Below are positions 1-62,357 of a DNA stretch of 62,357 bases, piece after piece. The translations under genes were made by a program, and so were the position numbers. Positions within the stretch are counted from its first letter, which is position 1. Each line of letters starts with the position of its first letter. Under the pieces are notes generated by a model. It made no database searches. It saw only the letters and a program-made list of their open reading frames with translations, and was not told where the DNA came from. This stretch comes from a virus (lineage: Duplodnaviria; Caudoviricetes), in IMG/VR virus record IMGVR_UViG_3300048576_000443, positions 1-62,357 of that record. One strand, given 5' to 3'.

Positions 1-1101
1 TTAGGATGATAGAGAAGCCCTGGGGGTTGCCGCCCCTGGGGCTTCTTGCCTTTGTACGTTCTGCTGTACGTTCCCGATACGTTTTCTTCCCAAAACCCGC
101 AGGAACGGACGCGCCGCATCCAGGGTTTTGATGTACCTATCTGTCGTCGTCAGGCGCTTGTGTCGTAGGATTTCCTGGATCATGTGGACCGGCGTCCCGG
201 CGCTGGCCAGGATCGACGCCGTGAGGTGCCGTATAGCATGGCAACCGAACTCACGCACCCCGGCGGCCCGGCACAATTCCTGCGGGAACCCTCGATTTTC
301 TGTGTACGGCTTCCCGGTGTGGCGGCCGATGCCCTGGACGAACACCCATTCGTTCACAGCGGCCTGCCTGTGGGCTAGGAGCGCCGTAAACAGGTCTTCA
401 TCCATCGGCACCCAATCCCATTCCATGGAGCCGTCCTGGCGCTTTCTGGTGCCAAGTCTGATGCGACTCCCAGCAAAATCCACGTCCGGCCATGTGAGCC
501 GGAAGACCTCGCCCTTGCGGGCGGCCGTGTAGAGCAGCGTCAGGAGCATGGCCTTGTCCTGCCCTTGGGCCATATCCGCTACCTTCCAGAAGTCGCGCTC
601 CGGGGGCACATAGCGTGGCTGGCGCTCTTCACCGAACTTGCGGACGGCTTTCCAGGGGTTTGCCCCCTGCGGGAAATCGTCCACAAATTCCTGCGCCCAC
701 GCCCACGCCGCCGCAAGGTTCTTCCGGCATTTGTTCGCCGCGTAACCTGACCTCTCGCGGTATTGACCCGTGAGGTAATCCAGGGCCATGCGCTTTGTCA
801 GGGCCGCGCATGGCGTGTCCGGATCAACGGCTTGGAACAGCCTGCGGAACTCGTTGCGCTTCTCGTTGACCGTTTTCTTCGCGTGCCTGACCGCGTCCGC
901 AAGGTACGCTGTCGCCCAATCCAGCAAGCAGCCCGAAGGGGTCACGATCTCGGGCGATGGCAGGGGAGGGGCCAGGGCCACGCGCCGTGCCGTCGCCTCC
1001 CACTCCAGAGCTTCCGCCCGGGTCGCGCACGTCTTCTGTTTCGTTCGCCCGTCGGGCAGAACGACCTGCCCGCGCCATTTCTTCTTGAACTTGTAGGGCA
1101 T
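1..1101 (-). CDS. int: Tyrosine recombinase / phage integrase
   Basis: Catalytic motifs YTAARKGE, HAIRH, LRH..TTDRY; ATG at 1101 preceded by GGAGG. Confidence 0.95.
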   Translation of the reverse strand: MPYKFKKKWRGQVVLPDGRTKQKTCATRAEALEWEATARRVALAPPLPSPEIVTPSGCLLDWATAYLADAVRHAKKTVNEKRNEFRRLFQAVDPDTPCAALTKRMALDYLTGQYRERSGYAANKCRKNLAAAWAWAQEFVDDFPQGANPWKAVRKFGEERQPRYVPPERDFWKVADMAQGQDKAMLLTLLYTAARKGEVFRLTWPDVDFAGSRIRLGTRKRQDGSMEWDWVPMDEDLFTALLAHRQAAVNEWVFVQGIGRHTGKPYTENRGFPQELCRAAGVREFGCHAIRHLTASILASAGTPVHMIQEILRHKRLTTTDRYIKTLDAARPFLRVLGRKRIGNVQQNVQRQEAPGAATPRASLSS

Positions 1102-1273
1102 GACGCCTCCTGATTTCTTCTGTGACCAAGTTTTCAAAGAACAGGACGGCCTTGCCAACCTTCACCCCGCCGTAAAGAGCGTATCGCTCCTTTATCCGGC
1201 GAGGCGCAACCCCAAAAAGCGTGGCGAGGGAGTCTGGGGAGAGGACAGGCCCGAGAGGGGACAAGGTGGTCAT
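824..1273 (-). CDS. Putative excisionase / HTH protein overlapping the integrase 5' end
   Basis: N-terminus VLSPDSLATLFGVAPRRIKERY..GGVKVGKAVLF is Xis-like; positioned immediately upstream of int. Confidence 0.55.
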   Translation of the reverse strand: MTTLSPLGPVLSPDSLATLFGVAPRRIKERYALYGGVKVGKAVLFFENLVTEEIRRRHALQVQEEMARAGRSARRANETEDVRDPGGSSGVGGDGTARGPGPSPAIARDRDPFGLLAGLGDSVPCGRGQAREENGQREAQRVPQAVPSR

Positions 1274-1467
1274 AGTTCTTTCACCTCCACCAGATTTCCG
1301 CACGGGACCACGATCCTGTGCCCGCTGACGTCCACGAGGTGGTTCCTGGGCCTGCCACGGCCCGAGATGACCACCAGGGCGTCCCGGCCGTGCCAGGGCA
1401 TGCAGGGGGCGTATGCGGCAGCGTAATGGATGCGGACGCGCTGTCCGGGGCGGGGGGAGGAGATCAT
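1270..1467 (-). CDS. Hypothetical phage protein (small beta-barrel-like)
   Basis: MISSPRPGQRVRIHY...; start and stop overlap the neighbouring genes. Confidence 0.6.
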   Translation of the reverse strand: MISSPRPGQRVRIHYAAAYAPCMPWHGRDALVVISGRGRPRNHLVDVSGHRIVVPCGNLVEVKEL

Positions 1468-2324
1468 GGCCTCTGGTCCCACGCCCGGCCGTCCAGCACG
1501 GGCATTTTCACAACGCGCCCGTCGTCGCCCGGCCCCTGTTTGTAAAAGAACGGGACACCTGCTTCGACGCATTGATCCTTGAGGGACCGCGCCCACGCGA
1601 TGTCCATGAGGCGCGCGCCAGGGCCGGACTCGCAGCCGCAGATGACCCAACGCAAAGAGGCCTGCGTATCTTGCTCACACCAACACCCCTCTTCATCTGG
1701 CCCTTTGCAAACCCAACATTTGTCCAGTTTGATCGGCCCCAACATCGGCTCGATGGAGACAAAATGGACGGCCGATTGAATCCCAAGTAAAGGCATAATG
1801 CGGTAGTCGGCCATGGCCTGGTTCTCGGCCGTGACGCCAAGCCAGACGTTGGGGAGGGGCCACGCAAAACCCGGCCCAATTCCACGGGACAATACCTCCC
1901 AATACGCATCCCATATTCGTTTCTCTCGGCATTCTGCGCCAAGATACTCCCTCATCCCCTCCGGCCTCTTGGTCAGCACCATGAACGTGTGCTGCGGACA
2001 AAGGGCCATGACCGCGAAAATACGGTCCAGCCATTCGTCCGGCGTCTCCCGGTGGAACAGGTCGGTCATGCTACCGACGAAGATGCGGCTGGGTTTTTTC
2101 CACTTGAGCGGCTGCATGAGCGCGGATTCGACCAGCGCCGTCTTGCCGTTCCAGGCCCGCCCGTCCAGGCTCACCACGTTTTGGTACTGCGGCGTCTGCG
2201 GGTTCAGCGCGAGACGGCAGGCCATGCGCTCGGCATAACAGTGGTCGCATCCGGCCGAGACTTTGGTGCAGCCGATGATGGGATTCCAAGTCTTGTCGGC
2301 CCATTCGATGTTGGTATCAGCCAT
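1464..2324 (-). CDS. Phage Gp37/Gp68 family (DUF5131) protein
   Basis: Signature motifs MADTNIEWADKTWNPIIGCTKVSAGCDHCYAE, IFVGSMTDLFH, NVWLGVTAENQ, FVSIEPML, WVICGCESG. Confidence 0.92.
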   Translation of the reverse strand: MADTNIEWADKTWNPIIGCTKVSAGCDHCYAERMACRLALNPQTPQYQNVVSLDGRAWNGKTALVESALMQPLKWKKPSRIFVGSMTDLFHRETPDEWLDRIFAVMALCPQHTFMVLTKRPEGMREYLGAECREKRIWDAYWEVLSRGIGPGFAWPLPNVWLGVTAENQAMADYRIMPLLGIQSAVHFVSIEPMLGPIKLDKCWVCKGPDEEGCWCEQDTQASLRWVICGCESGPGARLMDIAWARSLKDQCVEAGVPFFYKQGPGDDGRVVKMPVLDGRAWDQRP

Positions 2325-2553
2325 GTTGCGCCCCGAATTTATACGATTCACTCAACAGCGAAAACTCTCCCACGGACAACTTCCGCAAAGACACCCATTG
2401 TCCGTCAGGGTGTTTGTAAAGCAACCAGCCATAGAATCGCGCCTCTTTATTCACCCCGACTGCGTACTGGCCGGGTACGACCTCGCGAATATCGCCGCTT
2501 GCAACGGGATCGTAGCTTCGCCCCAAGGGGTCAACAGATTGGGTATCAGCCAT
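2317..2553 (-). CDS. Hypothetical protein
   Basis: MADTQSVDPLG... in operon with overlapping start and stop. Confidence 0.6.
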   Translation of the reverse strand: MADTQSVDPLGRSYDPVASGDIREVVPGQYAVGVNKEARFYGWLLYKHPDGQWVSLRKLSVGEFSLLSESYKFGAQHG

Positions 2554-3013
2554 GGTTGTTCTCCGGCCTCCCGGCCTGCTCGACGGCCATAACCCACGCC
2601 AGCGCGGCCGTATCGTCCGGGAGAATGGCGTCCGCCCAATGATGCACCGGACTGCGGTCGCCTTCTCTGGGATGGCCCACAACGATGGAACGCTTTCCCA
2701 TCCCGACGCCAAGCGCCCAATCCGCATGCGAATCGTTGCCGCACGGCAGCAACAGGATGATCAAATCCGCGTGCGAGATGGCGGCGCGATTTTCAGCGAC
2801 AATCTGGATCCACTCCGGCCGAGAGATGTATTCAGCATAGTCGTGCGACCCCGGTTTGAACGGCTCCGGAAATCGTTCCGGCGGGATTTCCGGTGATTTT
2901 CTGCACTCCGGGTCGGTGAAATCGTAGACTTCATGGCCGAAGCGGCGCAGATCATTCGCCAGTTGCCTGACGCGGCCGCGATTTTTCCAAGACGAAGACA
3001 GGTAGATATTCAC
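2546..3013 (-). CDS. Nucleoside 2-deoxyribosyltransferase-like (flavodoxin-fold) protein
   Basis: IYLSSSWKNR..GHEVYDF..ADLIILLLPCGNDSHADWALGVGMGK resembles the NDT-like family. Confidence 0.65.
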   Translation of the reverse strand: MNIYLSSSWKNRGRVRQLANDLRRFGHEVYDFTDPECRKSPEIPPERFPEPFKPGSHDYAEYISRPEWIQIVAENRAAISHADLIILLLPCGNDSHADWALGVGMGKRSIVVGHPREGDRSPVHHWADAILPDDTAALAWVMAVEQAGRPENNHG

Positions 3014-3025
3014 GCTGTGACTCTC

Positions 3026-3640
3026 CTATTTTTTGGCCTGCTCGACGGTGTAGGACCAGCACCAGGGGTTGCCAGGGACGCCAAGCCCCCGGCGAGAGTG
3101 ATGGTGGTTCCAGATGGCGTGCGCATTATCCAAGAGGCTATTGCCTTCTGGGAATGAATGCCCTGCCTCGGGCCAGTCTTTGAGAATGCCCCACGCCACC
3201 GCATCTCCCGTGGTCATCTCCTGAACCCGCTTGACGGCCACGGTCTGGACCTTGATCCAGGACCGGATGGCCCACGCGGGCATCGTGGCCGGGGCGCGCC
3301 ATTTTGACTTGAACCGGCCGTTCTCGTCCGCTGCCATCCACTTTTCGGATGCGGCTTGCGTGTTGGCAATCTCAATAAACGCGCCGTCCGCCTGGAACAT
3401 CACACCGTCCAGCCCAGACTCAAGTGCCTCGGTTCGCCACGCCTCCCGGCACGCCAGCACGTCGCCGGGATCGTAGTCCTGGCATGCGTATCCAGTTTCC
3501 CCGTTGTGCCATACCTTGAGCCGAACACCGTCCCAATGTATTACATGGTCAGGTTGTACAGGGAGGGGCCTCCAAATCTGCCGCAGTGTCCCGGCAGCGG
3601 CGGCCCTGGCCTCGTGGGGGAAGAGGATGATGCTAGGCAT
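3026..3640 (-). CDS. Phage ASCH/PUA-like protein
   Basis: PGDVLACREAW, KWRAPATMPAWAIRSWIKV..VKRVQEMT..DAVAWG, NPWCW pattern common in phage early proteins. Confidence 0.65.
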   Translation of the reverse strand: MPSIILFPHEARAAAAGTLRQIWRPLPVQPDHVIHWDGVRLKVWHNGETGYACQDYDPGDVLACREAWRTEALESGLDGVMFQADGAFIEIANTQAASEKWMAADENGRFKSKWRAPATMPAWAIRSWIKVQTVAVKRVQEMTTGDAVAWGILKDWPEAGHSFPEGNSLLDNAHAIWNHHHSRRGLGVPGNPWCWSYTVEQAKK

Positions 3641-3995
3641 GGTTTTTCTCCTGATATCCGTTGTGCAGCCCGTGGGAGCGGAGGAAATCCCGAAAAAGGC
3701 TAAAAGCCCCATCTATTGACCCATTGGAGTCTATGCCGCGAGACGTTATCAGCCATGGGAACTCCGTGGACCAAAAATTAGGGATGAAGCAATGCATGGG
3801 GCACTTAAAGGGGAACGAGGGTAGATTCTCATAATTGGGTAATTTCTCGCACACCGGCCAAGTCCCGTTGTATTCCCACCCGTCCCCGTCAGAACCCAAG
3901 TGATTGCAGTTTCCGCATGACGGCCTCAAAGGAAGACCGTCCGCTCCGCGAAGTGGTTTCCAAAAAGCGAGGATTGCGGCCTTGTCTTTACGCAT
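3633..3995 (-). CDS. Hypothetical Cys-containing protein
   Basis: ORF in operon; CxxCxH motif. Confidence 0.55.
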   Translation of the reverse strand: MRKDKAAILAFWKPLRGADGLPLRPSCGNCNHLGSDGDGWEYNGTWPVCEKLPNYENLPSFPFKCPMHCFIPNFWSTEFPWLITSRGIDSNGSIDGAFSLFRDFLRSHGLHNGYQEKNHA

Positions 3996-4233
3996 CGTCT
4001 TCCCCCAAAAGCGGCCGCATCGCCGTGTAGAGAACGTCGGGTAGAGGTGCTTTTTTTATGTATGAGTCGCAGTTGACGAGGATGTGCCCATTGTAGTTTC
4101 TGATCTCGACATGGTAGGCCGTCCGATGTCTGGTGATGCTTGACACGCCGCTGATATCAAAGGACCACCCTCGGTCCCGGATGATGTCGAAAAGCTCTCC
4201 CAGGCCGTAGGGCGACTTCACGATGTCAGACAT
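3988..4233 (-). CDS. Hypothetical protein
   Basis: ORF with RBS GGAGG, overlapping neighbours. Confidence 0.6.
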   Translation of the reverse strand: MSDIVKSPYGLGELFDIIRDRGWSFDISGVSSITRHRTAYHVEIRNYNGHILVNCDSYIKKAPLPDVLYTAMRPLLGEDDA

Positions 4234-4687
4234 TGTCGTCCTCCCCGACCATTTTGCCCGGCTGGGAAAGATGGTCCATCGCCTCCTTCCACTCTTTGGA
4301 CTCCCGACAGGCCGGGCACGTCACGACGGCGGGGTCGGAAGTGACTATCCCATTTAGGCCGTCAACAACCCGCTGGAAAAGAAAGTCGTTGAAGTGCGAA
4401 AGCAGGCCGCATACCGTGTAATAAGACTGCCCGGGGAGGAAGTGGACCATCCGTGTATTGTTCATAACATCACCAGGTATCGCTACAATATTCGCCCCAT
4501 CCACTATGGTGAATCCCAGGTGGCGACATACGATCCGGAACGCCGTGCAAAACTCGTTGTCGTTTTTTTCGTCCCATAGGTGGCCCTCAAGCCCCATCAT
4601 CCATCCGGCGCACCACGTTTCTTCGCTGTACTGTGACGCAGCGGCGGCCAGGATCACGGCGAAGGCCTGCTTCTCGGCATCGGTCAT
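4226..4687 (-). CDS. Hypothetical protein with C-terminal zinc-finger (CG..VTCPAC)
   Basis: MTDAEKQAF...; ATGA overlap with the upstream gene. Confidence 0.6.
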   Translation of the reverse strand: MTDAEKQAFAVILAAAASQYSEETWCAGWMMGLEGHLWDEKNDNEFCTAFRIVCRHLGFTIVDGANIVAIPGDVMNNTRMVHFLPGQSYYTVCGLLSHFNDFLFQRVVDGLNGIVTSDPAVVTCPACRESKEWKEAMDHLSQPGKMVGEDDNV

Positions 4688-4947
4688 GACTTCTCTTCCT
4701 CCATCTTCTTCTCCCACAGCTCGGCGCAGTCCGGACACAACGGCCCGCCAGGATGTCTGACGTAGTACAAATGCTCACCGCAAAAATATTCATCGCAATA
4801 GTCATCGCCATCGCCGTGCATCCCGCCGCATGCGCTATCCACGCCCCGCATTATGGGGTTATTGCATCCGGGGTAGTCGCACGTCCCGGGGTGGTTGTAC
4901 CCTATCGGTCTGCCTCGGCTGTCTTCTCCGCAGTCTCCCCATCCCAT
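4684..4947 (-). CDS. Hypothetical Cys/His-rich (zinc-binding) phage protein
   Basis: MGWGDCGEDSRGRPIGY..CDYPGC..FCGEHL..CPDC. Confidence 0.7.
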   Translation of the reverse strand: MGWGDCGEDSRGRPIGYNHPGTCDYPGCNNPIMRGVDSACGGMHGDGDDYCDEYFCGEHLYYVRHPGGPLCPDCAELWEKKMEEEKS

Positions 4948-4948
4948 G

Positions 4949-5113
4949 TTATTTCTCCTTCTCCTCGCTGCAATCCGGGCACAAGGCCCGGTCGCCGTCG
5001 AATGTCCAGCCGTAATGTTTCGCGATGCTCACGACGCCGGGGGACGTCCGTGCATAAATCGTCACGCTACATTCATCACAGGTCACTACATACACCGGCC
5101 CCTCGATCCCCAT
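4949..5113 (-). CDS. Small zinc-ribbon protein
   Basis: VTCDEC..GW..LCPDC; RBS AGGAGG. Confidence 0.6.
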   Translation of the reverse strand: MGIEGPVYVVTCDECSVTIYARTSPGVVSIAKHYGWTFDGDRALCPDCSEEKEK

Positions 5114-5371
5114 ACATCCTCCTTTTCGATCATATTCCCGGCGTCGGGAAAATGGTCCCCGCCTCATCCCGCCCCAGGACCAATGCCCCGAGGCGAGGGA
5201 GGGGAGGCGCTAGCGCAGATCGTCGCGCAGGGCCGAAGCGGCGGCCGCCAGGGCGAAGTACAAGGCTTTGTCGTTGGGGTTGTCAGCCCGCGCATGGGCA
5301 TCCATGGCTTTCAACTCGATGTTGCGGATTTCTTCCTGGGACATAAGGCATCTCCTTGGTTGAGGTTGGGG

Positions 5372-6223
5372 TTACGCCGCCCGCTTGGTCCCGTTGGCGG
5401 CGAAACGGATCTTCGTCGCGTCCGGACCTTTGCCCACGGTGATTTCGCTGACGCCCTTCGCGCGCAGCGTCTCCTCCAGGGCCCTCCCGGCGATGCCGAA
5501 GGCCTCTTCCATGGGGTCCGGGGTGGGTTCGACCATTTTGAGCTGGAACGCCTGGGCGCACTCGCGCTGCGTGATGACCGTGCCGTCCGTGGCCAGATGC
5601 AGGCGCCCGCCGGTTGCCTGGGCCGGGACTTCGGCCGCGACCTCGGCGCAGATGACCATGGCGTCGTAGTCCGCCTGATCCTCGGTGCAGGCCAGTTTGA
5701 CCTTGACGTTGCCCTTGTATTTGTTGCCCCGGCGCGACTTGAGGTCATAGGCCACGGTTTGCAGGGCCTGGGCGATGGCCGCCACGGTCTCGCCCTTGTC
5801 GATGTCGAGCAGGACCAGGATGTCCCGGGCTTTGCAGGACAGGTCCGGCGGCAGGTTGGCGCGCTTGAGTTCATCCAGCAGTTCGCCAAGCTCCCCGGCG
5901 TAGTCCATGACCTCGGCCTCGAGTTCGGAAACCCTTGCCTTCATGGCGTCCATGGCCCGGGCCGCGTCGGCGCGGTCCATGACGGACTCGATCCACGCGG
6001 ACATGGCCACTTCGGCCTCAAAGGGGGGCGTGGCGTACACGCCAGCGGCGAAGCTGGCCAGGGATTGGGCCGGAGACGGGGACGCGATGCGGGCCGTCTC
6101 GGCAGGCCTGGGCGCCGTCTGGATGTTACCCTTGACGGCGGCCGGAGGCCTGGCTTTCGTGGCCTTGGGGATTGCGTGCAGGGGCGGGCCCTGCGGCACG
6201 GGACTCGGTTCGGTGTTCAGCAT
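5372..6223 (-). CDS. Hypothetical protein
   Basis: 283-aa ORF with AGGAGG RBS and coding-like GC3 bias. Confidence 0.7.
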   Translation of the reverse strand: MLNTEPSPVPQGPPLHAIPKATKARPPAAVKGNIQTAPRPAETARIASPSPAQSLASFAAGVYATPPFEAEVAMSAWIESVMDRADAARAMDAMKARVSELEAEVMDYAGELGELLDELKRANLPPDLSCKARDILVLLDIDKGETVAAIAQALQTVAYDLKSRRGNKYKGNVKVKLACTEDQADYDAMVICAEVAAEVPAQATGGRLHLATDGTVITQRECAQAFQLKMVEPTPDPMEEAFGIAGRALEETLRAKGVSEITVGKGPDATKIRFAANGTKRAA

Positions 6224-6275
6224 GGTTTTCCTCCTGGATTTTTGTCTTCCTTCCCGGCCGGTCGGAAGGCAGGGG

Positions 6276-6560
6276 CTACTGCCCCAGGGCTTCTTTGCCC
6301 GGTTGAAGGACCGTGATCTTCAAGGCCCGCTTGGCCGGGACCTGGACCGTCTCCCCGGTGCGCGGGTTGCGGCCGGCGCGGGCCTTGCGCTCGATGACCT
6401 TGATCTTGGCGAGGCCGAACAGGTTGATCTCTTCGCCGCCCCGGATGGCGTCGCTAAAGATTCGGCCCAAGGCGTCGTAAACATCGAACGACGCCGGGAC
6501 GGTCATCCCGGTCTTGGCGCGCAACCCATTGGCGATTCCAGCTTTGGTATTGACGTTCAT
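6276..6560 (-). CDS. HU/IHF family DNA-binding protein
   Basis: GEEINLFGLAKIKVIERKARAGRNPRTGETVQVPAKR signature. Confidence 0.92.
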   Translation of the reverse strand: MNVNTKAGIANGLRAKTGMTVPASFDVYDALGRIFSDAIRGGEEINLFGLAKIKVIERKARAGRNPRTGETVQVPAKRALKITVLQPGKEALGQ

Positions 6561-6568
6561 CCTTCCCC

Positions 6569-6784
6569 CTATCTCTCGGACCTCAAGGCCCGGAGGTTGA
6601 TGTTCTCCCGGAAAAAGCCCGGGCAGTGACCTAAGTGAATTTTTCCGCAGACCGGGCACCGATACGGCTTCTGCCCCCATGTCATTTCCGCTGGCAGTCT
6701 GTTCAGGCACCGCCATGCCTCTTCGACGGTGTGGAAGGTCCGCTTGCGGCCGCACTTACGCCGCTTGTGACGTTTGCTGGCCAT
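6569..6784 (-). CDS. Small basic zinc-finger protein
   Basis: CGRKRTF..EEA..YRCPVCGKIHLGH. Confidence 0.65.
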   Translation of the reverse strand: MASKRHKRRKCGRKRTFHTVEEAWRCLNRLPAEMTWGQKPYRCPVCGKIHLGHCPGFFRENINLRALRSER

Positions 6785-6880
6785 GGGCGTCCCTCCGTTT
6801 GGCCTCGGCCTCAGCCCGGGCATTGTCGAAGATCCTTGCGATGCGCACGGCGGCTTGGTCGATTGTGATGGGACGGCGCT

Positions 6881-8728
6881 TCATAGCCATGCCTCGGCCA
6901 CGAACCGGGACACCGGGGACTCGTACAGACGCATCTGGCCGTCACGGCCCGGCTTTTCGGATCGCTCCGGACGCACGGCCATAAGCAGGACGTCCCGCGC
7001 GCGGGTGATGGCCACGTAGGCAAGCCGCCGTTCTTCCTCGATGTCTCCGGACCTCACGGCGCGTTCGCTCGGCAAAATGCCCTCGTTGCATCCGGCCAGG
7101 ATCACGCACGGCCATTCCAGGCCCTTGGCGCCATGGATGGTGGCCAGGGTCACGACGCCGGGGCCTTCGGGGTCAGAGGGGGGGATTTCATCCTGCACGT
7201 CGTAGGTGGAGAGCCAGTTCAGGTAGGCAGAGACGGTGCGCTCGGGCAGGGGGCGGGCCTTGTTGAAGTCAGCAAGGAAAGACATGACGGGATCGTCATC
7301 AAGCCCGGCGCATCCGTTCTCGATATCGGCGCAGTCATCAGGATGAAGAAGGGCATAGACCTCGCCACCTACTTCATCGACGTAGTCGTCGCCGTTCCAG
7401 CCCTGAAAGAAGTCTATCGCCGCCCCCGATCCGGTCTTTATCCACGCCTCCAGGTGGCCGATGTCCAGTTGCACGGCCAGGGCCCGGACGACGGCATATT
7501 CGTCGTCCGAAACATCCAGGTCGTCCCGAATCAGCAGGAACGCGAAGTTGTCGCGCGGGTTGACCAAGAGCTTGAGGAAGGCGTGGAACCGCCGGAACTG
7601 TTGGGAGTTGGTCAGGGCGGCCTTGCGCCCCACGTAGAGGTACGGCACGCCCAAAGCGTCCAGTTCTTCGGCCACGCGCTGCAGGAGGACATGCTTGCGC
7701 GCCAAGACGGCGATGTCGCGGGGAACACTTCCTTCTGCGATGGTCAGGCCGACGCATTGGGCGGTACGGGCGCTATCCATCCCGGGAGCACGGCCAATCC
7801 GCGTGGACGCCTTCCGGCACGCCTGCATCGTCACCGGAAGCCGCATCAGGTTGTGCTCGATCAACCTGTTTGCCGCTTCGACGATGCCGACACCGGAGCG
7901 GTAATTCCGCTCCAGCCGCAAAACATGGAAGGTGTCAGTATTCTCAAGGAGGTATTCCGGAGCGGCCCCACGCCATTGGTAGATGGCCTGACTGGTATCT
8001 CCGACCGCAAACAGCGTGGCCGGAAGGTCGCGGGCCATGGACTCCAGGAGGCCCCATTGCAGCCGGTCCAGGTCCTGCACTTCGTCCACCAAGACGTGCC
8101 GCCAGCCGAGGTATTGCTTGACCAGGGGCAGAAGCAGCATGAAGCCGGTCAATATGCCGCCGTAGGTCAGGGCGTTATTCTCGCGGCAACGGCCCATGAA
8201 GGCGTTGAACAGGTTGAAGGTCGGGTCAAAATCGGCCGGTTCGATGCCCGTGGCGTAGAAGTCCGAAAAGGCCTTATCCACGGCCTTTTTCGGGGTCTTC
8301 CAAGACTTTCCCTTGAAGGCCCCGATTTCCGTGGCCACCGTGCGCAGCAGGAAATCCTCTTCCCACTCCGAATAGACGGTGATCTGTCCGGGGCGCAGGC
8401 CGATCAACTCCCCGAACCGCTGGAGCTGATGCAGGGCCAGGGCGTGCATGGTGCCCATGGTCACCCGGTAGGCGGCGCTGCCGATGCGGGCCACGAGGCG
8501 TTCCCGCATCTCGGCCGCGGCCTTCCTGGTGAAGGTGACGGCCACGATCTCGGACGGCGAGGCGTGGCATTGCTCGATCAAATAGGCGATCCGTTCCGTG
8601 AGCACGCGGGTCTTCCCGGAACCGGCCCCGGCCAGGACCAGGGCGCGGCGGGCGTCCGTGGTCACGGCTGCAAACTGGTCCGGGTCCAGGCTGGGTCGGG
8701 TCGGGCATGAGGGATTAAGCGTTTCCAT
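6881..8728 (-). CDS. UvrD/PcrA/Rep family SF1 helicase
   Basis: AGAGSGKT, VTFTRKAA, LVDEVQD, VGDTSQAIYQWRGA, LERNYRS, TIHGAKGLEW, EEERRLAYVAITRA. Confidence 0.95.
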   Translation of the reverse strand: METLNPSCPTRPSLDPDQFAAVTTDARRALVLAGAGSGKTRVLTERIAYLIEQCHASPSEIVAVTFTRKAAAEMRERLVARIGSAAYRVTMGTMHALALHQLQRFGELIGLRPGQITVYSEWEEDFLLRTVATEIGAFKGKSWKTPKKAVDKAFSDFYATGIEPADFDPTFNLFNAFMGRCRENNALTYGGILTGFMLLLPLVKQYLGWRHVLVDEVQDLDRLQWGLLESMARDLPATLFAVGDTSQAIYQWRGAAPEYLLENTDTFHVLRLERNYRSGVGIVEAANRLIEHNLMRLPVTMQACRKASTRIGRAPGMDSARTAQCVGLTIAEGSVPRDIAVLARKHVLLQRVAEELDALGVPYLYVGRKAALTNSQQFRRFHAFLKLLVNPRDNFAFLLIRDDLDVSDDEYAVVRALAVQLDIGHLEAWIKTGSGAAIDFFQGWNGDDYVDEVGGEVYALLHPDDCADIENGCAGLDDDPVMSFLADFNKARPLPERTVSAYLNWLSTYDVQDEIPPSDPEGPGVVTLATIHGAKGLEWPCVILAGCNEGILPSERAVRSGDIEEERRLAYVAITRARDVLLMAVRPERSEKPGRDGQMRLYESPVSRFVAEAWL

Positions 8729-8730
8729 AG

Positions 8731-9078
8731 TCAAACCTCTCTGTAGAATGGACGCAATGGGTGCGCGCAGAGGCCAAAGAGCAGAATGAGAACGTACCCG
8801 TCTTTGAGCCCTTCGTGGCGGCGGATGATTTCCGTCGCATAGGCGAAACAACACCGCCCCCGGTCAAAGGGCCACCCATCGGAGCATACGAGGTTAAGGG
8901 TGTCCCCGCGCTGAATGCCGTAGCTGTCTTTGAGGATGAGCCTCTCGTTGAAAAGCGCATCACGGTACTGCTTCACCGGGAGTTCGACGACATGCGTCAT
9001 GGATGGATAAAGGCGGCCACCCGGGGGCAACGCCTTTTCCGGGCACGGGTGAGGGTGAAACAGCGGGTTAGGCCCCAT
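8731..9078 (-). CDS. DUF3850/ASCH-like protein
   Basis: GDTLNL..GR..GLKDGYVLIL pattern. Confidence 0.5.
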   Translation of the reverse strand: MGPNPLFHPHPCPEKALPPGGRLYPSMTHVVELPVKQYRDALFNERLILKDSYGIQRGDTLNLVCSDGWPFDRGRCCFAYATEIIRRHEGLKDGYVLILLFGLCAHPLRPFYREV

Positions 9079-9652
9079 GACCCATCTCCACCACGTCCCA
9101 GCCCTCGGGAACAACGGCCGGCACATGACAGGTGTTGATGACCAGTTGCGCCCCGGGGTTGGTGGCGGCGATGTGCCCCAAGGCCGTGCCCAGCCGATCC
9201 TGATCCAGTTCGGCCGCCTCCAGGATCAAGAGCCTGTGCGGGGCCTTGCCAAGCAGGGCATGGGCCAGGGCCGCCTCGAAAAGCACCTTTTCCCCACCGG
9301 AGAGTCCGGCATGGGGCGTGACCCGGCCTTCACGATTCCAGGCCAGGGTGACGCCGCCGTCCTCTTCGATACGCAGGACGGCTTTCCCGTCCGGCAGGAT
9401 GGCGCCCATGGTTTCCGCCAGCTTGGCGCACGATCCGGCCACGGCCCGGTCCTTTTTCTTCCGCAGTTCCTCAAGGGCGTCTTTGGCCTCGCGTCCGGCC
9501 TTCGCGGCGGCTTCGGCGTTGACCCGCTGGGTTTCGGCGGTTTCGTCCAACCCCTTGGCCTTCTGGAGCAAGGCGAGTTCCCCGCGAAGAGTGCGCAGGC
9601 GCTCATCCATGCCCTTGACCTGGGCTTCCATGATGTCGGTGTCAGCGATCAT
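9068..9652 (-). CDS. C-terminal half of an SMC/Rad50(SbcC)-like ABC ATPase (coiled coil + signature + Walker B)
   Basis: Coiled coil followed by GLSGGEK and LLILEAAELD. Confidence 0.75.
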   Translation of the reverse strand: MIADTDIMEAQVKGMDERLRTLRGELALLQKAKGLDETAETQRVNAEAAAKAGREAKDALEELRKKKDRAVAGSCAKLAETMGAILPDGKAVLRIEEDGGVTLAWNREGRVTPHAGLSGGEKVLFEAALAHALLGKAPHRLLILEAAELDQDRLGTALGHIAATNPGAQLVINTCHVPAVVPEGWDVVEMGHGA

Positions 9653-10638
9653 GCCGTGACCTCCCGGGACTGGCCCTGGCGGGCCTTGGCAAGTTCGGAC
9701 TTGATGACCATGCGTGCCGCGCAGACCTCGCACCCGGCCCGGCCCATGGCGGCCAGGATGCGCTCAAGGATGGCCGCCGCGTCGGGGGCGTCGGAAGCGG
9801 AGGGGGCAGGCGCGATGTAGGATTCGAGCGGCGGCGGCGGCGCTATGGTCGAACGGGTCTGCCCCTGCCATGCGTCGGGCGACTCGGCGGCAGGGGCCGC
9901 TTGCTGCGGCATCGGCGCCATGGATCCTTGCTGTGCAGCCTGCCGCTTCGCGGCCTCGGCCTGTTCGTCGGCCCTGGCCGCTTCGATCCTGGCGGCGTGC
10001 AGCTCTTCCCTTGCCTGCTTCAGTTCCGCTTCGACCGTCGCGACTTCGGCGGTCTTGTCGGCCAGAGTTCCGGCGGGGAGTTCAAGCCGGGCCCTCTGCG
10101 CCTGGATGGCTGATATGACGGACAGGGCCTCGCGCTCCTTGCGTTCGGCCTCGTTCGCCCGGGCCGTGGCCGCAGCGATCTTTTCCCCGATGTTCTTCAC
10201 GTCGCCGTCCGGCGGGAAGAGGCGGAAGAGCTCATCCACCTTCCGCTGGTCCGACAGGGCCAGGAAGACGGACAGGTCCACCACGCCCACCCCGGCAAGC
10301 TCCCTGGCGAAATCGGCGGGCTTGGCCTTGGCGCCGCCCACGAAAAGCTCCTGCGAAACGGCGCCGCTTTTCGAGCGCGTGAAGCGGCGCTCGAGTTTCA
10401 TGCCCCCGTCCAGGGTGATGCCGACGCGCATGTCTCGGCCTTTGCCGTCAAAGAATGCGTCCATGATGTCGGCGTTTCTTTTGCCCACGCCGGGCACGTA
10501 GCCGAGCACGGCGAGTTGCAGGGCCTGGGTGCGGCTGGACTTGCCCGCGCCGTTGGGTCCGACCACGATGGTTCGCGCCCCCAAGGGGGCCGTGAATGTG
10601 GCCCCCTTGAAGTTGTGCGCATGGACGGTGGAAATCAC
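9649..10638 (-). CDS. N-terminal half of an SMC/Rad50(SbcC)-like ABC ATPase (Walker A + coiled coil)
   Basis: HNFKG..TIVVGPNGAGKSS, then coiled coil, Pro/Ala linker and C-terminal CEVC. Confidence 0.8.
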   Translation of the reverse strand: MISTVHAHNFKGATFTAPLGARTIVVGPNGAGKSSRTQALQLAVLGYVPGVGKRNADIMDAFFDGKGRDMRVGITLDGGMKLERRFTRSKSGAVSQELFVGGAKAKPADFARELAGVGVVDLSVFLALSDQRKVDELFRLFPPDGDVKNIGEKIAAATARANEAERKEREALSVISAIQAQRARLELPAGTLADKTAEVATVEAELKQAREELHAARIEAARADEQAEAAKRQAAQQGSMAPMPQQAAPAAESPDAWQGQTRSTIAPPPPLESYIAPAPSASDAPDAAAILERILAAMGRAGCEVCAARMVIKSELAKARQGQSREVTA

Positions 10639-11924
10639 GACTCGCCCCGGTCCACACGGGCGCTGATCTTCTGGTAGAGGGCGCGGGCCTGCGCCGGGGT
10701 CACGGCAGCCTCGGGACGGATGCCCATTTCGATCCGGGACACGCGGTCCAGGTCAGGGAACATCTCCCTGGTGCTCTCGTAGTTGGTCAGGTCCTTGCGG
10801 TCTTCGGCGGAGAGCGGGGCGGCCGTGGGCGCCGGGCCGGTCATGTCCTCGGGTTCGGGTTCCGGCTTCGGGGCCTCCGGCTGTCCGTATGCTCCGTTCT
10901 GGCTCGGGGCCATGTCGATGGTGGCGGCCATGGGTTCGGGCGGCGCGGTTTCTTCGTCTTCGGCCGCGATGCCCGCCATGTCGTCGTCCATGCGCTCGAC
11001 GCCCTTGCGCACGTCGATGGTCATGCCCGGGGCCTGCCCCTGCGGGAGCGCGAAGTTTTGGCCCTCGGAAAGGGACTTCACTTGGTCCTGGACGCTGGCG
11101 TAAACGCTGGTGTCCCATTTCATGAGGCTGCCGTTGGTGGGCCGCCAGCAAATGACGGCCAAGTCCCACCGGGCGCCGGGGGCCTTTTGCAGGCCGGAGA
11201 GATGCTTGCAGGCGTTGCGGCGTGCGAATGTCTGGGCAAAGTCCAGAGCCTTCTTTTCGCGGTTCAAGATCGTTTTGTACCAGTCCGTGGCCTCCTTATG
11301 GGAAGTATCCACCCAAAGAGTCGTTGACTCGTCGAAGGGATAATCCGCCCACTTTCCATCTTCACTCGGCGCCCCCATCCTGGAGGGGAGTAACTTGAAA
11401 GCCTGAGGTAACTTCCCGGCCTTGGCCACAAGGTCGATTAGCCTATAACTTGGCACGTCATAGGCCGTGGTCCAGTCCGCCACCATTGGCAGGCCCTTCG
11501 ACGAAAACCGAAATGCCACGGCCCGGGCGTAGATGTTCAGGATGCGCCGATTGTTGGGGTCGCGAATCACGTGTGGGTTGGTCTGCTCGATGCCGTCCAC
11601 GATCACGGAGCGGGGGAATATCACGCACGCGCCCGCGGCCTCGGCCCATATCTCGTAGCCCTGGGCGGATAAGACGTAGGGGCCACCGGGAACCGGCTGC
11701 ACCAGCCCGCCGTTTTCGACGGTCAGGGTCAACCGTTGTTTGAACGCCTTGATCTGCCCGTCCTGGTTGCGCAGGGCAAAGGCTTCATCCTCGGCCAGGA
11801 CCAGGACGTTGTGCCTGTGAATCCCGGCGAGGTAAGAGGAAAGGGCCTTCCCTTCCTCGGGCATGGTGGCCAAAACCTTATCCAGGGCGGTCTTCGCCTG
11901 GGCCTGTAACGAATCGTAGGACAT
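10635..11924 (-). CDS. Hypothetical protein, possible single-strand annealing recombinase
   Basis: Globular N-terminal domain ending FAQTFARRNACK, an acidic Pro-rich tail, and a position next to the ATPase and helicase. Confidence 0.45.
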   Translation of the reverse strand: MSYDSLQAQAKTALDKVLATMPEEGKALSSYLAGIHRHNVLVLAEDEAFALRNQDGQIKAFKQRLTLTVENGGLVQPVPGGPYVLSAQGYEIWAEAAGACVIFPRSVIVDGIEQTNPHVIRDPNNRRILNIYARAVAFRFSSKGLPMVADWTTAYDVPSYRLIDLVAKAGKLPQAFKLLPSRMGAPSEDGKWADYPFDESTTLWVDTSHKEATDWYKTILNREKKALDFAQTFARRNACKHLSGLQKAPGARWDLAVICWRPTNGSLMKWDTSVYASVQDQVKSLSEGQNFALPQGQAPGMTIDVRKGVERMDDDMAGIAAEDEETAPPEPMAATIDMAPSQNGAYGQPEAPKPEPEPEDMTGPAPTAAPLSAEDRKDLTNYESTREMFPDLDRVSRIEMGIRPEAAVTPAQARALYQKISARVDRGES

Positions 11925-12135
11925 GATCCCTCCTTGTTGACTCCACGCCCCGGCGGGCTTAGGGGTCAGTTTGTGGTTTGTTTTTGCTCCCCGCAGGAGC
12001 TTGTTGCCGCCCCGGTGTTCGCGCACCGGGGCTTTTCAACGCGGATTCCGAGTTTCTTTGCCAGGACGGCGTTTTCCAGCTTGTCCAGGTCATCCATGAG
12101 CCGCGTAAACCGCCTGTCCGCACGCCCGACGATCC

Positions 12136-12381
12136 TCACGCCCTCACCCTCCTTTCCTCCACGGGGTTGATGTCGATGGCCGGGTACGGGACCGGGATGT
12201 CCAGATCCATGGTCAGGCGGTAATGCCGCCCCGGCATTGGGTCGATTCCGCCGTGGTCTTCCCGGTATTCATCCACCCATTCGTCCAGGGCCTCGCGCGC
12301 TTCTTCGCGGGTCGCGTAGGCCATGATCTGGTCCCATCCTGTGTTCGTGGGGTTGCGCTCCCAAATGGCGTATGCTTCCAT
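12136..12381 (-). CDS. Hypothetical acidic protein
   Basis: MEAYAIWERNP...; RBS GGAGGT. Confidence 0.65.
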   Translation of the reverse strand: MEAYAIWERNPTNTGWDQIMAYATREEAREALDEWVDEYREDHGGIDPMPGRHYRLTMDLDIPVPYPAIDINPVEERRVRA

Positions 12382-12383
12382 GG

Positions 12384-12512
12384 CTACCTCCACAGGACGA
12401 TGGCCACGGCCGCCGCGACGACGAACGCCAAGGCGCAACCGGCGAGGCACAGCGCCTCAAAAACGTCCCCGCGAGACCCCCAAAGGTCTTTTTCGTAGGG
12501 CGGGTAGCACAT
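12384..12512 (-). CDS. Small membrane protein
   Basis: MCYPPYEKDLWG..hydrophobic C-terminus; RBS AGGAG. Confidence 0.45.
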   Translation of the reverse strand: MCYPPYEKDLWGSRGDVFEALCLAGCALAFVVAAAVAIVLWR

Positions 12513-12645
12513 GGCCCGGCTCCTTTTGAGGCCCCCAAGTAGGCACTTAGGGGCCTCCTGATGTTCACGCCACGGCCCATCCGTGGGGCGTCTCACATAC
12601 CGCGACTTTTTGTGCCGCAAGGGCGCGCGGGTGGTGAGAAATTCT

Positions 12646-12818
12646 GTCGAGCCTGGGGCGAAAGGGCGGCGGGCCGGGCTTGATACCGGCTCCTTTATCG
12701 CCATGAGCCTTACAGGCTGCGCCATGGTTTGATGAGGGCGTACTCTGCCGATGGCATTCCCGCGTGTCCTTCCACGCCGCCGTCCGCCCCCTCGCCCAAG
12801 GCTCGACTTTCAATGATC
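12646..12818 (-). ncRNA. Structured RNA unit 2: boxA-like motif + ~24-bp closing stem enclosing a tRNA-like element
   Basis: GTCGAGCCTTGGGCGAGGGGGCGG pairs with CCGCCCTTTCGCCCCAGGCTCGAC; inside are GCGTGGAAGGACACGC and GCCGGTATCAAGCCCGGC hairpins. Confidence 0.6.
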
Positions 12819-12835
12819 TCTCGCCTTTCGGCCCA

Positions 12836-12935
12836 TGGTCCTTGCCTAGCCCTGCCGTGCCAAGCCAAACCGCGTTCCATGCCTTGCTCTTGCCCCGCCG
12901 GGCCTTGCCCGGCCCCGCCTCGCCGTGTTCCTCGC
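12836..12935 (-). repeat. Degenerate pentanucleotide (GGCNN)n tract
   Basis: Minus strand ...ACGGCGAGGCGGGGCCGGGCAAGGCCCGGCGGGGCAAGAGCAAGGCATGGAACGCGGTTTGGCTTGGCACGGCAGGGCTAGGCAAGG. Confidence 0.7.
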
Positions 12936-13052
12936 TTCCCGCCTCGGTCTCCCTGGCCTCCGCTCCCGTCCGGTGTCTGGGGCTTTGCCCCGCCGTTGCC
13001 GGACCCCGTAGGGTGGGAGGTTTGGCCTCGGTCGCTACTGCGGGCCGCGTTC

Positions 13053-13226
13053 GTTGGGGATGGAGAGAGAAGTGGGGCAGCCGGGGCTTCGGGAATCGAA
13101 CCCGAACATTGGCCAATGAACCGTTGCCCATTGCCGCTTTCGCGCAATCTACGTACCCGGGTCCGGTGATTGCGCAGCCAGCAACCCCCCACCCCTCTCT
13201 CCATCCCCAACTCGGCTTTCAATGAT
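13053..13226 (-). ncRNA. Structured RNA unit 1: boxA-like motif + 25-bp closing stem enclosing a T-loop-containing element
   Basis: GTTGGGGATGGAGAGAGGGGTGGGG pairs with CCCCACTTCTCTCTCCATCCCCAAC (two G-U pairs); inside is TTCGGG-TTCGATT-CCCGAA. Confidence 0.65.
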
Positions 13227-13257
13227 CCGGCCCGTGGGCCGCGTCGTCGTTGATCCA

Positions 13258-13310
13258 AGAATATATCTTTTTGATTTACCATGCAAGCCAATAAGTAAAT
13301 CTTTTTGGTC
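13258..13310 (-). promoter_or_regulatory. PL-like early promoter with two repressor operators
   Basis: TTGCAT-17bp-TATTCT; the spacer contains AAATCAAAAAGAT, identical to the PR spacer; second site AAATCTTTTTGGTC at 13297. Confidence 0.8.
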
Positions 13311-13323
13311 GCGAGGTGAGCAC

Positions 13324-13421
13324 AAAAAAACCGCCTTTCGGCGGTGGGTGGGGGGGGCTGGGTGGTTGGCTGGTGGTTTGCCCTGGCAGGAGGGCAAGAA
13401 AAAGGCCCGCCGAAGCGGGCC
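13324..13421 (-). terminator. Two tandem intrinsic terminators ending the immunity/moron transcript
   Basis: Minus strand GGCCCGC-TTCG-GCGGGCC-TTTTT and ACCGCC-GAAA-GGCGGT-TTTTTT. Confidence 0.75.
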
Positions 13422-13506
13422 AGGAGACTTAAGACAAGAGCCTATCAGCAAAACGATTGCGATGGAATTCTTGCAAGCTCGATAATAGCTGCCCCATTGT
13501 GGTTTT

Positions 13507-13707
13507 CTATGTCGGCATAGGTCTTGAGTCAGGTATCCCCGGGTAAATGTAAATTGTTCCCGAAACTATCGTCGGGGTTGAAGGATAAAAAGGACCAGGA
13601 TCACGCTCAGCATCCTTAATAATCGGCTGAGCCGCGTCTGACGTAATATAGTTTAAATATTGGATATATTCGACAGATGGCATTTCTCTTGACTGGTTAC
13701 TTTTCAT
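13507..13707 (-). CDS. Small hypothetical protein coupled to the ClpP-like protease
   Basis: MKSNQSREMPSV...; start overlaps the end of the protease gene; low GC. Confidence 0.45.
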   Translation of the reverse strand: MKSNQSREMPSVEYIQYLNYITSDAAQPIIKDAERDPGPFYPSTPTIVSGTIYIYPGIPDSRPMPT

Positions 13708-14713
13708 ATCTCCACCCTTCAAAGGTTCGTTCATCATTTATACCCGAAACTGGCACTGCAAAATTCATGCCTTGGGGTGCTTGCGGAGGGAGAGAAATCC
13801 GTGTCAATGTTCCCTCGGAAATCCATTTATGGGAGCCGCCTGCGAGAGATTCAAGTATGACCCTTTTTGAGGAATAAGTCGTTTGAGCCTGTTGGGCAAG
13901 AAGAATATTGGGATTGAACGGCGTGTCCACCTCCATTTCGTCTTGCAGGTCGATATAGATATCTTTAATAATTCGGTATTCTTCTTCTGTTGGCTTTTGA
14001 ACTGGAAGGTGAAGGTCGTTCTGTGCCTCTCTTCTATTTATAGTATAATCGTGACTTCCAGAGTCGCTACATAAAAAAGATATTATCTCTTCTATTTTTT
14101 CTTGTTTTGCTACGCTACTTTGCAACAACCTTCTTGCCAGCATTTGTATTTGCGTTCGGGATCTATGGACAACTCCAAGGGAAAGAGGGTGAACATTAGC
14201 AGAAAGCTGTTGCAGGATTGGAGTTAAGTCTTTGTCGTCCCCTATTTCTTTTCTGGCAAGTTCAAAAAATTTCGTGACGTCTTCGACACTCACAGCAACT
14301 CGCTTGTTGGTGCCGTTATCATTCACTATTGGGTTAAAAGGGCCATTTATGCTTGGATCAATTGGGCTAAGAGTTGCCTGTTTTGTCATTACAATAGAAT
14401 TTGCGCCAAGAGATATAAGCGTTGCTGTGCTATGTGCCCTAGCGGGGATGATTACTTCAAAATTATCACAATACATTTTCACTAAATTGACGAGTCCCCA
14501 CCCAGCCATGGTAAACCCTCCACGGCTTGAGATGAGAAGACTGATTTTCCCGGTGTATGATTTTAAAGAGTCGAGATGGTCAGGAAGATAGTTTAGCATA
14601 TCTGGAGCTATTTGAGCCTCCATGCCTTGTCTGTCGCCTGTTATATATACAATTAATTTTGACATTCGACGATGTTCAAGTTTTTTATACAATCTCTTTC
14701 TGTTTCTGAACAT
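13697..14713 (-). CDS. SDH_sah / ClpP-crotonase-fold serine protease (moron)
   Basis: LLISSRGG, IPARAHSTATLISLGA..IVMTKQATLSPIDPS, SHDYTINRREA; low GC. Confidence 0.85.
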   Translation of the reverse strand: MFRNRKRLYKKLEHRRMSKLIVYITGDRQGMEAQIAPDMLNYLPDHLDSLKSYTGKISLLISSRGGFTMAGWGLVNLVKMYCDNFEVIIPARAHSTATLISLGANSIVMTKQATLSPIDPSINGPFNPIVNDNGTNKRVAVSVEDVTKFFELARKEIGDDKDLTPILQQLSANVHPLSLGVVHRSRTQIQMLARRLLQSSVAKQEKIEEIISFLCSDSGSHDYTINRREAQNDLHLPVQKPTEEEYRIIKDIYIDLQDEMEVDTPFNPNILLAQQAQTTYSSKRVILESLAGGSHKWISEGTLTRISLPPQAPQGMNFAVPVSGINDERTFEGWRYEK

Positions 14714-14806
14714 GTCGTTGCCCCCTATTTGTTTACCCGACCACGCCCACACACTTGTCCGTCGCCCATGTCTCTCCTCCTAATATCTCCCCATGGCCTT
14801 CTGCGT

Positions 14807-15202
14807 TTATTCAACCTGTGCTGGCTGCCCCTGTGGCTGCCCCTGTGGCTGCTCCTGTGGCTGCTCCTGTGGCTGCTCCTGTGGCTGCTCCTGTGGTTGC
14901 TCCGGGGTCATCATCTTCTTCTTATGTACTGGTGACGCTGGGGCGCTTGTCGTTCCCTGCCCACCGGGCTTCACTTCCTGGACCCACCGGAACCCCCTGG
15001 ACCGCATGCAGGCGTTGTACTGATCTTGAGCTATCAATATGGCGGCCCCGCCCGTACCTTTTGCCTGCATGTTCGCCATATATTGGCAGTCGTAAGAGCG
15101 TTTCATCGCCTCTTCCCGGCTCATGTTCCCATAATCCCAATGCCCGCGAGGGGCGCACCCGAAGCACAGGAGTATAATTACGGCGACGATTGCGGTCTTC
15201 AC
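14807..15202 (-). CDS. Lipoprotein with C-terminal EQPQ repeats
   Basis: Signal peptide with lipobox LCFG-C; DC and ACMRSRGF motif; GTG start. Confidence 0.7.
   Translation of the reverse strand: MKTAIVAVIILLCFGCAPRGHWDYGNMSREEAMKRSYDCQYMANMQAKGTGGAAILIAQDQYNACMRSRGFRWVQEVKPGGQGTTSAPASPVHKKKMMTPEQPQEQPQEQPQEQPQEQPQGQPQGQPAQVE
14821..14901. repeat. 12-bp tandem repeat (CTGTGGCTGCTC-type, ~7 copies)
   Basis: Directly visible; encodes EQPQ/GQPQ. Confidence 0.9.
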
Positions 15203-15289
15203 GTCATTATTTTCCTTGTTGCGTGCAAACAATTTGCAGTCGTTTTGCAAAAAAAATTTGTCTATCTGATCCCCGCCCCCTGCCTTTGA

Positions 15290-15640
15290 CTACGCGGAGA
15301 CAGGGAGCCTTTTAGGGTGGTTTGAATCTTCAACGTCTTTACCCCTTGTCCTTTCCTTGACGATTTGTCTTGTAGCGGCTTGAAGCTCAGAAACAAAGTC
15401 AGTAAATGAACGAAATCTAAGGGCCATACAAATTTTAATAAGTTCTTCTAGCGTGGTGTCTTTTGGAGATTCGGCCATCCGCATCCATTGAGTGCGGTCG
15501 CCTCCCTTCCCCCAAACCGCCTTGGTGAATTTACTGACATTAAATGGTTCAGTCCCTTTCCTGCCTCGTGGGCCTGACTTGAAGTGTTCAGGGGCCTCCT
15601 GCCGAACAACCTGGATTAACGCTTCGTACAGGGCTTCCAT
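15290..15640 (-). CDS. Hypothetical Xre-like HTH protein downstream of cI
   Basis: NVSKFTKAVWG..DRTQWMRM..PKDTTLEELIKICMAL. Confidence 0.55.
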   Translation of the reverse strand: MEALYEALIQVVRQEAPEHFKSGPRGRKGTEPFNVSKFTKAVWGKGGDRTQWMRMAESPKDTTLEELIKICMALRFRSFTDFVSELQAATRQIVKERTRGKDVEDSNHPKRLPVSA

Positions 15641-15681
15641 CCTCAAATTCCCTCTTCGCGTCGAGGCGGGGATTTATAAGG

Positions 15682-16362
15682 TCAATCCACTTCCCTGGCC
15701 GTCCAGATGATTCGTCCGATGATTTCAAAATCATCTCCTTCGACGACTGGCGCCGGGCAGGTTGGGTCTGCGTCCGAAACCACGACCATCGCGCCCGGCT
15801 TCCCTGTCATGCGCTTCACGAACATCTGCCCGTTATGCCTGATGTAGTATATTTTCCCATCCGAAAACGAAGCCCGGGCCGGAGAAACGAGCACCAGGGA
15901 TCCATCCGGAATGGTCGGGTGCATGCTGTCGCCAAAGGCTTTGACGCAGAACAAATCTCTGTCGCTCGACGCCTTTGAAATCAGCCAGTCGCGGCGAAAT
16001 TGCAGGTGGTATTTGACTGTGCGTCCGGTCTCCAGGGAGCCGCCCCCCATGGATCCTGTGGCTTCGCGCAAAGGGACGCTGACGAACTCGCCGTATTCGC
16101 CCGACGCCTCGGCGACGACAACGGGAGACGGGATGGTTACGTCGCCGGCCGCGTACTGGTAAAGGTTGCGCGCTTCCATCCCCAGGGCGGCGGCCACCTT
16201 GAGGGCAAAATTTCGGCTGATCGTTTTCCTGCCGCGCAGCGCCGCGTTGACATGCTCCTTCCGATAGCCCGTCAAATTGGCCAATTCCAATTGGGTAATC
16301 CCGCGCTCATCCATGATGGACAGGCAGTTTCTCCGGAAAATGTCGTCCGACTTGTCTTCCAT
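15682..16362 (-). CDS. cI: CI-like repressor (Xre HTH + S24 autopeptidase)
   Basis: GITQLELANLTGYRKEHV HTH; GDSMHPTIPDGSLVLV and MFVKR catalytic Ser/Lys. Confidence 0.93.
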   Translation of the reverse strand: MEDKSDDIFRRNCLSIMDERGITQLELANLTGYRKEHVNAALRGRKTISRNFALKVAAALGMEARNLYQYAAGDVTIPSPVVVAEASGEYGEFVSVPLREATGSMGGGSLETGRTVKYHLQFRRDWLISKASSDRDLFCVKAFGDSMHPTIPDGSLVLVSPARASFSDGKIYYIRHNGQMFVKRMTGKPGAMVVVSDADPTCPAPVVEGDDFEIIGRIIWTAREVD

Positions 16363-16397
16363 GGTTTTTTTCACCATTCGCCGCTGAAATTCGCAAT

Positions 16398-16474
16398 AAG
16401 TCATTTTGGTCTCGTTCGTTGACAGGGAAATCAAAAAGATTTACTGTTCGCCCATGAAAGAAATCAAAAAGACC
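16398..16474 (+). promoter_or_regulatory. PR promoter and three operator sites
   Basis: TTGACA(16419)-17bp-TACTGT(16442); sites AAGTCATTTTGGTC, AAATCAAAAAGATTT, AAATCAAAAAGACC. Confidence 0.8.
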
Positions 16475-16654
16475 CAGCGGCAGGCGGCCCAAGCCTTGGG
16501 GGTCTCTTATGTCTATCTCAACTCTGTCCTCTGCGGACGGCGACGCCCGTCCGCCGTTCTTGCCAGAAAAATTGAGGAAGAGTTGTCCATCCCCAAGGAA
16601 ACCCTGCGGCCGGACGTCTTCGCCCCCGCCCAGCCCCAGGAGGCCCAGCCGTGA
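16454..16654 (+). CDS. cro: Cro-like repressor
   Basis: TQRQAAQALGVS..GRRRPS..LRPDVF; divergent from cI. Confidence 0.88.
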   Translation: MKEIKKTQRQAAQALGVSYVYLNSVLCGRRRPSAVLARKIEEELSIPKETLRPDVFAPAQPQEAQP

Positions 16655-16875
16655 CCACGCCCTTTCTTGTTTCTCTGGCCGTGGCCAGTTCAAGCGGCCT
16701 CCGCGTGAAGGCCCAGACGGTCTTTGCCGCTTCGAAAGAAGAGGCCGTGGGGAACGTCGTCATGGCGTTCCTGTCGGGCCGTGGGACTGAATCTATCGCC
16801 ATCGCAGACGTTTCCGTCATGCCCATTTCCGAGGGATTGGCGCTCATGGCGTCAGCCCCGGGAGGGGCGGCGTAA
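16651..16875 (+). CDS. Hypothetical protein
   Basis: GTGA overlap with cro. Confidence 0.55.
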   Translation: MTTPFLVSLAVASSSGLRVKAQTVFAASKEEAVGNVVMAFLSGRGTESIAIADVSVMPISEGLALMASAPGGAA

Positions 16876-17111
16876 TGGATTTCGCCACATTTCGCCGTCA
16901 ACACCCGGCAACGCGCTGTTTCCAGCGCTTTACGCATCACGAAAGGGCCGACATGGCTGCAAGCCATCGCCTGGGGCACCGACAAAGGGAAGCGATAGGA
17001 GAGTTTTTCTTTATACATCCGTTGGCCCCTGGCTTGGCGTTCCCCACAAGGAAACGCGCGGAGGAGGCGGCTTTCCGCTGTGCCGCCCACCGCGACGGGG
17101 AGGCGGCATGA
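16875..17111 (+). CDS. Hypothetical protein
   Basis: TAATG overlap; GGAGG RBS. Confidence 0.6.
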   Translation: MDFATFRRQHPATRCFQRFTHHERADMAASHRLGHRQREAIGEFFFIHPLAPGLAFPTRKRAEEAAFRCAAHRDGEAA

Positions 17112-17374
17112 GCAAGAACAAGCCGCCCCGCGCCTGTGTCGTCTGCGGCGGCCCGCCTCCCGGTGCGCGCATCGTCCATACGCTGTTCGTGTGCCGGGCC
17201 TGCCTGGAGAAGATCGAGGACTTTCCGGACGCGGCGGTCTGCTTCTGGTGCCGAGAGGATACGCAGGTCCACCACTTCCCCGGGGTTCGCGGGGCTGGCG
17301 GGCTTCCAACGTGCCGGGCCTGTCGGGACAGCTTCGTGAAGCTGGCCCGGGAACTTGAAACCACGAGGGCATGA
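17108..17374 (+). CDS. Hypothetical double zinc-finger protein
   Basis: Four CxxC pairs. Confidence 0.6.
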   Translation: MSKNKPPRACVVCGGPPPGARIVHTLFVCRACLEKIEDFPDAAVCFWCREDTQVHHFPGVRGAGGLPTCRACRDSFVKLARELETTRA

Positions 17375-17377
17375 ACC

Positions 17378-17566
17378 ATGGCCAGAGAAGAGAAGCCGTC
17401 CCTTTCCCCGCTTTACCCGACCAGCGCCCTGGGCGCCGAGTTTGCCGACATCATCTCCTGCCTCCGCAGCCTGGGGGCCACGGAGGAGGAGGTTTTGCTT
17501 GCCGTTGCGGCCAGGATCAGCCCGTCTCTTTTTCAAGATCTGAGAACCGCGCGTATGCCTCGTTGA
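17378..17566 (+). CDS. Hypothetical protein
   Basis: Short ORF in operon. Confidence 0.45.
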   Translation: MAREEKPSLSPLYPTSALGAEFADIISCLRSLGATEEEVLLAVAARISPSLFQDLRTARMPR

Positions 17567-17794
17567 AGAGATGCAGGACATTGTCAGCCGGCCTGCTTCC
17601 GCCACATCCGCTTTTAGCCAGCTCCAGGGCCAGCAAATAAGCGGCACGGAAGGCAAAGGATTTTCCGTAGAGTGTTTCGCGCAAAACGTCAGGCTGTTGC
17701 ATCGTAGGCATTTCGCTCCTCCTCTCGGTTCGGGTTTGGGTCGCGCCTGCACGATACCGGGAGGAGGGGCGGAAATAAAGGGGAAGGGATAAAA

Positions 17795-17974
17795 ATGACA
17801 ATCACCGACATCCTTCAGAAAATCCTGGCTGTCCTGTGCGACATCCGGGCGGATGTGAGCCGCCAGAACGCCCTGCTTGAACGCATCGCGGCCAATTCTG
17901 ACGACCTCAAGCGCGGCAGCTACATGAGCTCCCTGAGCCACGGCCGGGACGGCGAAAGCCAGAAGCCGGACTAA
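17795..17974 (+). CDS. Small hypothetical coiled-coil protein (not in the ORF track)
   Basis: MTITDILQKILAVLCDIRADVSRQNALLERIAANSDDLKRG...; purine-rich RBS. Confidence 0.5.
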   Translation: MTITDILQKILAVLCDIRADVSRQNALLERIAANSDDLKRGSYMSSLSHGRDGESQKPD

Positions 17975-18385
17975 CCCATGCGCCACGACCGCACCGGACG
18001 CATCTATCACGACCCCGTTTCCTGCCCGGCCCATGTCGTCGAGTCCGGCGACATGCACCGCTGCACGGTTTGCGGGGCCGAGACGCGGACAGAAGGGCGG
18101 TTGCTCAAGACGTGGTTTGAATATCATGCCCTGTGTCCACTCCGGGCAGCGCCAATTGGTACATCACGCCCCCTGGCCAGCGTTCCAATACCATGCCCGA
18201 GGCCCGCGCAAGCATCGCTTCCAGGCTTGTGCCCGGCGGGGCATGGAACCGGCGCCAGAAAATTTCGGCGGCGCGAATCACGCGCATCGTGACCAGCAGG
18301 CATCCAGGCTCACGCTCGACTGTTACGGATAGGCTGTTGTCCATGGTGGAATCATACCAACCCAAAAAGCAAGAGGAAGGGCAAA

Positions 18386-18844
18386 ATGTCGAGTGATTTG
18401 CCCCCGTTGAAGTCCTGGCAATTCTTCAAAGCCATCGCCAAGGTGCTTGGACGTTCGCAGTGCCACGCCATTTTCAACTGCTCCGAGCGTGAGTTTTACC
18501 GTTGGGGGGCTGACCCCGACTCTTGCGGCGACATCCGCAAGAACCCGCTCGACCTCATCGCGGCCGCATGCCGCAAAGCCGACTTGATCGGCCACACGGA
18601 CATTGCGGTCGCTCCCGCGCACATCCTGGCCGAGCCTTTCAACTGCCGCGTCAGCATGGCCCCCGACGTGACCCCGAATCGCCCCACCATCGAGGCCGAA
18701 TGCCTGGACGACCACCCGGCCATGGTGGCGTTTCACGAAGGCATCCGGCGAGGGCTGCCCCTGGAAGAGGTCGGCGCGCTCCGGGATAGGGCCGTCCACG
18801 AGATCGAAGAGACTTTCGTCAAATACCGGGAAGGGCAGGGATGA
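18386..18844 (+). CDS. Phage regulatory CII-like protein
   Basis: Position, size, HTH-like N-terminus (FYRWGADPD..KNPLD) and helical C-terminus. Confidence 0.55.
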   Translation: MSSDLPPLKSWQFFKAIAKVLGRSQCHAIFNCSEREFYRWGADPDSCGDIRKNPLDLIAAACRKADLIGHTDIAVAPAHILAEPFNCRVSMAPDVTPNRPTIEAECLDDHPAMVAFHEGIRRGLPLEEVGALRDRAVHEIEETFVKYREGQG

Positions 18845-19995
18845 TCGGCCAGGACTCTGTGGCGTCGCTCAAGACCGCTCAAGGCTTCGAGAACACCATG
18901 TGCGCGGCAGGGCACGCTGCGGACAAGGCCGGGCGGGCGATGAGTAAGGGGAAACCTTTCGACTGCGTGCGCGGCCAGGGCTGGCTGACGCTAGGCGAGT
19001 GCCTGACGAAGTTCCTGGGCGGCCACGAGGTTTGCTCCCGGGACTGCAGGTGCAGCTACGGCAAGGTAGCCGTGGAGAAAATGAACAACGGGGAGATCGA
19101 GATGCCCAAGAAATTCAAGAAGGGTGACTGCGGCTGCGGCAAGAAAGACGTGCAGTTGGACAGCGAAGGCCGGTGCTACCAGTGCCGGGACAAAGCCCGG
19201 TGGGCGGCGCAGAAGGCGGCGAAGGAAGCGGCGGACGAGGCCCAGAAAGCGGCCAGGATGACGCCTGCCGCGTCCAAGGACGATACGCCGCCCGTCGCCC
19301 CGGGCGAGGCCGCGCCGTCCATTCAGGCGGCGCAGGGCGGGCATCCGGCGTTCGATCCCCACGCCAAGATCGACTTTTCCAACGGTGCGGCCGCCCGTGA
19401 ATTGGTAGAGCATCACGGCCGCCTGCTCGTGGCCGAAAACGCGACGCCGGAACCGGCGGACCTGTCGGACGATCCGGACCTGTCGGACGGGCCAGACCTG
19501 CCGGACGCGGGCTATGCGCCGGGCGTGACGGCAGTGGTCGAGACGCTGCCGCCCGAGGGCCAGCTTGTCGGGGACGAAGATCCGGCGCCCGGGGACTGCC
19601 AGGGCTGGCCGGAAACGGCCGGCGCGCTGGTCATCGAGGGCATGGAGTTTGAGGCGTTCGCGCCGCGCAGAAAGCCCGGCCTCAAGTCGTTTGTTTCCTT
19701 GCAATCCGGCAAAACCTTCAATTTCAGCCCCGGGGCCGTCCGCCAGTTCGACATGCTGCGCTACCACCACGTCGAACTTCACTATTCCAGGTCCGGCGGG
19801 GCTATCGCATTCATCCTGCACGAGCAAAAGCCGGACGGCGCGAACACGCTTTCCCTTTATGCCCCAAAGGCGCGAGACAGGGCCAGGGTCGGCGCACAGG
19901 GTTTCATGCGCGCCTTCGGCCTGAACCTCGAAGGCAAAGGGCCGTGGCTGGTCGAGCAGCCGCAACCCGGCGTGCTCGTGGCGAGGGTGGGATGA
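18841..19995 (+). CDS. Hypothetical protein (Cys-rich N-terminus, low-complexity linker, beta-barrel C-terminus)
   Basis: 384-aa ORF with ATGA overlaps. Confidence 0.7.
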   Translation: MIGQDSVASLKTAQGFENTMCAAGHAADKAGRAMSKGKPFDCVRGQGWLTLGECLTKFLGGHEVCSRDCRCSYGKVAVEKMNNGEIEMPKKFKKGDCGCGKKDVQLDSEGRCYQCRDKARWAAQKAAKEAADEAQKAARMTPAASKDDTPPVAPGEAAPSIQAAQGGHPAFDPHAKIDFSNGAAARELVEHHGRLLVAENATPEPADLSDDPDLSDGPDLPDAGYAPGVTAVVETLPPEGQLVGDEDPAPGDCQGWPETAGALVIEGMEFEAFAPRRKPGLKSFVSLQSGKTFNFSPGAVRQFDMLRYHHVELHYSRSGGAIAFILHEQKPDGANTLSLYAPKARDRARVGAQGFMRAFGLNLEGKGPWLVEQPQPGVLVARVG

Positions 19996-21647
19996 TGCTG
20001 GATCTGTTCGGCGGACAATACGGCGGCCCGGGCCAGGGCGACGAGCTCATCATTGATTCGTTCGCCGGAGGCGGCGGGGCGTCAACAGGGATCAAGTCCG
20101 CCCTCGGGCGCGATCCGGATGTGGCGCTCAACCATGACCCCATCGCCCTAGCCATCCACCGGGCCAACCACGCCGGGAGCCGCCACTACTGCCAGGACAT
20201 CTTTTCCGTCGAGCCGAACCACGTCACGAACGGCCGCCCGGTGGGGTTGTTGTGGGCCAGTCCGGACTGCGTTCATTTTTCCAAAGCCAAGGGCGGCGCG
20301 CCGAAGCGGGATGCAAAAATCCGCGACCTCGCGTGGGCCGTCGTGAAGTGGGCCAAGCAGGCCCGGCCCCGGGTCATCATCTTGGAAAACGTGGAGGAAT
20401 TCGCCACCTGGGGGCCGCTCACCGACCGGGGTGAGATCATCAAGAGCCGGGCGGGCGAGACGTTCCGGGCTTGGCTGCGGCAGTTGCGCCGCCTCGGCTA
20501 CCGGGTCGAGCACCGGGAGCTCCGGGCCTGCGATTACGGCGCCCCGACGATCCGCAAGCGGTTTTTCCTCATCGCCCGTTGCGACGGCCAGCCCATCGTT
20601 TGGCCGGAACCCACTCACGGCCCTGGCCGGGAGCATCCCTATCGGGTGGCGGCGGACATCATTGACTGGTCCATCCCGTGCCCGTCGATCTTCGAGCGCA
20701 AGCGGCCGCTGGCTGAAAACACCCTGCGCCGCATCGCCGAGGGCATCCGGCGGTACGTCATCAATGCGGCCGAACCGTTCATCGTGACCTACTACGGGCC
20801 GAAGCGGGCCGGGGATTTCCGGGGCAACGGCATCCAGGGGATGCTTGGAACGCAGACCACGGAAAACCGGCACGCCCTGGTGACGCCGACGCTTATCCAG
20901 ACCGGATACGGGGAGAGAGCCGGTCAGACGCCGCGTGCCCTGGACATCCGCAAACCGTTGGGCACCGTTGTGGCCGGAGGCGGCAAGCACGCCCTGGTGT
21001 CCGCCTTCCTGGCCCAGCACAACGGCGGCCCTCGCAACGACCGGCTGGCCGGGCGTCCTGCGGATGCTCCCATGTCCACGATCACGGCCACGGGCAGCCA
21101 ACAAGGGCTTGTGGCGGTCCATGTGCAACGCGATTTCGGCAACAGCGTCGGACACCCGGCGTCCGCCCCGTGCGGGACGGTGACATCCGGGGGTGGCGGC
21201 AAGTCCAGCTTGGTCGCTTCGCACCTGGTCAAGTTGCGCGGCACATGCCGACACGGCCAGGCCGCAACCGACCCCATGCCCACGGTCACGGCCGGGGGGA
21301 TGCACATCGGCGAGGTGCGGGCGTTCCTGGTAAAATATTTCGGGTGCGGCATCGGGCAGGATGCGCGCGATCCGCTCCATACGGTCACGACCAAGGACCG
21401 CTTTGGCCTCGTGACCGTCCAGGGCGAGGACTACATCATCGCGGACATCGGGCTTCGGATGCTCACGCCCCGGGAGCTGTTTTTGGCCCAAGGATTCCCG
21501 CCGGATTACGTCATCGATCCCGTCTACAACGGCAAGCCGCTCCCGAAGTCCAAGCAGGTCAGGGCATGCGGAAACTCTGTGTGCCCGCCGCTGGCGGAGG
21601 CCCTGGTGCGCGCGAACTGCCACGACATGGCGGAGGTCGAGGCATGA
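19992..21647 (+). CDS. DNA (cytosine-5) methyltransferase
   Basis: DSFAGGGG (motif I), SPDC (IV), ENV (VI), TIRKR (VIII), GNSV (X); long repeated variable region. Confidence 0.93.
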   Translation: MMLDLFGGQYGGPGQGDELIIDSFAGGGGASTGIKSALGRDPDVALNHDPIALAIHRANHAGSRHYCQDIFSVEPNHVTNGRPVGLLWASPDCVHFSKAKGGAPKRDAKIRDLAWAVVKWAKQARPRVIILENVEEFATWGPLTDRGEIIKSRAGETFRAWLRQLRRLGYRVEHRELRACDYGAPTIRKRFFLIARCDGQPIVWPEPTHGPGREHPYRVAADIIDWSIPCPSIFERKRPLAENTLRRIAEGIRRYVINAAEPFIVTYYGPKRAGDFRGNGIQGMLGTQTTENRHALVTPTLIQTGYGERAGQTPRALDIRKPLGTVVAGGGKHALVSAFLAQHNGGPRNDRLAGRPADAPMSTITATGSQQGLVAVHVQRDFGNSVGHPASAPCGTVTSGGGGKSSLVASHLVKLRGTCRHGQAATDPMPTVTAGGMHIGEVRAFLVKYFGCGIGQDARDPLHTVTTKDRFGLVTVQGEDYIIADIGLRMLTPRELFLAQGFPPDYVIDPVYNGKPLPKSKQVRACGNSVCPPLAEALVRANCHDMAEVEA

Positions 21648-21753
21648 CCGAATCCGACGCCGAACGCATTTCCCGCCTTGAGCGGCAAATAACCGACCTT
21701 CAGGACCGGAACACCGAACTCGTGGAGCGGCTTGAGCGCGGGGAGGAAGGGAG

Positions 21754-22116
21754 ATGCAGTACTATCTAAAGAAAAATGGCTTTGATCCTTTTTACGAAGA
21801 AGACATGACGGAAATCAATAAATCTATGCCCAGGCATCTGAAAGGCCGGTTTAGGGGAGAAGGGTGGCTTGGCGGGGAAGTTGTGGATGCCGTTTTGTTT
21901 GACGGGCTTAATTTTGAGCAAATCGAAGCCCTAGTTGGGGGAGATGTAGGAAATGCTCAAGATGGCAGTCTTGTTGTGGCGACGAAGGATGGCGCTTTGA
22001 AGCTACGACGCGGCGATGTCATTTATCGGCGGCCTTCCGGAAAGATAGTGAGCATGTTATGGAAGCTCTTTTTAGAAGCATTTACGCCTGTAGTGCCGGA
22101 ACGGGGGACGCCGTGA
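21754..22116 (+). CDS. Hypothetical low-GC phage protein
   Basis: VDAVLFDG.N..LVVATKDGALKLRRGDVI. Confidence 0.65.
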   Translation: MQYYLKKNGFDPFYEEDMTEINKSMPRHLKGRFRGEGWLGGEVVDAVLFDGLNFEQIEALVGGDVGNAQDGSLVVATKDGALKLRRGDVIYRRPSGKIVSMLWKLFLEAFTPVVPERGTP

Positions 22117-22146
22117 TGGAGCGGCTTGAGAGCGGAGGGGCGGCGA

Positions 22147-23034
22147 ATGGCTAAGGCCCCGGCATTCCAATTCTACGCCAAGGACTGGCTTGCGGACCTT
22201 TCCGAGCATCCCCTTGAGATTGAGGGTGCGTGGATCAGGTTTTGCGCAAAGGCTTGGCTTGATGAAACGAAATGCTCCCTGTCGCTGACCCTAGAGCAAT
22301 GGGGAAGGCTTTTCCGTTGTCTCCCCGAGGACGCGGGCCGCATTCTTCGCTACATCGGAGATGAAAAAATTGGTGAAATTTCTGCACATTCTAACGCCTT
22401 CTCACGCGGTTCTAACGAGAAAATAACGATCATATGCCGACGGATGCGTGACGAAGAAAGCATAAAGGAATCAGGGAGATTGCGGGCCAAGCGACATTAT
22501 GAATCTCGCAAAGATCGCGATGTCTCACGCGATTCTAACGAAAACCTAACATCCCCTTCTTCTTCTGCATCTGCATCTGCAAAGAAAGAAAAAGAGGAAT
22601 CCTCACTACGTTCGGATTCTTGCGCGGAGGTGAAAAAATCACCTCCCGCGCCGAAGCCTGTGCCGCCTCCTGACACGTCAAAACTTGTCGGAACCCTTCC
22701 TCTCGCAAACGGAACGGATTTTGAGGTTCGGCAAGCCCTCGTGGACAAGCTCTCGCCGCTGTATCCGGCCGTGGATGTCCTCGCGGCGTTCCGGAGCATG
22801 AAAAGCTGGCTCATTGGGCACCCCAAAAAACTCAAGACCAAGCGCGGCATCATGGCGTTTATCACCGGCTGGCTGGACCGTGCCCAGAACCAAGGCGGCA
22901 ACGTGCCGGTGGCGGCCAGGGCTAGCCCCGCGTTCCCCCTGACGCACAGGCAGGAGCAGACCGAGCGGTTCAAGGGCATGGCGATGGCGTTGCAAACCAG
23001 GGGGGCGGGGAATGGCAGAGATCACGAGGGATGA
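22147..23034 (+). CDS. Phage replication initiator (DUF1376/YdaU-like N-terminus)
   Basis: KAPAFQFYAKDWL; C-terminal YPAVDV..SWL..P..KT.RG..FI.GWL.RAQ; internal iterons. Confidence 0.8.
   Translation: MAKAPAFQFYAKDWLADLSEHPLEIEGAWIRFCAKAWLDETKCSLSLTLEQWGRLFRCLPEDAGRILRYIGDEKIGEISAHSNAFSRGSNEKITIICRRMRDEESIKESGRLRAKRHYESRKDRDVSRDSNENLTSPSSSASASAKKEKEESSLRSDSCAEVKKSPPAPKPVPPPDTSKLVGTLPLANGTDFEVRQALVDKLSPLYPAVDVLAAFRSMKSWLIGHPKKLKTKRGIMAFITGWLDRAQNQGGNVPVAARASPAFPLTHRQEQTERFKGMAMALQTRGAGNGRDHEG
22389..22550. repeat. Iteron-like repeats (putative phage origin) within the initiator gene
   Basis: TTCTAACG x3; TCTCACGCG(G/A)TTCTAACGA at 22400 and 22523. Confidence 0.6.
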
Positions 23035-23380
23035 CATCACGGCGATGCTGATGCGCTTCTCCCTGTTTTACCGGGATCAAGACGTGAATGAGGCCACTAT
23101 CCCGGTGCTGGCCGAGGACTATTTCGAGGACTTGCGCGGAATCGACGCCAGCACGTTTCAGCGGGCAATCAGCGAGGCTCGCAAGACGTGCCGCTTTTTC
23201 CCAAAAAGCGTGGACATCCTTGAGGCCGTCAAGCGCGTGACGCCGACATACCGCGAGTTCCCGCCGCTTCCCGCCGGGGATGACGACGACGCCCGGCGGC
23301 GCGAGATAGGAAAGGCCTGGATCGCGAAAATCAAAACCGCGCTATCCGGTTGGCAGTCGCCCCCCCAGAGGTCGAATTGA
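23012..23380 (+). CDS. Putative helicase loader / loader-inhibitor-like protein
   Basis: Directly after the initiator; YFEDL..F..A...RKTCRFFP..DIL. Confidence 0.55.
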   Translation: MAEITRDDITAMLMRFSLFYRDQDVNEATIPVLAEDYFEDLRGIDASTFQRAISEARKTCRFFPKSVDILEAVKRVTPTYREFPPLPAGDDDDARRREIGKAWIAKIKTALSGWQSPPQRSN

Positions 23381-23542
23381 AGCCCTGCGACAAGATCCCC
23401 GGCATCCCCTGCGCCCATGACGGCCGGTGCTTCGGCGCCGTGATGTGGGATGGGAAGCGCGAAGAGGCGCAACCGTTGGCCAAGGTCCAGGAGTGCAAAC
23501 ACGTCGAGGAATGCCGCGAATGGTGGCGGCGGGAGGGGAAAG

Positions 23543-24019
23543 ATGGCCGGATCGCTCAATAAAGTCATCATCATCGGTCGTCTCGGCCAGGACCCCAAAC
23601 TTACATATCTGGCCAACGGCAACCCGGTGGCCAACTTCAGCGTGGCCACGGACGAATCCTACAAGGATCGCGATGGCAACAAGGTGGAGCGTACTGAGTG
23701 GCACCGGGTTGTGGTGTACGGGCGGTCAGCGGAATTTTGCGGCCAATACCTGGGCAAGGGGCGGTTGGTCTACATCGAGGGCACACTGCGCACCAGGAAA
23801 TGGCAGAAGGACGGCCAGGACCACTACAGCACGGAAATCGTCGTGAGCGCCCCGGGGCATCGCGTGCAGGGCCTGGATAAGAATCCGGACTCCAATCAAA
23901 GCGGCGGGAACTCCGCTCAAAGCCGGGGCGACTCTGGACGGGGTTCGTCCGACGGGGACCAGGACACAGGCCCGGCGTTTCCCTCTGAAGCATCCGGCAT
24001 GGACGACGTTCCCTTTTAG
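23543..24019 (+). CDS. ssb: Single-stranded DNA-binding protein
   Basis: [41 protein letters not shown]. Confidence 0.96.
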
Positions 24020-24036
24020 GATCAATAGGTTACGAC

Positions 24037-24498
24037 ATGAAAACCCTATCCGTTCCTTCATCCGAAGTTCAGGCCGCCGGAGGCCTCGCCAAATGGATGC
24101 TTCAGGAATCCCGCAAAACGCGCGCAGGCCTCGCCTCCGGACGTGGAAAGCCGAAGGCCACGCAAAACGAATCTGGGGCCATTTTGGGCAGAGATAGCCG
24201 TATGAATAAGTGGGAAGCCAGGTACGCGGAACGGCTTCGCGGGACGCAGGCGGCCGGGGAAATCGTCGCGTTTGACTTCGAGGCCATGAAATTCAACCTT
24301 GGGTTTCGGTGCTGGTACTGTCCTGATTTCGTCGTGACCCTGCCTGACGGGCGTATCGAGTGCCATGAGGTCAAGGGCTTCATGCGCGACGACGCGGCGG
24401 TGAAAATCAAGACCGCCGCCCGGCGCTTCCCGTCGTTTCGCTTCCGGCTGGCCAGGATCGTCAAAGGGGCGTGGGTGGTGACAGAGGTGCCGAGATGA
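24037..24498 (+). CDS. DUF1064-like PD-(D/E)XK endonuclease (resolvase candidate)
   Basis: NKWEARYA..YCPDFVV..HEVKG. Confidence 0.8.
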   Translation: MKTLSVPSSEVQAAGGLAKWMLQESRKTRAGLASGRGKPKATQNESGAILGRDSRMNKWEARYAERLRGTQAAGEIVAFDFEAMKFNLGFRCWYCPDFVVTLPDGRIECHEVKGFMRDDAAVKIKTAARRFPSFRFRLARIVKGAWVVTEVPR

Positions 24499-24800
24499 AA
24501 GCCCTAGCCCTCGGCCTTCTGATCGTCACCGCCTACCACCCGGGCGAAGGCGGCGGGCACGGCATCGGCGCCATGGGCCACGAGGTGCGCCCGGGGCTGA
24601 CCGCGGCTGTGAGCCGGGACCTGCAGCACCTCATGGGCCAGGAAATCCATGTAAACGGCAAATGGTGGTTCGTGAACGATCTTACGGGCCCTGACGCCCG
24701 GCGTACCGTGGATCTGTGCGTCGAAGACGAAGCCACGGCCAGAGAGTGGGGGAGGCGGGAGCGGATTGTCCGCGTTGAAACCAACCAACCGGGGAGATAG
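24495..24800 (+). CDS. 3D-domain-like protein
   Basis: VTAY..G..G..TAAVS..VNDLTG..TVDLCV..AREWGRR. Confidence 0.65.
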   Translation: MKALALGLLIVTAYHPGEGGGHGIGAMGHEVRPGLTAAVSRDLQHLMGQEIHVNGKWWFVNDLTGPDARRTVDLCVEDEATAREWGRRERIVRVETNQPGR

Positions 24801-24805
24801 AAGAG

Positions 24806-25219
24806 ATGACCAGAGAAGAGGCATTGAAAGAGGCATTGGAGATCGTGAAGGCCCAGGCCGGCATCAGGGTAATGAGCGCCGAAGAGTTGACCGGCATGGT
24901 CGAGAACGTGGCCCGGGGCATCATGAGCCTGGACGACCCGGGCCAGTCGGAAGAGGGCGGCGCCCAACCCCCCGCCGTGGACCCCGCGAAGGCTATTAAA
25001 GAAAGCTCCGCGACCTGTCTGGAGTGCGGCAGGGCCATGAAGATCATCACCAAGAAGCACCTGGCTTCCCACGGCCTGACCCCGGACGAATACCGGGCCA
25101 AGTGGGGGATGAAGAAGGGCGTGGCCCTGGCCTGCAAAGCCCTGACCCGGGAGCGCCGCAAGAAGATGAAGGACATGAAGTTGTGGGAGAAACGGGGGGC
25201 CGCCAAGCCCGGCGCGTAA
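24806..25219 (+). CDS. Ros/MucR family transcriptional regulator
   Basis: CLECG..K....HLASHGLTPDEYRAKWG. Confidence 0.92.
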   Translation: MTREEALKEALEIVKAQAGIRVMSAEELTGMVENVARGIMSLDDPGQSEEGGAQPPAVDPAKAIKESSATCLECGRAMKIITKKHLASHGLTPDEYRAKWGMKKGVALACKALTRERRKKMKDMKLWEKRGAAKPGA

Positions 25220-25265
25220 AGAAACCACGTCGTGCGCCTCGGATGGCCGGGGCGCTGGAGGAACC

Positions 25266-25688
25266 ATGCGCACCATCACCATGATCGTCACGGTTGTCGT
25301 TTTGTCCCTCCTGGCCTTCCCGGTCCAGGCCCGGCATCTGCATCCCGAGTCTTGGTATCAGGCCCGCTGGTGCGAGGCCCAGGGCGGAGAGATGGAGCAC
25401 CGCTTGCCTGACAGGGCCCGTGTGGACTGCCTGTTGCCCGACGTGGCCGTGGAGTTCGACTTCGGCCACAAATGGGCCGAAAGCGTCGGGCAAGCCCTGT
25501 ACTACGCCACCATGACCGGCCGCCGCTGCGGGATCGTACTGATCCTGGAGGATAACGGCCCGGTCTTTGTGACGCGGCTCATGCGGACGATTGAGGGGCA
25601 CAGGCTGGGCTGTCAGGTGTGGCTGATGGGCCGGGAGGGGGAAGAACTTGGAACCGGCGAGACGACGCGCGGGGAGGAAAGGCCGTGA
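25266..25688 (+). CDS. Secreted hypothetical protein with a PD-(D/E)XK-like pattern
   Basis: Signal peptide; EHRLPDRARVDCL..AVEFDF..KWAESVGQALYY. Confidence 0.7.
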   Translation: MRTITMIVTVVVLSLLAFPVQARHLHPESWYQARWCEAQGGEMEHRLPDRARVDCLLPDVAVEFDFGHKWAESVGQALYYATMTGRRCGIVLILEDNGPVFVTRLMRTIEGHRLGCQVWLMGREGEELGTGETTRGEERP

Positions 25689-25948
25689 ACCTCATCGCCA
25701 TCATCATCCTGGCCCTGTCCGCCTCCTGTGCCCTGGCCAGCCCAGGAACCGGCGAGGTTCCGCGTAGCGATTCCACCGTCTACGACGCCCAGGGCCGCCA
25801 CCAGGGCCGAATCCACGACGGCCGGGTTTTCGATGCGAAAGGCCAGTTCCGGGGGCGCCTCCAGGACGGGAAGGTCTTTGACTCCCGGGGCAATTTCATG
25901 GGCCGGATCAAGCAGGACCGGCCAGGGGGACAGGATGGAACTCGATAA
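25685..25948 (+). CDS. Small secreted beta-repeat protein
   Basis: Signal peptide; three repeats of V(Y/F)DxxGxxxGR. Confidence 0.65.
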   Translation: MNLIAIIILALSASCALASPGTGEVPRSDSTVYDAQGRHQGRIHDGRVFDAKGQFRGRLQDGKVFDSRGNFMGRIKQDRPGGQDGTR

Positions 25949-26183
25949 GGCATCGGCCAAGGCATCGGCCGGCACATCCGGCGTGGTCGCGGCCTACGAT
26001 CTTGAGACGGCCGCGCAGGTCGCGGACTTCCTGCGCGTGTCTGACCGCACCTTGCGCCGGATGCTCCAGGAAGACGATCCGCCGCCCGTGCATCGGTACA
26101 AAGGCCGGGGCGTCATGCGCGCTCACCGGGCAGAGCTTGCGGCGTGGCGCGCGCGGCGGGAGGGCGGGACAAGGAGGCAATAA
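25935..26183 (+). CDS. MerR/excisionase-type HTH protein, candidate late-gene activator
   Basis: LETAAQVADFLRVSDRTLRR..PPV..ELAAW; last gene of the early-right operon. Confidence 0.7.
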   Translation: MELDKASAKASAGTSGVVAAYDLETAAQVADFLRVSDRTLRRMLQEDDPPPVHRYKGRGVMRAHRAELAAWRARREGGTRRQ

Positions 26184-26499
26184 AGTTGGATCAGTCATAT
26201 ACCCCCGGCAAAGCCGGGGGCTTGAAAGGCAGTGAACCGCTTAAAGCGGTTTGCGACAGGAGCGGCCTAAGGGCGGCTATTCATCAACCAATTGGATCTG
26301 ATCCAGCCGTCGGTCAGCCTATTCTTGTTTCTTGTTCTATTCACGGACATGCGCCTCATCTAGGCCGACAGTCGAGACGAAGTATCCGCGTGCCTAGAAG
26401 TCTTGGCCAACGAAATTCGGTTCTTGGCGATGGCTGACAATTCGCGGTGCAAGGTCGGCTTGGGAAGTCCGATGAAAGGAAAGCGGAGATTTTCTGACC

Positions 26500-26653
26500 G
26501 CGCCGCTGCCCAATCCAAGGTGCTGCCTTAGGGGGCACGGTATAAATCAAGATGCACGGCCCTTCGCCTAACTTTTCGGCGGCAACGGCAAGGTGAGCCG
26601 CAAGGGTTGTTTTCTCTGTCCCGCCGTTTTGGCTAGCAAAAAAAGGCTCTCAT
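26500..26653 (-). pseudogene. Degenerate parA (Walker A) fragment
   Basis: Reads ASQNGGTEKTTLAAHLAVAAEKLGEGPCILIYT; the ATG at 26653 is out of frame across a T-tract. Confidence 0.7.
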
Positions 26654-26768
26654 TGCCACCCTTTCTTGTTTTCGTGCTTTCTGCCTAACAAGAAAAACCG
26701 AAATTGTTTTTCTTGACGTGGACAATAGAGGAACGAAAAGCAGAAAACACAATTTTTTTTGGGGAGGG

Positions 26769-27605
26769 CTACTCTGAAAGAATCGGCTGAGGTGGGTCAC
26801 TTCGGAAGCTGATGTAATCTGCGTTCCAGCGTTTGTAAAACAAAGACATCTTATAAGTCATTACCTCATCTGAAATAGCAGAGCAATCTATCAGCTCAAT
26901 ATTTTTCCAAGTTCCTGCAGATTCAACAAAAAATTTCTTTTTAAAGACATCAGAAATCTCACTTGCTGCTTTGGTAGCAGCTTTTTCTGACAATAACGGG
27001 TCCGACATTGTGCTATATAAAAGGTCTATTCTGAGCGAATATGGATCATCAGCCCCGTCTCTTACAACATCGTCACCCTCGTCAACATCAAAAAAAACCG
27101 CAAAAACATGTTCCCCTAAAGGCCCTAGGATGTCCGCTAGCTTTTTTGGGAGGCCACATTTGTTTAAACGACGATCAAACTCATCCGGGAAGGCTGTGCG
27201 TCGATACCGTGCCGCAAGCCAATGCTGAAGGGTAGAACGATCTCTCGGCAAAACGGAAACGGAAGGGTCAGGACAAAACTTTCCAATGTCTTCTTTTTTA
27301 ACTAACTTCTTTTCGGTTGCAACAAGCTCACAATAAAAATTGGATTTATCACTCAACAAAGGCAAATGTAGCTTACGGGGATTTTTTGCATGCGTGAAGT
27401 TTCCGTCAGGGACTAAAACTTTACATCCTAGTAATACCTCCACATCCGGTTCTACGCTTGGGTCTTGAGCAATATCACAGTCATGAGAAACAACAATTGC
27501 GATGATTGGATGAGGCTTTGTTGACGACAAGCCTAGAGCAAGGATGGCTTCGTCTGGCAAAACGTGACCTTGACGCCACGGCGTTTGACGGCTCCAGCAA
27601 GTCAT
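26769..27605 (-). CDS. Hypothetical protein, third gene of the TIGR04255 cassette (putative effector)
   Basis: WRQG..IVVSHDCDI..NPRKLHL..WLAARYRRTAFPDEF; low GC. Confidence 0.8.
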   Translation of the reverse strand: MTCWSRQTPWRQGHVLPDEAILALGLSSTKPHPIIAIVVSHDCDIAQDPSVEPDVEVLLGCKVLVPDGNFTHAKNPRKLHLPLLSDKSNFYCELVATEKKLVKKEDIGKFCPDPSVSVLPRDRSTLQHWLAARYRRTAFPDEFDRRLNKCGLPKKLADILGPLGEHVFAVFFDVDEGDDVVRDGADDPYSLRIDLLYSTMSDPLLSEKAATKAASEISDVFKKKFFVESAGTWKNIELIDCSAISDEVMTYKMSLFYKRWNADYISFRSDPPQPILSE

Positions 27606-27611
27606 TAAACG

Positions 27612-28247
27612 TTAGCCTTCCTCTTTAAGCATCGGAATTCCGACGTCCTTGTATACTTCGCGGGATGGATGTGGGCGTCTAGCCAGACGCGCCTGCAACG
27701 CTTCACGCTGATGAACTTCTCGGCGAACAATCTCAATCAGTTTTCTAACCGCCGACTCGGCCGAACCGCCATTTCGGACGATTTCAAATAAATTTTGGCC
27801 ATTAGCAATCGTTCGACGCAGAATTTGTGCAGAAGCCGTCAGCCCTTCCAGAGCAAATAAATCGGCAGCACGGGCAAAATCAGCAAGGCGCTCTGCATTC
27901 TCTGCAGAAATTGGCTTTCCGGCTTGCCAATCATAGACTGCTTGCCTGGATACAGCGAAAGATTTTGCAAGGTCAATCATCGTCGGATTAAATATATCAC
28001 GTATCTTTGACATGTCCTCCGCAGGTGTGCGGATAAAAACCGCAAGGTCTCTGGTTGTCTCACACTCATAGTGAGCAACAGCATATCCTTTTGAACCCCT
28101 TTGTCTGAGGTAGTCTATCGTAGATCCTCCACCTGTACCAACTTGTAACCCAATTGTCAAAGCTAGGACAATGGCCGCCTTAGAGCCTGGGAGATATGAA
28201 ACGTAACCAGAGCGCAAGGGTGTTTGCGTGGAGCACTTGGTATACAT
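27612..28247 (-). CDS. Xre-HTH protein, middle gene of the TIGR04255 cassette
   Basis: DLAKSFAVSRQAVYDWQAG HTH; N-terminal hydrophobic stretch ending GTGG. Confidence 0.75.
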   Translation of the reverse strand: MYTKCSTQTPLRSGYVSYLPGSKAAIVLALTIGLQVGTGGGSTIDYLRQRGSKGYAVAHYECETTRDLAVFIRTPAEDMSKIRDIFNPTMIDLAKSFAVSRQAVYDWQAGKPISAENAERLADFARAADLFALEGLTASAQILRRTIANGQNLFEIVRNGGSAESAVRKLIEIVRREVHQREALQARLARRPHPSREVYKDVGIPMLKEEG

Positions 28248-28251
28248 ACAG

Positions 28252-29043
28252 TTATTTCCAAATATCCCGGGCATGTTCGGTGATAGCGGCACGAAAAACT
28301 TCAGTAATTTTCTCATGAATTAAATCAAGGCACTCGGATATATATTTTACGTCTACCGGCTTTCGCTCAGACACCGAACCATCCGTATCAAGGATGGCAT
28401 GCTTTCCTTCTGAGCATTTAAATCGTTCAGGAACATTCAACGTCATTGGCAAAAGGTCAGGCGGAAAGCCTATTCTACCATTTTGGATAATTGCCCGAGC
28501 GATAACATTCATTTTCTCTGCCTGTATGACAGTCTCAGAAAAAGAATGCACAACATTTCCTGAAATCTTTTCATACAAACCCAACAAGGATCTGTCCAAA
28601 TAATTGGCCAGAACCTCCCCATCTCTTGGAAATATTGCGTCAAGATATCGTACGCCTATTCGTTCTACGAAGCTTAACTCGACGGCCGTATGAACAGCCT
28701 CTAACCCTTTAAGGAACTCACGCGAGAAAGTTTTGAAAATATCGTAATCCGTTGTCTGATATGATAGCGCGTTCTCATCTAAAACAAAACTAGCGGTCCT
28801 TTCCATATTATAAAATGTAAAACGTTTTGTTTGAGCAACAGGGAGCTGCGGAGAGCTATCCTCAGTCGGAGCGGCTGGATTAAGCTGAAAAGTCGAAAGA
28901 ATCCCTTTTTCAAAATCGGGATATCCCTGCTTTCGTAAAATTTCTTGAATTTTTGGTGCATACGATTCAAGCGCCAAAATGGGGTTGAACCGAGCCTGCA
29001 CAATGGTAAAGTATACCGGAGCGTGCACCATTTTTTTTTCCAT
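28252..29043 (-). CDS. TIGR04255 family protein
   Basis: APVYFTIVQARF, TTDYDIF, ERIGVRYLD, ILDTDG. Confidence 0.8.
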   Translation of the reverse strand: MEKKMVHAPVYFTIVQARFNPILALESYAPKIQEILRKQGYPDFEKGILSTFQLNPAAPTEDSSPQLPVAQTKRFTFYNMERTASFVLDENALSYQTTDYDIFKTFSREFLKGLEAVHTAVELSFVERIGVRYLDAIFPRDGEVLANYLDRSLLGLYEKISGNVVHSFSETVIQAEKMNVIARAIIQNGRIGFPPDLLPMTLNVPERFKCSEGKHAILDTDGSVSERKPVDVKYISECLDLIHEKITEVFRAAITEHARDIWK

Positions 29044-29074
29044 AGCCAACCCCTTTTGTTGCCAGTCTAGTTTT

Positions 29075-29103
29075 ACTTTACATCTCACTTGACACTCTGT
29101 CAA
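29075..29103 (-). promoter_or_regulatory. Sigma70 promoter of the TIGR04255 cassette with a palindromic operator
   Basis: TTGACA-17bp-TAAAGT; palindrome TTGACA-CTC-TGTCAA covers the -35. Confidence 0.7.
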
Positions 29104-29469
29104 CTGGGTTTTAACTCAAAATCGTTTCTTGCCTCACACCCAGATCACCGCGCCACTCCCCAATTCGAACACGTTCACTTGTATGCACCCGGCACCTTTT
29201 TAGAAAGAAAACACGAAAGCACGAAATAATGATACTTGGACAGGGTGAGGCTGGCTGTCGCGCCGCACGCGAGAGGTCGTGAGGTAAGCCTGTTTTTCGG
29301 CTCAAGGGCCGCATTGTGGCAACTTTCGGCCTTCGCTATCATCTCAGGGGGTTGTGCTTTGTGTAATTCTCTTTTCCCAACCGCCAAAGCTTTTCAAACT
29401 ACGCCTTCCTTCGTAAGGGCTTTGGGTTCCAACCCTGCCGGAATTTTCAGCACTATACGGACACGGCCG

Positions 29470-29534
29470 TGTCCGCAAATGTCCGGATTTGGCCGCAAAT
29501 GTCCGGCCCGCATCTCTTGATTCCCCGGTAAGAT
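29470..29534 (+). promoter_or_regulatory. Late promoter 1 (activator-binding tandem repeat + -10)
   Basis: TGTCCGCAAATGTCCGGATTTGGCCGCAAATGTCCGGC, then TAAGAT. Confidence 0.75.
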
Positions 29535-29600
29535 GCTCTCCCAAAAGGGGCCGCCCGTCGTCATCACGAGGTCGCGGCGGCCCACCACTTGGGAGGCCGC

Positions 29601-30605
29601 ATGTCCACGCCCGTCACGCCGGAATCAATCAAAAAGACCTTCCCGGTCGCCGTTTCCCTGGTCCAGGCCGAAGAGGGGTTCAGGGCCGAACCCTACAAGT
29701 GTTCAGAGGGTTTTTGGACCATCGGCTATGGCTACAATCTCCAGGCCCACGGCTACACCACGGCCGACTTCACCGGCTGGAGGTGGACGCGCGACCACGC
29801 CGAGGCAGTGCTTCTCGACGAAATGGTGGACGTTGTTTCCTCCCTGGACGCCCGCTACCCGCTGTGGCGGGAGCGACTGAGCGAGACGCGCGAGGCCGTG
29901 GTTATCTCGGCGGTTTACCAGATGGGGATAGCCGGGGCCTCGAAGTTCAAGGACACCATCGCCGCGATCCGCAGACAGGACTGGCCGGGCGCCGCAGCCT
30001 GCATGATGCGCAGCAAGTGGGCCTCGCAAGACGCCGAGCGCGTCAAGCGCAACTGCGAAATGCTTATCACCGACACGATGCCCACGGAGGTGCGCGGTGC
30101 GAAAATCCTTCGGCCCTCCCAGCCCTCGCCCTCCGATCCGTCGCCGGTTCAGGATGTGGATGCAGCACCGGCTGAACCCCATGCACCTGCAATGCCGACT
30201 CCTGGACCTGGGGATGGACAAGCCCCGGGCGAAGCGGTGGGCCAGGAAATGGGAACGCCTGTACCGGAGGATGTTCCCGCAGGCCCTCCCACCGGCCTGA
30301 CGTCCGCGACATCCGCTCTCTCCACGGCCTGGGACGCCGCAAAGCTGGTCCTCTCCCGGGTCGGCAACGTCTCCGCGCTCATCGGCAAGTCTCCGGCCAG
30401 CTACGGCGCAGGCGGCATGCTGGCCATGCTGGTGGGCAAGGTGTCCATCGAAGGCAACATCCGGATTTTCGACCACACTTTTTACTACCAGGACGGCGAC
30501 ATCCTGGCCGCCTTGGCCGCCCTGGGCCTTGTCCTGTGGGGCGTGGCCGGGAAGGCCATCCGGGCGCAAATCGGCGAGATCAAGAAGGAGAATCCCCATG
30601 CGTAA
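29601..30605 (+). CDS. Endolysin (GH24/T4-type lysozyme) with Pro-rich linker and hydrophobic C-terminus
   Basis: EEGFRAEPYKCSEGFWTIGYG..YQMG..SKW. Confidence 0.88.
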   Translation: MSTPVTPESIKKTFPVAVSLVQAEEGFRAEPYKCSEGFWTIGYGYNLQAHGYTTADFTGWRWTRDHAEAVLLDEMVDVVSSLDARYPLWRERLSETREAVVISAVYQMGIAGASKFKDTIAAIRRQDWPGAAACMMRSKWASQDAERVKRNCEMLITDTMPTEVRGAKILRPSQPSPSDPSPVQDVDAAPAEPHAPAMPTPGPGDGQAPGEAVGQEMGTPVPEDVPAGPPTGLTSATSALSTAWDAAKLVLSRVGNVSALIGKSPASYGAGGMLAMLVGKVSIEGNIRIFDHTFYYQDGDILAALAALGLVLWGVAGKAIRAQIGEIKKENPHA

Positions 30606-30954
30606 GCTCATCGTCCTGGTGCTCGTGGCTTCCCTGGCCTGCGCCTCGTGCCTGCCGTCCGTGCTCACCGGAGGGTCCGGACCTCCCACCCTGGGCCCTG
30701 ACGCCCCGGCCGATTCCGAAACCATCGCCCCGCCCGAGGAAAAATCCGGTTCCAAGATCAAATCCGGCGTGGCCTGGCTGTGGGCCTGCGTGGTCGCGCT
30801 GAAGGCGCGTGGCGTGGCCCACGATGCTCTGGCCGAGCTTCGGGCCACGATCATGGACATCGGCCGGCTGGCCGCCGAGGGAAGCACACAGGCCGCTTTG
30901 GCGCTTTTTGATCGTGCCCGCGATCTGGCTGCCAACCTCAAGGGCGGCGAATAG
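30598..30954 (+). CDS. Lipoprotein (spanin-like candidate)
   Basis: MRKLIVLVLVASLACASC lipobox; lies in the lysis module. Confidence 0.55.
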   Translation: MRKLIVLVLVASLACASCLPSVLTGGSGPPTLGPDAPADSETIAPPEEKSGSKIKSGVAWLWACVVALKARGVAHDALAELRATIMDIGRLAAEGSTQAALALFDRARDLAANLKGGE

Positions 30955-30956
30955 CC

Positions 30957-31880
30957 GTGGCTTCCTGCATCGTCTCCATCGACGGCGGGGGCATCAAGGG
31001 CTACCTCCCGGCGCTTGTCCTGGCCGGGATCGAGTCGCAGGCCGGGAAGAAAGTCGGCGACATGGCCGGGGTCTTGGCCGGGACATCAACGGGCGCGATC
31101 CTGGCCCTCGGGCTTGCCGCCGGAATTTCCGCCGCCGACATGGCCGAGTTCTACCGCCTCAAGGGCCCGGCGATCTTTCGCAAGCCCCTGGGGAAGCGCC
31201 TGACCTCGCTTTTCGGCCTTGCCGATGAGCAGTACGGCAACGAGGGCTTGCGCCGGGGCCTGGATGAGATTTTCGGCGACCGCATGTTTTCGCAGCTTGG
31301 GCCATGCTGCATGGTCTGCGCCTACGACATCGAGGCGCGCAAAACCCGCTTTTTCGCCTCCTGGGAAGCCGAGCGTGATTCGTCCCGGGATTACCGGCTG
31401 GTCGATCTGGCCATGGCCTCAAGCGCAGCCCCCACCTATTTCGAGCCTGTCGAGATCGTCAGCGCCAGCGGCGACCGCATGTCCTGCATCGACGGCGGCG
31501 TCGCCGCCAACAACCCCTCCCTGGCCGCCCTGATCGAAGCCAAAAAGGCCGGGTGGAATCTCGACGGGACACGCCTTGTCTCCCTGGGCACGGGCCGCGA
31601 GGACCGGCCGTATCTGGCCGCTAAGGCCCGGGGCTGGGGCCTGGCCAAGTGGGCGCGCCCACTGCTCGACGTGCTGTTTTCGGCCGCTTCCGAGGTCACG
31701 GATCATCAGTGCCGGGCGCTTTTGGGCGACAGGTACGCGCGGCTGCAACAGGACTTCACCGAACCCGTGGGGATGGATGACACGAGCGCCAGGGCTTTCA
31801 CGATCATGCGCATGTGCGCGGGCAAGATCCTTGAACGGCCGGAGGCGACCCACGCCTTGCGGCTTCTGGAGGGGGAATAG
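30957..31880 (+). CDS. Patatin-like phospholipase
   Basis: DGGGIKG, GTSTG, SSAAPTYF, DGGVAANNP, SLGTG. Confidence 0.95.
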   Translation: MASCIVSIDGGGIKGYLPALVLAGIESQAGKKVGDMAGVLAGTSTGAILALGLAAGISAADMAEFYRLKGPAIFRKPLGKRLTSLFGLADEQYGNEGLRRGLDEIFGDRMFSQLGPCCMVCAYDIEARKTRFFASWEAERDSSRDYRLVDLAMASSAAPTYFEPVEIVSASGDRMSCIDGGVAANNPSLAALIEAKKAGWNLDGTRLVSLGTGREDRPYLAAKARGWGLAKWARPLLDVLFSAASEVTDHQCRALLGDRYARLQQDFTEPVGMDDTSARAFTIMRMCAGKILERPEATHALRLLEGE

Positions 31881-31883
31881 GCC

Positions 31884-32231
31884 ATGACCCCGATGTCCCC
31901 CGAAACCCCGACACCGGAAAAGGTTGACTGGATCGTGCAGTGGCTTGACGCCGTTCCCGCTGTGGCCCTGGCCTGCATGGGCGGCGTGGTCCGCGCCCTG
32001 GTGGCCCGTCGAAAGAAAACCTGTCGCCCCATCGTCATCGTCATGGACTTGGCGGTTTCGGCGGTTGTGGCCGCCTTCGCCGGGGCCGTGACCTACTTCT
32101 TTCTCGACAGCGCGGACATCTCCCAAGGCGTCAAGGCCGGGCTGTGCGGCATGGCCGGATATTCCGGGACGGAACTCTTGCGGGTGTTCTCGCGGCGGAT
32201 GCTGGTCGCGGCCGGGGACTGTGACGTTTAA
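31884..32231 (+). CDS. Phage holin (three TM segments)
   Basis: GGVVR..AFAGAVTYF..GMAGYSG pattern. Confidence 0.8.
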   Translation: MTPMSPETPTPEKVDWIVQWLDAVPAVALACMGGVVRALVARRKKTCRPIVIVMDLAVSAVVAAFAGAVTYFFLDSADISQGVKAGLCGMAGYSGTELLRVFSRRMLVAAGDCDV

Positions 32232-32642
32232 CGCCCACATGGCCGCGAAGGCGGCCGGGGGCTGATATTCGGCCGGCACAGCGCCCCCCACGCCAAAGAC
32301 CGGCCACCGCCAGCCAGGAGGGGATGCCCTGGCCAGATTTTGCCAAAACCTCGCGGCGTCTCGACCCGGACGCCGATATACCCCCGCAGGCCAATAAGCC
32401 GGGGGTGGACGGATAAACGAGCGCCTCTTTTTGGAAGGCATCATCGCCTGAGCCTGGGCCGGGGGAATCCAGCGTTAAGCCCCGTCAACAACGACCGCTG
32501 GCGTGCAAGGCAGGCTCGATATTTCGCGAGGGAGAGGCGGCAACCAAGGCCGATGATGTGGGGTTTCTACGGGTGAGCTGCGCCCTTTGGCGTACACGAT
32601 TTCCCGCACGAATTTGAACGTAAAACGAGGAGGTGATGACCA

Positions 32643-32795
32643 ATGGCGATTCCGAACAGGAGAGGTGTGGCGAGGGTAACGGGACAGGCGGCCGCCAGAA
32701 CGGGCGGCGCCCGTGGCGCGAACCTCATTCGTGCGATGGCGAAGCGCAGCGGAGGCAGCCCCACGATCACGAGGGGCAAGAAGTTCCGCCGTTAA
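32643..32795 (+). CDS. 50-aa Arg/Gly-rich basic peptide (not in the ORF track)
   Basis: AGGAGGTG RBS; MAIPNRRGVARVTGQAAARTGGARGANLIRAMAKRSGGSPTITRGKKFRR. Confidence 0.65.
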   Translation: MAIPNRRGVARVTGQAAARTGGARGANLIRAMAKRSGGSPTITRGKKFRR

Positions 32796-34177
32796 ACCAC
32801 AAACGCTTCGAGCTTGGCGTCAGGCCTCGCCTCCGGCCGGTAGAAATATGTGGTCGGGGGGAGGTCAACGCCAAGCCGGGGCGCAAGATCATGGCCCCAG
32901 AGGCGGCCGTTGCAATGCAGATCAAGCCAGCCTGCTTTTTTCAAAAATCGCTCGGCGAGGGCACCCGAAAGGGGTGTGGCCTTGGGGAACGCTTTGAGCA
33001 GCGCCTCGTAGTCCGCGAGGCATTCCGTTTCCGGGTCGCCTGTAGCCTCCAGGTCGGCCAGGGGATTCGGGGTCTTCGCGGGGCGGCCTGCAAGCCTGGA
33101 GTATTCCACGCCCGGCACCTTCAGGCCCATCTTTTGAGCCACAAAGCCGCCGTCCAGGAACATATCCCCATGGGAAACGAGCTTGAGCGCCCCCAAGAAG
33201 TGGTCTTTTTGCGCCCGATCCTCAAACACGATTTCAAATCGGGAGGCATCGGAAAAATAGATGGACACCCAAAAAGACGGCTCGGTCATCGAGGCGTCTT
33301 TGTTGGCCATTTGCTTGGCCTGGGCGTTCAGGCGCGAATAGCGGTCGGCCGTGGGCATGGCTTTCGCCGCAGCCTTTTTGGGCTGGGGCCTGGAGAAGGT
33401 GAAGCGTTTTTGCGGCTCGGGCTTTGGCGCATCCATCGCGGCCAGGGCCTCGGCCTTGGGCAGCGCCGCCATGGAGCCGTATCGCTCAATCGCCCGCTCC
33501 AGGCGAAAAATCTCCAGATCCATCATCGGGAAAAATTCCAGGCACCGGGCGTAGTCCCGGGGGAAGTGCTTTTTCAGGCCCCATGCATAAAGCAGATAGA
33601 GGCCGTCGAACGTGCGGCCGAAGGCCTTGTATTCCGGGGAAAGCTTTACGTCGTTCGCCTTGAGAGCGTCGAGGATGTCGGGCTTTTTCCAGTCCCAAAT
33701 CGGGTAAAAAACCCGGCGCCCGTTGTTCCACGCCCCGTGTTTCTTGATCGCCGATGCGCGCTGGATCGAGTCGGCCGCGCGAACCCCGATGGCGGTCCAG
33801 GAGTTTTCCGGGATTCCGGCCGAAATTTCGGCCAACCGGCTCACATCGTCCCAATGAAACTGCGGCAGGGCGGCTGCGTGGAGCACCGGATATCTCTCCG
33901 GGGCCTGAAAAACCATCCCGTCCAACATCATGTGCAGCACGGGCGAGGGCAGGCGAACGATCCGCGCGCCCATCTTTTTCTCGCAGTAGGCCAGGTATTC
34001 CTCAACCACCTCAAGCCCGGGCACCATATAGTAATAATACGGAACGATTTCAAAGTGTTCCCGAAGCGCAAAAAAGCATCCCCAAGCGTCCTTGCCTCCG
34101 GAAAACGAAAGCAGGCACTTCTTTGGGTCAGGGCTATTAGCCCGAACATGCTGGATTATTGCGTCTAACGATTGCAT
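32792..34177 (-). CDS. PAPS-reductase-like (PP-loop) protein with additional C-terminal domain(s)
   Basis: LSFSGGKDA PP-loop, GVRAADSIQR, YPIWDW, EY..FGRTFDG. Confidence 0.85.
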   Translation of the reverse strand: MQSLDAIIQHVRANSPDPKKCLLSFSGGKDAWGCFFALREHFEIVPYYYYMVPGLEVVEEYLAYCEKKMGARIVRLPSPVLHMMLDGMVFQAPERYPVLHAAALPQFHWDDVSRLAEISAGIPENSWTAIGVRAADSIQRASAIKKHGAWNNGRRVFYPIWDWKKPDILDALKANDVKLSPEYKAFGRTFDGLYLLYAWGLKKHFPRDYARCLEFFPMMDLEIFRLERAIERYGSMAALPKAEALAAMDAPKPEPQKRFTFSRPQPKKAAAKAMPTADRYSRLNAQAKQMANKDASMTEPSFWVSIYFSDASRFEIVFEDRAQKDHFLGALKLVSHGDMFLDGGFVAQKMGLKVPGVEYSRLAGRPAKTPNPLADLEATGDPETECLADYEALLKAFPKATPLSGALAERFLKKAGWLDLHCNGRLWGHDLAPRLGVDLPPTTYFYRPEARPDAKLEAFVV

Positions 34178-34192
34178 AGGCGGTATTTTCAT

Positions 34193-34654
34193 ATGGAAAA
34201 AGAAAAAAAGCAAGAAAAAAAGTCAAAGAAAAAGAAAAAAACTAAACGCACTAATCGCGGCAAGTACAGCCAGTCCAGGGTGATTAAGGCTATCGAAGGG
34301 ACAGGCGGCATAATAACCGAGATTGCTGCGAAGTTAGGTTGTCAACGCGCGACGGTTTATGCATACCTTGAAAAATTTCCAAAGGTTAAAAAAGCATACG
34401 ACGACGAAAGGGACTCCGTAACAGATGTTGCCCGTGGAAACATTGTAGAGGCAATTTTTAACGGTGACCTTGAAGTCTCTATGTGGTGGTCGTCAAGGCG
34501 TGACCCTGACTTCACGACAAAGCAGCAAATCCAGGCTGATGTCAACAACACCGGCGGCGTTCTCATGGTTCCGGGCGTCGCCACGGATGCCGACGCATGG
34601 AGCAAGGCAGTCCAGGAGCAGCAAGCCGCCATAATCGGGAAGGTGGATGGCTAA
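34193..34654 (+). CDS. Terminase small subunit
   Basis: HTH AIEGTGGIITEIAAKLGCQRATVYAY; directly upstream of the large subunit. Confidence 0.75.
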   Translation: MEKEKKQEKKSKKKKKTKRTNRGKYSQSRVIKAIEGTGGIITEIAAKLGCQRATVYAYLEKFPKVKKAYDDERDSVTDVARGNIVEAIFNGDLEVSMWWSSRRDPDFTTKQQIQADVNNTGGVLMVPGVATDADAWSKAVQEQQAAIIGKVDG

Positions 34655-36047
34655 GGTCACGTGGGCGCCGCAAGCCGGGTCGCAGACTCTCTTCCTGGCC
34701 TGCCCGATCTTTGAATGCCTGTACGAAGGCACGCGTGGCCCCGGCAAGACGGACGCCTTGCTTATGGACTTCGCCCAACACGTCGGTCAGGGGTTCGGCG
34801 CGGCGTGGAGAGGGATTTTGTTCCGCCGGGAGTACAAGGAGCTTGCGGACGTAGTAACCAAGTCGAAGAAGTGGTTTCGCCAGATATTTCCCAAGGCAAG
34901 ATTCCTTGAGAGCCAGTCTGATTACAAGTGGCGCTTTGCGGATGGCGAAGAACTGCTCTTTCGCACGGCGAAAGTAAAAGACGACTACTGGAACTACCAC
35001 GGCCATGAATATCCATGGATAGGATGGGAGGAACTCACCAACTGGGCAAGCTCTGGCCTTTACGAAGACATGACGTCGGTTTGCCGGTCATCGCATCCCG
35101 GCGTCCCTCGCAAGTACAGGGCCACGGCCAACCCCTACGGGGCCGGGCACAACTGGGTAAAAGCCAGATTCATTGACCCTGCGCCGCGAGGGGTTGTTGT
35201 CCGGGATGAGCATGGGCGGCCGAGGGTGTGCATCCATGGTTCGATCTGCGAAAACAAGATCCTTCTGGCGGCGGACCCGGAATACATCAAAAACATTGAG
35301 GCCGTTACGGATGAGAACAAGCGCAAGGCGTGGCTTCACGGGGATTGGAACATCACGGCCGGAGGCGCGATTGACGACTTGTGGCGCAAATCCGTCCACG
35401 AGATTCCGCCGTTTGCGGTCCCAAAGTCCTGGCGCGTGGACAGGTCTTTCGATTGGGGTTCGAGTCATCCGTTTTCCGTGTGCTGGTGGGCCGAGTCGGA
35501 TGGAACGGAGGCCACTTTGCGAGACGGGACGCGGAAGTCATGGCCCCGGGGAACCCTCTTCCTGGTTGCGGAGTATTACGGCTGGAACGGCAAACCGAAC
35601 GAGGGATGCCGGATGATCGCCACGGACATCGCCCGGAAGATCGTGGAGGCCGAAAAGGGGTTCTCGTTCAAGGTCGTCCCTGGCCCGGCCGACGGCTCAA
35701 TTTTTGAGGCCCAAAATGGCGTCTGCATCGGCGACGACATGGCCCGGGTCGGGGTCCGGTGGGATCGAGCGGACAAGTCCTCCGGGAGCCGCGTGAACGG
35801 GCTTGAGCGGTTCAGGAAATTTCTTTCGGCCTCGTGCAAGACCCCCATGGAAGAGCCGGGATTTTTCGTTTTCGATACCTGCCGGCACTTTCTCCGCACG
35901 GTCCCGGTCCTGCCCCGCAGCGAAAAGAATTGGGACGACATCGACACCGACGCCGAAGACCACATTTACGACGCCACGCGATACCGGATTCTGGAGAAAA
36001 CCCGCACCTTCAGTTCCCAGCAACAAACCGGGGGATTCAGGAGATGA
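34647..36047 (+). CDS. Terminase large subunit
   Basis: EGTRGPGKT, WEELT, ATANP, FDWG, EDHIYDATRY. Confidence 0.93.
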   Translation: MAKVTWAPQAGSQTLFLACPIFECLYEGTRGPGKTDALLMDFAQHVGQGFGAAWRGILFRREYKELADVVTKSKKWFRQIFPKARFLESQSDYKWRFADGEELLFRTAKVKDDYWNYHGHEYPWIGWEELTNWASSGLYEDMTSVCRSSHPGVPRKYRATANPYGAGHNWVKARFIDPAPRGVVVRDEHGRPRVCIHGSICENKILLAADPEYIKNIEAVTDENKRKAWLHGDWNITAGGAIDDLWRKSVHEIPPFAVPKSWRVDRSFDWGSSHPFSVCWWAESDGTEATLRDGTRKSWPRGTLFLVAEYYGWNGKPNEGCRMIATDIARKIVEAEKGFSFKVVPGPADGSIFEAQNGVCIGDDMARVGVRWDRADKSSGSRVNGLERFRKFLSASCKTPMEEPGFFVFDTCRHFLRTVPVLPRSEKNWDDIDTDAEDHIYDATRYRILEKTRTFSSQQQTGGFRR

Positions 36048-37594
36048 CCACCATGGCCGAAATCAAAAAAATCAACGTCGCCACGCCGCGCGCCGAGGTA
36101 GCGGCCTACAGGGATCGCGCTCGGGTCACCAAAGACCTCATGGGCGGGCTTCACGTTATGCGCGCCGCCGGGGTCCGGTATTTGCCGCAGTACGACGGCG
36201 AGGACGACGCCAAATGGAAAGACCGCGTGCAGGGGGCGACGCTGTTCAACGGCTACGAAAAGACCCTAGCCTATCTGTCCGGACAGGTGTTCTCGCGTGA
36301 CGTGGCCATGGAGAAGGAGGGCGAGGCCAAGGGCGCGGAGTTCGACGCCCTCATGGAAAACATCGACGGCGAGGGCAACAACATCACAACGTGGGCGAAG
36401 CGGTTTTTCCACGGGTGCCTCAATGACGGCTTCGGCCTGATCCTGGTCGATTCCGAGAGCGTGAACATGCGCCCCGGGCCGAACGGCACCAGGGAATACC
36501 TGTCCAAGGACGATGCCGGGATCGAGGCGTGGAAACCGCTCACGGCCGAGGCAAGCGCCGTCCTTGGCCTGCGGCCGAAGCTGGTCCGTGTGCTGGCCGA
36601 AAACGTCCTGGGCTGGCGCTACGAGGTCCAGGAGGGCAAGAAACGCCTGACACTGCTGCGCATCCTGGAAACCTACACCGAACAGGGCGAGTGGGACGCC
36701 GGGGACAAGACGCGGCTTCAGGTGCGCGTGCTTCGGCCCGGCGGGTACGAGATTTGGCGCAAGCAGAACGAGGACAAAGACGAATGGGTCAAGAAAAAGG
36801 AGGGCGCCCTTCCTGGCGATGAAATTCCCGGGGCCTTCTGCCGGCCCGGCAAACCGCTGGATGAAGTGACCTGCGCCCCGGCGCTTGAGGCCCTGGCCGA
36901 CAAGAATATCGAGCACTGGCAGAAGCAGGCCGAACACAACCAACTCATGACCTGGGTTCGCTCCCCGGGCATGTACGCGGCCGGGGCCGGGCCGGAGGAT
37001 AAGGTGCCGTGGGGGCCGGGCACCCTGACGAAGATTTCCGATCCGTCCGGAAGGATCCAGCCCATCGGCGTTGATGCGCCGTCCGTGGCGGCCTCTCGGC
37101 AGGAACTTGAGGATCTGAAGGCCGATATGGCCCTGTTTGGCTTGCAGCTTCTTATGCCCCGCACCGGCGACGTGACGGCCACCGAATCGGCCTTATCGTC
37201 CGCTGAGTCCGATTCCACCTTGAAGGGGTGGGCCCTGGAGCTCAAGGACGCGCTTGAACAGGCCATGGTATTCATGGGCGTGTTCATGGGCGGCCAAGTC
37301 CAGGCCCCGAGCTTGGTGGTGAACACGGAGTTCCGCCCGGCGCTCATGGACGATGCCGTGGCGCTTCAGGGCCTTTCCGACGACGTGAAAAGCGGCATCA
37401 TCAGCCGGGAAACTTACCTCAAAGAGAAGAAGCGGCGCGGCATTTTCGCGGATGACTTCGACATCGGGCAGGAAAACGAGCGGATTACCAAGGAACAGCG
37501 GGCGGGGACGTTTCAGGCGGCGGCTACGTCGGCTTTCGGCGGGATGGATCATCCTCCGACGGCGAATCCGGCAAATCAAGGTCAGGCAGCGTAA
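36044..37594 (+). CDS. Portal protein (DUF4055 family)
   Basis: MRAAG..YLP..E..R...ATLFN; LA.KNIEHWQ; TATE. Confidence 0.88.
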   Translation: MTTMAEIKKINVATPRAEVAAYRDRARVTKDLMGGLHVMRAAGVRYLPQYDGEDDAKWKDRVQGATLFNGYEKTLAYLSGQVFSRDVAMEKEGEAKGAEFDALMENIDGEGNNITTWAKRFFHGCLNDGFGLILVDSESVNMRPGPNGTREYLSKDDAGIEAWKPLTAEASAVLGLRPKLVRVLAENVLGWRYEVQEGKKRLTLLRILETYTEQGEWDAGDKTRLQVRVLRPGGYEIWRKQNEDKDEWVKKKEGALPGDEIPGAFCRPGKPLDEVTCAPALEALADKNIEHWQKQAEHNQLMTWVRSPGMYAAGAGPEDKVPWGPGTLTKISDPSGRIQPIGVDAPSVAASRQELEDLKADMALFGLQLLMPRTGDVTATESALSSAESDSTLKGWALELKDALEQAMVFMGVFMGGQVQAPSLVVNTEFRPALMDDAVALQGLSDDVKSGIISRETYLKEKKRRGIFADDFDIGQENERITKEQRAGTFQAAATSAFGGMDHPPTANPANQGQAA

Positions 37595-37817
37595 TGGAGG
37601 CGTCCACCTTCGGCCCTTCGACGCCGGGCTTTCCGGCAAACTCCGGATCGGTCTGCGCGACCTCGGGGGGCATGTTCTCCATGACCATGAGCCGTCGCCC
37701 GGCGGCGGCTTGCGCCCGGCGGCGCGGCGTCATGTGCGTGGATATGGGCGGCAGCTTGGCCCATTCGGCGTGCAGGCGGGCAATCTCTTTCGGGTCGGTT
37801 ATCTTTCCTTCGGCCAT
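37524..37817 (-). CDS. Small antisense hypothetical protein between portal and minor head genes
   Basis: MAEGKITDPKEIARLHAEWAK...; fills an otherwise empty 240-bp gap. Confidence 0.45.
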   Translation of the reverse strand: MAEGKITDPKEIARLHAEWAKLPPISTHMTPRRRAQAAAGRRLMVMENMPPEVAQTDPEFAGKPGVEGPKVDASITLPDLDLPDSPSEDDPSRRKPT

Positions 37818-37834
37818 GGAGGCGGCATAGCACC

Positions 37835-38953
37835 ATGGAAAGGGGCTCGCAAGCACTCCTGGACCTGTACTTTCGCGCCCGGGCCATCGCGTTCCGGTAT
37901 CGCCTGGACATCTTCGAGGCGTCGGCGCTTGAGCAAATCCTTGCCACCTTCGACCAGGGCCGGGCCGAGGTCTTCCGCGAGTTCGGGGCCAAGTTCCAGG
38001 GCATGAGCGATTGGAAGGCCGAACGCCTGCAATCCCTGCTCGAGTCCATGGACGATATGACCCTGGCGCTGCGGCAAACCCTGTCCGGGCAGTATGTGGC
38101 CATGGCCGCCACAGCCGGGGGGCCTGCCCTGGCCGAAGCCGCCGCCATGCTCACCGTGGGCGGCCTGTCACATGTGGCGGTCAACGCCGTGGACCTGACG
38201 CAAAGCCAGCTTCAGGCGTTTTTCCAGTCCACGCCCTTGAGCGGCAGGCGTATCGACAAATGGGTGGACGCCAGCTTTGACGCCACGGTGCAAGCCCAGA
38301 TCAGGCAGGCCATCAACGTGGGCGTCATCAAGGGCGAGGGCTACCCGGGGTTGGTGAAGCGGGTCGAGCAGGGCATGGGCATGGCCCGCAACGAGGCCGT
38401 GACCCTGACGCGCACCTTCGTGAGCGCGGCCAACAATGAGGCCCGGGACATGGTTTTCAAGGCCAACCCGGGCGTGGTGAAGGGCTGGAAATGGTTGACC
38501 AGCGGCGACAACCTGGTTTGCCCCCGGTGCCTGGCCCTGCACGGCTGCCGGTTCGACGTGGGCAAGGGGCCGCCTATCCCTTTACATCCCCGGTGCCGCT
38601 GCAACCGGGGCCCGGCCACCATCACCATGCGCGAACTTGGCATCCCCATCGACGAGTTCCAGGGCGAAATGGACAGGTGGGTGGTGCGGGGCAAAAAAGG
38701 CGCGGACGGGGAGCTTGTCGTTCGCAACATCGACGCCGGAAACCGAAACGCCGTTGTGCGCGTCTCCCGGGCCAAGGACGCCGATGCGTGGTTTCAAAGC
38801 CTGTCCGACGCCGAGAAGCGCGCCACCACGCTTGGCCCTGGCCGGGTCAAGCTGCTTGAGGAAGGCAAAATCGGGGTGAAGGATCTTTTGCGAGAGGATT
38901 TCACGCAAAGGACGCTTGAAGAACTGAACAGGATCGCGGACGGGGGAAGATAA
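37835..38953 (+). CDS. Minor head protein (SPP1 gp7 / Mu F family)
   Basis: W....D..VCPRCLALHG..PPIPLHPRCRC. Confidence 0.9.
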   Translation: MERGSQALLDLYFRARAIAFRYRLDIFEASALEQILATFDQGRAEVFREFGAKFQGMSDWKAERLQSLLESMDDMTLALRQTLSGQYVAMAATAGGPALAEAAAMLTVGGLSHVAVNAVDLTQSQLQAFFQSTPLSGRRIDKWVDASFDATVQAQIRQAINVGVIKGEGYPGLVKRVEQGMGMARNEAVTLTRTFVSAANNEARDMVFKANPGVVKGWKWLTSGDNLVCPRCLALHGCRFDVGKGPPIPLHPRCRCNRGPATITMRELGIPIDEFQGEMDRWVVRGKKGADGELVVRNIDAGNRNAVVRVSRAKDADAWFQSLSDAEKRATTLGPGRVKLLEEGKIGVKDLLREDFTQRTLEELNRIADGGR

Positions 38954-38984
38954 GCAAGGCGGGTTGCAAAACAGCTACCCGCCC

Positions 38985-40175
38985 CTATCGCCACTCCGGA
39001 AACAGCGCGCGAACCTCTCCGCTCCCAACAGACCGGGAAAACAGCTTGTAATTGCCAGTCTCCCTCCTGACCCTCCCGGCGACAATGGCCGGACTGATCT
39101 TGAGAGCTTCTGCGGTCTGAAAGACGAATCTCGGCTTGGTTCGATCCTTGGCAGGCGTCGCCTCCCATAATTCAGACGGGATCGCCACATCAGCCGCAAA
39201 GGCGTTGGCTTGTTTCTCGACCCTATCCATGGTCCGCGTGTCGAGGTCATCCACCATGAAGCCGCCCGGCTCGACGTGCCCAAGGGCCAGATGCGCCAGC
39301 TCATGGAGCAAGGTGAACCAAAAGTAGTCCAGGCGGTCATAGCGCAAGGACAGGCCCACGACGGCCCGACCATCAGGAACGAAGAGAGCCGCCCCATCCT
39401 GATAGGTTTTGGGAAAGTGCTTCAGGACGATCATGCAGACGCCGAATCTGGCCAGATAGTCACGGGCGAGGGCCGGGCCGCGAGGATCTGTGCTCAATTC
39501 CAAAAGACCCTTGAAAAAGACGTGGTCCAAGGCCGCCCGGTCGAAAACGCCACCCTGGGGAGTGGCGGAGGCGAGGCAGCGCAGGCCCCCGACCCAAGCC
39601 AGGACGCAGGACGCATCGCCACGCATTCCGAGGCGCGTGGAGGAACGGGCGCAAAAGGCCGGCGCCACAGAGGCGAAGCCGACTTGTTCCAACCATCGCC
39701 CTGCCTGTGCGCGCATTTCGTCCGCCTCGGCAATGGCTTTAAGCCACCCGCGTTTGACCATCTCTTTGATGGCCGGGCTATTCAGGGCGGAACACGGGTC
39801 GGGGTTCGGATCGGGGTCATCGGGTTGGTCCTGAAACAGCGTATCCAAGGGGATACCAAGCCCGGCATGAAGGCGTCGGATCATCTCCAGGGTTAGCCGA
39901 CGCTTGCCAGCCAGAACTTCAGACACAACCCCCTTGCTTCCGATGAAGGGTTCGAGGTCGCGCCGAGAAAGACCCTGCTGGTCCATGGCAAATTCTATGG
40001 CAGACAGGGGGGTCGGCTGCGGCATCGGGTAGTGCTCATCTTCATAGATTTCGACGAGCCGCGACCAATACTCCAGACGATCCAATTCCTCTGTCCCTGC
40101 TTTGGCGTGCATAAGGCTTTCAACCTTCGCCAGCGCCGCCTCATATTCTGCTTCGGTTTTAATCAGACGTTCCAT
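38985..40175 (-). CDS. higA: HigA-type antitoxin (HTH + ImmA/IrrE metallopeptidase domain)
   Basis: IKTEAEYEAAL..YEDEHYP..VSEVLAGKRRLT; FWFTLLHELAH. Confidence 0.9.
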   Translation of the reverse strand: MERLIKTEAEYEAALAKVESLMHAKAGTEELDRLEYWSRLVEIYEDEHYPMPQPTPLSAIEFAMDQQGLSRRDLEPFIGSKGVVSEVLAGKRRLTLEMIRRLHAGLGIPLDTLFQDQPDDPDPNPDPCSALNSPAIKEMVKRGWLKAIAEADEMRAQAGRWLEQVGFASVAPAFCARSSTRLGMRGDASCVLAWVGGLRCLASATPQGGVFDRAALDHVFFKGLLELSTDPRGPALARDYLARFGVCMIVLKHFPKTYQDGAALFVPDGRAVVGLSLRYDRLDYFWFTLLHELAHLALGHVEPGGFMVDDLDTRTMDRVEKQANAFAADVAIPSELWEATPAKDRTKPRFVFQTAEALKISPAIVAGRVRRETGNYKLFSRSVGSGEVRALFPEWR

Positions 40176-40208
40176 GATTCGCCCCCTGCTTTTGAGGCAT
40201 GTTCAATG

Positions 40209-40526
40209 CTAAAGAGAAGATATGTTTTTTATGCGCCCATACTCTGTATGGGTCATAACCTTCCGCACAAAAGTCTTTTGAGCAGTGAAGTTGATGATAG
40301 CTATTAAGCGAAAATTATCACCGATATTAAATACAAAATGTTCATTCCCCACATCGTCAACAGAACGCGAGAAATATGCCTTCAAGTCAACAAGGCTTCC
40401 CCATGCCCTTGAAGAAATCACATTATACCAGTTTATCAACGGGGCCTTGGCCTGGGCGTGCCCTTCCCAATATTCCCGCAAGCGCCGCCTGGAGATCACC
40501 CGCATTTTCTTTTCCGCCCCGTTCAT
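40209..40526 (-). CDS. higB: HigB family toxin
   Basis: MRVISRRRLREYW..VFNIG..RLI..MTHTEY. Confidence 0.9.
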   Translation of the reverse strand: MNGAEKKMRVISRRRLREYWEGHAQAKAPLINWYNVISSRAWGSLVDLKAYFSRSVDDVGNEHFVFNIGDNFRLIAIINFTAQKTFVRKVMTHTEYGRIKNISSL

Positions 40527-40532
40527 GGCTAC

Positions 40533-40589
40533 ACATTACCATCCGGCCCGGCCTTGTCAATAAAAAAGTTCTCAAATTGAGAACTTTTT
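40533..40589 (-). promoter_or_regulatory. higBA promoter and palindromic operator
   Basis: TTGACA-16bp-TAATGT; perfect inverted repeat AAAAAGTTCTCAA-A-TTGAGAACTTTTT. Confidence 0.7.
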
Positions 40590-40812
40590 AAGCCTCTTTC
40601 TCGCTGCCCCTTGGCCGCCCCCTCCGGATTTCTCCCGCGTCCATCCGGCGTTTGATATTCTCGATGTCGGCCTTGCGGTATAGCGAAGTTCGGGGGCTGA
40701 TCTTGACGGGTTCGATTTGGCCGCGAGACACCATTTGCCAGATGGCCGACTTTGTGACCCCCAAAAAGGCCGCAGCTTCGGACGTTGTCATGTGGTCGTC
40801 AAGATTTGCCAT
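40588..40812 (-). CDS. HTH (excisionase-like) DNA-binding protein
   Basis: MTTSEAAAFLGVTKSAIWQMVSRG..RRGRPR. Confidence 0.8.
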   Translation of the reverse strand: MANLDDHMTTSEAAAFLGVTKSAIWQMVSRGQIEPVKISPRTSLYRKADIENIKRRMDAGEIRRGRPRGSEKEA

Positions 40813-40813
40813 C

Positions 40814-41608
40814 TCATCCCCCGAGGACGTTTTCACTGCCGACCGCTCCGATCTGGTTGAACCGTGACAAGAGGTCTTGGCGCTTAAACCCGACGTGCAA
40901 GGTCCCCGATTTATAGTAGGCTCGACATGTAAAATAGTCGGTTTCAAAGGCGGGAAGCTTCTTCTGGGCCGCCCCGCGTGTCGTGGTCAAGAGGTTCCCC
41001 GGGTAGCCCGGGAAGCCCTGACCGTCAAGGAAGTGGAAGGTCTTATCCAGGTCGGACAACAGGTCTTCGCGGTCAACCCATCCCCAAACGCCGAAGACGC
41101 GCTCAATGATGACCTTCGGCCCGACCCTCCAGGGTATGTTGGTTTTGTGTCGGCGGTTCCAATCCAAAGGCCGGAGGCGTCGATAGCAGCTCTCGACGCA
41201 AGACTTGAAAATCGTGTCCCGGCTCTCACATAGTCCTTGGAGTGTCGCTAGGAGATTGTCTTCGGTGAAATCAGGCGTCGCGTGCTGTGAAAACATCTCG
41301 TTCATGCGCGCGCGGTCCTCCGGGCCCATCATGTCGTGGATGCCTGTTTGCCGGAGCGTGTAGTGCCAGAAGTTTTCCCGAATCATCACCAGCGATTCCC
41401 GCATGGCGCTTGTCGGCTTGTCCGGTTCCTCAAGCCCGTAGTCGCTGATTCGGTCATGGAAAAGGCTGTCGTGGCTTTGGCCCAAGGCGGCTTTCATGAT
41501 CCGCTTCGCCTCCCCGAGCTTGCGAAAAGCGTCCTCCACCAGGGCGGCAACGGCCGTGTGGTTATCGGCCAGGGCTTGCAATGTTTGTCGCGGGATCATT
41601 TCATTCAT
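40814..41608 (-). CDS. DUF4942-like protein
   Basis: PDFTEDNLLATL..DLDKTFHFLDG..ETDYF..YKSGTLHVGFKRQDL. Confidence 0.75.
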   Translation of the reverse strand: MNEMIPRQTLQALADNHTAVAALVEDAFRKLGEAKRIMKAALGQSHDSLFHDRISDYGLEEPDKPTSAMRESLVMIRENFWHYTLRQTGIHDMMGPEDRARMNEMFSQHATPDFTEDNLLATLQGLCESRDTIFKSCVESCYRRLRPLDWNRRHKTNIPWRVGPKVIIERVFGVWGWVDREDLLSDLDKTFHFLDGQGFPGYPGNLLTTTRGAAQKKLPAFETDYFTCRAYYKSGTLHVGFKRQDLLSRFNQIGAVGSENVLGG

Positions 41609-41642
41609 GGCTTATATCTCCCCGGCCGGGGGGCGTTTGGGT

Positions 41643-42017
41643 TCACGCGGCGTTGACACACGGATGGTAGTCATCCGGCCTTCCACCAATTCTCCCAGGC
41701 TTCAGCGCCCATCCACAGCGGTCAGAAGGCGGCATGATTTCGACGCGAAGCGTGTTTTTTTGAAGCGGAAGCGAGTGATATTTCATGCGGTATCGGCACC
41801 CCTTGATAACGCGAGGGGTCCGGTGACATGGGCGGCTAGCTTCGCGGCCAGCGATACAAATGATCGTATTGATAAAGTGCTTATCCACCCATTTATACCC
41901 CCTCGCTTCGTTGTACGCATGGAGAAGATTAAAAAAACGCTCCTGGGGCATGATCTCTTCAAAATTTTCTATGCCCCTGATCCAAGCGAGCCCGGAGGCG
42001 GCGAAATATAAAGACAT
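41643..42017 (-). CDS. Hypothetical low-GC protein
   Basis: ORF in operon. Confidence 0.45.
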   Translation of the reverse strand: MSLYFAASGLAWIRGIENFEEIMPQERFFNLLHAYNEARGYKWVDKHFINTIICIAGREASRPCHRTPRVIKGCRYRMKYHSLPLQKNTLRVEIMPPSDRCGWALKPGRIGGRPDDYHPCVNAA

Positions 42018-42111
42018 GTGGTTGCTCCTGTTTGTGGCCCCGGGCCGTTGCTCGGAACTGTTGAAGTGTCGTGTAGGTTATTCGGGCCTTCGTCCGCCTC
42101 GCCGGTCAAAC

Positions 42112-42924
42112 TTACGCGGCCTTGATCCGCTTCATTTCCTCGGCCAGGGTCCACAGGGCCTTGTTAAGCTTGCGGTCGCCATCCACGGAGTTTACGGCCG
42201 GGGTCCGGCGCATCTCGCCATTCGCACCACGGGCCCTGACCCCGCCCTTGATGATGTTTTCCTGGGCACGGTTCAAGGTCGCCCACAGGCTCGGGCTGCG
42301 GTCGTCATAGCGGCGGGGGCGCAGGATGCTTTCCGGGGCCACCCGAGGGGCGGCGCCATCTTCCGTCGGCCACCGCAGTTCCCGGGCCGCCGTGGCAAAA
42401 GCCGCTTGCTCCCCGGGGGAGAGCGTAAGCGCGTGCATATCCCTGGCTGAGTCAAGGGCCAGGGGCGCGGCCTCGATCACCTGGAAAGCCGCATCGATCA
42501 CATCATCGGGGCGGCCCGAATGGCGAACCGAAACCGATTCGCACAGGCCATCCGAAACCACCATGCCGTTGGTGCAAACCAGCCGGAAAATGCCCAGGTC
42601 AACCTTGAAGGCGCTTCCCCGATCATGAGAGTTGGTCACCACGATTTCCGGGATGAGGGTGCCGAGGTCGTCTTTGGTCATAATCCGGTCGAGGTCGTCA
42701 CGTCGGCGAAAACGCAACGTGTGTTTAACGAACCCCTCTTTGCCCTCGATCCTGGTCCGAGACTGGAAAGCCCGAACCGGCTCAAAGCCTTCGGCCCGGA
42801 GCCGGGCTACCACGGCCGAGGTCGGGAGAAATACGTATCGCGAGGAAACGCCCTCCCACGGTTCGGAGGCGAAAACAGAGGGGGTCTTGGCCTGGATCTC
42901 GGCGTTGGTCAGTGCGTAAGTCAT
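42112..42924 (-). CDS. DUF932 (DUF945) family protein
   Basis: PSVFA..SSRY..PT..KHTLRFR..NSHD..FRLVCTNG..LW..LNRAQEN. Confidence 0.9.
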   Translation of the reverse strand: MTYALTNAEIQAKTPSVFASEPWEGVSSRYVFLPTSAVVARLRAEGFEPVRAFQSRTRIEGKEGFVKHTLRFRRRDDLDRIMTKDDLGTLIPEIVVTNSHDRGSAFKVDLGIFRLVCTNGMVVSDGLCESVSVRHSGRPDDVIDAAFQVIEAAPLALDSARDMHALTLSPGEQAAFATAARELRWPTEDGAAPRVAPESILRPRRYDDRSPSLWATLNRAQENIIKGGVRARGANGEMRRTPAVNSVDGDRKLNKALWTLAEEMKRIKAA

Positions 42925-42992
42925 GATGTTTGTCCCCTTGCCTTTCGGCATTTGAGGGGCTAGCCTTTTGCTTCCTACAGCCTGGGGCTAGC

Positions 42993-43039
42993 CCCTTGGT
43001 TTTGGCCCTGGCCGGTTGCCACCGGCTGGGGCCTTTTTG
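42993..43039 (+). terminator. Intrinsic terminator upstream of the capsid operon
   Basis: GGCCCTGGCCGGT-TGCC-ACCGGCTGGGGCC-TTTTT. Confidence 0.55.
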
Positions 43040-43071
43040 GTTTATGTCCTTCCGGCCTGCTTGTTGATAAT

Positions 43072-43100
43072 AATGTAAGTCTATGCTTACATTTTGTCAA
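43072..43100 (-). promoter_or_regulatory. Promoter of the DUF932 operon with an operator palindrome
   Basis: TTGACA-17bp-TACATT; AATGTAAG-N6-CTTACATT. Confidence 0.75.
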
Positions 43101-43194
43101 CTATTCATTCAAATTTTTATTACCTTAAAAATCAGCATGTTAATATTTTCTCAACAAATAAGTCGGCGGTCCAGGATGTGGCGGGCGCGGGATT

Positions 43195-43259
43195 TGTCCG
43201 CAAATGTCCGGATATGGCCGCAAATGTCCGGCTTCAAAACGAGAAACCCTTGCTATGCT
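43195..43259 (+). promoter_or_regulatory. Late promoter 2
   Basis: 37/38 identical to the 29470 motif; TATGCT at the same spacing. Confidence 0.75.
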
Positions 43260-43346
43260 TGCCGCATCTCTCAAGAGAATGCGGCTTTTTCATTTTTCAA
43301 CGTCTACCGTCCAGCCTGGGGCCGGGCGCACTCCCCGGAGGGGATC

Positions 43347-44108
43347 ATGGGTCTTCAACTCAAGGTGACCGACATCAACACAGTGCCCGAGGCGCTGCGT
43401 TCCGCCTACGTCCAAAAGGACGGGGCGTGGCATTTGGACGTGGAGGGCGGCGTGGTGCCCGAGGCCGATGTGAAGGGGCTCAAGGACAAGAACAACGAGC
43501 TTTTGGGCGAGAAGAAAAAAGCCCTGGCCGACCTTCAGGCCGTCCTGGACACCGCCAAGATGACCGACGAGGAGCGTACCCGGCTCAAGGCCCGGGTGGA
43601 TGAACTCGAAAGCCAGGTCATGACCAAGGAAGAGCTTGCCGCGAAGGCCGTCAAGAAGGCCAAGGAAGAGGCTGAAGGCGAGAAAGCCAAGGTCAAGGCG
43701 CAGGCCGACCATTTCCAGAAGCTTTTCACGGACTCCACCATCAAGGCCACCCTGTTCGGGGCCGCCCAGGAAGCCGGGGCCTACAGCGCCGAGCAAATCC
43801 ACGGGCTTCTGGCCGGGCGCACGGTCCTGGAAGAGGTCCGCGACGACGAAGGCAAGCCCACCGGGCAGTACGTCCCGAAGACCACGGTCACGGTCCTGGA
43901 CGGTGACAAGCGCATCGAAAAGACCCTGCCCGCCGCCGAGGCGGTCAAGGCGTTCCTGGAGCAGCCCGAGAACAAAAACCTCGTGAACAGCAAGGCCCTC
44001 CCCGGGGGCGGGGCCAGACAAGGCGGTCCCAATCCGGGCACGCCTCCCGAAAACATGACCAGCACCGCGAAAATCGCGGCGGGCCTCCGTGCTCGGGGGC
44101 TTTCGTAA
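43347..44108 (+). CDS. Capsid scaffolding protein
   Basis: L..AY..KDG..LDVEG..GLK.KN.ELLGEKK; coiled coil; directly upstream of the major capsid gene. Confidence 0.85.
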   Translation: MGLQLKVTDINTVPEALRSAYVQKDGAWHLDVEGGVVPEADVKGLKDKNNELLGEKKKALADLQAVLDTAKMTDEERTRLKARVDELESQVMTKEELAAKAVKKAKEEAEGEKAKVKAQADHFQKLFTDSTIKATLFGAAQEAGAYSAEQIHGLLAGRTVLEEVRDDEGKPTGQYVPKTTVTVLDGDKRIEKTLPAAEAVKAFLEQPENKNLVNSKALPGGGARQGGPNPGTPPENMTSTAKIAAGLRARGLS

Positions 44109-44120
44109 GGAGAAACAGCC

Positions 44121-45053
44121 ATGGCTTCCCAGACCCTTGCCGAAGCGAAAAAGCTCATCAGCGACCAGATCGTTGCCGGTGTGGCCGAGGACATCATTTC
44201 CATCAATCCGCTGTACGACGTCCTACCCTTCACCGGCTACACCGGGCAGGCGCTGCTTGTGAACCGGGAAAACGCCCTGGGCAACGCCGGGTTCTACAGC
44301 GTGGACGACACCATCACCCATAAGGCCGCTGCGACCTTCGCGCAGGTTCCCTTTTCGGCCACCAAGATCATCGGCGACGCCGAAATGGACAACCTCGTGC
44401 AGGCGCAGTCCGCTTCGGCCGGGGTCGATCAGACCGCCGTGGAGATCAGCTCCAAGGCCAAGACCATCGGCCGCCTGTTCCAGACCGGCATGGCGACCGG
44501 TAACGGCGCGTCCCCGCAGATGTACTCCCTGCATTCCCTGTGCGACTCCGGACAGTACGTCACCGCCTCCGAAGGACGAGCCTTGAGCCTCGCGCTCTTG
44601 GATGAACTCCTGGACCTCGTGAAGGCCAAGGATGGACAGGTGGACTTCATTATGATGCCCGCCCGCACCATTCGTTCCTACAAGACCCTGCTTCGCGCCC
44701 TGGGTGGCACTCCGGCGGAGTGGGTTGTCACCCTCCCTGGCGGGCGCACCACCATCGGCTACGAGGGCGTCCCGATTTTCAAGAACGAGTTCCTGTCCCT
44801 GACCGAGACTGCCAACGGCGCGGCCCTGACCGGCGGCGCCCTGACCTCCGTATGGGCCGGGTGCTTCGATGACGGCACCAACAAGGTCGGCGTTGCGGGT
44901 ATTCATCCCGAGAACGTCCCGGTCGGCGTCGTGGTCAGCCCCGTGGGAGAGTCCGAGACGAAGGATACGCTGATCTGGCGCGTGAAGATGTACGCCAATT
45001 TCGTGAACTTCAATCGGCGCGGATTGGCCCGGCTCACCAGCATCAACAACTAG
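44121..45053 (+). CDS. Major capsid protein
   Basis: TLAEAKKL..LPF; size, position and strong codon bias. Confidence 0.88.
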   Translation: MASQTLAEAKKLISDQIVAGVAEDIISINPLYDVLPFTGYTGQALLVNRENALGNAGFYSVDDTITHKAAATFAQVPFSATKIIGDAEMDNLVQAQSASAGVDQTAVEISSKAKTIGRLFQTGMATGNGASPQMYSLHSLCDSGQYVTASEGRALSLALLDELLDLVKAKDGQVDFIMMPARTIRSYKTLLRALGGTPAEWVVTLPGGRTTIGYEGVPIFKNEFLSLTETANGAALTGGALTSVWAGCFDDGTNKVGVAGIHPENVPVGVVVSPVGESETKDTLIWRVKMYANFVNFNRRGLARLTSINN

Positions 45054-45113
45054 CACCCCGGATCGTGGGGCGTATGCCGCGAGGTGTGCGCCCCATGCCA
45101 AGGAATCCAAGAG

Positions 45114-45491
45114 ATGCCCACCATCGTCATGAATTTCAAATCCACCGGGAACCCCGGGGATCATGAGCGGCACTTCGGCTACGACTGCGTTGTCCTGGAA
45201 GACCGTTCCCTTGTGACCGTCGTTCCGCAGGGCTTGGCCGATTCCGAGATTCGGGGCGGCCGGGCGAGGCTGGCCGAAATGCAGCCGGAGCCCGACACCT
45301 CCCCGCCCGCCGCACCCGGCCCGGAAACGTCTACCTCGGCCGACCCGCTGGACGGCATGAGCCTCAAGGAGCTTCGGGCCTACGCCGGGAAACACGACAT
45401 CACCATCGGGGCCAAGGCGACGAAGAAAGACGAAATCCTGGCCGTGATCCGGGCCGCCGTGGGGGAATCCATGCCCCCGGCCTCTGCCTGA
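45114..45491 (+). CDS. Head accessory protein with a Rho-N/HeH-like C-terminus
   Basis: LDGMSLKELRAYA..KKDEILAVI. Confidence 0.65.
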   Translation: MPTIVMNFKSTGNPGDHERHFGYDCVVLEDRSLVTVVPQGLADSEIRGGRARLAEMQPEPDTSPPAAPGPETSTSADPLDGMSLKELRAYAGKHDITIGAKATKKDEILAVIRAAVGESMPPASA

Positions 45492-45946
45492 TCGTCGGCG
45501 ACGCACCGGGGGCGCGACATGACCTTGAAGCTTTTTGGAACCTTCGTCCGGGGCCGCATGAGGCCTGTTGCGTCAACCGCGCCGGGCTTTGGTATCCGAA
45601 TAATTTCCGCTTCTGGGTTTCGTGGCACGCGGACCTTCTCCCCGGCTGGGGGAGCAAGCGTCCCGGACCTGAATTGTGGTCAACCCAGTCGTGGCCCGGC
45701 GTCAACGTCGCCCAGGTTCGGCACATGTACGGGAGTTCGGCCATGATCGGATTGCAGCTTGCCCTGGACGTGTGGGGATATGCCCGGGCCGTCGTTATCG
45801 GCGTGCATCTTACGGGGCCGTATGACGGATACCGGGCCGGGTGGACGCCGGTAAAAAACGAGATGGGCGACCGCATCCGGGCCATAGGCGGCTTCGCGGA
45901 AGACCTTTTCGGGCGGCCTGACGCCGCCTTTGTGGGGGCCGTATGA
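45471..45946 (+). pseudogene. Frameshifted glycosyltransferase/MAF-like (Rossmann) gene
   Basis: LCLIVGDAPG..CCVNR..GSSAMIGLQLAL..AVVIGVHL lies in the -1 frame relative to the ATG at 45471 across a C5 tract. Confidence 0.55.
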
Positions 45947-46233
45947 AAGGTGAGTTGCGCGATTCCGGGAAGCGGCTGGCCATCCATTGTCCCGGTTGCG
46001 GCTTCGACCACGAAGTTGTGATCGACGGAACTCGTGGCTGGAAGTGGAACGGCAGCGTGGAGAAACCGACAATCACCCCTTCGATCCTTGTCCAGTGGAC
46101 CTATGGCGACCCGCCCGTTGATCGGCGCTGTCATTCCTTTGTGACCGATGGGCGCATTCGATTTCTTGAGGACTGCACACACAGTCTGGCGGGACAAGAA
46201 GCCGAATTGCCGGACATCGAGAGGGCGGACTAG
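45943..46233 (+). CDS. DUF6527-like zinc-binding protein
   Basis: HCPGC..H..WKWNG..PTITPSIL..CHSFVTDG.I.FL.DCTH. Confidence 0.75.
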   Translation: MKGELRDSGKRLAIHCPGCGFDHEVVIDGTRGWKWNGSVEKPTITPSILVQWTYGDPPVDRRCHSFVTDGRIRFLEDCTHSLAGQEAELPDIERAD

Positions 46234-46743
46234 ATGGCGCTCATCGTCGAAACAGGGGCCGTGGTCCCCGGGGCCAACACCTACGCCGCCATTGCGACCG
46301 TGACCGCGCATTGTGCCGCCATGGGCTACGCCGAATGGGCGGACACGGGCGTGACCGACGCACAGCGCGAAGCGGCCATCCTGCGGGCCATGGCCTACAT
46401 CGAGGCCCTGCCCTGGTGTGGCATCAAGGCCGCCCGGGACAACCCGTTGTCCTGGCCCCGGTCCAATATGTACGACCGCGAGGGCTACGCCTTGGACTCC
46501 AATGCCGTGCCTGCCGTGGTGGTCAAGGCCCTGGCCGAGGCCGCGTACCGGGAGTTGAAAACGGCCGGCACCTTACAGCCCGACGAAACCCGCGACGACT
46601 CGTTGACCTCGCTGTCCGTGGCCGGGGCTGTGAGCCTGCAATGGTCGGCCGGGGCGCCGTCGAGAACGAATTTCCGCGCGATCCGCGACCTACTGGCCGG
46701 GCTGATCCAGGCCGGGGGCGGGATCAAGCTGGTGAGGGGGTAG
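46234..46743 (+). CDS. Head-tail adaptor (DnaT-like annotated family)
   Basis: MALIVETG..ANTY..L.WPR. Confidence 0.8.
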   Translation: MALIVETGAVVPGANTYAAIATVTAHCAAMGYAEWADTGVTDAQREAAILRAMAYIEALPWCGIKAARDNPLSWPRSNMYDREGYALDSNAVPAVVVKALAEAAYRELKTAGTLQPDETRDDSLTSLSVAGAVSLQWSAGAPSRTNFRAIRDLLAGLIQAGGGIKLVRG

Positions 46744-46746
46744 GGC

Positions 46747-47115
46747 GTGGCCATCGACATCCGCACCTTGGCCGCAAGCGCCGTCGCCAAGGGCTTCGGG
46801 GCCACGAACGCCCCGCAGGCCATGGCCATCCGGCGCACGCCGACCACGGGCGCCTATAACCCTGCTACGGGCACTGTCACCCCGGGCACGCCCGTGGACA
46901 ATGCCTGCACAGGCATCGTCACCACCTACGGGCAGCGTGAGGTTGACGGGACATCGATCCTGACCACGGACCGCAAGGTCATCATCCCGCAGGCCGAGCT
47001 TTCGATTTCGCCGACCACCGCCGACAAGGCCGTCATCGGCGGGGCGGCCAAGGCCATCATCCATGTGGGCCAGGATGCCGTGGGCGCAACGTGGGTTCTC
47101 CAGGTGAGGGGGTAG
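46747..47115 (+). CDS. Head-closure protein
   Basis: GAYNPATG..VDGTSI..DRKV. Confidence 0.75.
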   Translation: MAIDIRTLAASAVAKGFGATNAPQAMAIRRTPTTGAYNPATGTVTPGTPVDNACTGIVTTYGQREVDGTSILTTDRKVIIPQAELSISPTTADKAVIGGAAKAIIHVGQDAVGATWVLQVRG

Positions 47116-47118
47116 GCC

Positions 47119-47556
47119 ATGTACGCCGACATCCAGCCGAACGCGGACGCCTTCGCCAGGGCGCTTGAGGAATTGGGGGAGAAGATCGAGCAGGACGTTT
47201 TCGAGAAGGTCATTCGCAAGGCGCTGTTCGACCTTATGGGCGAGATCATGAATGGCACGCCCGTGGATACCGGCCGGGCCCGGGGGTCGTGGTCCATGGG
47301 CACGGACTGGAGCGAATGGGAGCTTCCGGAGGGCGACTACGGGAACATGGACATGAACGCCGCGCTTTCCCAGGTCATGAGCAGGTTCCCTATTTCGGAT
47401 CACTACGTCCTCTTCAACAACCTGGAATACATCCAGGCCCTTGAAGAGGGCCATTCCAAGCAGGCCCCGGCCGGGTTCGTGGCAAAGGCCCTGGCCGCCA
47501 TGACGGAGTATTTGGGCCGCGCCGCGAAGTCCATGGGCTACGAGGTGACGGCATGA
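47119..47556 (+). CDS. HK97 gp10-like neck protein
   Basis: TPVDTGRARGSW..NNLEYI..LEEGHSKQAPAG. Confidence 0.88.
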   Translation: MYADIQPNADAFARALEELGEKIEQDVFEKVIRKALFDLMGEIMNGTPVDTGRARGSWSMGTDWSEWELPEGDYGNMDMNAALSQVMSRFPISDHYVLFNNLEYIQALEEGHSKQAPAGFVAKALAAMTEYLGRAAKSMGYEVTA

Positions 47557-47990
47557 CCGTAAACGAGGTCCGCGCCGCTCTTGAGGGGCATCTGGCCACG
47601 GCCGTCTCCACGGTCCCTGTGGCGTGGCCCGGGGTGGCCTTCACGCCCCCGGAAGGGGCGACCTGGATTCGCCCGGCCTTCCGGCCCGGGCAGAGCTTTG
47701 AAGCCGAGATCGGGCGCGAGGGGCTTTCCCGGCGCACAGGCGTCTTCATCGTCCAGGTCTTTGCGCCCAAGGGCCTCGGATCGGGCGCGGCCCTGGCCCT
47801 GGCCGGGCAGATCGAGGCGGCTTTTCGCAGGCAGGATGTGGGCGGTGTGGAGTGCGGAGAGCCGTACTCCAACGATATTGGCGAGGATGCCGGGACGCTC
47901 GTTTCACAGGGTGGCGGCGGAAGCATAGGACTTTCGACCAGCTATCAAGTCAACGTCGCCGTGCCCTGGTGGGCCTGGATCGGGGAATGA
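47553..47990 (+). CDS. Tail terminator (DUF4128-like)
   Basis: VAWPG..FTPP..W.R..G...VQVFAP.G.G. Confidence 0.8.
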   Translation: MTVNEVRAALEGHLATAVSTVPVAWPGVAFTPPEGATWIRPAFRPGQSFEAEIGREGLSRRTGVFIVQVFAPKGLGSGAALALAGQIEAAFRRQDVGGVECGEPYSNDIGEDAGTLVSQGGGGSIGLSTSYQVNVAVPWWAWIGE

Positions 47991-48187
47991 CCATGGACCA
48001 TTTTTCCGACTTCGCCACCATGCCGCCTCCGGCCGCCGTGCTGGTCAAGCACCTATGCCCGGCGTGCGGCAAACTGATCGAAGAGTCGGAACCCAAATTT
48101 GCCCGCATCGTCTGCCCGAGATGCAAGCAGCGCATCGTTTTCAGGGGGGGCGTGGCCGTCGAACATCGGCCCAGACGCCGACAGTAA
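47987..48187 (+). CDS. Mu Com-like zinc-ribbon regulator
   Basis: CPACGKLI..IVCPRCK. Confidence 0.6.
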   Translation: MTMDHFSDFATMPPPAAVLVKHLCPACGKLIEESEPKFARIVCPRCKQRIVFRGGVAVEHRPRRRQ

Positions 48188-48274
48188 CCGCGCCCCGTCC
48201 CGTCGCGCCCCGGAGCCTCTTGAAGGCCGGAGGGCCTGGAACAACCAGGAACTTCCGCCCAAGGAGGCCCAAAA

Positions 48275-49645
48275 ATGTCCACCGACATCGCCAAATCCAA
48301 GCGCGTCAAAGTCTTTGCCGTTCCGGAGGTGACTCCCGGGACCCTCGTTTTTCCCTCCGCCGAGCACTTCATTTGCCCGGCCGGGGAGCCGTCGCTGAAC
48401 CAAGTCCCCACCTACACGGATTCCAAAGAACTGGCCGACACCCTGGACGTGCTTGACCAGTTCCCGGATGCCATGCCCCCGGCAGAGTTCTCGCTTCCCA
48501 TGTACCTGCGCATGGCCGGTTCCGGCGCCGCCCCGCAGGGCGACATCCTTTTCCAGTCCATGCAGGGCAGCAAGCAGGAATCAGGGGCCGTGACCGCCGC
48601 CGTCAACGCCGTGGCCGGGATCGACGCCGATGACGTGACCATCCCCTACGATACCGTCGCTGGCGGAGAGCTCCCCCCGGCGGGCGTCATCCAGATCGGG
48701 GCCGAGAAGATCCGGTATGCCGCCAAGACCGCGACCAACCTGACCGGATGCACGCGGGGCTACGCCGGGACCACCGCTGCGTCGGCACTGGATGACGCCA
48801 GCATCACCCTGCTCTCCCAGGTCTACAAGCAGGCCACGGCAAGCCCGGCGTGCTCCCTGTGGATCATGCGGGATTGGTTCATCCTGTTCTGCTCGGGCGC
48901 CACGGTCAACAACGCTGGCGCCGGACTCAAGAACGAGGACGCCATCCTGTTCAACCTCAAGGGCCAGGGCATGCGCATGGGGTGGGCCGGGCAGTCCGCC
49001 TTGACCGAAGGTGCTTCGGCTGCAGCCACGCAGATCGTGGTTGCGAACGCCAAGGTGTTCACGGTCGGCGCGCGCATCCAGAACGTGACCAAGGGGGCCA
49101 ATAACGCCGGGGCCGGCTTTGCGGTCACGGCCGTGAACGTGGCCACCAAAACCTTGACCCTGGCCACGGCCGTTCCGTCCGGAGGGTGGGCCGAGAACGA
49201 CGTGATTCGCGGCTACCTGCCCGACGCCACACCCATCGGAACGGCCGTCAAGTGCCGGGACACCAAGGTTTACATCGGAGGCGTCGAGGGGCGTATTCGC
49301 TCCACCGACCTGACCATCGACGTGCCGAAGACCTACCTGACGGATGTGATCGGGACCCCGTACCCCGAAGAGTACGTCGAGGACACCCGCAAGATCACCA
49401 CCAACCTGAACGTCTACTTCAAGAAGGCCGACGCCGAGAAGTTCTATGCGGGCTTCAACGGCGAGGAAACCACCGTCGAGTTCATCCTTGGCGACACGCC
49501 CGGCTACAAGTGCAGCCTGTTTTACCCCCGGGTCAAGCTCACCATGCCGACTCTTCGGTCCGAAGGGCCGACCGTCGTCCTTGAAATCCCCGTGACCGCG
49601 CTCGGCACGGCTGGCGAGGACTCTTTCTACATGTGCCTGGAATAG
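48275..49645 (+). CDS. Major tail tube protein with inserted beta domains
   Basis: Position; E.TPG N-terminus; tube-like C-terminus. Confidence 0.8.
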   Translation: MSTDIAKSKRVKVFAVPEVTPGTLVFPSAEHFICPAGEPSLNQVPTYTDSKELADTLDVLDQFPDAMPPAEFSLPMYLRMAGSGAAPQGDILFQSMQGSKQESGAVTAAVNAVAGIDADDVTIPYDTVAGGELPPAGVIQIGAEKIRYAAKTATNLTGCTRGYAGTTAASALDDASITLLSQVYKQATASPACSLWIMRDWFILFCSGATVNNAGAGLKNEDAILFNLKGQGMRMGWAGQSALTEGASAAATQIVVANAKVFTVGARIQNVTKGANNAGAGFAVTAVNVATKTLTLATAVPSGGWAENDVIRGYLPDATPIGTAVKCRDTKVYIGGVEGRIRSTDLTIDVPKTYLTDVIGTPYPEEYVEDTRKITTNLNVYFKKADAEKFYAGFNGEETTVEFILGDTPGYKCSLFYPRVKLTMPTLRSEGPTVVLEIPVTALGTAGEDSFYMCLE

Positions 49646-49737
49646 CCCAAACGCGGGCCGGATAGGGCGCGCGCCCGACAAGCGGACACCCCGGCCGCTT
49701 CCGGCCCGCACAAATCGGGGACCAAGGGGAAATCATC

Positions 49738-50100
49738 ATGAAGTTTTCGCTCAAGCCGAGGCAGCGCACCATCCGGGTTGTGTCCGCCCCGGGCGTCAAG
49801 TGGGCCGTCGTGCCCATGACCACCACCGAGGAGACGGAACTGGCGCGCGGATACCAGGAGTACGACGCCCGCACCAAGACCTATCAGCTCAAGGATTTCC
49901 CGGGCTTCCTGAAGGCCAAGGCCCGCCAGGTCATCCGGGGCTGGTCCGGCCTGCCCGGCGACGACGGCAAGGACATCCCGTACTCGACGGCGGCCCTTGA
50001 GGCCATGTGCGAGATGCACAGCGGCGTCATCACGGAAGTGCTGGCCGAGTCCGGCCGCGCCGACGCCATCGAGGCCGAGGCCGACGAAAAAAACTCCTAG
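49738..50100 (+). CDS. Tail assembly chaperone (lambda gpG analogue)
   Basis: IRGWSGL..G..IPYS; ends EKNS at a slippery site. Confidence 0.8.
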   Translation: MKFSLKPRQRTIRVVSAPGVKWAVVPMTTTEETELARGYQEYDARTKTYQLKDFPGFLKAKARQVIRGWSGLPGDDGKDIPYSTAALEAMCEMHSGVITEVLAESGRADAIEAEADEKNS

Positions 50101-50450
50101 CGTGGTGCGAACGGGTCAAGCCGGGGGGGCAGGAGGCAACGCAGGATGAGTGCTTCGACATCTACAACAACGCCCCCCCCTGCGAGACATGCCCGCGCCG
50201 CGAGATTTGCGAGTCCGACCTTTTCCCGACCAACGCCCTGGCCTGGAAGGTCTGGCGAATCCTGAGCGAGTTTGACCGCCCCTTGGGGGCCATGGGCGGG
50301 GCAGGGCACATCCCGTCCGGAACAGTCCGGGAAGAGGTCCAGGCCAGGGACGGCACAGAACGGGACTTTGAAAAGGTGCTCTTGATCGAACGGACGCTGT
50401 ACCCGGCCCTGTGTGACGCCTGGGAGAAGGCTCGAAAAGACCAAAAATAA
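50086..50450 (+). CDS. -1 frameshift extension of the tail chaperone (gpGT analogue)
   Basis: GAA AAA AAC slippery site at 50086-50094; -1 frame open to 50450. Confidence 0.75.
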
Positions 50451-50681
50451 GCCGGGCGGTTGCGCGCCGCCCGCAAAATTTCCGGCCAAGCAGCATCGGC
50501 CGAGGATCTTTGAAAACCGAGTATGTGTGGATGCGGAAGGGGCCGGGTTCGTTCCCGGCCCCAGGACCACGGGGAGGCGCGGCCTCTCCGACTATTTCTG
50601 TTCTGTCTCCCGGGCGGCCAGAAGCCCCGCGAGAAGTCCACGGAGCCTGGGGCAAGACGATCATCTGACGGGTGGCGGCGT

Positions 50682-51149
50682 CTAAGAGTGACTGGACTCA
50701 CCTTGAGCCGATGACGAAGATTCCTGGCGATATTTTACAATTGGCTTCCACCCACAATCCTTGCATGTGACAGCTAAGTATTTATTTACAGCCTCGCAGT
50801 TGCCACACTTTTTCATAAATTTGACACCAAGTATTCCTTGTGTTTTAATAATAGACCAATCTTTGATGATTTCAATGACGTCGTTTTCCGGGCGTTTATC
50901 GTTATTCAGTAGCTCTTTTCCACAGTATTTGCATATTACTGCTTCTTGCTTCACATACTCAGCGCAGTACGGGCACTTCTTTTCCCCTGCACCAGGTCCA
51001 GATTTTTGGAGTACCAAGACAATAATTAAGGCAATGGGTCCAAAAATAAACCCCAAAACGAACCACCCTGGAGCATTCATTCCTTTATTGGTTGCGATTA
51101 TTGCTGCGGCGATGCCAAGGCCAATCCAAATAATGAGTGCAGTAGCCAT
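50682..51149 (-). CDS. Membrane protein with two zinc ribbons (moron)
   Basis: Two TM helices; KKCPYCAE..CKYC; CGNC..CKDC; low GC. Confidence 0.8.
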   Translation of the reverse strand: MATALIIWIGLGIAAAIIATNKGMNAPGWFVLGFIFGPIALIIVLVLQKSGPGAGEKKCPYCAEYVKQEAVICKYCGKELLNNDKRPENDVIEIIKDWSIIKTQGILGVKFMKKCGNCEAVNKYLAVTCKDCGWKPIVKYRQESSSSAQGESSHS

Positions 51150-51406
51150 AAGTCAACCCGCCATTCTTGTTGATGTTTAGTTCTTGGTTATTTCCGCTTT
51201 CAGGCTCTAATCCTTTATCCACTCACTGCACTCAATACGAACGACGGGCAGAGATGAGTTTCAACCCCACATTTCGGGCGTCTTTTCGTGGTGAACTTGG
51301 GCAACATGGCCTCCCCTATTTCCCGGCCTCGTTATCAGAAACATGATCTGACGGGCAACCCTCCGCATCCACGCATTCTCGGTTTTCGCCAACAAGGGAG
51401 ACGAGA

Positions 51407-54400
51407 ATGCCCGGCATCCGCATAGACGTTAACACCTCCGGCGCACAGGCCAACACCAAGGCCCTCTGGGATGAGCTTCGTCGTCTCGGGGAACAGGGGA
51501 AGCTGACCGAGCGCGAGGTGAAAGAGCTTGGCGCACGTCTCGCGGGCATGGAAGCCGACATGAAAAAGGCGTCCACGGCCGCCCGGGCCACGGGTTCGGC
51601 CATGGATACCCTGACGACGGCCGCGAAATACGCCGCCGCCGCCTTCGCCACGTTCAAAATCGCCGACTACATCCGCGAAAGCGCCGTCCTGGCCGCCCGG
51701 TATGAAACCCTGGGCGTCACCATGGAGACCGTGGGCCGTAACGCCGGATATACGGCCGCGCAGGTCAACTACGTGGCCACGGCCCTGCAGAAGACCGGGA
51801 TATCCATGCTCGAATCCCGGGAGCAGGTGGCGAAACTTATCCAGGCCCACATCGACCTCGCCAAGGCCACGGACCTTGCCCGGCTGGCGCAGGACGCGGC
51901 CGTGGTCGCTGGCCTCAATTCTTCGGAGACATTTTCCCGCCTCGTCTACGGCATCCAGTCCGGCCAGAAGGAAACCCTTGCCACAATAGGCCTGAATGTG
52001 GATTTCGAGGCCTCGTACAAGTCCCTCGCCAACCAACTTAATAAAAACAAGGATCAACTTACCGAACACGACAAGGTTCAAGCCAGATTCAATGCCACAA
52101 TGGCCAGGGCTCCTGACATCGCAGGGAACTACACAAACGCGATGAAGACCGCCGGGAAGGCGATTACCTCTCTCCCAAGATACGAACAGGATTTGCAACT
52201 GAAATTCGGGCAAGCCTTCGGCCCGGCCACAAAGACCCTTGTTGACGCTTATAGTGAATCACTCCTGCGAATGCAGGAGATCGTCACCCGCCCCGAAATC
52301 CAGGCCGCGCTGCAAAACATCGCCAACCTTCTTGCCGGGGCCATCGCCAAAGGCATGACCTTCATTTCGGACTGGCTGGCGCAGAATGGCGGCAGGCTTC
52401 CCGAAATGGCCTACAGCGCGGCCACGGGGTTTGCCCAACTTGCCCGGGACATCGCCTCTGCTGTGTCCGCCCTGGGGAAGTTTTTGGACCAGTTTTCCAG
52501 CATCCCGCCGGAGGTGTTGGTGGTCCTGGGAGCCGCGGCCGCCGGGGGCCTTGCTGCCGGGCCTTGGGGCGCTCTTGGCGCAGCCGGATTGGCGGCCGTG
52601 ACCATGGGGAACATGAGCAACCAGCGTTCCGTGGAAGAAGGGCTGACGCGCGGCGCGGCGAGTGCGGCGGGCGGAACGAACGAAGTCCGGATGCCGGTCA
52701 ACAAGACGGTCCTTGGCGAACCGCAAAAACCTTTGGACCTCACCCCATCCAAGGTCCGCGAGGCCGAAAAGGTGGCCGACGACTTGACCAAGGGGGCCGC
52801 CCGGTTTGCCGAACAGGCGTCGGCCTTCCTGGACAACATCACGGCCGGGATCGAGCAGCTTCAGGACTCCCTGACCGGCGGTACACAGAAAGAATCCCTG
52901 CGCATCGACAAATGGTTTGAGCAGCAATTCGACGCCATCAGCAAGGCTGTGGTGGACGCGAAGGGCGACGTGTCGGCCTACAAAGAAGCCTGGGTTGATC
53001 TTGAGCAGGCGTGGCCGGGCCTCAAAATTCTGGCCGTCACCAAGGACACCACGGCTGCGCTGCGGCAGCAGGCCGACATCCTTAGCGACATCGCCGAGGC
53101 ATCCGACAACCCGGCGCTCAAAGAGCAGGCCGGGGCCAGGGAGATCGAGACTTGGTACGCGGAGCGCGTCCAGCAGATCAAGAACCTGTCTCTCGCCACG
53201 GAAGAAGAATCCACGCTTATGGGTCAGCTTGAACAGGCCCGGGCGTCCAAGATGGTCCAAAACACCCGCGACGCCTATGAGTCCATGTCCGCCGTCTCCC
53301 AAAAGTATTGGGACGCCGAGAAGGCCCTGATCGAACAAAAGCTGTCCGTGGTCAAGGAAAGCGCCGACGACGAACTGGCCTACAAAATTTACGCCGCCCA
53401 GGAATGGGACGACTTCAACCGCCGCAAGCTCGAAGCCCAGGCCAACGCCCCGCGTTCCCAGGGCGAGGCCATCCACGCTGTCTTTGCGCTCGATTCCGGT
53501 TCCTACAAATCCCAGATGGGCCAGCTTCAGGACTCCTGGAAGTCCACGGCCGACGGCATGCTTGCCCTGACCAACGATCTTTCCTCGGGCATCGCGCAAA
53601 GCCTCGGGGATGCGCTTCGGGGCATAGCCCAGGGCGACTTCGAGAGCTTCGAGACCATTTTTCGCTCCATGCTCTTGCGCATGGCCGATGCCTTCATCTC
53701 TTTTTCCGAAGACATGCTGGCACAGGCGCTCAAAGGCGGCCTGTCGTCGCTTTTCCAGGGCGGCGGATCGACGGCCGGCACAGGGGCCGCATCGGGCGGA
53801 GGCGGGCTTATGGGCCTTTTCGGCGGCCTCGTGGAGCCTGCGGCGTCGGCGCTCTTTCAGGGAGGGGCTTCAGCGATTGGGGCCGGGGCGGCCGGAGCTG
53901 GCGGACTGTTCGGCGGAGTATCTGCGCACGTTGGCCAGTCCGCATCAGGACTCATGGGGGCCGCCGGAGCCGCGGCATCCTCCTTCTCCTGGATGCCGGT
54001 CATCGGCGCCGCAGTCGGCGTCGGCCTAAGCCTCTTGGGCAGCCTGTTCGGCCAGGAGGAAGAGGAAGAGCCGCCGCAGGAAGCGTGGTCGGGCCGGTCC
54101 TACATGTACCAAGGCGGCGTCATGAGCGGCATCGACGTGACGACCATGAGCGACGGCTCGACACAGTACGCCATGTCCGACCCCATGGAGATGGAGGAAG
54201 AGCGCAAGCGGTTCAAGTCCACGGTCAAGGACTTGAACGCGGCCATGAAGACCCTTGAGATCGACTTCAACCCGAATTGGGAGCGCAACTTTTCCTTCCA
54301 GGCATTCGGCGTCCCGGACGCACTCAAGGGCATCCTTGAGCGCAACATGAAGGACAGCGCCGCCGCGCAGGCCATGGGCAACGTGTCGTGGACGGCGAAC

Positions 54401-56791
54401 CTTTTCAAGGAGGGCCTGGAAAGCCTGGACGAAACCGTGCGCCGCCTCGCCACGGCGTTCGGGGCGGTGCAGCCGCTCATCGGCCCGCTTGGGATCGACT
54501 TCGAGAAGATGGGCGGGGTGACAGAGGGCGTGTTGCTGGCCTTTGCCTCCATGGCCACGGGGTTCTCCTCGGGCGCCGCCATCGTCACGAACGCAATGCT
54601 CGACGGGGCGGAGTCAGCCGAAGAACTCGCGGAAAGGTTCGCCGCCGCCGGGGAATCAGGCCAGGTCGTGCTGAACTACCTTGAGCAGTACCGAAAGCAA
54701 ATCAGCAACATGATCCTCGCGTCCTATTCCGAGCAGCTTATAGACTCGGTTGGCGGCGACGATGCTTTCCAGCAGGCAATGACGGTTTTCAGCAACTATG
54801 CAATGGGCGACAAGGAACGGGCCACAGCAAGCGTAAATTACTCACGTTCGCAATTCCAGGAAGGTCTATCGAGCATAACCACGCTCCTTCCAAATTTCAA
54901 TCAAGACTGGATTGGAGACAATACAGATGCTTTTTGGGCGGCCTATGCTGCAGCCATGGGCGAGTCAATGCCCCCGTCTGTGTTTGACGAATGGGCCACC
55001 ATCGCGCAGCACGTCGCAAATCTTGAAGACTCCCTGCAGGACCTCGCGGATATCGAGTTCGCGGAGTGGGCGTGGGACGAGGAATTGAAGTACCGCCGCC
55101 AAGTTGCAGCCGAACAGACGACAGGTGCGGAGATCACGCGGTGGTCTATCAGCATGGAGCAGGAGCTTGCCGACGCCCGTAAAAACGGCGCGTCCTATGC
55201 GCAGCAGGCCGCGCTCGTGGAGACGCAGATTTACGAGATGCAGGCCAAGCTGGCGAAGCTCCAGGGGACTGATGTTGAGCCGCAGGACATGGAATCCGTG
55301 ATTGATCGTCTTGGCGACGCCGTTGCACGGCAGGTTTCCGTTCTACAGGAACTTGCATCCGAAGCGTCAGCCGCAGCAACGGCATTTGAATCCCTTGGCG
55401 AATCTCTCCGGGATGCCATTGATGGACTATCGGACGACATCAGCAACCCAATGGAAGACTTCCTGAAGCACAGGGCTTCTTTCAACAAGCAATTCTCTCT
55501 TGCCATGAAGGGCTTCGACGCCGACTCGCAAGAGGCTATGGGCGAGTTGTCCGGCATAGCCGAAGACATGCTTGAGGCTGCCAAGCAAAGCATGGGCTAC
55601 GAGGAATACCAGCTTTTGAAGGCCCGGACGGTTTCGCGGCTTGGCAAGGCCGCGACCCGGGCGGAACTCCAGGGCGAATACGGCGCCGTGGCGTCCGACC
55701 TCTACACCACGGAAAGCGGACTTCTCTCCCGCGTGCAGGAAGACCTTTCGAGCGGGACGCCGAACGCGGATTTTGTCGCCAAGGCCAACGAGCTTTTTGA
55801 AAAGCTGTCTCTGGTGTCAGACGCCGCCAAAAGCGTGGCCGAGGGGGACATGAGCGAGTCCGCCTTTTCCGCCCTGGCCCGCAAAACGGAAAGCGACCTT
55901 CTGTCCGGCGCGAACATGAAGGAACTTTTGGCCGGAACCCTTGACCTTGGGAACATCGACCAGAATCAGGCCCGGATGCTCCTTTCATCCGTGGACGCGC
56001 TTGAATCCCTGGAAAAATATACCGGCCACGATGTGGACCTTGCCGACAAGATGCGTCTCCAGCTTGAAACCATCGCGGCGGGCGTCACGGATCAGTCGCA
56101 GTGGTCAACCCTCGTGGCGCAGATCGACGCGGGCCAGGACGAATACATCTCGTGGCTCAAGACCAGCATTGAAGAGCGCCGCAAGGAAGCCGACAGGCTG
56201 TATGCGCTAAATGAAAGCGAAGTAGACTCATCGGAGCGCATGGAAGCGTATTTCAAGGCCGTTTCGCAGTATCTACTGAAGCAGACAAGCATTGAAACCA
56301 TATCGAAGCAAATATCCACACTGAACTCGCAGTCTGCTTCTTTAAGCGCCCTTGCGAACCAAGCTGCAATCCAAGCGACAATGACCGGGAACTGGTCAGC
56401 TTTCAACCAATACATGCAGCAGGTTCAGCAAATAAACAGCCAAGTCAGCGCCCTACAGCAGCAATTAAATTACTGGCTGAACTTGGTGGTCGATATCCCT
56501 GAATTTGCCACGGGCGGCATCGTCTTCGAGCGAACCCTGGCGACGATTGGCGAGGCCGGGCCAGAGGCCGTTGTTCCCCTGGAAGGGGGCGCAATCCCTG
56601 TCCATGTCTATGGCGGCGGGGGCGGGGCCAGCGACGAGCTATGCGACGAGGTCCGCGCGATGCGGAAGGAGTTGTTGGCGGTAGCGCAGGAGGTGGCAAA
56701 AAACACCAGGGCGACAGCATACCACACATACGACACCAGCCGCGCCATTGAGCGGTCCAACCTCGCAGCAGAAGCGGGCACAGGAGCATAG
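51407..56791 (+). CDS. Tail tape measure protein
   Basis: 1794 aa, Ala-rich helical; C-terminal FATGG..IGEAGPEAVVPL. Confidence 0.92.
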   Translation: MPGIRIDVNTSGAQANTKALWDELRRLGEQGKLTEREVKELGARLAGMEADMKKASTAARATGSAMDTLTTAAKYAAAAFATFKIADYIRESAVLAARYETLGVTMETVGRNAGYTAAQVNYVATALQKTGISMLESREQVAKLIQAHIDLAKATDLARLAQDAAVVAGLNSSETFSRLVYGIQSGQKETLATIGLNVDFEASYKSLANQLNKNKDQLTEHDKVQARFNATMARAPDIAGNYTNAMKTAGKAITSLPRYEQDLQLKFGQAFGPATKTLVDAYSESLLRMQEIVTRPEIQAALQNIANLLAGAIAKGMTFISDWLAQNGGRLPEMAYSAATGFAQLARDIASAVSALGKFLDQFSSIPPEVLVVLGAAAAGGLAAGPWGALGAAGLAAVTMGNMSNQRSVEEGLTRGAASAAGGTNEVRMPVNKTVLGEPQKPLDLTPSKVREAEKVADDLTKGAARFAEQASAFLDNITAGIEQLQDSLTGGTQKESLRIDKWFEQQFDAISKAVVDAKGDVSAYKEAWVDLEQAWPGLKILAVTKDTTAALRQQADILSDIAEASDNPALKEQAGAREIETWYAERVQQIKNLSLATEEESTLMGQLEQARASKMVQNTRDAYESMSAVSQKYWDAEKALIEQKLSVVKESADDELAYKIYAAQEWDDFNRRKLEAQANAPRSQGEAIHAVFALDSGSYKSQMGQLQDSWKSTADGMLALTNDLSSGIAQSLGDALRGIAQGDFESFETIFRSMLLRMADAFISFSEDMLAQALKGGLSSLFQGGGSTAGTGAASGGGGLMGLFGGLVEPAASALFQGGASAIGAGAAGAGGLFGGVSAHVGQSASGLMGAAGAAASSFSWMPVIGAAVGVGLSLLGSLFGQEEEEEPPQEAWSGRSYMYQGGVMSGIDVTTMSDGSTQYAMSDPMEMEEERKRFKSTVKDLNAAMKTLEIDFNPNWERNFSFQAFGVPDALKGILERNMKDSAAAQAMGNVSWTANLFKEGLESLDETVRRLATAFGAVQPLIGPLGIDFEKMGGVTEGVLLAFASMATGFSSGAAIVTNAMLDGAESAEELAERFAAAGESGQVVLNYLEQYRKQISNMILASYSEQLIDSVGGDDAFQQAMTVFSNYAMGDKERATASVNYSRSQFQEGLSSITTLLPNFNQDWIGDNTDAFWAAYAAAMGESMPPSVFDEWATIAQHVANLEDSLQDLADIEFAEWAWDEELKYRRQVAAEQTTGAEITRWSISMEQELADARKNGASYAQQAALVETQIYEMQAKLAKLQGTDVEPQDMESVIDRLGDAVARQVSVLQELASEASAAATAFESLGESLRDAIDGLSDDISNPMEDFLKHRASFNKQFSLAMKGFDADSQEAMGELSGIAEDMLEAAKQSMGYEEYQLLKARTVSRLGKAATRAELQGEYGAVASDLYTTESGLLSRVQEDLSSGTPNADFVAKANELFEKLSLVSDAAKSVAEGDMSESAFSALARKTESDLLSGANMKELLAGTLDLGNIDQNQARMLLSSVDALESLEKYTGHDVDLADKMRLQLETIAAGVTDQSQWSTLVAQIDAGQDEYISWLKTSIEERRKEADRLYALNESEVDSSERMEAYFKAVSQYLLKQTSIETISKQISTLNSQSASLSALANQAAIQATMTGNWSAFNQYMQQVQQINSQVSALQQQLNYWLNLVVDIPEFATGGIVFERTLATIGEAGPEAVVPLEGGAIPVHVYGGGGGASDELCDEVRAMRKELLAVAQEVAKNTRATAYHTYDTSRAIERSNLAAEAGTGA

Positions 56792-56793
56792 CA

Positions 56794-57735
56794 ATGGCCA
56801 GCGTTATCAAACCCATCGAGGTGACTGACGACGTGCTTGTCTCTGCGGAATGCACGATCCCTGAACCTGACATCTCGGGCGGCGATCCGTCCGTTTACAG
56901 CGGGAGCGCCACATACGCAAACGCCGCCAGGGTTACGGTTTTGGCGACGCATAAAATTTACGAGTCTATTGCAGACGGGAACATAGGAAACTATCCGCCT
57001 GACGACATTCTTCTTGACGATCCAAAGTGGGCAGAAGTCGGCTACACAAATAGATGGAGAGCGTTCGACCAGTACGTCAATACAGAGTCTTCAAGGCCTG
57101 AATCTTTGAAATTCACGCTTGACGCCACGCGGACGTCAAGCGTTGCGCTGTTCAACGTCAAAGGGAAGAGCGTGACCCTTCAGTTGTATGGCGCTGACGG
57201 ATCACTTGGGGCCGAAACAACCGTAAATCTTGTCCGGCGGACGACAACAAGGTGGCTGGACTATTTCTTTGGTGAGTTCGACTACTCCAGCAGCGTCGTA
57301 TGGACGTACCCGATAGGCTTTGGGACAAAACTCGTTGTCACGATCAGCGCGCCAGGGGGGACGGCATCCGTAGGAGTCATTAAGCACGGCAGAACAAAAT
57401 ACATCGGGAGGACGATGCGTGATATTTCATCTGGGATCGTTGATTTTTCAACGAAAACAGAAGACCCGACGTATGGGCGCGTATATCTAAAGCAAGGCCC
57501 GTATCACGACTTAAAAGATGTCAAGATGTACATATCCACAGAGTCATTGGAAAATATAGACAGATTCTTGAAGTCTCTCCGTGCCATTCCGTGCGTTTGG
57601 GTTTTGAACGACAAAGATGGGAATAGTGGATTAACAACCTTATACGGTTACTTCAAAGACTTTGGAGTTGTTATAGGCTCCATGAACCCATTCACATTGA
57701 GCGAATGTTCCCTGAAACTGGAAAGCCTTGTGTAA
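56794..57735 (+). CDS. Distal tail / tail-tip protein
   Basis: Directly after the tape measure gene; G.TNRWRAFD, DFSTK. Confidence 0.7.
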   Translation: MASVIKPIEVTDDVLVSAECTIPEPDISGGDPSVYSGSATYANAARVTVLATHKIYESIADGNIGNYPPDDILLDDPKWAEVGYTNRWRAFDQYVNTESSRPESLKFTLDATRTSSVALFNVKGKSVTLQLYGADGSLGAETTVNLVRRTTTRWLDYFFGEFDYSSSVVWTYPIGFGTKLVVTISAPGGTASVGVIKHGRTKYIGRTMRDISSGIVDFSTKTEDPTYGRVYLKQGPYHDLKDVKMYISTESLENIDRFLKSLRAIPCVWVLNDKDGNSGLTTLYGYFKDFGVVIGSMNPFTLSECSLKLESLV

Positions 57736-57747
57736 CCGGAGAACAAC

Positions 57748-59793
57748 ATGCCAGTCAGCCAAATCTCTGCAATCCCTACGCCGCCGTCTACGTCCAGCGT
57801 GGACGATTTCGATGCACGAGCCGACGCCTTTCTTGGGGCGTTTCCGACCTTGGCCACGCAGATCAACGCCGTCATCGCGCAGATGAACAGCTACGCCACC
57901 CTGGCGTCGGCAAGCGCCGGGGCGGGCCTCACCGCCGCCTCCACGACCTCGTTGGCAATCGTGTCCACCGGCAACATCACGCTGGCCATCGCGTCTGGAA
58001 AAGGGTTCGTGCCAGGCCTGCAGGTTGTCGTGTGGAACGTGGCGAACAGCAAGGGCATGACGGGCACCGTTGTCAGCTATTCCGGGACATCCCTTGTGGT
58101 CGCCGTCTCCGGGTCTGTCGGCGGCACGGGCACGCTTGCAAGTTGGTCGGTTTTTGCGATTCCCACGGTCCACGACCTTTCGGGGACTCTTGAAGGCGTG
58201 GAGGTTTTTTTCCCGCCATCGATCCAGTCCATCCTCGCCAGGGTGGCCTCCGAGGTGCAGACCGGGTGGTCCCGGTTCGCAACTGCCGACGAAACCAAGG
58301 CTGGGGCCTCTCCGGCCCTGGCCGTGCATCCCGCCGGGCTTGCCTCCCTGGTGCCTGACCTTCCGGCTTGTCGCCCCGCCCTGGTGCTACCGTTCGCGGA
58401 CGCACATGCGTTGCCCGCCATCGTCGCGTTTTCCCGGGCGTCAACCGGATCGGAGATAGGGCAAAACGGAATTGTCTCCACGGTAGCCGTGGACGTGCCC
58501 AGATTCGATTTCGATGTGGCCACCGGGGCCTGCAATGGCCTTGTCATCGAGGCGGCGGCCACGAATATGTGCATCTACTCCAATCTGCCCGGCGTGACCA
58601 AGCGGATCACGCTCACGGGCACGCTCACGGGGTCTTTCGTGGTGGGCGACACGGTCACGGGATCTGGCGGCGGGTCCGGCAAAGTCGCGCACGTCGCCAC
58701 GGGCTATCTGGGGCTGCGGGATGTGACCGTGGCCTTTGCCGCCACCGGGACCATCACCGGGCCAAGCGGGTCTTCTGCCTACAACGCCGTGCTGGATGTC
58801 AACGTTCTGTCGAATATCACCGTGACAAAGGATGCCGCAGCAGGGCCGGGCGGCGTGGGGTACGTGGAAAAACTGTGCGAGACGGCCATCACGGGGTCTT
58901 TTGCGTGGGTCGCTGGCACGGCGACGATCACCGCCGGTTCTGTCGTCACCGTCCAAAAGAAACTCAAGGCGGGTGAACGGAGTTCTGCGAAAATTCAGCT
59001 TACCAACGGGAGCTACACAAACGGGGCCTACGCCATTTTCAACCTCTCCAACGGCACAGTGGGGGGGGTTGCTTATCTTGGCACCGGGTCCGCCGGTGTG
59101 GCGGCCATAAAGGACGCTGGTGACGGCTTTTGGCTTTGCACGATATCTTGCATCGTGGACGCCGCATCCACAGCGGTACGGGCGTCAATCAGTATCTACA
59201 ATGGCGGCGTAGCGTCTTACGCCGGGACGGCGGGCTACGGCATCTTCATGGGGCACGTCCAGATTGAGTCCGGGCCGATTCCCACCAGCTACATCGAAAC
59301 TGGCCCGGGCCTCGTGACTCGGGCGGCGGACGTGGCGACCGTCGCGTTGTCGGCCATCGACTTCAACACCGCTGAAGGGGCCATGGTCGTCAGGGGCAGG
59401 ACGCCCGCTGGAATGCCATCCAGCAACGAATTGCTTATGCATCTCGACGACGGGACCACCAGCAACCGCATCTACATCAACCGTGGCTCCACGGGGGCCT
59501 TGTCTTTCTCCGTGGTCACGGGCGGCGCAACGGTTGTTTCCCTGGCCGGGCCGGTTGTCCCAAACGACACCGACTTCGCTTGTGCTTTCTCCTGGAAGGC
59601 GAACGACTTCAAGTTTTCGGTCAACGGAGCAGACGCCTTGACCGACACCGCCGGGGCCGTCCCGGCAGGCTTGACCACGGCGCGCATCGGAAGCCCGACC
59701 ACGGCGGCGAATATGTGGCAAGGGCCTATCGAAAGCGTCGTCTACTATCCGCGCAACCCCACGGCGGCGCAAATCAAGGCCATGAGCCTGTAA
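57748..59793 (+). CDS. Tail fibre / receptor-binding protein (C-terminal LamG-like)
   Basis: FSRAS..PRFD..GL.IE...TN; TSYIET..TRAAD; YYP. Confidence 0.78.
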   Translation: MPVSQISAIPTPPSTSSVDDFDARADAFLGAFPTLATQINAVIAQMNSYATLASASAGAGLTAASTTSLAIVSTGNITLAIASGKGFVPGLQVVVWNVANSKGMTGTVVSYSGTSLVVAVSGSVGGTGTLASWSVFAIPTVHDLSGTLEGVEVFFPPSIQSILARVASEVQTGWSRFATADETKAGASPALAVHPAGLASLVPDLPACRPALVLPFADAHALPAIVAFSRASTGSEIGQNGIVSTVAVDVPRFDFDVATGACNGLVIEAAATNMCIYSNLPGVTKRITLTGTLTGSFVVGDTVTGSGGGSGKVAHVATGYLGLRDVTVAFAATGTITGPSGSSAYNAVLDVNVLSNITVTKDAAAGPGGVGYVEKLCETAITGSFAWVAGTATITAGSVVTVQKKLKAGERSSAKIQLTNGSYTNGAYAIFNLSNGTVGGVAYLGTGSAGVAAIKDAGDGFWLCTISCIVDAASTAVRASISIYNGGVASYAGTAGYGIFMGHVQIESGPIPTSYIETGPGLVTRAADVATVALSAIDFNTAEGAMVVRGRTPAGMPSSNELLMHLDDGTTSNRIYINRGSTGALSFSVVTGGATVVSLAGPVVPNDTDFACAFSWKANDFKFSVNGADALTDTAGAVPAGLTTARIGSPTTAANMWQGPIESVVYYPRNPTAAQIKAMSL

Positions 59794-59796
59794 GGA

Positions 59797-60690
59797 GTGA
59801 CCATGTCTATCAATCTTCGCGCATGGCTCCGCCGTGAGCTTGCCGCCGCGCTTCCCCGGCAGGCATTCACCGGGGCCATCCCGGCTTCACAGGCGGAAGT
59901 CCTCGCGGGGGCGAACGCGGAAAAAATGGTGACGCCCGCGAGTGCTGCGGCCCTGCGACACGGCGGCGTCCGGCTGACGAAATCCGGAGGGAACCTTGTC
60001 CTGGTCCGCGACCTTGACGGGTGGATCTGGATCAACGGCATCATGGCCCAGATTCCGGCCGAGGGCGTGAGCCTTGCCCCCACGGGGACGGCTGGCGTTC
60101 TCCAGTACATCTACCTCCATACGCCATCCGCCCCGGCCCTTGAGGCATCCACACAGGTGCCGGTGCTGGATTCCACCGGCACGGTCATGGTCAAGACCGG
60201 CGATGCCTCGCGCACGCTGGTGGGCATGGCACAGCCCGTTACCGGCCCGGCCTGGGTGGACACCGAAAAGCAGCGGCTTGTGGCGTCGTACCACCATCGG
60301 CGCCAGCTTCCGGTGTTTACGGCAATGGCGGCCAACAAGGCTGTCGCGTCTCTCACAGACGTGGAGCTTTTTGCCGCAGGCGACCGGCTGGAGGTGTTAT
60401 CCTGGGGGGTGGACCCTATCACCCTGTACGGCGAGGCGCATCTTACGGCGATAAACGGCGCGGCCCCTTACTATATCAACATGTATGACTTGACAGTGGC
60501 CGCCCTGGTTGCGCCCGATACGATGTCCGGAACACCGGCTTACTCATTCCCGATGCACATACCGACATTCGGTGTGGAAGTTCTTTCACAGGGCTTTCAT
60601 CAGCTTACCTTGCGGGCGCGCTCATCGTCCACCACGTCATCAACTTTCAACGCCGCCTACACCAGAATGTCAGGACATATTCGGGGGTAA
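59797..60690 (+). CDS. Second tail fibre-related protein
   Basis: ASQAEVLAG..K.VTP fibre repeat; YIYL; RTLVGM. Confidence 0.65.
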   Translation: MTMSINLRAWLRRELAAALPRQAFTGAIPASQAEVLAGANAEKMVTPASAAALRHGGVRLTKSGGNLVLVRDLDGWIWINGIMAQIPAEGVSLAPTGTAGVLQYIYLHTPSAPALEASTQVPVLDSTGTVMVKTGDASRTLVGMAQPVTGPAWVDTEKQRLVASYHHRRQLPVFTAMAANKAVASLTDVELFAAGDRLEVLSWGVDPITLYGEAHLTAINGAAPYYINMYDLTVAALVAPDTMSGTPAYSFPMHIPTFGVEVLSQGFHQLTLRARSSSTTSSTFNAAYTRMSGHIRG

Positions 60691-60691
60691 T

Positions 60692-61231
60692 ATGCAGATT
60701 ATTTTTGACAAAATCAGAGAGTCAGGAAACCCCGTAAACGGGATTGTGCTTTGCGAAGACGGCACGGCGCAGTTCGCACCTGATTACGCGGGCGATCCCG
60801 GGGTGGTGCAAGAAATCATCGCCGCATCGTGGAACGCGGCCAAGCTGGCCGAGTCAGCGGCGGCCAAAGGTGCGGAGATCACGGCCCTGGCCGAGGCCTC
60901 CCTGGCCGCTTATGGGGCCGAATACGGCCCGACAGAGCGCGCGTCCTGGCCGGTACAGCTTCGCGAGGCCGAGGCCCTCCAGGCTGACCCTGGCGCGGCC
61001 ACGCCATGGCTTGATGCTGCGGCCACGGCCCGGGGCATGGACAAGGCGACGTTCGCCGCCAGGATCGTCGCCAACGCCGCTGCGTGGTCGCCCCTCCAGG
61101 GGTGGGTGAACGGACAGCGGCTCAAATTCTCGGATCAGCTTGGCGCGATCCTGGCCGGGGAGGGGACGGACACGGAAAAGGCCGAGGCGATCCAGGCCAT
61201 GCGGGTGGGGTACGAGTTGCCGGGAGCCTGA
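60692..61231 (+). CDS. Tail fibre assembly protein-like
   Basis: Y...ERASW..Q..EA......A.TP.L...A.ARG. Confidence 0.7.
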   Translation: MQIIFDKIRESGNPVNGIVLCEDGTAQFAPDYAGDPGVVQEIIAASWNAAKLAESAAAKGAEITALAEASLAAYGAEYGPTERASWPVQLREAEALQADPGAATPWLDAAATARGMDKATFAARIVANAAAWSPLQGWVNGQRLKFSDQLGAILAGEGTDTEKAEAIQAMRVGYELPGA

Positions 61232-61316
61232 TACGTTTTTTGATCCAGGGCGACGTGGGGCGATGTGGTTTTTATGGGCACAAAGTTAAGAAAAGCGGGG
61301 CGAAGGGGAGGCATCA

Positions 61317-61366
61317 CCGGCCTGTCACGTCGGAGGGCGCGAGTTCGAGTCTCGTCGGCCCCGCCA
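61317..61366 (+). other. attR core: 3' half of tRNA-Asp(GTC)
   Basis: CCGGC-CTGTCAC-GTCGG anticodon arm, GCGAG-TTCGAGT-CTCGT T arm, CGGCCCC-G-CCA; no D arm upstream. Confidence 0.85.
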
Positions 61367-61375
61367 CAAGAAAGC

Positions 61376-61409
61376 AAGGGTTTGGGACATATGTCCCAAA
61401 CCCTTTTTT
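61376..61409 (+). terminator. Intrinsic terminator downstream of the tRNA fragment
   Basis: AAGGGTTTGGGACATATGTCCCAAACCCTT-TTTT. Confidence 0.85.
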
Positions 61410-61697
61410 CGTTTCCCCCCCCGTCTGTTTCATGAAATGCTTCTAGAAGATATCAAGAAACTATCTAGAAAGTATCTAGGTATGTATCTATTGTCGCCTT
61501 TATATTCGCTATGGTATCGATCCCGCCGCCCAAATACGCCGTACTGTAGGTTCTAGTTTGCAAAATCCGCCCTTTTAGGGCGGATTTTGAGGAAACGCTT
61601 GTCTCCAGGATTCGGGTTGGGCTATGAGTGGGGCCGATACCCAGAGTCCGTATGCGGCGCCTATCGTCGACACCGCCTGCTCCAGGGAGGATGCCCG

Positions 61698-62357
61698 ATG
61701 TACGTTGGCCTCAAGATGCTCAAGGATTTCAAAAAGGTGACCCCCCAGACGCCGGTTCTGGAGGCGGACAAGCTGCTCAAAGGCAGCGATTTCTGGATGC
61801 TTTTGGTGGCGGACGACAACAAGAACCTCGTGGGCTACGTGCGCAAGGAAGACATCGCCCTGGCCCTGCCCTCCATCATGACCACCCTGGACAAGCACGA
61901 GGCCCTGTACCTCTTGTCCAAACTCACGGTGAAAAAGATCATGCGCCAGGACATCATCACCGTGCATCCGGAGATGGAGATCGAGCAGGCCGCCGAGATC
62001 ATGCACCAGAAAAACCTGGCCGGGCTGGCCGTGGTCAACGAACAGGGCAAGCTCGTGGGCTACATCAACCGATCGGTCATGCTCGACGTGCTGGTCGAGG
62101 AGATGGGGCTTAAGCAGGGCGGCTCGCGCATCGTCTTCGAGGTCGAAGACCGCACCGGCGTCCTGCACGAGGTCTCGGGCATCATCCGCGACCTGGGCGT
62201 GAGCATCATCGCCACCGGCACCTTCTACCACGCCAACCGCCGCATGGTGGTCATCCGGCTGGCCGTGGACGATCCCTGCGTGGTGGCCGGGGCCATCGAA
62301 CGCAAGGGATACCGCTTGGTGTCCGCCGCCGATTTTGAAAGCGAGTGGATGTCCTGA
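61698..62357 (+). CDS. Host CBS-pair + ACT domain protein (AcuB-like)
   Basis: Two CBS domains, then DRTGVLHEVSGII ACT motif; RBS GGAGG. Confidence 0.88.
   Translation: MYVGLKMLKDFKKVTPQTPVLEADKLLKGSDFWMLLVADDNKNLVGYVRKEDIALALPSIMTTLDKHEALYLLSKLTVKKIMRQDIITVHPEMEIEQAAEIMHQKNLAGLAVVNEQGKLVGYINRSVMLDVLVEEMGLKQGGSRIVFEVEDRTGVLHEVSGIIRDLGVSIIATGTFYHANRRMVVIRLAVDDPCVVAGAIERKGYRLVSAADFESEWMS

What the first reader, a model, noticed from the sequence alone, without database searches (positions are those of the whole stretch)
50491..51410. Long-range RNA switch across a moron that could gate tape-measure translation
Seen: (i) a third boxA-like motif, GATCTTTGAAAACCGAG (50505), after a hairpin and followed by boxC-like TGTGTGG. 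(ii) 50512-50537 is complementary to 51362-51387 (24/26 Watson-Crick plus one G-U), ~850 nt away, and GGGGAGGC (50571) also pairs with GCCTCCCC (51309). (iii) The same downstream arm can instead form a local hairpin, GCATTCTCG-G-TTTTC / GGAGA-CGAGAATGC, burying the SD and ATG (51407) of the tape-measure gene. (iv) A tRNA-3'-half-like CCGGG-TTCGTT-CCCGG-CCCCAGG-ACCA lies at 50543-50569. Inference: Nus-assisted looping, as in rrn processing stalks, delivers an anti-anti-SD, so the tape measure is translated only from transcripts that carry the chaperone genes, while the antisense moron is looped out or excised by RNase III. The same architecture as the PL units suggests one phage-wide RNA system.
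Basis: partly seen in the sequence, partly recalled or inferred. Interest (0 to 1): 0.82.

Follow-up and report, generated by a model that had tools for sequence, protein, structure and literature searches.

The report
rRNA-style RNA clamp around phage cargo
A prophage of sulfate-reducing bacteria keeps two complementary sequences, led by a signal like the one at the start of ribosomal RNA operons, on either side of a slot for foreign genes inside its tail operon, probably so that its late RNA can read across the slot and still make the tape-measure protein.

Summary
The core observation is real. Arms 50512-50540 and 51359-51387 are 26 Watson-Crick pairs plus 1 G-U of 29, and they are the best inverted repeat in the whole 62-kb record.

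Two other phage lineages, G001 and G003, keep the same arms almost letter for letter. Their arms bracket unrelated cargo of 4162 and 5435 nt, against 818 nt here.

The motif GATCTTTGAAAA abuts the left arm. It differs by one base from the boxA of Desulfovibrionaceae rrn leaders, and in those leaders boxA likewise lies in the 5' strand of the predicted 16S leader-trailer helix.

A cargo-free relative overlaps the chaperone stop with the tape-measure start as TAATG. Modelling puts the cost of opening the tape-measure start 8.4 kcal/mol lower when the left arm is present.

Not supported: the tRNA-like reading and the second 8-nt pairing.

Not tested: Nus binding, RNase III cleavage and the translation effect. 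No compensatory change and no RNA data were found.

Verdict: a new variant of a known kind, an rrn-style boxA plus long-range helix bridging a moron slot. Interest is moderate to high.

The parts
49738..50100 (+). Tail assembly chaperone G (120 aa), with slippery A AAA AAC at 50088-50094 before its stop
   Evidence: ORF; phrog_313 tail assembly chaperone, E 8.9e-6; slippery heptamer read from the sequence
50007..50450 (+). T-frame extension (product of -1 frameshift G-T), stop TAA at 50448-50450
   Evidence: Open frame overlapping the end of G; the frameshift itself is inferred
50453..50473 (-). Terminator-like hairpin for leftward (cargo) transcripts, directly after the T stop
   Evidence: 7 G-C pairs followed by a T-rich tail on the minus strand; conserved in G001 and G003
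50481..50506 (+). Small hairpin in front of the boxA-like motif
   Evidence: Predicted fold; conserved in G001 and G003 with one loop change
50505..50516 (+). boxA-like motif GATCTTTGAAAA, part of the 17-nt motif 50505-50521 shared with the two early-leader units
50512..50540 (+). Left arm of the long-range helix
   Evidence: conserved in G001 and G003; similarity to G001 ends at 50542
50539..50562 (+).
   Evidence: Fold; stem kept with different loops in G001 and G003; no tRNA call
50570..50590 (+). Second hairpin, terminator-like on the + strand
50682..51149 (-). Cargo gene: 155-aa protein with zinc-ribbon domains, in DNA of GC about 0.40 within a phage region of about 0.65
   Evidence: Pfam Zn_ribbon_3 and DZR; phrog_8436. 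The N-terminal hydrophobic stretch is my reading of the translation
51309..51359 (.). Conserved segment just inside the right arm. It could hold a leftward cargo promoter, but that is my reading only
   Evidence: Conserved in G001; in G003 it lies 740 nt further from the arm; no promoter predicted here
51359..51387 (+). Right arm of the long-range helix; its 3' half also pairs with the tape-measure start
51373..51410 (+). Local hairpin (51373-51381 with 51402-51410) covering the Shine-Dalgarno GGGAGA (51396-51401) and the ATG (51407)
51407..56791 (+). Tape measure protein gene (1794 aa)
   Evidence: ORF; phrog_1535, E 4.8e-13
13053..13227 (-). Early-leader unit 1: same 17-nt motif, then a 25-bp stem (23 Watson-Crick + 2 G-U on the minus-strand RNA) enclosing about 110 nt
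12646..12818 (-). Early-leader unit 2: same 17-nt motif, then a 24-nt stem (21 Watson-Crick + 2 G-U + 1 mismatch on the minus-strand RNA)

Best explanation
The element is an rrn-leader-like module that lets a slot for foreign genes sit inside the essential late tail operon.

Shown:
- A boxA-like motif abuts a 26-29-nt arm just after the chaperone G-T genes.
- The complementary arm lies 19 nt before the tape-measure start.
- Everything between the arms is exchangeable cargo, mostly on the other strand.

Inferred mechanism:
- The late transcript must cross 0.8-5.4 kb of probably untranslated, C-rich antisense RNA.
- boxA recruits the host NusB/NusE-type complex, making the polymerase resistant to Rho. 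As proposed for 16S rRNA, the complex also keeps the left arm near the polymerase until the right arm emerges.
- The two arms then form a leader-trailer-like helix that loops out the cargo.
- The 3' half of the right arm would otherwise fold onto the Shine-Dalgarno and ATG of the tape-measure gene, so helix formation (or RNase III cutting of the helix) frees that start.
- Transcripts that begin inside the cargo lack the left arm and keep the start closed.

This would replace the direct stop-start coupling (TAATG) seen in a cargo-free relative.
For: - Arms: 26 Watson-Crick + 1 G-U of 29, E 5.1e-5, and the best inverted repeat of the window.
- Conservation: the same arms bracket unrelated cargo in G001 (4162 nt) and G003 (5435 nt). 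All 3 lineages that have the motif after G-T also have the right arm.
- Right-side island: DNA similarity to G001 and G003 is confined to about 130 nt (51309-51443), while the tape measures diverge straight afterwards and are 27-30% identical over the first 162-199 residues.
- The only arm change seen (C to T in G003) keeps a G-U pair on the + strand.
- boxA: one base from the host-family rrn boxA (9 of 9 leaders carry a boxA-like match). In 8 of 8 rrn operons tested, the predicted 16S leader-trailer duplex covers all or the 3' part of boxA, which is the layout seen here.
- Motif family: the 17-nt motif occurs 3 times in this record (control 0), and each copy sits directly 5' of a stem that appears among the 27 inverted repeats one search lists for the window (ranks 1 and 2, and one of the 29.5-bit hits). 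The two early-leader stems have 4 G-U and no A-C on the motif-bearing strand.
- The + strand across the cargo is C-rich (GC skew -0.05 to -0.24).
- Modelling: the long-range pairs have probability near 1 in the 1-kb RNA and the local hairpin 0. Without the left arm, the local hairpin pairs have probability 0.6-1.0. Opening 51394-51412 costs 15.2-15.3 kcal/mol without the left arm and 6.9 with it.
- The cargo-free relative G011 has TAATG coupling.
- Literature: boxA-tethered looping and leader-trailer helices (PMC4807359 passages; PMC10250234 Introduction and section 12).
Against: - No compensatory double change: the arms are almost invariant in the three lineages found, so covariation cannot speak.
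- In the window itself the wobble count is strand-neutral (one G-U and one A-C on either strand).
- In the model the ATG stays mostly paired even with the helix formed (unpaired 0.05 against 0.03). Only the opening energy changes.
- The local hairpin's fold energy is not unusual (z = -0.77).
- A + strand terminator-like hairpin lies inside the loop (50570-50590).
- Relatives G004 and G388 carry 7.4 and 3.4 kb of cargo at the same place with no motif and no arms, and with a + strand terminator after G-T. The slot therefore works without this device.
- Kinetics: the local hairpin can form long before a partner 0.8-5.4 kb away finds it, unless tethering is real.
- No RNA data.
Confidence: 0.45

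Rival explanations
1. The arms are conserved module-boundary sequences with no RNA role. One inverted duplication arose when cargo first entered, and the flanks persist because phages swap cargo and tape-measure modules by homologous recombination there.
For: Similarity between lineages breaks exactly at the inner edges of the arms (50542; 51359-51363). Several cargo versions join the same right arm in one metagenome run. The tape measure diverges after about 12 conserved codons. No covariation was found.
Against: This does not explain why the two boundaries should be complementary to each other. It also does not explain why a host-type boxA abuts one of them, why the same motif-plus-stem design recurs twice in the early leader with G-U pairs, or why the right arm is also complementary to the start site.
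Confidence: 0.18
2. The helix forms on the late RNA but serves only as an RNase III processing or insulation site, cutting out the antisense cargo RNA and separating upstream from downstream messages. It does not gate the tape-measure start.
For: A 26-29-bp near-perfect helix is long enough for RNase III (the length requirement is recalled). rrn leader-trailer helices are cut by RNase III (PMC10250234 Introduction). In the model the ATG remains largely paired either way.
Against: The 9-bp match of the right arm to the start region, and the 8.4 kcal/mol predicted difference, would then be coincidence. Cleavage could not be tested.
Confidence: 0.15
3. The helix forms on the leftward (cargo) transcript, pairing its two ends to stabilise or process the cargo message in the lysogen.
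For: Cargo genes are mostly on the minus strand. In the window the arm pairing is equally good on either strand. A minus-strand terminator lies just beyond the left arm.
Against: No promoter-like site was found right of the right arm. A minus-strand terminator-like site inside the tape-measure gene (51593-51573) would block incoming transcripts. The boxA-like motif reads on the + strand. The G003 change gives G-U on + and A-C on minus.
Confidence: 0.1
4. The arms are sites of a DNA inversion switch that flips the cargo.
For: An inverted repeat of about 26 bp flanks a segment whose genes face the other way.
Against: The window's cargo holds no recombinase, only one zinc-ribbon protein. The G001-type cargo has the same orientation in every assembly seen: G001, G002, L063, L070 and a 21-kb contig of run X3. 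No strand-changing joint was listed (contigs only, so this is weak). By inspection the arms have no internal dyad symmetry.
Confidence: 0.04
5. The arms are terminal inverted repeats of a small transposable element that carries the cargo.
For: Inverted ends around low-GC foreign DNA.
Against: There is no transposase and, by inspection, no target-site duplication beside the arms. The record holds no further copy. In the collection scans the arms were found only at this position, in related phages or in their remnants. The left arm overlaps the boxA-like motif and the right arm overlaps the start-site hairpin.
Confidence: 0.03

Closest known systems
rrn operon leader: boxA plus the 16S leader-trailer helix (rrn antitermination complex, Nus-mediated looping)
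   Same: A boxA one base from the host-family consensus sits at the 5' base of a helix longer than 17 bp that closes a kilobase-scale loop of RNA that is probably untranslated. A small hairpin precedes boxA, and a GT-rich run lies in the 5' strand (PMC10250234, PMC4807359).
   Different: It encloses exchangeable protein-coding cargo read antisense, not rRNA. It sits in the middle of a phage late operon. The 3' arm doubles as an anti-start sequence for the next gene. Nus binding and RNase III cutting are untested.
Lambda-type nut sites (boxA, boxB, N protein)
   Same: A phage uses a host-type boxA in its transcripts. Two further units lie in the early leftward leader, where nutL would be.
   Different: The hairpin lies before boxA, not after it. 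What follows boxA is a 24-29-bp stem closing 110 nt to 5.4 kb. No N-like protein was looked for. A boxA inside a late operon is not part of the lambda scheme (recalled).
boxA in front of other long untranslated RNAs, such as CRISPR arrays, and boxA-regulated mRNAs (suhB)
   Same: boxA placed where Rho would otherwise stop transcription of untranslated RNA. The suhB case and the prediction of widespread boxA use are in PMC12360218 passages and in PMC5725501 (abstract start only).
   Different: Those cases have no long-range helix partner. The CRISPR-array case is recalled, not read here; only papers that use boxA in CRISPR constructs appeared in a listing.
Translational coupling and long-range RNA control of start sites (stop-start overlap; long-distance pairing in RNA phages, recalled)
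   Same: The cargo-free relative couples the T-frame stop to the tape-measure start as TAATG. Here a distant upstream sequence is predicted to open the start.
   Different: The distance is 0.8-5.4 kb across foreign genes, and the upstream partner is untranslated leader-like RNA rather than a translated region.
Phage morons
   Same: Low-GC, oppositely oriented cargo with its own terminator inside a late operon: zinc-ribbon protein here; HicAB, ParE-HTH and Bro-N in relatives.
   Different: Morons are not known to me to come with a conserved bracketing helix and a boxA. Searches found no such description.

Membership tests
rrn-type boxA / leader-trailer helix module | boxA matching the host's rrn boxA | tested here: met
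   Core TCTTTGAAAA against TCTTTGACAA. 9 of 9 Desulfovibrionaceae leaders carry a boxA-like match, 8 with exactly that core and one reading TCATTGACAA, the variant seen in the early-leader units. The host family is inferred from a related remnant in a Desulfolutivibrio MAG.
rrn-type boxA / leader-trailer helix module | boxA lies at or in the 5' strand of a long-range helix of more than 17 bp | tested here: met
   The motif overlaps the left arm by 5 nt and the helix is 26-29 bp. In host-family rrn operons the predicted duplex covers all or part of boxA in 8 of 8. The >17 bp requirement is from PMC10250234.
rrn-type boxA / leader-trailer helix module | The helix encloses an rRNA | tested here: not met
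   It encloses a zinc-ribbon gene here, and toxin-antitoxin, Bro-N and other genes in relatives. It is therefore not an rrn leader, only built like one.
rrn-type boxA / leader-trailer helix module | NusB/NusE bind boxA; RNase III cuts the helix | not testable with these tools
   Needs binding and cleavage assays or RNA-end data. No RNA holder was listed.
rrn-type boxA / leader-trailer helix module | Helix supported by covariation | tested here: inconclusive
   Three lineages with near-identical arms; one C-to-T keeps a G-U pair; no double change.
Lambda-type nut site | boxA followed by a short boxB hairpin bound by an N protein | tested here: not met
   The small hairpin precedes the motif, and a long stem follows it. 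An N-like gene was not searched for.
Invertible DNA segment (Hin/Gin-type or tyrosine-recombinase switches) | Recombinase nearby, and both orientations found | tested here: not met
   No recombinase in the window's cargo. One orientation in all assemblies of the G001 type, and no strand-changing joints. Contigs only, so absence is weak.
Transposon or MITE terminal inverted repeats | Target-site duplication and multiple genomic copies | tested here: not met
   No duplication beside the arms by inspection. No other copy in the record. In the collection scans the arms occur only in related phages or their remnants, at this position.
   ARAGORN finds none. Rfam finds none in 50400-51450 at E up to 5. 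Loops differ in G001 and G003.
Moron | Foreign composition, own transcription signals, inserted between phage genes | tested here: met
   GC 0.40 against 0.65; minus-strand terminator; relatives with no cargo or with other cargo. Its promoter was not identified.

The most novel reading that the evidence does not exclude
Phages of this group have copied the design of their host's ribosomal RNA leader, boxA plus a leader-trailer helix, and use it as a portable insulator. Any foreign gene set dropped between the arms is transcribed through without Rho polarity and looped out. The next essential gene is then translated only from genuine late transcripts. The same motif-plus-stem design in the early leader would make this one Nus-dependent RNA system used across the phage.
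Probability: 0.35. Interest if true: 0.8.

Novelty: new variant of a known kind. Interest (0 to 1): 0.62.

Why it matters
Morons and defence genes sit inside essential phage operons, often on the opposite strand. How the phage avoids polarity and mis-expression across them is rarely addressed.

A conserved, host-mimicking boxA plus a kilobase-range helix around a cargo slot would be a concrete, testable answer. It would extend the Nus looping and leader-trailer principle from rRNA to messenger RNA. It would also give a transcript-origin check: only RNAs that start upstream could translate the tape measure.

The element further marks a recombination-friendly docking site for toxin-antitoxin and other cargo in Desulfovibrionaceae prophages.

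Tried and rejected
Searches that gave nothing or only noise:
- Phage GenBank collection by blastn: no match.
- Collection scans with a degenerate arm pattern returned 4 stretches (viral), 22 (genome) and 54 (metagenome). After BLAST screening, only the three IMG/VR contigs already known plus L024, L063, L070 and L098 were relatives. The rest were short chance matches, as expected for a 19-mer in these volumes. L083 is a chance match inside an integrase-like coding frame.
- L070 is a truncated copy of the G001 type.
- L098 and G006 (L099) are decayed prophage remnants that have the right arm only. G156 (L111) is a remnant with the same deletion joint and no right arm in the 9 kb fetched. They say nothing on function.
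- A pattern on the tape-measure start found the same three viral contigs.
- The 17-nt motif occurred in 1 of 401 family genomes, and that hit looks coding.
- Duplex scans in G388 gave high-GC background with no credible arms.
- Earlier scan notes by sequence and by words: nothing.

Sequencing runs: no RNA holder was listed. The four runs laid were contigs only. They showed cargo variants and no strand-changing joint, and they cannot show RNA ends or rare inversions.

Literature:
- PMC10884400 was checked for a moron near the tape measure. Its moron lies between the terminase genes, so it is not comparable.
- A search for long-range RNA, RNase III and late operon in phages found 0 papers.
- Supplementary files were not opened.

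Rejected readings: tRNA-like 3' half; the second 8-nt pairing; the other two boxA-like hits in coding frames at 1131 and 32938; inversion switch; transposon ends.
Full report
**Setting.** The window is a complete IMG/VR provirus record of 62,357 nt with GC 0.60. The finding lies in the tail module:
- a 456-aa tail protein gene, 48275-49645
- chaperone G, 49738-50100 (phrog_313)
- an overlapping T frame to 50450, reached through an A AAA AAC slippery site
- a 956-nt gap
- the 1794-aa tape-measure gene from 51407

The gap holds low-GC DNA (0.40 against about 0.65). It carries one minus-strand gene for a 155-aa zinc-ribbon protein.

**The observation.**
- The arms 50512-50540 and 51359-51387 pair with 26 Watson-Crick pairs, 1 G-U and 2 mismatches of 29. 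Within the record the match has E = 5.1e-5. In a self-comparison of the whole window it is the top-scoring inverted repeat.
- The local alternative is real. 51373-51381 pairs perfectly with 51402-51410, which includes the ATG, and further pairs reach the Shine-Dalgarno.
Its left partner is held in a local hairpin in every fold, and I found no counterpart of the pairing in the alignments with G001 and G003. I treat it as chance.
- The tRNA-like reading fails. ARAGORN finds no tRNA, and Rfam finds nothing in 50400-51450 even at E up to 5. Relatives keep a GC hairpin there with unrelated loops.

**Relatives.** Searches with the chaperone and tape-measure proteins and with arm patterns gave three lineages that carry both arms:
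- the window
- the G001 type, also seen as G002, L063, L070 and in contigs of runs X1 and X3
- G003

The arms and the motif are almost identical in all three. The DNA between them is unrelated and measures 818, 4162 and 5435 nt. Cargo in the relatives includes HicA/HicB, a ParE-like toxin with an HTH partner, a ribbon-helix-helix protein, Bro-N proteins and another zinc-ribbon protein.

Similarity between the window and G001 stops at 50542, the inner edge of the left arm. On the right, similarity to both relatives is confined to 51309-51443. That island holds the right arm, the ribosome site and about 12 codons. After it the tape measures diverge, to 27-30% identity over the first 162-199 residues. 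In G003 a further 740 nt sits exactly between the conserved inner segment and the right arm.

One run held at least three different contigs that join the same right arm.

The only arm difference is a C-to-T in the G003 left arm, which keeps a G-U pair on the + strand. There is no compensatory double change, so covariation is uninformative.

**Other states of the same junction.**
- G011 has no cargo. The T-frame stop overlaps the tape-measure start as TAATG.
- G004 and G388 carry 7.4 and 3.4 kb of cargo without the motif or arms, and they have a hairpin plus T-run on the + strand directly after G-T.
- G006, G156 and L098 are decayed remnants.

So 5 of 6 intact lineages have cargo here, and 3 of those 5 have the arm device.

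**The boxA question.** A related remnant lies in a Desulfolutivibrio MAG, so I took Desulfovibrionaceae as the likely host family.
- Of 26 family genomes searched, 11 had 16S matches.
- In all 9 loci with a 16S 5' end, a boxA-like match (at most 2 mismatches to the phage core) lies 88-124 nt upstream. Eight read TCTTTGACAA and one TCATTGACAA. A tenth locus with a partial 16S was left out.
- The phage core differs from TCTTTGACAA by one base.
- In 8 of 8 operons tested, the best predicted duplex between the 140-nt leader and the 120-nt trailer runs from boxA, or from its 3' part, into the following 20 nt. Leader and trailer letters differ between genomes while staying complementary. The locus with a truncated leader was left out.

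This is the layout of the phage element, where the motif's last 5 nt and the next 24 form the left arm. [quoted passage not shown] It also describes a model in which Nus factors and SuhB tether boxA to the polymerase so that the upstream arm meets the downstream arm (PMC4807359, passages).

**A shared design in the phage.**
- I confirmed that the 17-nt motif (degenerate form) occurs three times in the record and never in the reversed control.
- It occurs twice in G001 and once each in G002 and G003. It is absent from G004. It occurs in 1 of 401 family genomes, and that hit looks coding.
- Each copy sits directly 5' of a stem listed among the window's inverted repeats. The pair in this finding ranks first, unit 1 second, and unit 2 is among the 29.5-bit hits.
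- The two early stems have 4 G-U and no A-C pairs on the motif-bearing strand. On the other strand those positions are mismatches. They are therefore RNA helices of that strand. By analogy, the late unit should act on the + strand.

**Mechanism.**
If that reading is right, the tape-measure gene is reached only by reading through the cargo.
- That stretch is antisense to the cargo gene, probably untranslated, and C-rich on the + strand. It should be a good Rho substrate; this step is inference.
- A boxA in front of it fits antitermination. boxA next to the left arm fits tethered delivery.
- In folds of the 1-kb RNA the long-range pairs have probability near 1 and the local hairpin 0. In RNAs that start inside the cargo, the local hairpin pairs have probability 0.6-1.0.
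- The predicted cost of opening 51394-51412 is 15.2-15.3 kcal/mol without the left arm and 6.9 with it. An RNA with no right arm costs 6.6.
It also suggests the device replaces the TAATG coupling of the cargo-free relative.

**Evidence against this reading.**
- In the model the ATG stays mostly paired in either state.
- The local hairpin is not energetically unusual.
- A + strand terminator-like hairpin lies inside the loop.
- Two lineages manage cargo without the device.
- There are no RNA data.
- Nothing shows Nus binding or RNase III cutting.

**Rivals.**
- Boundary sequences kept only for recombination fit the break points. They do not explain the complementarity, the boxA, or the recurrence of the design.
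- A processing-only helix is possible.
- A helix on the cargo transcript is less likely given the motif's strand, the G003 change and the predicted signals.
- Inversion and transposon ends have no support.

**Novelty.** boxA, leader-trailer helices, morons and start-site hairpins are all known. I found no description of a boxA-led kilobase helix bracketing a cargo slot in a phage late operon in searches of the held library. Supplements were not opened, and subscription journals are largely missing from that library. I rate it a new variant of a known kind, with moderate to high interest, resting on comparative and modelling evidence only.

Noticed in passing
window 49655-49720 (+): Rfam int-alpA RNA match above its gathering score (46.7 bits against 35.8), between the 456-aa tail protein gene and the chaperone gene. 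This is an odd place for a motif named after integrase and alpA genes. The stretch is conserved in relatives.
   Followed up: no
window 12646-13227 (-): Two early-leader units share the 17-nt motif used in the finding, each followed by a 24-25-bp stem with G-U pairs enclosing about 110 nt. The G001 counterpart encloses several T-arm-like pieces.
   Followed up: partly
window 61296-61363 (+): Weak Rfam tRNA match (30.2 bits against 29) that ARAGORN does not call. It may be a tRNA fragment near the prophage end.
   Followed up: no
L112 (G011), minus strand, about 3982-3986: A cargo-free relative in which the chaperone T-frame stop overlaps the tape-measure start as TAATG.
   Followed up: yes
L099 (G006) about 2050-2060 and L111 (G156) 2195-2196: Two different species genomes hold prophage remnants with the same deletion joint, from inside the chaperone gene to the hairpin after the left arm. 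The remnant is either old or was transferred.
   Followed up: partly
L016 (G003) 5678-6416: An extra 740 nt lies exactly between the conserved inner segment and the right arm, so new DNA has entered right at the arm's inner edge.
   Followed up: no
L110 (G388) about 4805-4840: In the arm-less clade the tape-measure Shine-Dalgarno also lies in a local 8-bp hairpin. A closed start may be general for this gene.
   Followed up: no
window 51309-51359: A 50-nt segment just inside the right arm is conserved across different cargos. Read on the minus strand it has weak promoter-like hexamers by eye, but the promoter scan did not report it.
   Followed up: no
window 29470-29505 and 43195-43230 (+): The four-unit 10-bp-period element noted earlier occurs only at these two places (4 overlapping matches against 0.09 expected).
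   Followed up: partly
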